Below, one piece after another: positions 1-64,000 of a DNA stretch of 64,000 bases. How positions within the stretch are numbered: the first letter of the stretch is position 1; the number at the start of each line of letters is the position of its first letter. The stretch is from the human T2T-CHM13v2.0 reference genome, Homo sapiens: the NCBI RefSeq assembly GCF_009914755.1, contig NC_060925.1, one strand, 5' to 3'. A program made the translations under genes and the position numbers. The notes beneath the pieces are model-generated. The model was not told where the DNA came from, searched no databases, and was given only the letters and a program-made list of their open reading frames with translations.

Positions 1-467
1 AGCTACCAGCCTAAGCCAAAACCCACGAGGTTCATGTGAACTTACAGTTACACAAATAAGAAACAAATGGTACATCCGAAACCATAAGGAAATATTCTGA
101 TGCCCAGATGATGAAGGCTGGGGTGAATTAAGTCCACACATTTATTTCAAGTTGTTAAAGAGTTTGTGGGCCACGCAATGGTCCTTTGCATGCAAGAAGT
201 CAAAGAGCTCCTCCGTGCAATCCTCTTCTGTATGTGATCGAGAGGATACATGCTCATCATAGAGCTCTAGCCGCTCCCGGGCCTTTACACATTTCTCCAA
301 CTGCTCGCATTGCTCTCTCACTGTTGTTAGGGGATCCACTAATTCCTCCTCTTCCTCTTCCTCCTCCTCAGGATCTCCGGATTCGGTAAGCATCTTTTGC
401 TCGTCCTCCAGTCCCATGTCTGGCTACGGTTCTAGATTTAACACGAGCAGCAACAGCGGCACCTCAA
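1..467 (-). other. UQCRHL: Extent of the UQCRH retrocopy in the window (5'UTR ~418-467, CDS, 3'UTR running off the left edge)
   Basis: Unique mRNA-like sequence ends abruptly at ~467, where the Alu mid-linker (aatttttgtatttttagtagag) begins; the poly(A) tail and second TSD would lie outside the window. Confidence 0.8.
142..417 (-). CDS. UQCRHL: Cytochrome b-c1 complex subunit 6-like (hinge protein), intact intronless retrocopy of UQCRH
   Basis: 91-aa [20 protein letters not shown]9[12 protein letters not shown]...HKLFNNLK matches UQCRH as I recall it except Y53, H56 and K78; no introns; flanked by UQCRH-like UTR sequence. Confidence 0.95.
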
Positions 468-591
468 TTTTTGTATTTTTAGTAGAGATGGGGTTTCACC
501 ATGTTGGCCAGGCTGGTCTCAAACTCTTGGCCACAGGTGCTCCGCCACTGAAAGTGCTGGGATTACAGGTGTGAGCCACCGTTCCCGGCCA
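466..591 (-). mobile_element. Alu left monomer abutting the retrocopy 5' end
   Basis: Reverse complement reads ggccgggaacggtggctcacacctgtaatcccagcacttt...gagtttgagaccagcctggccaacatggtgaaacccc...ctactaaaaatacaaaaatt. Confidence 0.9.
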
Positions 592-804
592 GAAACTTCT
601 CTTTATCCTGAGCTCTTAACAATCATCTCCTATAATTTCCTGAAAGTATTAAAGTGTCACTTTCAGCTGGGCGAGGTGGCTCAAGCCTGTAGTCCCAGCA
701 CTTTGGGAGGCCGAGGAGGGCGGATCACTTGAATCCAGAAGTTCAAGATCAGGCTGGGCAACATGGTGAAACCGCATCTCTACCAAAAATACAAAAATTA
801 GTCA

Positions 805-1249
<445 letters not shown>

Positions 1250-2055
1250 TAATTAATTGTTTGTTTGTTTTTTGAGACAGAGTCTTGCTCTGTCACCCCG
1301 GCTGGAGTTTAGTGGCGTGTTCTCGGCTCACTGCAACCTCCACCTTCCAGACTCAAGCGATTCTTGTGCCTCACCCTTCCGAGTACCTGAGACTACAGGC
1401 ATGCGCCACCACGCCCAGCTAATGTTTTGTATTTTTAGTAGATACAGGGTTTCACCATGTTTGACCAGGCTGGTCTCAAACTCCTGAGCTCAGGCAATCT
1501 GCCCGCCTTGGCCTCCCAAAGTGCCAGGATTACAGGCGTGAGGCACTGCACCTGGCCACCTTTCTGTAATTAATACTGATAGTTTGTGTAATACATTTTA
1601 TTTTTCCATGGAAAACACGCACACACACACGCACGCACACTACTGTCAAGAAAAACTCTGAGGCTCATTCACCCAGATTTGTGATTGTTAACTGGTGTTA
1701 AAATGATGTCACCTGGAGGCTTTTTTGAATTTATCAGGACTCACACTTAATGCAAAAGGAAGAAAGCTCTCTCAGGTGAGACAGCCATGGAGTGGGAGGG
1801 TGCAGGAGGAGGCCAACATCATCAGCAAGGATCCCCTGCAAACATGCCGCCCAGGAGGCAAGGCCTGTTTGGCATGTAGACCAGTCCTAGTCCACAGGTA
1901 AACATTCCATGCACTGGGGCAGAGGGGACTTGAGGAATTTATTTACTTCTTTATTGGATGGAGGAGGGTGGTGAGGGAAGAATGGGAAGTATTTGGTTCA
2001 CCCCTGCCATTTATCCTGGGATTCCTGGCATCTGAGGAATCTGCATCCATACTGA

Positions 2056-2442
<387 letters not shown>

Positions 2443-2603
2443 TAATTTTTTTTTTTTTTGAGACAAGGTCTTGCTGTGTCACACAGGCTGGAGTGCAGTG
2501 GCACAATCATGGCTCAAGTGATCCTCCCACCTCGGTCTCCCGAGTAGCTGGGACTAGAGGTACATACCACCACACCTCGCTAATTAAAAGAAAATATTTT
2601 TAG

Positions 2604-2726
<123 letters not shown>

Positions 2727-2744
2727 TAGACACGTGACTGTTTA

Positions 2745-2930
2745 GTGAAAACACGGCACTAGGCTTTTTGAAGCTAAATGACCTGGGTTTGAATGCTAGC
2801 TTTGCCAACCTTAATGACTTAGTTTAAATCTCAGTTTCCTCCCTAATGTGAGGATAACACTGCCTGCATCAAAGAGTTCTAACAAGCTGAAGTATTGGAA
2901 AGGGCTTTGTTAGCTGCAATGCTCCTGCCA
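2745..2930 (+). mobile_element. MIR SINE
   Basis: MIR core-like acctgggtttgaatgctagctttgcc...tctcagtttcct. Confidence 0.65.
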
Positions 2931-3823
2931 AATGTTCTTCATAGCCTTTCCTAAGAGGAGGAAAAAAGAGAGATTTAAGTTTTGTAATTTGGTTGCCCTA
3001 AATAACAATGGGCAAGAGCTAAATCACAAGGCATAAGTGGCAGTGGACACAAGTTCGTTGGAAACATTCCCCAACATTTTTAGCCAAAAAGTTGTTCAGT
3101 TCTCTGTGTTCTCCCTCTTCTGCAACCTACACCCAGCCAAGGGCTGACTCAGTTTTAAGGGAGAAGTAGCATGAATTCAACAACATTGCATTCAGCATCC
3201 TCTATTCCTGCACTGAGCCTCTATTCTTTAGGTAAGGAGAGCCCCAGAATGAGAGGTCTTCAAAAGATGAAATCAGAAGTTGTCAGAGGCTGGGTGTGGT
3301 GGCTAACACTTGTAATCCCAGCACTCTGGGAGGCTGAGGCAGGTGGATCACTTGAGCGCGGGAATTTGAGACCAGCTTGGGCAACACGGTGAAACCCTGT
3401 CTCTATGAAAAATACAAAAATTAGCTGGGTGTGGTGGCATGCACCTGTAGTCTCAGCTGCTCGGGAGGCTGAGGTGAGAGGATCGCTTGAGTAGGGGAAG
3501 CAGAGGTTGCAGTGAGCCAAGAGTGAGTCACTGCACTCCAGCCTGGGTGACATAGCAAGACCCTATTTCAAAAGAAAAAAAAAGTTATCAGAGATTCATA
3601 AAGGGGATTCAGACATTAGGTGAGAAGTTTGGATGAGATAAACACTAAAATCTCTTCGAACTCCAAAGTTCTATACAAAAGAGTTCCTCTCAAAGTGTAT
3701 CATCTAGTGGGGGAGATAAAACCTGAACAGGCCGGGCCCGGTGGCTCATGCCTGTAATCCCAGCACTTTGGGAGGCTGAGGCAGGCAGATCACGAGGTCA
3801 GGAGATCGAGACCATCCTGGCTA

Positions 3824-4030
<207 letters not shown>

Positions 4031-4481
4031 TCATATAGTGATAGAAATAGTCATAGGGTATCCAGATGAAACTCTGGCTGTACCTAAGGCATGAACACTC
4101 ATCAGGGCAAGCCAGTGTGGTCTGGCTGGAAAAGGGATGCTATTGGGAGGTGACTAAGCTGAGAGTGGGGAGGCTGGGGAGATTCATTGTACTGAGTGCC
4201 TACTGCCAGATATTCTGGAGCTTTTATCCCAGTGGGAGATGCAGACAAAAACAGGTAAACAAGAGAATGCAGATAGAAGTAAGAAAAATAAGGCAAGGGA
4301 AAGAATGGAGGGGAGGGACACGTGAAACTAGATGCAAGTGATATGAAGGAGCCTTCCGTGTGCAGAATTTGAGCATGGACCTTATGGGCAGAGGAAACAG
4401 CATAGATAAAGTCCTGAGGCGAGCGTAAGCATTGTGTATTTGAATAACCATTGCGAGGAACAGTGACTATTTTTCTACTAG

Positions 4482-4886
<405 letters not shown>

Positions 4887-5341
4887 TAAAGTTGGAAGGC
4901 TTCAGCCAGCTGTCATTAAAGGAAGGGTGGGCCCTTGGTCTGCAACTGCCAATTAAAGAGATTATAGGGTGACAGTGACAGCAACATTGCAACTGAAAGG
5001 GACAAGCAAAGCTTGCTAGTCAGTGTGAGCCTAGAGGTGGCTTAGAAGACAAAGGCGTCTCACATTATGCTCCCACTCACACACATACACCTTAGTTTTG
5101 TGAGGTGTGCAGGATAGTTTTCATCTTCATATTGCACCTGTGGAAACAGAAGTGAAATGACTTACTCAAGCCATATAGTAAGCAACCAGCTAGGCTAAGA
5201 CCCAGTTTCCTCATCCCCAATCGACTGCTCTTCCCTTTATTTATTTATTTACAGACAGAGTCTCACTCTGTTGCCCAAGCTGGAGTGCAGTTCGAGGCTG
5301 CAATGAGCTATGATGGTGCCACTGCACTCCAGCCTGGGTGA

Positions 5342-5656
<315 letters not shown>

Positions 5657-6371
5657 TAGGGTCTTGCTCTGTCGCTCAGGCTGGAGTGCAGTGGCACATT
5701 TTTGGCTCACTGCAACCAGTGGCACATTCTTGGCTCACTGCAACCTCTTGCTCTTGGGTTCAAGTGATACTCCTGCCAGCTAATTTTTGTATTTTTTACA
5801 GGCATGATCCACCGCACCTGGCCTGAGACTCCATCTCTACAAAAAAAAAAAAAAAAAAAAATTAGCCAGGCATGGAGTGGCGCACCTCCTCGGGAGGATG
5901 AGGTAGGAGGATAGGTTGAGGCCAGGAGTTCAAGGCTGCAATGAGCTATGGTGGTGTCACTGCACTCCAGCCTGGGTGACAGAGCAAAATCTTGTCTCCA
6001 GAAATAAATAAATTAAAATAAAATTGCATAAGATTATATTCTAAGTAGGCCGGGCGCAGTGGCTCACACCAGTAATCCCAGCACTTTGGGAGAGTGAGGC
6101 GGGTGGATCACGAAGTCAGGAGATCAAGACCATCCTGGTTAACATGGTGAAATCCCGTCTCTACTAAAAATACAAAAAATTAGGCAGGCGTGGTGACCGC
6201 ACCTGTAGTCCCAGCTACTCGGGAGGCCGAAGCAGGAGAATCGCTTGAAATGGGAGGCAGAGGTTGCAGTGAGCTGAGATTGTGCCACTGCACGCCAGCC
6301 TGGGCAACAGAGCGAGACGCTGTCTCAAAAAAAAAAAAGTTATATCGGAAGTACTGCCTGAAACTATTCAG

Positions 6372-8193
<1,822 letters not shown>

Positions 8194-9764
8194 GGCTGGA
8201 CCAGTAGCTCCCCTTCTATTGATGGGAAATTTGAGGCACAGAGAAAATGAGTGGCCTAAGATCATACACAGAGTCAATGGCAGAAATAACTCTGGCTCCC
8301 TATTGGTGCTCTTTTCACTTCATTACCATATAAAAGCAGCTAAACAAAGGTTTCTCAGCTTCTCATGACAATGGCTACTTGGTCCTTTTATATGCCTCAT
8401 CTCTGCTCATTCTCACTCTTGTCTAACCTAGGTTCTAGCAGCTGCACACAGATGCAGCTGTGACCTCGAGAGGGCAGCACTCGTTAAGATGACTCCAAAA
8501 TACAATCTCTTATCTGAGACCCAAAAATAGAGTGAATATATCGTCCTGTCCTAACGAAAAAAAGAAAAATGCATTAGAAAGTGTCTCAACTGCTTCTGAT
8601 GATGATATATATGCATTCACACCAGTGTAAATGTAAGAGGTTTTCCTTTTTTTTTTTTTTTTTGACAAATTGTCAACAAAGGTGAATTCAAGCACAAACA
8701 ATCCCCACATTTAGCTAGACTGGAAAGCACTGAGGCCACATCAGTGGCAAAGGCAAGACAGGCATTTGAGAGAACCACCCAGAGAAACTTTTTTTTTTTT
8801 TTTTTTTGAGACAGAGTCTCGCTCTGTTGCCAGGCTGGAGTGCAGTGGCTCGATCTCTGCTCACTTCAACCAACCTCCGCCTCCCAGGTTCAAGCAATTC
8901 TCCTGCCTCAGCCTCCCAAGTAGCTGGAACTACAGGCACACGCCACCACGCCTGGCTAATTTTTTGTATTTTAGTAGGGACGAGTTTCACCATGTTGGCC
9001 AGGATGATCTCAATCTCCTGACCTCGTGATCTGCCTGCCTCGGCCTCCCAAAAGTGCTGGGATTACAGCTGTAAGCCACCATGCCCGGCCCCCAGAGATA
9101 CTTTTAAGTGTTTCCTGAGCACTGGGGGAACATGAAGAGGGAGAAAATTAGATCTCAGAGAGCCCAAGGGACAGTTTTAAGTAGACTCGTGACCCAGGTT
9201 TGTCCTTTTCTGAGTAGACTAGAGTTTCCATCTCTTTATTCTGGGATGTCCAGTAATAAAATGGGGCTAGTAGGGCTTGCAAGCAATGAGGTATTTATGA
9301 AGTACAATTAATGTATGCAAAGGGCTTTGAGATCCTTCAGATTAAAAAGTGTCCTGTGCAGGTGCAAGATGGACTGGTGTTGCTGTGAGGGCAAATATAT
9401 TTTGTGGGTGTTACCATTGTTGTTGAACAAGGCAGTGGGGGAAAAAGTAGTTAAGATTATGTGGCACGATCCTTCAACATGACCCAGAACTGGGCCATAG
9501 GAAACTTGTACAGACTATCACATCAGATGATGGAGAGAAACATCACTGAGAATGCATAAATCCCCGGAGGCAGAATGGTTAATTTCGTGAGGCACAGTCA
9601 TGTCTAGACAAATCTGGTGGGGCTATTTAGAAAAACACATATGGTACTTCTGGCTTTACAAGGAAGGGGACCAAGTCACATTACTCAGCAAATATCTTTC
9701 CTTAGTCTGAACTTGGCTTCTAAGATTTTCTGAGAACTGAGCTTTTTTTTTTTCTTTTTTTTGA

Positions 9765-9917
<153 letters not shown>

Positions 9918-9920
9918 TAA

Positions 9921-10064
<144 letters not shown>

Positions 10065-10709
10065 TAAATAATCTTGAAAGGCCTGGTGCTGGGTTAATAG
10101 CAGGAACTAGGCTAGTAGCGTAATTAAACATCCCCATATTGCAACACTTAAACATATGGGAATCCCAATGAGTTCCTAATGTATAATTCCTAAATTTAAT
10201 CCTAAATTGTTCCAATGAATCCTTTTATATGACCTTGGCTAATTATGTAATATCTTAATCTCCAGTGGTAATGATAAATGTGAAAATGATGGCGTGAGTT
10301 GATTCATTTCTCCTTGCAGATATTCTATCAGGACCAATGATAAGGGCTTCTAGAAATAAAACCTCAGCAGACAGGAAACTGCCTTCAAACTTCAGCAATC
10401 AAGAATATTACTTACTTTAGTCCCTGGAATGCATGAGAAAATGGAAATGCACTGAATTAGATTTTTACAAAATTTTTATCAGCTAGAACTTTGGTTCAGA
10501 TCACTCCTATAATATTCAGGAAGACCATACAGACTTATCATGAAAATGAATAGTTCAGTTTACTTGGGGTATGATTAGTTAGGAAGGAATTAAGAAATCC
10601 GTAGCAGAAATATCCATACATTTAAAAGTTAATTCTGGCCAGGCACAGTGGCTCACACCTGTAGCCCCAGGACTTTGGCAGGCTGAGGTGAGTAGATCAC
10701 CAGAGGTCA

Positions 10710-11024
<315 letters not shown>

Positions 11025-11445
11025 CTAGGTGGGTGCAGTGGCTCTGACCTCAGCACTTTGGGATGCCAGGGCAGGTGGATTGCTTGAGCCCAGTAGTTTA
11101 AGACCAGCCTGGGCAACAGCGCAAAACCCCATCTCTACAAAAAATACAAAAACTAGCAGGGCAGCGTGGTGTGTGCCTCTAGTCCCAGCTACGTGGGAGG
11201 CTGAGGGGGGAAGATGGCTTGAGCTCAGGAGGTGAAGAGGTTGCAATGAGCTATGATCATGCCACTGTACTCCAGCCTGGGTGAGAGAGTGAGATCCTGT
11301 CTAAAAAAAAAAAGATAAAAATAAAAAGATGTAATATAACACTCACGTGCCCAGCATTATAAATGTAATTCGGGATTTAATTTATGACATAAAGCTAATT
11401 GACTTCAAAGCTTTGTATGCTGTCTTTTTTGAACTCCTGGCCTCA

Positions 11446-11712
<267 letters not shown>

Positions 11713-12098
11713 TCAGGAGGGTGAGGCAGGAGAATCACTTGAACCCAGGAGGTGGAGGTTGCAGTGAGCCGAGATTGTGTCACTGTGCTCCAGCTTGGGT
11801 GACAGAGTGAGACTTTATCTCAAAAAACAAACAAACAAAAAAACAACACAGACAGTTCTGTAATACTATATGGTTTTATAGGGCAAAACTATTTTGTAAA
11901 ATATTATTATACTCCATCCATGAATTTCAAAGCAGTTGACAGAATCATTAGAGTCTTGGTGTATTCCTCTATGCTTTTAAAAAAATCCATTTAAGAAATA
12001 AAAAAGCCGGGCATGGTGGCTCACGCCTGTAATCCCAGCACTTTGGGAGGCCGAGGCATGTGGATCACAAGGTCAGGAGATTGAGACCATCATGGCTA

Positions 12099-12623
<525 letters not shown>

Positions 12624-12985
12624 TCAGTGGACTTTATCCTCATATTAACATAAACAGTTTAAATAGTATTTCTCAGATTATAAAGCACGTTTACATCTAT
12701 TATCTGATTTGATTGAATGTTCAAAACAATCCTGTGGGGTAGATGTGTTATATATACTTAATAGATTTAATAAATTTCTAAAATTAACTCAATGAATATT
12801 TGTCGAGCAACTACTGTTTGCCAGGCACTAGTCTAGAAGATGACCATTCAGACAAAAAGAAAACACACCAAGACCCTACAAAAATGTTTATGTAACTTGC
12901 CCAAGAACACAGAAGGTGAATCCAATCATTTTGACTGGTGTATTCTATCATTTTTTCTATCTTAATTTGGAAAAATGAAGCATAG

Positions 12986-13108
<123 letters not shown>

Positions 13109-13151
13109 TGAGTAGCTGAGACTACAGGCATGCGCCACCACGCCCAGCTAA

Positions 13152-13298
<147 letters not shown>

Positions 13299-14241
13299 TA
13301 GATAATTATCTTGACTCTGTCTCTTGGTAAATTTGTGGCATTTCTGGCATGGACTTGCTCAACCACATTTGCTTGCCAGCATCTGCCCCCATACATTCCA
13401 TCCTCCAGTCCTCTACTAGCTGAACTATCGAAAGCCAGTTCCTTTGCTTATGCAGCCCTTCCCTCCTACTTCAGGGCTCAGGTCATCCTGTCAATTCTTT
13501 CCACTCTCCAACCCACATCCATTCCCTACTCCCAGACTGGGCAACACAGTGAGACCCTGTCTCTACAAAAAATTTTAAAATTAGCCGGGGGTGGTGGCAT
13601 GCTCTTGTATTCACAGACACCTGGGAGGCTGAGGCAGAGAAGGGAGGATCCCTTGTACCCAGGAGTTAAAAGCTGCAGTGAGCCATGATCACATCACTGC
13701 TGGGTGACAGAGCAAGACCCTGTCTCAAAAAAAAAAAAAAAAAAAAACTGAAAACATCCAGCATATTTGTACACAGGGTTTCAATGTCCCCAATATAATG
13801 GATACTGTACTTACTTGTTTATCTTCTTTTGAAAGGAGAGAGAAATCTTTCTTAAGGCCAGACACAGTGACTCACGCCTATAATTCCAGTACTTTGGGAG
13901 GATGAGGTGGGCAGATCACTTGAGGCCAGGAGTTCGAGACCAGCCGGGCCAACATGGCGAAACCCTGTCTCTACTAAAAATACAAAAATTAGCCAGGCAT
14001 CCTGGCATGTGCCTGTAGTCCCAGCTACTCGGGAGACTGAGGCAGGAGAGTCACTTGAAAGCAGGAGGCACGGGACACGGTGGCTCATGCCTGTAATCCC
14101 AGCACTTTGGGAGGCTGAAGCAGGTGGATCATGAGGTCAAGAGATCGAGACCATCCTGGACAACATGGTGAAACCCGTCTCTACTAAAAATACAAAAATT
14201 AGCTGGGCGTAGTGGTGTGCACTTGTAGTCCCAGCTACTTA

Positions 14242-14370
<129 letters not shown>

Positions 14371-14393
14371 CTAGGAAGCAGAGGTTGAAGTGA

Positions 14394-14750
<357 letters not shown>

Positions 14751-14898
14751 TGAGCCACCGCGCCCGGCCAAAACTTTCTTAAAATTTAATACTCTCCAGG
14801 AAGTAGAATTTTCATGACATATACTCTACATGTAACTAATGCATTAATACCATCAGAAATACATCTCAACTAGTTTGTTAAAGAAATGATCTTTTCCG

Positions 14899-15284
<386 letters not shown>

Positions 15285-15932
15285 TCAAGGGATATCTCAG
15301 AATCCCTCGAAATCCTGATATTCCATTTCAGAAGACAGCTTTCCTCAACCACCCCCAATTTCTCCCTGTCCCCCAGGCTGGAGTGCAGTGGTGTGATCTT
15401 AGCTCACTGCAACATCTGCCTCCCAATGCCCCAAAATTGAATCCAATCCCTCAATCACTACCAGTATAAATCAATGTAAATGACAGAAGTATAGTGTGTG
15501 CTAGGACAAAGGAAAAACAGGTGAAGACCTTATTCTACATAAGCTGGAGAGCAACATTTCATAAATACTTAGAAAATGTACACTTAACCATATACTACTG
15601 CTAGGCTTCATCCAAAGTGACAAATATCAAAAAATAAAAAATTGTGGGCTGGGCGCAGTGGCTCACGCCAGTAATTCCAGCACTTTAGGAGGCCAAGGCG
15701 GGCAGATCACCTGAGGTCAGGAGTTCCAGACCAGCCTGGCCAACATGGTGAAACCCCACCTCTACCAAAAATACAAAAATTAGCTGGGTGTGGTGGCACA
15801 TGCTTATAGTCCAAGCTACTTGGGAGGCTGAGGCAGGAGAATGGCTTGAACCCTAGAGGTTGAGGCTGCAGTGAGCCAAGATCACACCATCACCCTCCGG
15901 CCTGGGCGACAGAGTGACAAGACTCCATCTCA

Positions 15933-16181
<249 letters not shown>

Positions 16182-16570
16182 TTAGCAGAGATCGTGCCAT
16201 TGCACTCCTGCCTGGTCAACAAGAGTGAAACTCCATCTCAAAAAAAAAAAAAAAAAAAGCTTCAATAGCTATTAGGCATAAATGTTGCAGGATAAAATAT
16301 ACATGATACTTTATATCTGTATTTAATCACATGTTCCAATAAAGAATGATAAAGTAATACATTGAAAATACAAATTGGCCAAGCACAGTGACTCACGCCT
16401 GTAATCCTAGCACTTTGGGAGGCCCAGGTGAGTGGATCATCTGATCTCAGAAGTTGGAGACCAGCCTGGGCAACATGGAGAAGCCCCATCTCTATCAAAA
16501 ATACAAAATATTAGCCGGGTGTAGTGGCATCACCTGTAGTCCCAGCTACTCAGGAGGCTGAGCCGGATGA

Positions 16571-16814
<244 letters not shown>

Positions 16815-17138
16815 TGAACTCCTGACCTCAGGTTATCCACCTGCCTTGGCCTCCCAAAGTGCTGGGATTACAGGGGTAAGCCACCGAGCCTGGACTTGAC
16901 TTTTGATTATATTTATCAGTACATAGAATTCTGAAGGTGAGCTGGGTTGGGTGGCTCATGCCTCTAATTCCAGCACTTTGGAAGCCCGAGGCAGGCAGAT
17001 CACTGGAGGTCAGAAGCTCGAGACCAGCCTGGCCAACATGGCAAAACCCCTTCTCTACTAAAAAACACAAAAATGAGGCTGGACGCGGTGGCTCACGCCT
17101 ATAATCCCAGCACTTTGGAGGCTGAGGTGGGCGGATCA

Positions 17139-17372
<234 letters not shown>

Positions 17373-17571
17373 TTAGCCGCCTGTGGTGGCGCATGCCTGT
17401 AATCCCAGCTACTTGGGAGGCTGAGGCAGAAGATTGCTTGAACCTGGGAGGCTGCAGCTATAATAAGCCGAGATTGCACCACTGCACTCCAGCCTGGGTG
17501 ACAGAGGAAGACTCCGTCTCAAAAAAAAAAAATTTATGAAATTCTGAAGGTGGAGCTTGACCCCAAAGTGA

Positions 17572-17763
<192 letters not shown>

Positions 17764-18194
17764 TAGTAGAGACGGGGTTTCTCCATGTTGGTCAGGCTAG
17801 TCTTGAATTCCAGACCTCAGGTGATCTGCCTGCCTCAGCCTCCCAAAGTGCTAGGATTACAGGCATGAGCCACCGCGACCAACCTTAATATTTGTATTTT
17901 ATTAGAGATGGGGTTTCACCGGGTTGGCCAAGCTGGTCTTGAACTCCTGACCTCAGGCAATCCACCCATCTCGGCCTCCCAAAGTGCTGGGATTACAGGT
18001 GTGAGCCACCGTGCCCAACCCACGTTTTCAAATTAAGCACGTAGACAATCTTTTTATTTCACTGTTGTTCACTGGGATGTGGTGGAACTAGAGCAGGGTC
18101 CAATATGGGGGAAGAAAGTCTTTTAAAAAGAAAATTATGGCTGGGTGCGGTGGCTCACGCCTGTAATCCCAGCACTTTGGAAGGCCGAGGCGGG

Positions 18195-19810
<1,616 letters not shown>

Positions 19811-20481
19811 TTAAAATCCTGAGTTTTCAGAGTCTTTTTGATATATTGTCTAACTAGGCCACTATACCATGATGCCAACATGATAAATCTACAGGTTTCA
19901 TATAATCTGCACACTTGTCAGGATAGAATTTTGCTTTGGGGATGACCATTTTGTACTCTGGCAGGACAAACAAATGTTGGATGTCCCAGGGGCTTTGTTT
20001 ACTTTTATAGATGTGTTTCTATTTTTCTTCTTCTTTTGAGACGGCGTCTCGCTCTGTCGCCCAGGCTGGAGTGCAGTGGCATCATCTTGGTTCACTGCAA
20101 TCTCCGCCCTCCCTGGTTCAAGCGATTCTCCTGCCTCAGCCTCCGGGACTATAGGCGCGTGCCAGCACGCCTGACTAATTTTTATGTTTTTTAGTAGAGA
20201 CGGGGTTTCACCATGTTGGTCAGACTGGTCTGGATTTCCTGACTTCGTGATCTGCCCGCCTCGGCCTCCCAAAGTGCCGGGATTACAGGCATGTGCCAGC
20301 GTGCCTGGCCATGTTTCTATTTTTCTAAGTATACTGTTGCTGCAAGGATTTGTTCCTTGAACTCCAATACTTCTGAAGTACAGGGAAGCATTTTATAACC
20401 AACTCTCTGAACGTTTTGCCTCAAAGGAGAAAAAATTATTACACCGTGTGGGAGTGCTAACTGCAGCCAAAAATATTTTGA

Positions 20482-20868
<387 letters not shown>

Positions 20869-21412
20869 TAGTAGAGACGGGGTTTCACCGTGTTAGCCAG
20901 GATGGTCTCGATCTCTGACCTCGAGATCTGCCTGCCTCGGCCTCCCAAAGTGCTGGGATTACAGGCGTTGAGCCACTGCACCCAGCCCAGCCCACACCAT
21001 TTCTATACTGCCTTGACTGTCTTAAGAATCTGGGTGTAATCAAAGTTTTGGTTAACATCTACCCTCTTTTAGGGAACACAAATGTGGTACAAATTAATTC
21101 AGACACCTCAGTTTTAGAGTAAGAAAGAAAAACTACATGAACAATGAATTGGCAATTCTGGAATTCACTAGTCTGGTCTAGCTTGACAAACACAAATGAG
21201 ATACAGGACTACATAAACAAAGGCCTTTTCACCTCTAGGGCAGATCATGAAATTGTGGTGATTCAAAATCTGTTTATTTGAACATGGTTCTCTGCATATT
21301 TAAAGTTCACTAGTTCCAACAGTGTTTGGGTTTTTTCGGTTTAGGAAGCTGGAAAAAGTCTTAAGGTCGATATGAGGATGGGGGAGGAGGTTAGCTCTGG
21401 ATTTCTGTTTAA

Positions 21413-21658
<246 letters not shown>

Positions 21659-23859
21659 TAGTAGAGACGGGTTTCTCCATGTTGAGGCTGGTCTCCAACT
21701 CCTGACCTCAGGTGATCCGCCTGCCTCGGCCTCCCAAAGTGCTGGGATTACAGTCGTGAGCCACCGCGCCCAGCCACCACCCACTCTTTAAGAAAATACA
21801 AATCAACGCCATTTTTTGTACAATAAAAGTATGTGCTTTCTGTGTTAAATGTAATGGTTAAAGGTATAAAGCATCTGTTTTGGGCTCTGTCGCCCAGGCT
21901 GGAGTGCAGTGGCACGATCTCGGCTCACTGCAAGCACCGCCTCCCGGGGTTCATGCCATTCTCCTGCCTCAGCCTCCCGAGTAGCTGGGACTACAGGCGC
22001 CCGCCCCCAAGCCCGGCTAATTTTTGTATTTTTTTTTTTTAGTAGAGACAGGGTTTCACCGTGTTAGCCAGGATGGGCTCGATCTCCTGACCTCGTGATC
22101 CGCCCGCCTTGGCTTCCCAAAGGGCTGGGATTACAGGCGTGAGCCACTGCGCCTGGCCCAAAGTATGTGTTTTATAAATAAAAATGAACCCCAGGAATTA
22201 GGAGTGTTTAAACAGACCCTTCTAGTCTGTTCAAGTGCTGGGCAATCATTCTTCGAATCTAAACTGCCCAGCTAATTAGAGCCATAATAATTTACCTGAG
22301 TTATCAGGCTACTGTAACAGATTCCAAATTTCCACTAAAACTAATAGTTTTACACTATTTCATTTTCATTGTGCAGACAAAAAAGAAAAAAAACACAGCA
22401 TTTAAAAAAAAATTCTGTAAGCTCTCACCGCCAAAAGGAAGGATAGGCCAGGCGCGGTGACTCACGCCTGTAAGCTCAACACTTTGAGAGGATCTCTTGA
22501 GCCTAGACGCTCAAGACCAGCCGGGGCAACATGGTGAAACCGTCACTACAAAAGGTTAAATTAGCCCAGCGCCAGGCACGGTGGCTTATGCCTGAAATCC
22601 CAGCACTTTGGGAGGTCGAGGCGGACGGATCACTTGGTCAGGAGATGGAGACCATGCTGGCCAACATGGTGAAACCCCATCTCTACTAAAAATACAAAAA
22701 TTCGCCGGGCGTGCTGAGGCGTGCCTGTAGTCCCAGCTACTCCCCGAGGCGGAAGTTGCAGTGAGCCAAGATCCACTGCACTCAAGCCTGGGTGACAGAG
22801 CGAGCCTCCTTCAAAAAAAAAAAAAAAAAAAAAAAAAAAAAGCCCAGCGTGGTGATTCGCGCCTATTCTCAGCTATTCAGGAGGCTGAGGTGGGAGGATA
22901 ACCTGAGTCCAGGGAGGTCGAGGCTGCAGTGAGCTGTGATTTCGTTACTGCAAAAAACAGAGACCTTGTCTTAAAAAAAAAAAAAAAAAAAAAGGATAGT
23001 TGATGTCAAAAGATACGGTATAAAAATTTAAAGCTCTATGCAGTGCTTTTGGTCATAATGAAACTAAATTATTTGGAATCCAAAAGCCTCTTCTCAGATA
23101 TTTCTTTCATCTGGAAGCCATCAAATCCTGATCGATTCCTTCAACAGATGTTCTTTTACCTTTTCATCCTATCATTATGAGCTTTACCTCCTGTTACTGA
23201 AATAACTCCCTATAATTATACATAGTAAGAATATAAAGGGCTGGCTCTTCTATGTACTCACGCTGTGAAGAAAAACTTAAAAAAAATTAAACAAAAAAAC
23301 CTTGTACGAAAGCAAAGGAAGAAGACAAATTTAGCAGCAGTTCTCTTGAATTTCCTGGCTTTGTTGATTTCGAACCACAAGGTTAACATTAAAACACAAA
23401 GACTCACATTTAAATATTTCTTTTGAAATCAGAAAAACAATAGCTCTTTGAAATGACGCTGGAACGCACACAATAGATTCTACTGGGTCAATGTATTATT
23501 TATATACTCATCTGAACTTTCAAAAGAAGTTAAATGGGAGATATTGTCAACAGGCAAAAATAAGATATTCCAATCTATTGTTCAAGTTTATGGCTCCGAT
23601 ATAAATAATGGGCTATAAACCCGTATCTGGAAAACAGTTGCGCAGTGCGTGCTTAATGGCCAGCCAATGAAAACCAACGTCTCATTCTACTCCGTCTTTC
23701 AGCACGTCAAGGACATCCCACTCCGCCTTTTTTTTTTTTTTCTTTTTAAAGAGGCCAACCGCTGGGGACACCTGGTTTTGGCACCTTTATGAGGCCTCCC
23801 AGCAGCACAGGAGCTCTAAGGGGCACGCTCTGCAGTTGAGCTATTTGCAGAGCTCCATG

Positions 23860-25720
23860 ATCGCTCAAAGCCGAGCACGCGCACGGGTTTGCTACTGGCA
23901 CCAGCACAAGGCTTTAGACAGGCACTTCCCACGGCTGAGTTCTAGGCATCCCCTTTTTGAAACGTGTTCTCTCCACCCTGCAAGGGTGGGGTGAGAAATC
24001 TCACTTTCGAAGGGCTTGCAAGGAGGAAGAGAGTCGGCGCCTTGCGGATTCCCCGGCCGCGCTTCAAGGTTCACACGCCGCGTGGCAGCTCGGATGCAGC
24101 CCGGTTCCGAGGCGGTCGGCGGTCGAGACTGGGGCCTCGAGCCGAGAAGCGAAGAACAAAGCGGCCGCGTTAGCCCGCCGCCCCGAGGGACAGCCCGGGC
24201 GCGCCCGCCGCTCCGCCCACACCCCGCCCCTCGGCCGCGCGAAATGGCGGCGGCCGCACCACAAAATGGCAGTCGCTCGGTCGCGGAGAAGCACCTGCTA
24301 AATGCCGTGACTCCCTCCCCCTGCCCTGCCCCGCTAGCGCCAACGTCGTTCTCCCCGCCCAGGCGCCCCGGTCTTCCCACGCCGCCCCGCCCAGGGGCAA
24401 CAGGGTCCGGAGCCCGCCAACAACGCGGCGCCTTTGTGCGGGCGCACGCCACCTTTACTCAGCCACACGGGCCCCTCTCCGGGGGGCTTTTTCTTAAAGG
24501 GGCAACCGCTGGAAGAAACGGAGCACCGCCGCCCGGGACGCCCCTCAGGCCCGGGGTTACTACGGTTTCCCCAACTCGCAGCGTTAGCGTCAGGCCACCA
24601 AAGTGAAGATGGGTGGTGAAAGGACCACAGAGCCCGATAGGAGAGAAAACCTAGGAAAAATTAGTGAAAGACGCCCCCAACCAATGCTTTGGCGGCCACG
24701 CTGAGTCCTAACGTACTGAGCCCACTCGACGGGGCCCGTGCGCACAGGCGGCTCCAAAGGGCGGGTTTCGGCTTTCCTTCCACCTCGCAAAAGTCCAGTG
24801 AGCGCTCTAGGTTTCTCATGGCTACCCCCTGCCCTCTCCCCGTGCTGGGGAGTCTCGGGGGCTGAGCAGTGGCAGAGGGAGGAGCGGCTGCCGCGGTCCC
24901 TGTGCTTTTTCTCTGGCGTGAGGGTCTCAGTGGCCTTGGGCTCTGCTTGGGCCGTGGCTCGAAGGTTGGAGGTGTCGCGGTGCGCTTGGGTTTTTTCGCT
25001 TTCTTTCAAACGCTTGCTTCCTGGCGCTCCCCACCCCCCAGCGTCCCTTTGGCTCCATCTTTCCAGAAACTTCTCTGAGAAACTCAGCAAAAAGCATCCA
25101 ATTTCGCCACTGCTTCCCCCTCCGCGCATGCGCGAGACGCCAAGCGGAAAGCCTTTGGCGCGCCGGAGTGTGAGAGTGGTGCGTGAGCGCGCGCGCGCGC
25201 TCGCCGTGCGGGGGCGGTTCTCTCTGACAATGAAGGGAAAGAATTCACCCTCCCCTCAACATTCCGTCCTCGCGCAAGCGCGTCGGAGCCACTTCCTTGG
25301 CCTTTGAGGGAAGGGGGAGGGGTCGTCCCGAAGCGCGCTAGTCGTGTTTCCGCGCGCCTGCGCACGGGGCCGTTTTCGTCTCGCTGTGTTGTCCGCGAGT
25401 CTTTGCTGTGAAGTGCGTCTGAACAGCTCGCTTGTGCCCGACCTACTTTTTCCTTAAGGCCCACTCGCGGAAACTAGTTTCTTGTGGGGTTATCGATTCT
25501 GTACCCTGAGTTTCCTGGAGATTAGTCTCCCCTTTGTGCCCCGGGGATGAGGCTGGACGGCGTCGCGCTGGCTTGTCTTCCACCCCTTCCCGCGCCATGT
25601 TTGGAACGGCTGTTGACTGGATCCCGTGTGGAGTGTGATGGAGCCTTCTCGAAACGGGAAAACAGTCCTGGCCGAAGGCTTGGGTGGTGCCTGGGCCGGC
25701 TTATATTAGGCACTGCGTAG
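23860..25720. promoter_or_regulatory. CpG island with promoter-like motifs ~12 kb upstream of SPEN exon 1
   Basis: Very high GC and CpG density; YY1 AAATGGCGGC (24242), NRF1 CGCGCATGCGCG (25123) and GCGCCTGCGCA (25354), E2F TTTGGCGC (25154), GC boxes. Confidence 0.9.
25123..25134. promoter_or_regulatory. NRF1 palindromic site
   Basis: CGCGCATGCGCG contains the NRF1 core GCGCATGCGC. Confidence 0.7.
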
Positions 25721-26209
<489 letters not shown>

Positions 26210-26229
26210 TAAAAGGTGTCATTTTCATT

Positions 26230-26900
26230 GGAACGGGGTGGGGCTCCTAGTGCCCGCCACAGTCCTCCACTCAGGCCGGCGGGGCGGGCCCTGGCCTCGG
26301 CCTCGGTGCGTGGGTGCAGAGGGCCTAGGCCGCAGCTGCTTCTCCCTCTGCCGAATTGAGCTGGGCGGTGGTAACCATAGTGGACCGCACTTCCTCTTCG
26401 TTCAGTGCCTCCCCTCATTCTTGTCCTTTAGGGGTGTGGTGGAAATTATTACCAGGGTTATGGGTTCTTCAAAATACAAAAAGCCAAACCAAAACGAAAA
26501 AAAACCCTCTTGTGTAATGAACTTCCCCCGCGTGCAAAATTCGGGGAACCCGGGCGGCTTGCCTCTGCCTCCCGCCTGCGCGGTCTCCCTAGACGTATTG
26601 CCTCCCGCCTAGCCGCCTCCCTAGACGTATTGTCTTGTGACGCACCCCCGAGTCCCTGTAGGTGCAAGGCTTTAAAAAGGGAGCTTTTTCGAGAAGAAAG
26701 CACATCGGGGGCTCTTAGAGGCCAGCGTGGACGCCGCAATCGCGGGGTGAGCCGCGCGACGACCCTATGGCTCTCGGAAGGTGCTGACTTGGGGCGGGTG
26801 CGCGTGCACCACTGACCGCGCCAGCCCGGGGTCGGGCCGGGGCAGCGCGCTGGGCGGAGCCGCTCCGTGGCCCCTAACAAAGGGCGAGCTCATTGCCCGG
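26230..26900. promoter_or_regulatory. Satellite CpG-rich segment separated from the main island by an Alu insertion
   Basis: CpG-dense with GC boxes (ggggcggg, tgggcggag); Alu sequence at ~25753-26178 splits it from the main island. Confidence 0.7.
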
Positions 26901-27234
26901 TGGGAACTGTGAGTTGGTGTCAGAGTCCTACTAGGAACTCAGTATATGAAACTTATCTAGAGGGTGTTGAAGTACCAGCAAGCAATAGAATTCTGACAAG
27001 GCTGTAATTTGAGGCTTGGAAATGACCAGGTTAACTGTCTCTTGAATTCGTAGAATTTGTTATAGATTCTGTCTTAACATAATTTATGCTTAATAGAGTC
27101 TTTAAAATCGGCGTTCCTACGGTAATGATACCACTGACTACTAAATAAGAGGAAGAAAATTTGTGGCGTGTATGTTTTATAATTTGAAATAGGCATATCA
27201 AAGTTCTTTTGTGCTGTCTAATAGGATCCTGGAG

Positions 27235-36405
<9,171 letters not shown>

Positions 36406-37169
36406 TTACAAGCCAGTGACTCTTGGATGGGATGCGTTTCTGAAGCCGTCGCTGTTCAGCAGAGCGGTGAGAAGGGCAACCTTTTTCTGATCGCTTTCCC
36501 AAGCAGGCAGGAATCTAAGTGTCCGGAAACGCCAGGAGCTGGCCGCCAGGTGAGCGGAGGACGAAGGGGTCCTGACTTCTAGGGGACAGGCCTTGGCAGC
36601 CGCTTTGACCCGTAGCCCTGTGGAAACCAATTGCATTTCTCTTCATATCTTCCACCAGGCCGGGGCCTGGGGTTGCCGCTGGAGGGGCTAAAGACCGCTC
36701 CTGCTTCCTCAGCCGCCCCTTGCCCGGCGCGGGAACCCGACCGAGAGCCCGCCAAGCAGCGGGACTCCACTAGCAGCTGCGCGCCTGCGCACCGGGGCCG
36801 AGCGCGCGAGCGTTCCTTCCCCGCCTGTAGTCCCTCACTTCGTCGCCCGGTCCGCGCGCCTGCGCGCCGGCTGGGAGGAACTCAGCTTCTCCGCCTTGGC
36901 AGGCGGGAGGACGCGCGCGCGCCCGCGGCGAGGGGGAGGCAGTGCGGCGGCGGGAGTCGGGCCGCGCGCGCCAGTGGGAAGCGTCCGGCTGCCACAGCGC
37001 CAGCTCCGTCGTAGTCGCTGCCGCCCGTGTCCCGCTCGCCCCTCCTCCCGCTCCCCCGCCCGCCCCTGCCCGGGCGCATGCGCTGCCGGAGCGCGAGGGT
37101 CGGCTTCGGGTGTGTGGTGGCGGCAGAGCTGAGCTGCGAGGCCCGAGAGTCAGAACCTGGGGGAGAGGG

Positions 37170-37271
37170 ATGGTCTCTGCACGGGGGGGAGCCGGAGGAG
37201 CCGCCGCCGCTGCCGACGCCACCGCCGCAGCCGCCGCCGCCGCCGCCCCGGCACCCGCCTCCCGGCGCTGA
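37170..37271 (+). CDS. Upstream ORF in the SPEN 5' leader, 33 aa, alanine-rich (MVSARGGAGGAAAAADATAAAAAAAAPAPASRR*)
   Basis: ATG at 37170 in strong context (GGGATGG); TGA at 37269-37271, 62 nt before the main ATG; out of frame with SPEN. Translation not demonstrated. Confidence 0.55.
   Translation: MVSARGGAGGAAAAADATAAAAAAAAPAPASRR
37200..37247 (+). repeat. Interrupted (GCC)n trinucleotide repeat in the SPEN 5' leader
   Basis: (GCC)3 GCT GCC GAC GCC ACC GCC GCA (GCC)6. Confidence 0.9.
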
Positions 37272-37333
37272 CGGTCTCGTACGAAGCCGGCGAGGGGGAG
37301 CCAGCAGCGGCGGTCGCCGGCACGCCGCCCAGC

Positions 37334-37416
37334 ATGGTCCGGGAAACCAGGCATCTCTGGGTGGGCAACTTACCCGAGAACGTGCGGGAAGAGAAGATCA
37401 TCGAGCATTTCAAACG
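37334..37416 (+). CDS. SPEN: SPEN (SHARP/MINT) coding exon 1, start of RRM1: MVRETRHLWVGNLPENVREEKIIEHFK(R)
   Basis: Kozak AGCATGG; RNP2-like LWVGNL; donor CG|GTGAGT; the 83 nt splice in frame to exon 2 (CG|A = Arg). Confidence 0.97.
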
Positions 37417-39390
37417 GTGAGTGACACGAGGCCCGCGGCCGCGCTCGCTCCTCGGGCGCCGCTTCCCGCCCCGGCCCGTTGCCGGCCCCTCCCGGAGCGC
37501 GGAGCTGGTGAGGAGGACTCCGGCCCGGACCCACGGGCGCTGTGGGACCTCGTCAGCCGCTCGGCCCGCGTCGCGGCGTTGGGCCTCGGGTGTCGGCGGT
37601 GCGGGCGGCCAAGCCGCGCCGCCTTCGAAGAGCCCGCGGGGCCCCGGCGGCCGCGTCCGTGACGAGGGAGGTGACCGAGGCTCGGCCTCCACGCAGCCGG
37701 CGCCCCGGGGCTGCCCTCGCGTCAGCCCGGGAGTCGGTGGGAGATGCGCTGGGCGGCGGGGTCGCGTCCTTGCGCGCAGTGCCCGGCCCGGAGCAGCCGG
37801 GACCCGAGCCCGCCCGACAGCCGGGTCCGGCGCCGCCACTCCAAGCTGCTCTGCGGGCGCTCGGCAATGTCTGACTCGGGAGGGTTCCGTGCGAAGGGAA
37901 AGGCGGTGCGAAAACAGAAGTCGCAGTAGGTACTGTGGTCGCGTCGCGGACCCGGAGAGACCATCTAGGACCTCTCCGGAGGATTTGCAGCCTTGAAACT
38001 CACTGGGAATGGCAAACGTTTCTCGTTTTTGCGGGGCTGGGTGGAGAGTGGTGTGAAATAAGTTGGTGCGCCCGTTTGGGCTTCCTCGTCCCCGGCGGAG
38101 GAGACCGCGTCTGACAGGAGGTTGCTAGCCCCGGCGCCCGTAGCCTCGGGTCGCACTCCCAGGCCGCCCTAAGACCCTGGTGCCCCCCACCCCTGAATTC
38201 CCGAATCAAACGGTAAAACATTCCAAACCTTTTACGATGAGAAGATGTAGCTTAAAAAAAAAACCTCCCCTGAATATTTTTGTGAATTATAAGAATAAAT
38301 GTTGTCGTTGATACATCTTATTGAGTAGCGTGTAGTGCGTTTTCTTTGTGAAATGCCTGTGTACCGTAACAGATAGGCCTCCGCATAAAACACTTATTAA
38401 AATGACGATTGGCTTGGACTTGGTGCAGATTCAGAGGGACCATAGCAAATCTGTGGTTGTCCTCGAAAATGACAGTTTATTCCGATATTTAAGACCCTGG
38501 AAGGTTTTAAGTTTGGCTTTTAATTTCCCTTACTATGTAGTGAGTGAAGGAAATTATGGAGCGTCCTCATTAATGAGTCACCATGGGAAAAATAGATTGC
38601 GTCGCTCGCTTTGAGCCGCTTGGATAAGGAAATGGAAGCAGCGGCGGCGGAGCTCCTGTCTTTTAAATGGAGGATCATTGATTGTGTTGGTGGTTGCTGT
38701 TACTGGGGCATTAAACCCTCGCCGCTGGAGCGCGCGTCTGCGCGTGTCCGCGTGTGAAAAGGAGCCGGGAATCGTGGGGCCATTCATAACCTGCTTGAGC
38801 TGTCCTCGGCAGGCCGGGGGGAGGTGCGCGCTTCCAGGGACTCTCCCGGTGTTTACTACGTCGTGCCTGAGAAACCAGGCGGGGGCGGGGGGAGGCAGGG
38901 AGCAAAAATTCACCTCTGTGCCCTAGGATGAAGGGGAGACCACGGGCTGGATTGGGAAGCAGATGGGAACTTTCTCTTCCTGGCGCTGCTCCACCCCTTA
39001 CCCGCCCCCCACCTCCTGGCTTCTCCTCGAGTATCGTCAGTGTTTTGATGGAAAAATCATTTAGGTGTACATTATTGGAGTGGAAAAACCACTTAGATGT
39101 GCTCACTTTAATCCCCTGTGGACTTTCTCTGTAGGTCTCTGCCTGGGAAATTCGTATGCACCGATGTACAAGCACGTGCATTGCAGCATTCGCTCGCTCC
39201 TCAGTGTTATGTGCCTAGACGTGTCATTTCTCATTATGCAGATTCCAGAGACATTGCATGCTTATGGCTGGGAGTTTGGCCCCTCTGCAAGATGAGGGGG
39301 CAGAGAGAAGAAAGAGGAAATCGTCCCAGGCAGCTTTGGAAGGGTTCTTAGTGGACGGTGCTGCGGTCTGGCTTGTGTGAATGACTTTCT

Positions 39391-39401
39391 AAAATGGCGG
39401 C
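39391..39401 (+). promoter_or_regulatory. Consensus YY1 site in SPEN intron 1
   Basis: AAAATGGCGGC, an exact YY1 consensus, in unique sequence at the island edge. Confidence 0.6.
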
Positions 39402-41045
39402 CAGGACCCACTTTATGTGGGAATCAGCAGAGCCGATCTCAGAATGCACAGAGGGAGGAGGGGGCGGAGGATTCGAGCTGCCTTGGAAAGCGGCAGTCTG
39501 GAGGAACATTACTGTATTAAAAACGGCTTAGCTGGCAGTTTGCTCACGACTGCATTCAAAGGAGTATCTTACCTATTGCAGAGTAAAAGCAGATGCTACT
39601 GATAAAAGCAGGTTATTTTAAAACTAAGCAGATCATGTGTCCCTGAAATTCTTTTATTTTAAAGGTTTTTTTTTTCATTTTTAAACAAATCTATTTAGTT
39701 GTTTAAATAGACAGTACATTTTTATGGGTTCAAAGCATGTGAAAGGTATACAGAGAAAAATCTCCACCCCTGACCCTAGAATTCCCAGTTGCCACACTTC
39801 CTCCCCTCACCCCCCAAAATCCAGGTAATGTCTATTTCTGGTTTCTTGTTTATCTTTCTGCATGTACAAGAAATGTTCCTGCTGATCCAGCTGTGGAGCT
39901 AAGTGGACCTTGTTTGGAGGAACTCAAGGCCTTTTATCCCTATTGTGGGATATATTTTGTAAAATGTGTGATTGCTACTAGGAGTAAAAGTGAAATCTGA
40001 ATAATTTAAGTGAAAGGAATAAAAAGGTAGTTGTACCAGAACGATGGCTCTGCAAGAAAATGAAATGGTATTCACTTCTGGTGTCTTGTACAAATCAGAA
40101 TGAGAAAAACCATGCAATACCTATATTAAAACTGAACTTTAAGTGCCTACTCTTATCCTTTTCCCTAGCTGATTACATTAATAACTGTTTTACAGGATTA
40201 AGAGGTGTACACTGGGAATACATTATATAAAACGTTTTCAAGATGAATGTTCTCTTAACAGTGATTAGGCTTTTGTAGTAAGTGTTTGCATTTTACAAAA
40301 AGATTAAACCAGACAGCTTTGGGGACAGCTTAGAGACATTTTAACAAAAAAAAGAGGTCAGTCAGTTCTTTAAAAATTTTTATATTTATTTTTAAATTTA
40401 CATTCTGATTAGTTTTGTTTGTTTGTTTGTTTTTAAATGGACAGTAGATTGAGGGGTGGATGGCGATTTGGCTTTTTCCTCCCCAGTGCCAAAGAAAGAC
40501 CAAATCCTTAAAACATAATCAGAACATTTACAAAAATTGGCTTTTCTTTTCTTGCAATAATAATAAATCTGTTGTTATTTTTACAGTTTTCAGTTTGCGG
40601 ATTTAAAAAAATTAAATGAGAACTATTTCTGAATCGGGTTTTAGTTAACAAAGATTCATTACAGGGACACAATAGAGAAAGTCCTTTCCTTTGTATGTTA
40701 GCTGGGTTGAAGGGGGAAGGGAGGAGTTATACAATTGGTTCCTGTCTTTTAGTTATGAGAGGGAGAGAGGTGTCTGCAAAGGCGACTCCTTGAATTAGAA
40801 TGAGCAAATGAATAAAACCCTTAAAATATTTAACATCTTTATCTTTTCAGATTTTAAGTAAGTTGCGAATTTAGTTCTTCCCATCCATCTCCAGTTTTAG
40901 AGACTAGGTTAAAGATTATGCGGAGGTAAACTGAGGTAGCCCCTCGTGTAAAAATATTGTTAAAGAGGCTGGGTGCGGTGGCTCACGCTTATAATCCCAG
41001 CACTTTGGGAGGCCGAGGCGGGCGGGTCACGAAGTCAAGAGTTCA

Positions 41046-41330
<285 letters not shown>

Positions 41331-42399
41331 TTAAATAGATGGAATAGCTATTACATTTTATGTATATTCAGATATCTTTACCTCTGGGACACAATATAAA
41401 ATATTGAATTTCCTTTTCCTGACTACTAGGGATATTTTTAGACTTAAACAAATTTGACTCACTGTAGCCTGTATCATTGTTACGTCGCTTCTTCATTTGA
41501 GACCAGAAGGTTTCTATGAAACCACTTCTTGTCTATGGCCATACCACCCATACCACCCCCATCCCGTCTATGAAACCACCTCTGGTTTTGAATATTCTGA
41601 TTTCCAATATCTATTTGCATGATAGGCTTTTGCACATTTTAAAAATAAAACAAAAAATTCAGAGTTATCTTAAAACATTAAAAATCACACAGAATAATTA
41701 TAAAGCAATACAGAATAATACAGAAAAATTATACAGAATAATTATACAAAATAATAAAAAATAATAAAATGGGTTTTATTTCCCAAAAGGAACGCCCCTG
41801 GCAGATTGGAGGAAAATATAGGGCTCACTGCCAGGAAGAATGATAGTGTTTCGCTTGTGTGGAGGGCACCTTTTTCTAACTACCTTTGTTGCAGACTCGT
41901 GATTGCTGGGATTGTATTGTGTGGTATACTTATGAAGAGGTTTCAGGCTTGATTTATGGGACATTTTAAATCCTGTGAACACTAATCCTTTGGGAAAATT
42001 TATGTAGGAGGTTTTTCCAAATAGTCTTTCAAGTTTCCCTTTCCCCCTAGTTTGAAATTTTACTGAAATTTTTAAAAAATTGAAAATATTCCATGAAAAC
42101 CAGCATATCCAATTGGAGACTATATATTTCTTTGCTTTTATTAATCGACTGACTGATTGATTGAGACAGAGTCACCCAAGATGGATCACGGCTCAATGCA
42201 GCCTTGACCTCCCAAGCTCAAGTGATCCTCCCACCTCAGCCTGCAAAGTAGCTAGAACCACAGGTATGTGCCACCACACTCGACTAATTTTTTATAGGGA
42301 TGGAAGGTCTCCCTATGTTGCCCAGCCCTGGTCTTGAACTCCTGGGCTCAAGTGATCCTCCCACCTTGGCCTCCCAGAGTGCTGGGATTATAGGCATGA

Positions 42400-43209
<810 letters not shown>

Positions 43210-43212
43210 TGA

Positions 43213-43380
<168 letters not shown>

Positions 43381-43770
43381 TAAAACATTTTTAGTGTTAG
43401 TTTGAGCTGTAGTTAACCATCCACAGTATTTAGAGTAAATAATGTAGTCTGAAAATACCTTGAGTGTATATATTCATTAAATTGGGCTCCTGAATTGTGT
43501 TATTAGATGATTTGAAATAAGTGCTGTTCAGCCCCTTGAAACACATATATTAGCCTGCTGAACAAGGAGACTAAATAAAGTACATTTATCTGTAGTTAAA
43601 TTAACAATCTTCTTTACTATTTGGTTTAAATTTTTCTTTAAACTTATTATTTTTACTTGCCTTACAGCTACACATATTTTGAATGAAAATAGTGTACTCC
43701 TCTGTGGAAACCAATTAGAATGTTAATCATTTTATTAGAAAGCATGTAGTTTTTTTTTGTTTGTTTTTGA

Positions 43771-43926
<156 letters not shown>

Positions 43927-44831
43927 TAGTAGAGACGGGGTTTCTCTGTGTTGAGGCTGGTCTCGAACTCTTAACCTCAGGTGATCTGCCCACCTCGGCC
44001 TCCCAAAGTGCTGGGATTATAGGTGTGAGCCACCGCGACCGGCCAAAACCATGTAATTTTTATGTGATATCTAGCTGGTTTTTAGTGTGTGGAAATATGC
44101 TTTGCAGTGAGTGAAAAGATTTTTTGGATATAATTTTAAAGTATCTCAATATTCAGATTGTTCTCCCTACATGTATTCCTGTCTGCCAAGTTGAAGATTA
44201 CAAGCATCTAAAAAAACCATAGTGGAATGGCTCTATAAAATCCTAACTTAAATTTAGTGAATTCTTGGATTTAATTACTTATGATTTCATTTTGAGTATA
44301 GAAATGAAATGAACTCTAGCATATTTAAAGATTTGTATTATATAGTTTAAGGAACTGCTCCAATCCTTAGAATTAAGGAAGATTTGTGGGAAAATTCAAA
44401 TGAGAAACACTATTTCTTATCCTGTGTACCTGGTGCTAGATTTTTAGTCCAGCCTTAAATGCAAGGGTTGCATGTGCCTGTCTTTGTATTAGATGCTGTT
44501 TGGGTCACTAGGGAACATTGCCAAATGATATGAAGATTCTTTTAATTATACATTGTATTGACTTTGATTGTTATATTCCCATTATGTTACACATAACGTA
44601 TGTACTTTTACATATAATACATTTATAGTTTCTTTGATTCTTAAAATTGACTAAAAGTGATTTTTTTTTTACACATCATTTATTTTTCCTTTGATTTAAA
44701 AACTGGGGCTTATGTACTCAAAAAACATTTTGCAGTTTACAAAACTACATTTAACATATAGCGATTTGTCTTTTACCAATCAAATTGGTAGGTAGAAGTA
44801 TTTTGTCTGAACCAGTAATTTTTTTAAATTA

Positions 44832-45173
<342 letters not shown>

Positions 45174-45219
45174 TCAAGATTATTTAAAAGTGTCCTTGGA
45201 TTAAAAGATAAAAGAGTAA

Positions 45220-45435
<216 letters not shown>

Positions 45436-45687
45436 TAGTAGAGACGGGGTTTCACCATGTTAGCCAGCATGGTCTCGATCTCCTGACCTCAGGATCCGCC
45501 CGCCTCGGCCTCCCAAAGTGCTGGGATTACAGGTGTGAGCCACCGTGCCCGGCCAGATGTTAGAATCTTTAATGAAGACCTCGTCGATCAGAATTCAGGA
45601 GGAAGTACTAAACTTGGGTGGGAAAATACCTCTTTATTTTTAGTAACTTCTTACTGGGATCTAATATTTCCTTCAACTATAATATAG

Positions 45688-46050
<363 letters not shown>

Positions 46051-47175
46051 TGAACTCCTGATCTTAGGTGATCCGCCCACCTCGACTTTACAATGTGCTG
46101 GGATTACAGTCATAAGCCACTGCGCCTGGCCTAGATACTTTTATTTGGTGTGTTAGTAAAGAAGCATATATATTACTATATGATCAATTTGTGTTATATA
46201 TCTTAAAAATTCTATCTCAGGAATTTTGAACATACACAAAAGTGGACACAATAGTCAGTGAATCCCAAGTTCCTCTCGTTCATCTCCAACAACCATCAGT
46301 TATGGCCTATCTGCTTTTCTCCTTACTGTATTTTTTTTTTTCTTGAGACAGGATCTCACTTTGTCACCCATGCTGGAGTGCAGTGGTGTGATCACTGCTT
46401 ACTGTGTCCCTTCAACCTCCCGGGCTCAAGAGATCCTCCCATCTTAGCTTTCCAAGTAGCTAGGACTACAGGCGCACACCACCATACTCGGCTAATTTTT
46501 GTATTTTCTGTAGAGACAAGGTCTCACTCTGTTGCCCAGGCTGGTCTCGAACTCCTGGGCTCAAGTGATCTGTCTGCCTCAGCCTCTCAAAGTGCTGGGA
46601 TTACAGGTGTGAGCCACTGCACCCAGCCTTTTTTTTTTGAGACGGAGTCTCGTTCTGTTGCCCAGGCTGGAGTGCAGTGGCGTGATCTCAGCTCACTGCA
46701 ACCTCTGCCTCCCGGGTTCAAGCTATTCTTGTGCTTCAGCCTCCTGAGTAGCTGGGATTACAGGCGTGTGCTACCACGCCCAGCTAGTTTTTGTATTTTT
46801 AGTAGAGACAAGGTTTCACCATGTTGGCCAGGCTGGTCTTGAACTCCTGACCTCAAGTGATCTGCCTGCCTCAGCCTCCCAAAGTGCTGGTATTACAGGC
46901 GTGAGCCACCGTGCCCGGCCCCTATTTATTTATTTATTTTCATAAAAAAATTGTTTTTTTTTCTACCCAGGTTGGAGTGTAATGGCATAATTATGGTTCA
47001 CTGCAGCCTCGACCTCCTGGGCTTGAGGTATCCTCCCACCTTAGCCTTCTCAGTATCTGGGACTATAGGCATGAGCCATAATGTCCAGCTAATTAAAAAA
47101 ATTTGTTTTAGAGACAAGGTCCAGTGGCTCACACCTGTAATCCCAGCACTTTGGGAGGCCGAGGTGGGTGGATCA

Positions 47176-47490
<315 letters not shown>

Positions 47491-47754
47491 TTACAGGCAT
47501 GAGTCACTGGGCCCAGCAAAAAAAAAAAAAAGTTCAGGATCAGACTACACCTCCCACATCCCCTTTTCCCAAATTCACCAGTTAACATTTTGTCACATTT
47601 GCTCCATTACCCTCTGTTGTCTTTATGGCATGATGTCCTTCCACTCTAAATTCTCTAGTGTGTACCTCCCTGAAACAAGGACACTTTCCTGTATTGCCAC
47701 CGTGTAGTCCTCCTAGTTAGGAAATCAGAATTGATACAACACTACCACCCAATG

Positions 47755-47887
47755 CATAGCCTAGGTGTATAGTAGGCTCTACCATTGAGGTTTGCATAAG
47801 TACGCCCTGTTGTTTTCACAATGATGAAATCACGTAAAGATGCATTTCTCAGAATGTATCCCTGTTCTTAAGTGATGCATGACTATA
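47755..47887. mobile_element. Tigger3/MER7-type (TcMar-Tigger) terminal fragment
   Basis: atagcctaggtgtatagtaggct...gatgcatttctcagaatgtatccctgttcttaagtgatgcatgact followed by TA. Confidence 0.75.
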
Positions 47888-48429
47888 TTTGGACGATCAG
47901 TTGGATTTTAAAAGAGCTTGGCCAGGTGCAGTGGCTCTTGCCTGTATTCCAGCACTTTGGAAGGCTGAGGCAGGTGGATCACCTGAGTTCAGGAGTTCCA
48001 GACCAGTCTGGGCAACATGGTAAAACCCAGGCTGTAAAAACAAAAACAAACAAACAAAAAAAACCCGGGCACGATGGCGCACACCAGTAGTCCCAGCTGT
48101 TCAGGAGGCTGAGGTGGGAGGATCACTTGGGCCCATGAGGCAGAGGCAGCAGTGAGCCGATACTGCGCTGCCGCACTCTACCCTGGGCAATAGAGAAAAA
48201 CCCTGTCTCAAAAAACAAACAAACAAAAAACTTAATGTTTTGAAATAGTGTATAGCTATTATATGTGACATTGGTGTATCAGTTACTTTGAAATGAATCC
48301 TTCTGCTAACCAGCTATGTTCTTCAGTCAAACATATCTCTCCTTAATTAGTATTTTTAAAGTTTGAAATAGTTTTAAATTATATTGCAGTCGGTTTTCTT
48401 TTTTAGTTTTTTTTTTTTTTTTTAATTAA

Positions 48430-48841
<412 letters not shown>

Positions 48842-49122
48842 TAGCCAGGATGGTCTCTATCTCCTGACCTTGTGATCCGCCCGCCTCGGCCTCCCAAAGT
48901 GCTGGGATTACAGGCTTGAGCCACTGTGCCCGGCCTGAAAAGGAACTTTCATCACAGCTTTGTGTCTCAAAGAGTTGTAGCATTTTATTTCCTGTATATT
49001 GGATTGATTTGAAATTTGTTTTAAAAATGATTTTCGAGAGGACTTTTCCTAAAAAGACTTCTTATTTCTGGAGAAAGCTTTTAGTTCTAGAGATGCTATA
49101 ATTCAGAAGATTAAAATGTTGA

Positions 49123-49480
<358 letters not shown>

Positions 49481-49646
49481 TAGTTAACATCTTAAGGCAT
49501 AGACTTCAGTGACTGTTTTTCTTTTTGAGACAGCCTTGTTCTGTTACCCAGGTTGGAGGGGAGTGGTATAATCCCAGCTCACTGCAGCCTCAACCTCCCA
49601 GGCTCATCAAGTGACCCTCTCATCTCAGCCTCCCAAGTAGCTTCAG

Positions 49647-49994
<348 letters not shown>

Positions 49995-51199
49995 TGAGTA
50001 GCTGGACTACAGGCACATGCCACGATGCCTGGCTAATTTTTTGTATTTTAGTAGAGACGGGGTTTCACCATGTTGGCCAGGATGGTCTCGATAACCTGAC
50101 CTTGTCATCCGCCTGCCTCGGCCTCCCAAAGTGCCAGGATTACAGGAGTGAGCCACTGTGCCCGGACTTTTGTTTTGTTTTGTTTTGTTTCTGAGACAGT
50201 CTTACTCTGTGGCCCAGGCTGGAGAGCAGTGGCACGGTCTTGGCTCACTGCAATCTCTGCCTCCTGGGTTCAATTGATTCTGCCACCTCAGCCTCCCAAG
50301 TAGCTTGGACTACAGTTGCGTGCCACCATGTCCAGCTAATTTTTTTAAAAAATTGCTTTTTGGTAGAGATGGGGTTTCATCACATTGGTCAGGCTGAGTG
50401 ACTTTTTTTTTTTTTTTTGAGACGGAATCTCACTCTGTCACCTAGGCTGGAGTGCAGATGGTGTGGTCTCGGCTCACTGCATTCCACCTCCCGGGTTCAA
50501 GCGATTCTCCCGCCTCAGCCTCCCAAGTACCTGGGACTATAGGCACATGCCACCACACCTGGCTAATTTTTGTATTTTTAGTAGTAACGGGGTTTCAGTA
50601 TGTTGGCCAGGCTCGTCTCGAACTCCTGACCTCATGATCCACCTACCTCGGCTTCCCAAAATGCTGGGATTACAGGTGTGAGCCAGCGTGCCTGGCCCAG
50701 ATACTTTTTTATGGAGTAAGGATAAAAGTCACTAGTTAAGTGAAATATTAGAAATATTTGTATATTTCCCATAGTTTTAAAAAATTATTATTTTACTGAA
50801 AAGTAAGTCCTAAGGATAGAAGCTGATTTCCTTCTCAGCAGTTGTACTGTAAATAACAGTATTAGTAAGCACCTTTTTAGAGTCCTTTCCATTCCCAGCA
50901 AGGACTCTCTTTTTTTTGTGGGGGGAGTAGTGACAGGGTCTTGCTGTGTTTCCAGGCTGGTCTCAAAACTCCTTGCTTTAAACATCCTCTCACCTTGGCC
51001 TCCCAGAATGCTGAAATAACAGGACTGGGCCGGGTGCGGTGGCTCACTCCTGTAATCCCAGCACTTTGGGAAACTGAAGCGGGTGGATCACAAGGTCAGG
51101 AGTTTGAGACCAGCCTGGTCAATATGGTGAAACCCCGTCTCTACTAAAAATATGAAAAAATTAGCTGGGCGTGGTAGCACATGCCTGTAATCACAGCTA

Positions 51200-51307
<108 letters not shown>

Positions 51308-52763
51308 TCAAAAAATAAAAAAACAAAAAACAAAAATTGCGGGAGTTAGCCACCATTCTTGGCCTTTTGAGGGACTCTTGATGTGGATTTTTGCTAATTT
51401 ATGATTTAGTCTCTTGGCTTCTGCTAACTTCAGCTTTGTGTTTTGTAGCCTTCATGTTTGGATCAGCTTGCCTTGCACCTTTTTTCTTAATCTAAGTGCT
51501 TTGTTTACTGTCATTACTTTAATAAATGTTTTATTTTGGTTATTAGCAGTTCTATTTACAATTATACTTCAGTTCTTCCTAGAAAAGTACTATGTAAATC
51601 AGATACATTTATGAAAGCTACTCATTAATTATTGTGAGAATAGTGTCCGAATGTTAGCTTAATGGTCATCGTGATTATTTATATTCCTGCACTTTACTTT
51701 TTGATTCTTGCAGTATAAACTCCTGTCTTGTTCTCTGGGGAGGAAGCACACTGTGAATTTTTTCCAAGATTGTCTAAAATATTCAGGCTTTTTATTTGCT
51801 CTAACCAGTAGAATCTAAAGATTACAGAAACTTCGGAATTTTTCTCCTCATAATTTGACAATCTTTTGAGAGGTTTGTCAGTTGAACACTGTCCCTTTGT
51901 TAAAAGTTAATTTTACTTAATAAATAATTTTTCATTAGATTGGAGTAAAATATAATGTGAGTATGTATGTGCATAAATAATTTTTTTTCGGTGAAGTGCG
52001 GGTAGCTCATGCCTGTAATCCCAGCACTTTCTGCTTTTTTTTTTTTTGAGACGGAGTCTCGCTCTGTCGCCCAGGCTAGAGTGCAGTGATGCAATCTCAG
52101 CTTACTGTAAGCTCCGCCTCCCAGGTTCACGCCATTCTCCTGCCTCAGCCTCCTGAGTAGCTGGGACTACAGGTGCCCACCACCATTCCTGGCTAACTTT
52201 TTGTATTTTTAGTAGAGATGGGGTTTCACTGTGTTAGCCAGGATGGCTTCGATCTCCTGACCTTGTGGTCTGCCTACCTCAGCCTCCCAAAGTGGTAGGA
52301 TTACAGGTGTGAGCCACCGCTCCCGGCCGAATCCCAGCACTTTTCCCATTCTCAGTGGGTAATAAAAGGTAGTTGGGCATGGTGGTATGTACCTATAGTC
52401 CAGCTACTTGGAAGGCTTAGGCGGGCAGATCACTTGAACCTGGGAGGTTGAGGCTGCAGTGAGCCAAGATTGTGCCATTGGACTCCAGCCTGGGTGACAG
52501 TGACGCTGTCTCAGAAAAACAAAACAAAACTGCACATGCACACACACACAGACACATATAATTTTTTTCCTTACTGGAGTAATGAAGCCTGCAATAGTTC
52601 TGAAGAATGTCTGCATTCAGAGCTTTACTGGAAACAGATGCCTTTTCCCAGGAGTTGTAATTATCAAGTTTTCTATGTTCAGGAATCTAGGCACTCACCC
52701 TGGATTCAGTAAACAGATAGGGGTATAGTTTTATTGGTTGAATTAAGCTTATTCTTGGTCTTA

Positions 52764-53134
<371 letters not shown>

Positions 53135-53139
53135 CTATT

Positions 53140-53665
<526 letters not shown>

Positions 53666-53964
53666 TGATCTGCCTGCCTTGGCTTCCCAAAGTGTTGGGA
53701 TTATAGGCGTGAGCCTCTGTGCCGGCCGGTTTTTTTTTTTTTTTTTTTTTAATATTGTAAGCAGTGTTGTAGTAAGCAATTTTGTACTCTTGCAGACAAG
53801 TGCAGTTATACATGTATGATAAATTTTTGTGAATGGAATTTCTAGGTGTGTGAACTTAGGTTTGTGGGTTTTTTTTTTTTTTTTTTTTTGAGACAAGGTC
53901 TCGCTCTGTCACCCAGTCTGGAGTTCAGTGGTGTGATCATGCCCACTGCAGCCTGGAACTACTG

Positions 53965-54072
53965 GGCTCGAGCTCCCGTCTCAGCCTACCGAGTAGCTAG
54001 GGCTCAAGCTCCCGTCTCAGCCTACCGAGTAGCTAGGACTCAAACTCCCATCTTAACCTCTTGAGTAGCTAG
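53965..54072 (+). repeat. 3 x 36-bp minisatellite arisen inside an Alu
   Basis: Unit ggctc(g/a)agctcccgtctcagcctaccgagtagctag; copies 1 and 2 differ at one base, copy 3 is more diverged. Confidence 0.9.
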
Positions 54073-54332
54073 GACTACTACTAAGTGCCAACACACCTGG
54101 CTAATGTTTTTATTTTTAGTAGAGAAGGGGGTAGGGTGGGGAGGTGGGGAGGGGTCTTGCTTTGTTCCCCAGGTTGGTCTTGATGTCCTGACCTCAAATC
54201 GTCCTCGCGCCTTGGCTTCCCAAAGTGGTGGGATTATAGATGTTAGCCATCATTCCTGCCCATTTTTAAGATTTTGAGTGAAATTGAGCAGCTTTGAGTG
54301 TGTTTTTAATCTTAATTTTAATTTTTTTTTGA

Positions 54333-54440
<108 letters not shown>

Positions 54441-54642
54441 TAGCTGGGACTACAGGCGCACGCTGCCATGCCTGGCTAAATTTTGTATTTTAGTAGAGAC
54501 GGGATTTCACCGTCTTGCTCCCAGGCTGGTCTCAAACTCCTGACCTCAGGTGATCTGCCGGCCTCGGCCTCCCAGAGTGCTAGGATTACAGGTGTGAGCC
54601 ACCACGCCTGGCGAGTGTGTTTGTTTTAATTACCATTTGTGA

Positions 54643-54863
<221 letters not shown>

Positions 54864-55587
54864 TAGTAGAGACGGGGTTTCACCGTATTGCCCCCAGGCT
54901 GGTCTCAAACTCCTCACCTCAGGTGATCCACCCATTTTGTCCTCCCAAAGTGCTGGGATTACAGGTGTGAGCCACCGCACCCAGCCACATTTGCCTGTTT
55001 TTTGTTGGGGCGTCTCTTTCCCTTGATTTCTAATAACTCTGTATAGTTAGGAAATCATTTATTTCTCAAGTGTTGCAAGTATTTTTTTTCTCCATTTGTC
55101 TTTTGACTTTATATCTTGCTATATAGGAGTTGTAATTTTTTTTTTTTTTTGGAGATGGAGTCTCACTCTTGCCCAAACTGTAGTGCAGTGGCATGATCTC
55201 AGCTCACTGCAGCCTCAGCCTCCTGAGTTCAAGTGATTCAGGAGTTGTAATTTTTATGTGGTTTGATTTATGTAGTCTTTTCCTTTATGGTTTAGGGATT
55301 TTATATCATGCCAGTTCCAAAATTATATGACAGCTCAATTATTATTATTATTTTTGGCATAAGCTAATACATATCTTCAAACTATGAAAAATCTTGCTCA
55401 CCTCTTTTTCCTTCCCTCCTCCCATCCCTCCTAGTAGAGAAATACTTCAGGGTATGAGCTTTTTCTAAAAATGAAATTAGGGCTTTGTAGTTAACTTTCT
55501 TTTGCTGGCTTTAGGGATTCTCCGTATCTTTTGCCATCTTTAGTAATTATTTGTTACTAAATATTTGTTACTGAAAAGAGTGATTAA

Positions 55588-55794
<207 letters not shown>

Positions 55795-56234
55795 TAGTAG
55801 AGACGGGGTTTCACTATGTTAGCCAGGATAGTCTCGATCTACTGACCTCGTGATCTGCCTGCCTGGGCCTCCCAAAGTGGTGGGATTACAGGCGTGAGCC
55901 ACCGCGCCCGGCTGGAATACATTAGTTATTTAAGAACAGCTCATATATCCATTATATATATAAAATCATTTCATAATAAATTTCTTGAAAGAGTTCTGTA
56001 TTACCATGAAATGAAGCTAGCAGATTTTGACTATCATCAGCACCTCATCATATATAACGTTCCTAGTTAGGCGTGCTTGAAATAGAAAAATGCCTTCCAT
56101 GGTTGCCTATTTATAGTAGGATGTGGCATACAGTTGATTTATAGTGAGATAACATAGAAACTTGTGACTAAAGGAGATATAAAATCTTTTGTGTTGAAGG
56201 ACAGGGACAGGTATTTTTTGTATTTTTGAAAGAT

Positions 56235-57105
<871 letters not shown>

Positions 57106-57608
57106 CTCTCTGTATCCGTATATGTGCTCTGCCACCCAGGCTGGTGTGCAATGGCGTGATCTCAGCCCACCGCAACTTCCGCCTCCTGGGATCAAGCAAT
57201 CCTCCTGCTTCAGCCTCCTGAGTAGCTGGGACTACAGGCATGTGCCACCACACTTAGCTAATTTTTGTGTATTTTGTAGAGTTGGGATTTTGCCACGTTG
57301 CCCAGGCTGGTCTCAAACTCCCAGGCTAAAATGATCCACCTCCCTTGGTCTCCCAAAGCGTTGGGATTCAGGAGTGAGCCACTGCATCCGGCCCCAGCTA
57401 ATTAAAAAAAAAATTATATATATTTATTTATTTATATACATATATATTTATAGAGATGAGGTCTTGCTGTGTTGTGTAGGTGGGTCTGGAACTCATGGTT
57501 TCAAGTGATCCTCCCACCTGGCCTCCCAAAGCTTTGGGATTACAGACTTGAGCCACTGTGTCCAGTCTCATTTTAGAAAATTGGATTGTGCTTTTCATTG
57601 AGTTTTAG

Positions 57609-57900
<292 letters not shown>

Positions 57901-58324
57901 TAGCCAGGATGGTCTCGATCTCCTGACCTCGTGATCCGCCTGCCTTGGCCTCCCAAAGTGCTGGGATTACAGGCGTGAGCCACCGTGCCCAGCCAGAATT
58001 AAACTATTAACTGTTTTAATTTGTCATTGTCATTTAGCTATTTAGATTTATCATTGACTTGCTGGATATTTGTTAAGTTTTACTTTGGTTTTAATTTATT
58101 TTAACTGACATGAGGTATATGACATATTACAAATTTTACTGTCTTACTTGGTTATGTTCAAATTGTAGGAGTCTTGTAATCTGAGTATATGATTTCAAGT
58201 TACATGCTACATTTAGTGTGTTGAAATATGGGGATATCAGTAATTGTGAATGGAGTAGTCTTAATATCTACTTCAGTTATGTTGATGACAAGTAACAGCT
58301 TTTATTAAATTAATTATTTATTAA

Positions 58325-58441
<117 letters not shown>

Positions 58442-58844
58442 TGAGTGGCTGGGACTGCAGGCGGGCACCACCACACTCGGCTAATTTTTTGCGTTTTAGT
58501 AGAGATGAGGTTTTACCATGTTGGCCAGGATGGTCTCCATCTCCTGACCTGGTCATCTGCCTGCCTTGGCCCTCCCAAAGTGCTGGGATTACAGGTGTGA
58601 GCCACCGTGCCCGGCCCTTTTGGTCTAAATATAAACTCACGTGGGTTGAATTATAAATTAGTAATTCATTTATAAAATTTTGTTACAAAAAAGGTAATAT
58701 AAGTATTAATGTTACTACATTAGTGCCCATAATTTGGTGGTTGTAATGGATACATTTATGATTTAACTGAGTTCAAAAGAGGAATGATTTTAATCTTTTT
58801 ATAATGTAAAAAACCAGCACAAACATTTATTGTCTCTACTGTAT

Positions 58845-58875
<31 letters not shown>

Positions 58876-60548
58876 TGAGACAGGGTCTTGCTCTATTGCC
58901 CAGGCTGGAGGTGAGTGGCATGGCCATGACTCACTCATGGCCATTTTCACTGATGCTCCTGCCTCAACCTCCCAAATTACTGGGATTACAGGTGTGTGCC
59001 ACCACGTGGCGTGTTGTCTCTACTGTTACAGGTAGCCTAGCCAAACTTGAATATATTCATCTCTCATGACTTTTTCTTATCCCTTATGGTGTGTTTATTT
59101 GCTCTTTGCTTTTTGTCTGTCTATAGTTATTGATTTTTTTTTTTTGGGACAGAGTCTCACTCTGTTGCCCAGGCTGGAGTGCAGTGGCGTGGTCTTGTCT
59201 CACTGCAACCTCACTGCCTTCTGGGTTCAAGCGATTCTCCCGCTTTAGCCTCCTGAGTAGCTGGGATTACAGGCGGGCACCACCATGCCTGGCTAATTTT
59301 TGTATTTTTAGTAGAGACGGGGTTTCACCATGTTGGTCAGGCTGGGTCTTGAACACATGACCTCAGGTGATCCACCTGCCTCGGCCTCCCAAAGTGCTGC
59401 GATTACAGGTGTGAGCCACCATGCCCAGCCGATCATTTGCTTTTGAATAAGGCACAGCTGTGGTGATGATGGGATGGAAAGGTGGAAAAGTAGGCAGTAC
59501 ACAAAGCCATGGGTAGTTTGATAAAAATGTGATCTTTTGGAAGTTATATATTGGGTTTTAGTTGGGTGGGTGGCTATGTAATTTGCCTGCATCTTCAAAA
59601 GGCTTGACACTCGTCCTCATTTACAATTCTATAATAACTTTTTCTCCCATAGCAGGATTTCAAAACTTTGAGAGCTAGTAAAGATGGGATCTCATTCCCT
59701 GGAAATAGAACAGTAATGTTAATGATCATAAAACGACTCAGATGTGATTTTTTAGCTCTAGAAATTAACTGGGCAAAGAGGGATTAGATGCAAAATTTGA
59801 ATGTGTTATTTTCATTGGTGTTCTGTTGTCTTGCTTCAAGAATGACTCAGAGAGAATTGTTTTCTATAGTAGCATGACTTGTGTGAGAATGAAGTGTGTG
59901 GCAGTTCTTTCCTATTGCTTATTAGGTCAGTTGCAAAAGCTAAGATTAAAATTAATCATTGCATTCCTATTGATAGCCTAGCCAATAAAGGTTGAATGTA
60001 GTCACTTCTAGAAAGGAGGAGTATTGAGAGAATTCCTTGGATTTTAGCATACTAAGGATTTTAAAGCTTTGTGTAATTGATGCTTTGGAAGTTATGGAGT
60101 GAGTTTCTTATGCAGTTGATGAAAACAATTTTAGAATGGGAGGGGTCTTCTTTTCACATACCAACGAACTGAAAATTGTAAATAAATGTCATGAGGCTAG
60201 GGATCTATGTTTTGTTCCCAGGATGTGTTAAGCTCCTAGAACAATGCCTTTTTTTCTTTTTTGAGATGGAGTCTGACTCTGTTGCCCAGGGTGGATCTCG
60301 GCCCACTGCGTCCTCACCGCCTCCTGGGTTCAAGTGATTCTCCTGCCTCAGCCTCCTGAGTAGCTGGGATTATAGGCGTGTGCCACCACACCTTGCTAAT
60401 TTTTGTATTTTTAGTAGAGGTGGGGTTTCACCATGTTGGTCAGGCTGGGTCTCAAAATCCTGACCTCATGGTCTGCCTGCCTCAGCCTCCCAAAGTGCTG
60501 GGATTTCAGGCTTGAGCCACCACGCCTGGCCTCAACAGTGCCTTTTAA

Positions 60549-60785
<237 letters not shown>

Positions 60786-61637
60786 TAGTAGAGGTGATCC
60801 ACCTGCCTGGGCCTCCCAAAGTGCTGGGATTACAGGTGTGAGCCACTGCACCCAGCCTGTATAAATAATTTTAATTGTACCTATATTATAAAGTTTAACA
60901 GTTTTAACTCCCTGGAGAAAGAAAATTAAGTAGCAAAAAAATTACATTAAAAAAATTAGACTGTCACTTGCAAATGGACACAAAAATATTTGGATTTACT
61001 TTTGCCTTTAAGTAAGGAGTGTTTGAGTACTTCAGTTTTCCAGTACGATTGTCACTTAATGAATTAAGTTAAAATGAAATCTGTAAAATAGCTATGTATA
61101 GTTTTTATTTTAATATAAGTTTTACAGATTTTTAAATTACTTTGATTCTATCTTAGGTTCAGTAGTCGTTTTTAGACTATAAATATTTGTAAAAACTTCT
61201 GAGAAGTGTATTTCAAGGCCGGGTGCTGTGGCTCATACCTGTAATCCCAGCACTTTGGGAAGCCAAGGCAGGCAGATCACCTGAGGTCAGGAGTGCAAGA
61301 CCAGCCTGGGCAACATGGCGAAACCCCATCTCTACTAAAAATACAAAAAACATTAGTTGGGTGTGGTGGCATATGCCTGTAATCCCGGCTTCTTGGGAGG
61401 CTGAGACACGAGAATCACTTGAACCTGGGAGTTGGAGGTTACAGTAAGTGCACTCCAGTCTGGGTGACAGAGTGAGACTCTGTCTCAAAAAAAAAAAAAA
61501 AAAAAAAAGTGCATTTCAGCTAAGGGTTCTAGAAAGGTGAAGGGGAGTTTTGTAAATATTATATTTAAGGAATGGGCCGGGCGCGGTGGCTCATGCCTGT
61601 AATCCCAGCACTTTGGGAGGCTAAGGCGGGCGGATCA

Positions 61638-61958
<321 letters not shown>

Positions 61959-62074
61959 TCATTTTGCAGGTCGTCCCTCCTACATACATAACGCAAATTG
62001 TCCAAAAAAAATCTAAAAACTCATTTTGGAAAATTATTGATATGCAGCAATAACGTTGACTTTATTTTTTCCAG

Positions 62075-62395
62075 ATATGGCCGCGTGGAAAGTGTCAAAA
62101 TTCTTCCCAAGAGGGGATCTGAAGGAGGAGTGGCTGCCTTTGTGGATTTTGTGGACATCAAAAGTGCACAGAAAGCTCACAACTCGGTCAACAAAATGGG
62201 TGACAGAGACCTACGCACGGATTATAATGAACCAGGCACCATCCCGAGTGCTGCTCGGGGATTGGATGATACAGTTTCCATAGCATCTCGTAGTAGAGAG
62301 GTTTCTGGGTTCAGAGGAGGTGGTGGAGGGCCTGCTTATGGTCCCCCACCGTCACTTCATGCACGAGAAGGACGTTATGAGCGGAGACTTGATGG
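62075..62395 (+). CDS. SPEN: SPEN coding exon 2 (rest of RRM1 and start of the Arg/Gly-rich region): YGRVESVKILPKRGSEGGVAAFVDFVDIKSAQKAH...YERRLD(G)
   Basis: Acceptor ttttttccag|A, donor GG|GTAAGT; 321 nt; RNP1-like VAAFVDF; frame continuous with exon 1. Confidence 0.97.
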
Positions 62396-64000
62396 GTAAG
62401 TTCCAAGGTTTCTGTAGGCAGGTATTTTGTATTTGATATGGTGAGAAACAGAAACTCATATTTAGGGGCCCCAGATGGATTTAAAGTTTTGGGCATTCTC
62501 AATGTTTCCTATTTTGGGTTGGAAACGGAAGTGATTTATATCCCAATGGCTGGTATCTTATGGAATCGTAGAGGATATTTCCTGCAGCTGATTGGATATC
62601 TGTTCCTGAGATATAATGTGATGGAAGATTTCCTATGGAAGCTTCATTTTTGGAGTTACCTGTCTTCTAGAATTACTTATTCCTTCTCTTGGATAATGTT
62701 AAGTCCTTCCTTGGATATATCCCTTCTACCTGATGGAGCTATTTGGCTTTTGTGTTCATACTATATGGAATATTTCTGGAATATTAGAGCCTACAGATTC
62801 TTTTAGAAGTTGATATCTGCCTCTCCATTTTCACTACATAAAGTGTACAAACAAATTGGATTGTAACAAAAAATCTGGCAGACCATAATGATTCAACCAC
62901 TTGGATTCTACAAACAATACTTTAACGTGGAAATGTGTACTTGGATGAAGAAGAGAGAAGGCAATGCCTGATTTTTCCATTTTGGATCTACACAATTTCT
63001 GTATTGTTGGAATTACACTCTTTGATGGAATGGGGAAAAATTAAAATGATGGATGTTTCCTAAATCCTGGAATATAGCCATTCTTTTCTAATTGCTGGGA
63101 TATATGGGATGTCTTGCTGTCAAGATTCCACTAGCCCAGGGAAAGAGGATTACTATATCATTTCTTAAGCAAGTTGCTGTCCAATCAAAGGTACTTTAGC
63201 TTTGAACACATGGTGATGATCAGTTGTGGATACAGCAATCAAAATTGACTGGGCTGGATGGCTACAAAAGTGAACTATTGGCGAGCAACTGTGCCTTCCT
63301 CATTCGTTGGAATTGTAGAGGATATTTCCTCTTCTGCCAGCTACCTGATTCATACTTAGGGCTGGAAATATTTATGAATGTGGATAAATTTCTAATTGTC
63401 TGCTATCTCAAGAAAGAAGTCTGGGGGTTTGAGAGTTACAGTTTGTCTGGGACTACTTGCTTCCAGTGGAATTATTTTGTCTGGTCACTAAGATTTTTTT
63501 TTTCTTGTGGTTCATCTAAATATCATTTGACACCCTTGCCCATTAAGAAGGTGGATTACCCCCATAAGAGGGGCCAAAATTGGGGAAGTTATGTTCACAA
63601 TTCTCTCCCTAGATTTAATTGGGATTATAGGTCGTGTTTCCACACTTGGAAAAGGTTGGTATGTCCTGACCTGTGTATATTAGCCCCTCTCCTAACCCAA
63701 GTCAAACTCTCTTTTTTTCCCCACTAACTCTAGAAGTATTTAGTACTAATAGTGAATCAGAGAATAGCCATTAGATTTCAGCTCTGCTAGCTCTTGTGCC
63801 TGCCTTCTGTATCTTCTTAATGGATAAGAACTTTGCATATTTATAAAATAGCAGCTGTAGCAGTAATCGTCCTAGAACTTTTTTGCCTGTTGCTTCTGTT
63901 AAATCATTAATAATGGCTTTCACTGATTAACATTTGATAGGGTGCTAAAGTAATTATTTATGGCATTTTAAGTCTCAAAGGAAACCCTCTTATTTGTTAG
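62396..64000 (+). other. SPEN: SPEN intron 2, 5' part; free of recognisable repeats and motif-rich
   Basis: Starts gtaagt; no Alu in 1.6 kb; dense TGGA(A/T) motifs. Confidence 0.85.

What the first reader, a model, noticed from the sequence alone, without database searches (positions are those of the whole stretch)
62470..63655. Strand-specific UGGA(A/U) motif array at the start of SPEN intron 2: candidate Xist-A-repeat-like SPEN autoregulatory RNA element
Seen: I count ~29 TGGA on the sense strand in ~1.2 kb (about 27 followed by A/T), against ~7 TCCA and roughly 5 expected from composition. The segment has no Alu although the adjacent intron is saturated with them. Several copies resemble the GGATACCTG half of the Xist A-repeat unit: TGGATATCTG (62593-62602) and TGGAGTTACCTG (62651-62662). 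CCCC-ATAAGA-GGGG (63560-63573) resembles the A-repeat GCCC-ATCG-GGGC hairpin. Established: SPEN RRMs bind the Xist A-repeat and SPEN silences via NCoR/SMRT-HDAC3; the plant SPEN-family protein FPA autoregulates through its own intron. Inference: nascent SPEN pre-mRNA carries a multivalent SPEN landing pad that represses, attenuates or terminates its own transcription in cis. I have an unverified recollection that SPEN binding to its own intron 2 has been seen, so the binding itself may not be new, but the motif grammar may be.
Basis: partly seen in the sequence, partly recalled or inferred. Interest (0 to 1): 0.9.

Follow-up and report, generated by a model that had tools for sequence, protein, structure and literature searches.

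The report
UGGA array marks SPEN poison exon
A 1.2-kb stretch just after exon 2 of the human SPEN gene is packed on one strand with the short word UGGA(A/U); it likely is the human counterpart of a methylation-controlled dead-end exon extension already reported in mouse, where the words would bind splicing proteins and help the gene limit its own output, and it is not a copy of the Xist A-repeat.

Summary
The array is real: 29 TGGA against 6 TCCA, 27 followed by A/T; none of 400 shuffles or 272 background tiles comes close. The A-repeat likeness does not hold: a profile of the real XIST units scores no better than shuffles.

The stretch likely is an alternative, non-productive extension of exon 2. 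In mouse Spen a second 5' splice site lies 1,213 nt downstream of the normal one. It carries 34% of junction reads, 17% after METTL3 loss (adjusted p 0.16), and m6A peaks tile exactly that interval (PMC8327914). In human the array stops at about 63650, beside two candidate donors at +1,259 and +1,263, and read-through meets a stop codon at once.

UGGA(A/U) matches published SRSF1/SRSF9 ligands, so the array likely defines the long exon and gathers SR proteins, SPEN and the m6A writer. Not found in print: the grammar, a 23-nt internal repeat, and a two-fold lack of canonical m6A (DRACH) sites. Human use of the distal donor and motif conservation were not testable. Interest 0.5.

The parts
62075..62395 (+). 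SPEN exon 2 (coding; encodes the C-terminal part of RRM1)
   Evidence: Annotation in the finding; translation; Pfam RRM_1 positions 22-62 of 70, E 5e-4, just under the curated cut-off as a fragment
62393..62401 (+). Proximal (productive) 5' splice site TGG|GTAAGT
   Evidence: Annotated exon end; rank 1 of 100 GT sites on a crude U1-complementarity score
62397..62399 (+). In-frame TAA met at once if the proximal donor is skipped; leaves a 135-aa product with RRM1 only
   Evidence: lies 1,255-1,259 nt upstream of the candidate distal junction
62396..63658 (+). Inferred non-productive extension of exon 2 (1,259 or 1,263 nt), likely orthologous to the 1,213-nt mouse extension
   Evidence: Mouse junctions chr4:141517318:141522072 and :141520859; mouse m6A peaks 141520883-141522052; single copy in the genome; no Alu
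62476..63650 (+). Dispersed array of 29 TGGA (14 TGGAA, 13 TGGAT, 2 TGGAG, 0 TGGAC), often with an A/T-rich tail; DRACH-poor
   Evidence: TGGA[AT] density 21.4 per kb against 2.8 per kb in the rest of intron 2; change point 63650, support 63385-63875
62561..62583 (+). 23-nt direct repeat, copy 1
   Evidence: 22 of 23 identical to copy 2; longest such repeat in 450 shuffles was 18; elsewhere in the genome one two-mismatch hit
63308..63330 (+). 23-nt direct repeat, copy 2; sits in a stem-loop
   Evidence: the 61-nt window folds at z -2.7 (1 of 200 shuffles), whereas the window of copy 1 does not (z -0.6)
63652..63660 (+). Candidate distal donor A, AAG|GTTGGT (+1,259)
   Evidence: Joint rank 3 of 100 GT sites; use in human not shown
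63656..63664 (+). Candidate distal donor B, TTG|GTATGT (+1,263)
   Evidence: Joint rank 3 of 100 GT sites; use in human not shown
62419..62427 (+). Further donor-like site CAG|GTATTT (+26)
   Evidence: Rank 2 of 100; no counterpart among the mouse junction rows seen
63560..63573 (+).
   Evidence: Folding z +0.48, 130 of 200 shuffles fold as well; a 4-bp GC hairpin occurs in 8-14% of shuffles

Best explanation
The UGGA(A/U)-rich stretch is likely the human form of a non-productive ('poison') extension of SPEN exon 2, in which the UGGA(A/U) words would act as many SR-protein (SRSF1/SRSF9) sites that favour a distal 5' splice site near 63655-63659 and so lower the output of full-length SPEN. Steps: (1) Shown in sequence: the array runs from 80 nt after the normal donor to within 10 nt of two donor-like sites, then falls to background, and skipping the normal donor meets a stop codon at once. 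(2) Published for mouse: a distal donor 1,213 nt downstream is used in about a third of nascent junction reads, the interval carries m6A and RBM15, and its use halves on METTL3 loss. (3) Inferred: the human interval is the orthologue and is spliced the same way. (4) Inferred: SR proteins on UGGA(A/U) define this unusually long exon and draw in SPEN, RBM15 and the m6A writer, with the U-rich tails as direct contacts. (5) Predicted: the extended transcript is lost to nonsense-mediated or nuclear decay, or gives only a 135-aa RRM1 piece. (6) Least certain: SPEN level itself shifts the donor choice and closes a negative feedback loop. My odds: step 3 about 0.85, step 4 about 0.65, step 6 about 0.4.
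For: Array ends at 63650 (support 63385-63875), 21.4 against 2.8 per kb. Donor-like sites at +1,259 and +1,263 rank joint 3 of 100. The mouse extension is 1,213 nt, within 4% of the human length, while the rest of the intron is not conserved in length (3,541 against about 1,810 nt). Five high-confidence mouse m6A peaks tile exactly the inter-donor interval, with no peak row in the remaining intron. The authors call the event an alternative 5' splice site with a 'poisonous' exon part (PMC8327914). In-frame TAA at 62397-62399. SRSF1 RRM2 binds GGA and was tested on UGGAU RNAs (PMC7813835); SRSF1 and SRSF9 bind UGGAA/GGAAU repeats (reviews PMC9099484 and PMC10505914). SPEN is recruited through SR-protein assemblies in cells and binds U-rich RNA directly (10.1101/2025.05.21.655143). 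Strand bias 27 against 4. GGA followed by five A/T: 13 against 5.6 in 4-mer-preserving shuffles, 0 of 1,000 (pattern chosen after seeing the data).
Against: No human junction read was seen: SPEN is absent from a 23,090-row human NMD-event table (PMC7347940), although YTHDC1 is absent there too, so that table misses this class. The mouse change is not significant after correction (p 0.002, adjusted 0.156), and total nascent Spen rose without significance (log2FC 0.38 and 0.47, p 0.47 and 0.38). Orthology rests on position and length; no mouse sequence could be aligned. The change-point interval is about 500 nt wide, and donors were scored with a crude score, not MaxEntScan. The human interval is short of DRACH sites (11 against 22.8; 0 of 500 shuffles as low), which is awkward for canonical m6A control. 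The SRSF1 two-domain signature (C at -4 or +6 of GGA) is not enriched: 4 and 7 of 29. YTHDC1, the sister example in the mouse paper, shows no such array in 30 kb (max 8 per kb). Spen up-regulation in knockouts is seen in nascent RNA, which also fits transcriptional repression.
Confidence: 0.62

Rival explanations
1. The array is a co-transcriptional landing pad: SR proteins and SPEN gather on the nascent RNA and repress or slow SPEN transcription in cis. Splicing to the distal donor would be secondary. This is not exclusive with the best explanation.
For: Spen is strongly up-regulated in nascent RNA of knockout cells, and SPEN represses autosomal genes at SR-protein-rich RNA sites. irCLIP signal lies across Spen exon 2. 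SPIDR reports SPEN on its own mRNA (PMC10274648).
Against: No text I could read places the SPEN signal inside this interval. The array's end at donor-like sites and the mouse splicing data point to exon definition. The element lies 25 kb from the promoter.
Confidence: 0.2
2. The array promotes premature 3'-end formation in intron 2, as plant FPA does in its own first intron, giving a short RRM1-only transcript.
For: FPA precedent, also leaving one RRM (review PMC10111866); ATTAAA at 63040; AATAAA 375 nt past the distal donor, just outside the window.
Against: No AATAAA in the array. Mouse reads splice from the distal donor on to exon 3, and the authors class the event as alternative 5' splice site, not alternative last exon.
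Confidence: 0.07
3. The words are the remains of an old transposon, satellite or local duplication and have no function.
For: The 23-nt repeat shows a local duplication; TGGAAT is the satellite-3 word. No repeat library was on hand, and the genome search skips common words.
Against: Single copy in the genome; the repeat's flanks align no better than shuffles (score 45; shuffle mean 32, max 54); no period; interval length and m6A marking kept in mouse.
Confidence: 0.06
4. A DNA-level element: clustered TEAD- or NFAT-like sites (GGAAT, GGAAA; motifs recalled) forming an intronic enhancer.
For: TGGAAT occurs 8 times against 1.3 expected.
Against: Strong strand bias (27 against 4); TGGAT is as common as TGGAA; the boundary matches splice sites. 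None of the functional elements printed in the finding covers it, but four were not printed.
Confidence: 0.05

Closest known systems
Mouse Spen intron 2 m6A-dependent alternative 5' splice site (PMC8327914)
   Same: Same gene and intron, starts at the exon 2 donor, 1,213 against 1,259-1,263 nt, non-productive extension.
   Different: Shown in mouse only. The sections read describe no UGGA grammar, DRACH shortage or internal repeat; human donor use is not shown here.
Poison exons and unproductive splicing of RNA-binding and m6A factors (Ythdc1 intron 11, Wtap intron 6, SR genes)
   Same: A stop-containing alternative segment that lowers productive mRNA of an RNA-binding regulator.
   Different: A long 5'-splice-site extension rather than a cassette exon; the YTHDC1 region lacks the UGGA(A/U) array; control by SPEN itself is unproven.
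Xist/XIST Repeat A
   Same: Possibly the same working logic: many short SR-protein sites beside U-rich sequence that recruit SPEN, RBM15 and the m6A writer (inferred). One 9-mer, GGATATCTG, equals part of one XIST unit.
   Different: No tandem 24-25-nt GC-rich core, no AUCG hairpin, TGGA rather than CGGA, no sequence or k-mer similarity above chance; it lies in a pre-mRNA, not a lncRNA.
HSATIII (GGAAU)n and SCA31 (UGGAA)n RNAs
   Same: Same core word; reported to bind SRSF1/SRSF9, and for HSATIII to carry METTL3-linked m6A outside the GGACU consensus.
   Different: Those are tandem repeats of hundreds of units. Here 29 dispersed words, half of them UGGAU, lie in single-copy sequence.
Arabidopsis FPA autoregulation
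   Same: SPEN-family gene limited through an early intron, leaving a one-RRM product.
   Different: FPA uses proximal polyadenylation; here the evidence points to a distal splice donor.

Membership tests
Xist Repeat A | Tandem units with a 24-25-nt GC-rich core | tested here: not met
   Profile from 8 human XIST units: best 3.4 bits against at least 37.7 for real units; 50 and 82 of 500 shuffles as good; gapped alignment 136 and 166 of 200; no tandem array
Xist Repeat A | GCCC-AUCG-GGGC hairpin (AWCG motif needed for SRSF1) | tested here: not met
   No match within 3 mismatches; one ATCG, as expected by chance; the named hairpin folds at z +0.48
Xist Repeat A | GGAUACCUG 3' half | tested here: inconclusive
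   Within 1 mismatch: 1 hit (53 and 100 of 300 shuffles); within 2: 5 hits (14 and 50 of 300). Top-5 half-profile score reached by 13 and 47 of 500. TACCTG occurs 3 times (1 of 300 in both shuffles). Weak, and mostly explained by the GGAT excess
Xist Repeat A | Overall k-mer similarity | tested here: not met
   r 0.065 (53 of 238 background tiles as high) for 4-mers and 0.025 (57 of 238) for 5-mers
Xist Repeat A | Recruits SPEN and silences in cis | not testable with these tools
   Published SPEN signal 'across exon 2'; peak coordinates not readable
Poison exon / alternative 5' splice site coupled to decay | Competing downstream donor at the end of the segment | tested here: met
   Two donor-like sites at 63655 and 63659, joint rank 3 of 100, within 10 nt of the array's last word; sequence-level test only
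Poison exon / alternative 5' splice site coupled to decay | Premature stop well upstream of a later junction | tested here: met
   TAA 62397-62399, 1,255-1,259 nt before the distal junction, with 13 exons to follow
Poison exon / alternative 5' splice site coupled to decay | Junction reads showing use | tested here: inconclusive
   Mouse: yes, PSI 0.337. Human: not found in two supplement sets; no RNA-seq on hand
Poison exon / alternative 5' splice site coupled to decay | Stabilised by NMD inhibition; regulated by the encoded protein | not testable with these tools
   Needs RNA-seq after UPF1/SMG1 inhibition and after SPEN degradation
Poison exon / alternative 5' splice site coupled to decay | High sequence conservation | not testable with these tools
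   No other vertebrate genome on hand; only length and position agree with mouse
Canonical m6A-marked region | DRACH/GGACU motifs enriched | tested here: not met
   11 DRACH against 22.8 (0 of 500 shuffles as low) and 24.8 in background (5 of 238 as low); one GGACT
SRSF1 two-domain site | C at -4 or +6 of GGA | tested here: not met
   4 and 7 of 29, against a C fraction of 0.17 (rule from PMC7813835)
Transposon or satellite remnant | Related copies elsewhere in the genome, or a period | tested here: not met
   One genome match, itself (the search skips common words); no period; no Dfam/RepeatMasker test possible
Rfam families | Match at the gathering score | tested here: not met
   Six matches, E 1.4-8.6, all far below gathering

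The most novel reading that the evidence does not exclude
SPEN's poison extension is a single-copy, dispersed satellite-3-like RNA switch. Its UGGA(A/U) words are read both by SRSF9/SRSF1 and, once methylated outside the DRACH consensus, by YTHDC1, while canonical DRACH sites have been selected away. SR proteins then bring SPEN onto its own pre-mRNA, so that SPEN, RBM15 and METTL3 set SPEN dosage by donor choice. Blocking the distal donor or the words would raise SPEN in haploinsufficiency.
Probability: 0.2. Interest if true: 0.8.

Novelty: new variant of a known kind. Interest (0 to 1): 0.5.

Why it matters
SPEN is the effector of Xist silencing and is dosage-sensitive: haploinsufficiency causes a neurodevelopmental disorder (title of a cited paper). 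Its self-limitation is published, but I found no cis element defined for it. This work gives the likely human coordinates, two candidate donors, the stop codon and a 29-site grammar that can be mutated directly. If about a third of nascent transcripts take the dead-end path in human as in mouse, the distal donor is a candidate target for a splice-switching oligonucleotide to raise SPEN. The DRACH shortage in an interval that is m6A-tiled in mouse gives a clean test of non-canonical m6A in a single-copy pre-mRNA.

Tried and rejected
A-repeat homology: rejected by motif counts, a profile, gapped alignment and k-mer correlation.

Hidden coding origin: no codon phase (14/9/6), longest open stretch 138 codons and out of the SPEN frame; that stretch was not scanned against Pfam.

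Tandem repeat or satellite: none. Rfam: nothing. Copies elsewhere: none.

The array masking the proximal donor by pairing with its GUUCCA: best duplex -20.4 kcal/mol, reached by 6 and 13 of 60 shuffles and 9 of 68 background tiles; rejected.

A series of GGA...UCC hairpins: 6 and 7 cases, not above 4-mer shuffles (188 and 59 of 1,000). Nine 150-nt windows fold at z -1.2 to +1.6, so no global structure.

Longer duplication around the 23-nt repeat: not above shuffles. Shared grammar with YTHDC1: none in 30 kb; intron 11 was not located precisely. SRSF3-type word (recalled): not enriched.

Human splicing evidence: nothing in PMC7347940 supplements (one file too large to read), only an unrelated Spen event in PMC13078869, nothing in PMC12096787.

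The 2024 CLAP paper, which I recall showing SPEN on its own intron 2, is not held, so that recollection stays unverified. The background rests on 17 stretches only.

Full report
1. The observation. 62470-63655 holds 29 TGGA and 6 TCCA; 27 TGGA are followed by A or T (14 TGGAA, 13 TGGAT, 2 TGGAG, 0 TGGAC). Dinucleotide shuffles give a mean of 11.3 and none of 400 reaches 29. The 52 upstream tiles of the window reach at most 6 TGGA[AT]. 272 tiles from 17 arbitrary genome stretches average 3.4, max 11. Letting each background tile choose its best 4-mer, the strongest is -log10 p 4.4 against 9.1 here. The excess is specific to the T-GGA-(A/T) context: AGGA 3 (background 7.1), GGAG 2 (6.2), GGAC 1 (2.8). 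Spacing is irregular, with no codon phase and no tandem array. The segment is single-copy and Alu-free, but so is all of intron 2; intron 1 is the Alu-rich one, 44% covered. New here is a 23-nt repeat, 22 of 23 identical, at 62561 and 63308, longer than the best in 450 shuffles (max 18).

2. It is not an A-repeat. I located human XIST Repeat A in the same assembly and built a profile from 8 units. The best score in the SPEN segment is 3.4 bits, against at least 37.7 for real units, and 50 and 82 of 500 shuffles match it. Gapped alignment and k-mer correlation are also at background. XIST units use CGGAT, and the repeat region holds only 2 TGGA. A faint likeness to the 3' half remains (13 of 500 dinucleotide shuffles, 47 of 500 4-mer shuffles; TACCTG three times, 1 of 300) and I count it inconclusive.

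3. What the segment is. PMC8327914 (read: sections 4, 7 part 1 of 2 and 8, passages, rows of Data S1-S3; its supplementary PDF with Fig. S14 was too large to read) names mouse Spen intron 2 as an example of intronic m6A beside a 5' splice site, shows an RBM15 irCLIP track for it, and classes it as an alternative 5' splice site whose added exon part is 'poisonous'. Its LeafCutter table lists two junctions to exon 3, from mm10 chr4:141522072 and 141520859, 1,213 nt apart. The distal one falls from PSI 0.337 to 0.167 on METTL3 degradation (p 0.002, adjusted 0.156). Five high-confidence m6A peaks run without a real gap from 141520883 to 141522052, and no row falls in the remaining intron. In human, intron 2 is 3,070 nt (exon 3 starts at window-equivalent 65466). 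TGGA[AT] density is 21.4 per kb up to a change point at 63650 (support 63385-63875) and 2.8 per kb after it. Of 100 GT sites from exon 2 to the window end, the normal donor ranks first, a site at +26 second, and two overlapping sites at +1,259 and +1,263 joint third on a crude U1-pairing score. The extension length is thus within 4% of mouse, while the rest of the intron differs two-fold (3,541 against about 1,810 nt). Skipping the normal donor reads GGG then TAA at 62397-62399. This leaves 135 residues with RRM1 and a stop 1,255-1,259 nt before the next junction, a standard NMD geometry by established rules. Orthology is inferred from position and length, not from an alignment.

4. How it likely works. 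SRSF1's second domain binds GGA and was measured on UGGAU RNAs (PMC7813835, passages). SRSF1 and SRSF9 bind UGGAA/GGAAU repeats (reviews PMC9099484 and PMC10505914, passages). SPEN reaches Repeat A and autosomal RNAs through SR-protein assemblies, while its RRM2-4 bind U-rich RNA directly, and such sites also carry the m6A machinery (10.1101/2025.05.21.655143, sections 6, 8, 9, 11; supplements not seen). The GGA words here often have an A/T tail (13 against 5.6; post hoc). I infer that the words are exonic enhancers that let a 1.6-kb exon be defined and gather SR proteins, SPEN/RBM15 and METTL3, favouring the distal donor. SPEN binding to its own RNA 'across exon 2' and Spen up-regulation in knockouts are published (PMC7282817, Results parts 2-3 of 4 and one Methods section; peak table too large to read; PMC10274648, passages). 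That SPEN drives the donor choice is not shown in anything I read. Confidence in the whole chain: 0.62.

5. Against and unexplained. No human junction evidence was found: the table in PMC7347940 lacks SPEN but also YTHDC1, and PMC13078869 lists only another Spen event. The mouse change misses significance after correction, and total nascent Spen did not change significantly. The SRSF1 two-domain signature is not enriched. A 30-kb YTHDC1 region shows no similar array, so the grammar is not general to this class. Most striking, DRACH sites are halved: 11 against 22.8 (0 of 500 as low) and 24.8 in background (5 of 238). RAC occurs 15 times against 26.4 and TAC 21 against 12.2, and no DRACH lies between 62457 and 62848, where the array is dense. 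Three readings fit: eleven sites suffice at antibody resolution, the mouse sequence differs, or GGA(A/U) is methylated outside the consensus as reported for HSATIII. The last is the novel case (0.2).

6. Rivals. A transcriptional landing pad (0.2) fits the nascent up-regulation and can coexist with the splicing route. FPA-like early polyadenylation (0.07; PMC10111866, passages) lacks an AATAAA in the array, although ATTAAA lies at 63040 and AATAAA 375 nt beyond the distal donor. Repeat remnant (0.06) and DNA enhancer (0.05) are disfavoured by single copy, strand bias and boundary.

7. Novelty. The mouse event and SPEN self-regulation are known. Ten library searches found no description of the UGGA(A/U) grammar, the DRACH shortage, the 23-nt repeat or the human donors. 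The search on 'Spen intron 2', 'exon 2 of Spen' and 'SPEN autoregulation' returned only the two works cited. Subscription papers, the 2024 CLAP paper and several supplements were not visible and may cover it. Verdict: new variant of a known kind, interest 0.5.

Noticed in passing
window 62419-62427: A second strong donor-like site (CAG|GTATTT) 26 nt after the normal exon 2 donor; its use would also include the TAA at 62397.
   Followed up: partly
window 62380-62430: The normal donor sits in a predicted local stem-loop (z -2.1; 7 of 200 shuffles) that could weaken it.
   Followed up: partly
window 62657-62662, 62727-62732, 63342-63347 (approximate): Three TACCTG words (1 of 300 shuffles); the word is complementary to a 5' splice site consensus and occurs in the XIST unit.
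   Followed up: partly
L002, window-equivalent 64034 (outside the window): AATAAA 375 nt past the candidate distal donor; a possible intronic poly(A) signal, without an obvious GU-rich downstream element in the 40 nt seen.
   Followed up: partly
window 63374 and 63591: Each candidate distal donor has one ATG in the extension that runs in frame into exon 3; re-initiation there would give SPEN without RRM1.
   Followed up: no
window 62396-62809: A 138-codon stop-free stretch, out of the SPEN frame, starting at the donor; probably chance, not scanned against Pfam.
   Followed up: no
window 38001-40000: Milder TGGA excess at the start of intron 1 (20 TGGA against 7 TCCA, only 8 followed by A/T), in a 3.5-kb Alu-free stretch.
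   Followed up: partly
window 62396-64000 and L002: All 3,070 nt of intron 2 lack Alu-like hits while introns 1 and 3 are full of them, suggesting constraint on the whole intron.
   Followed up: partly
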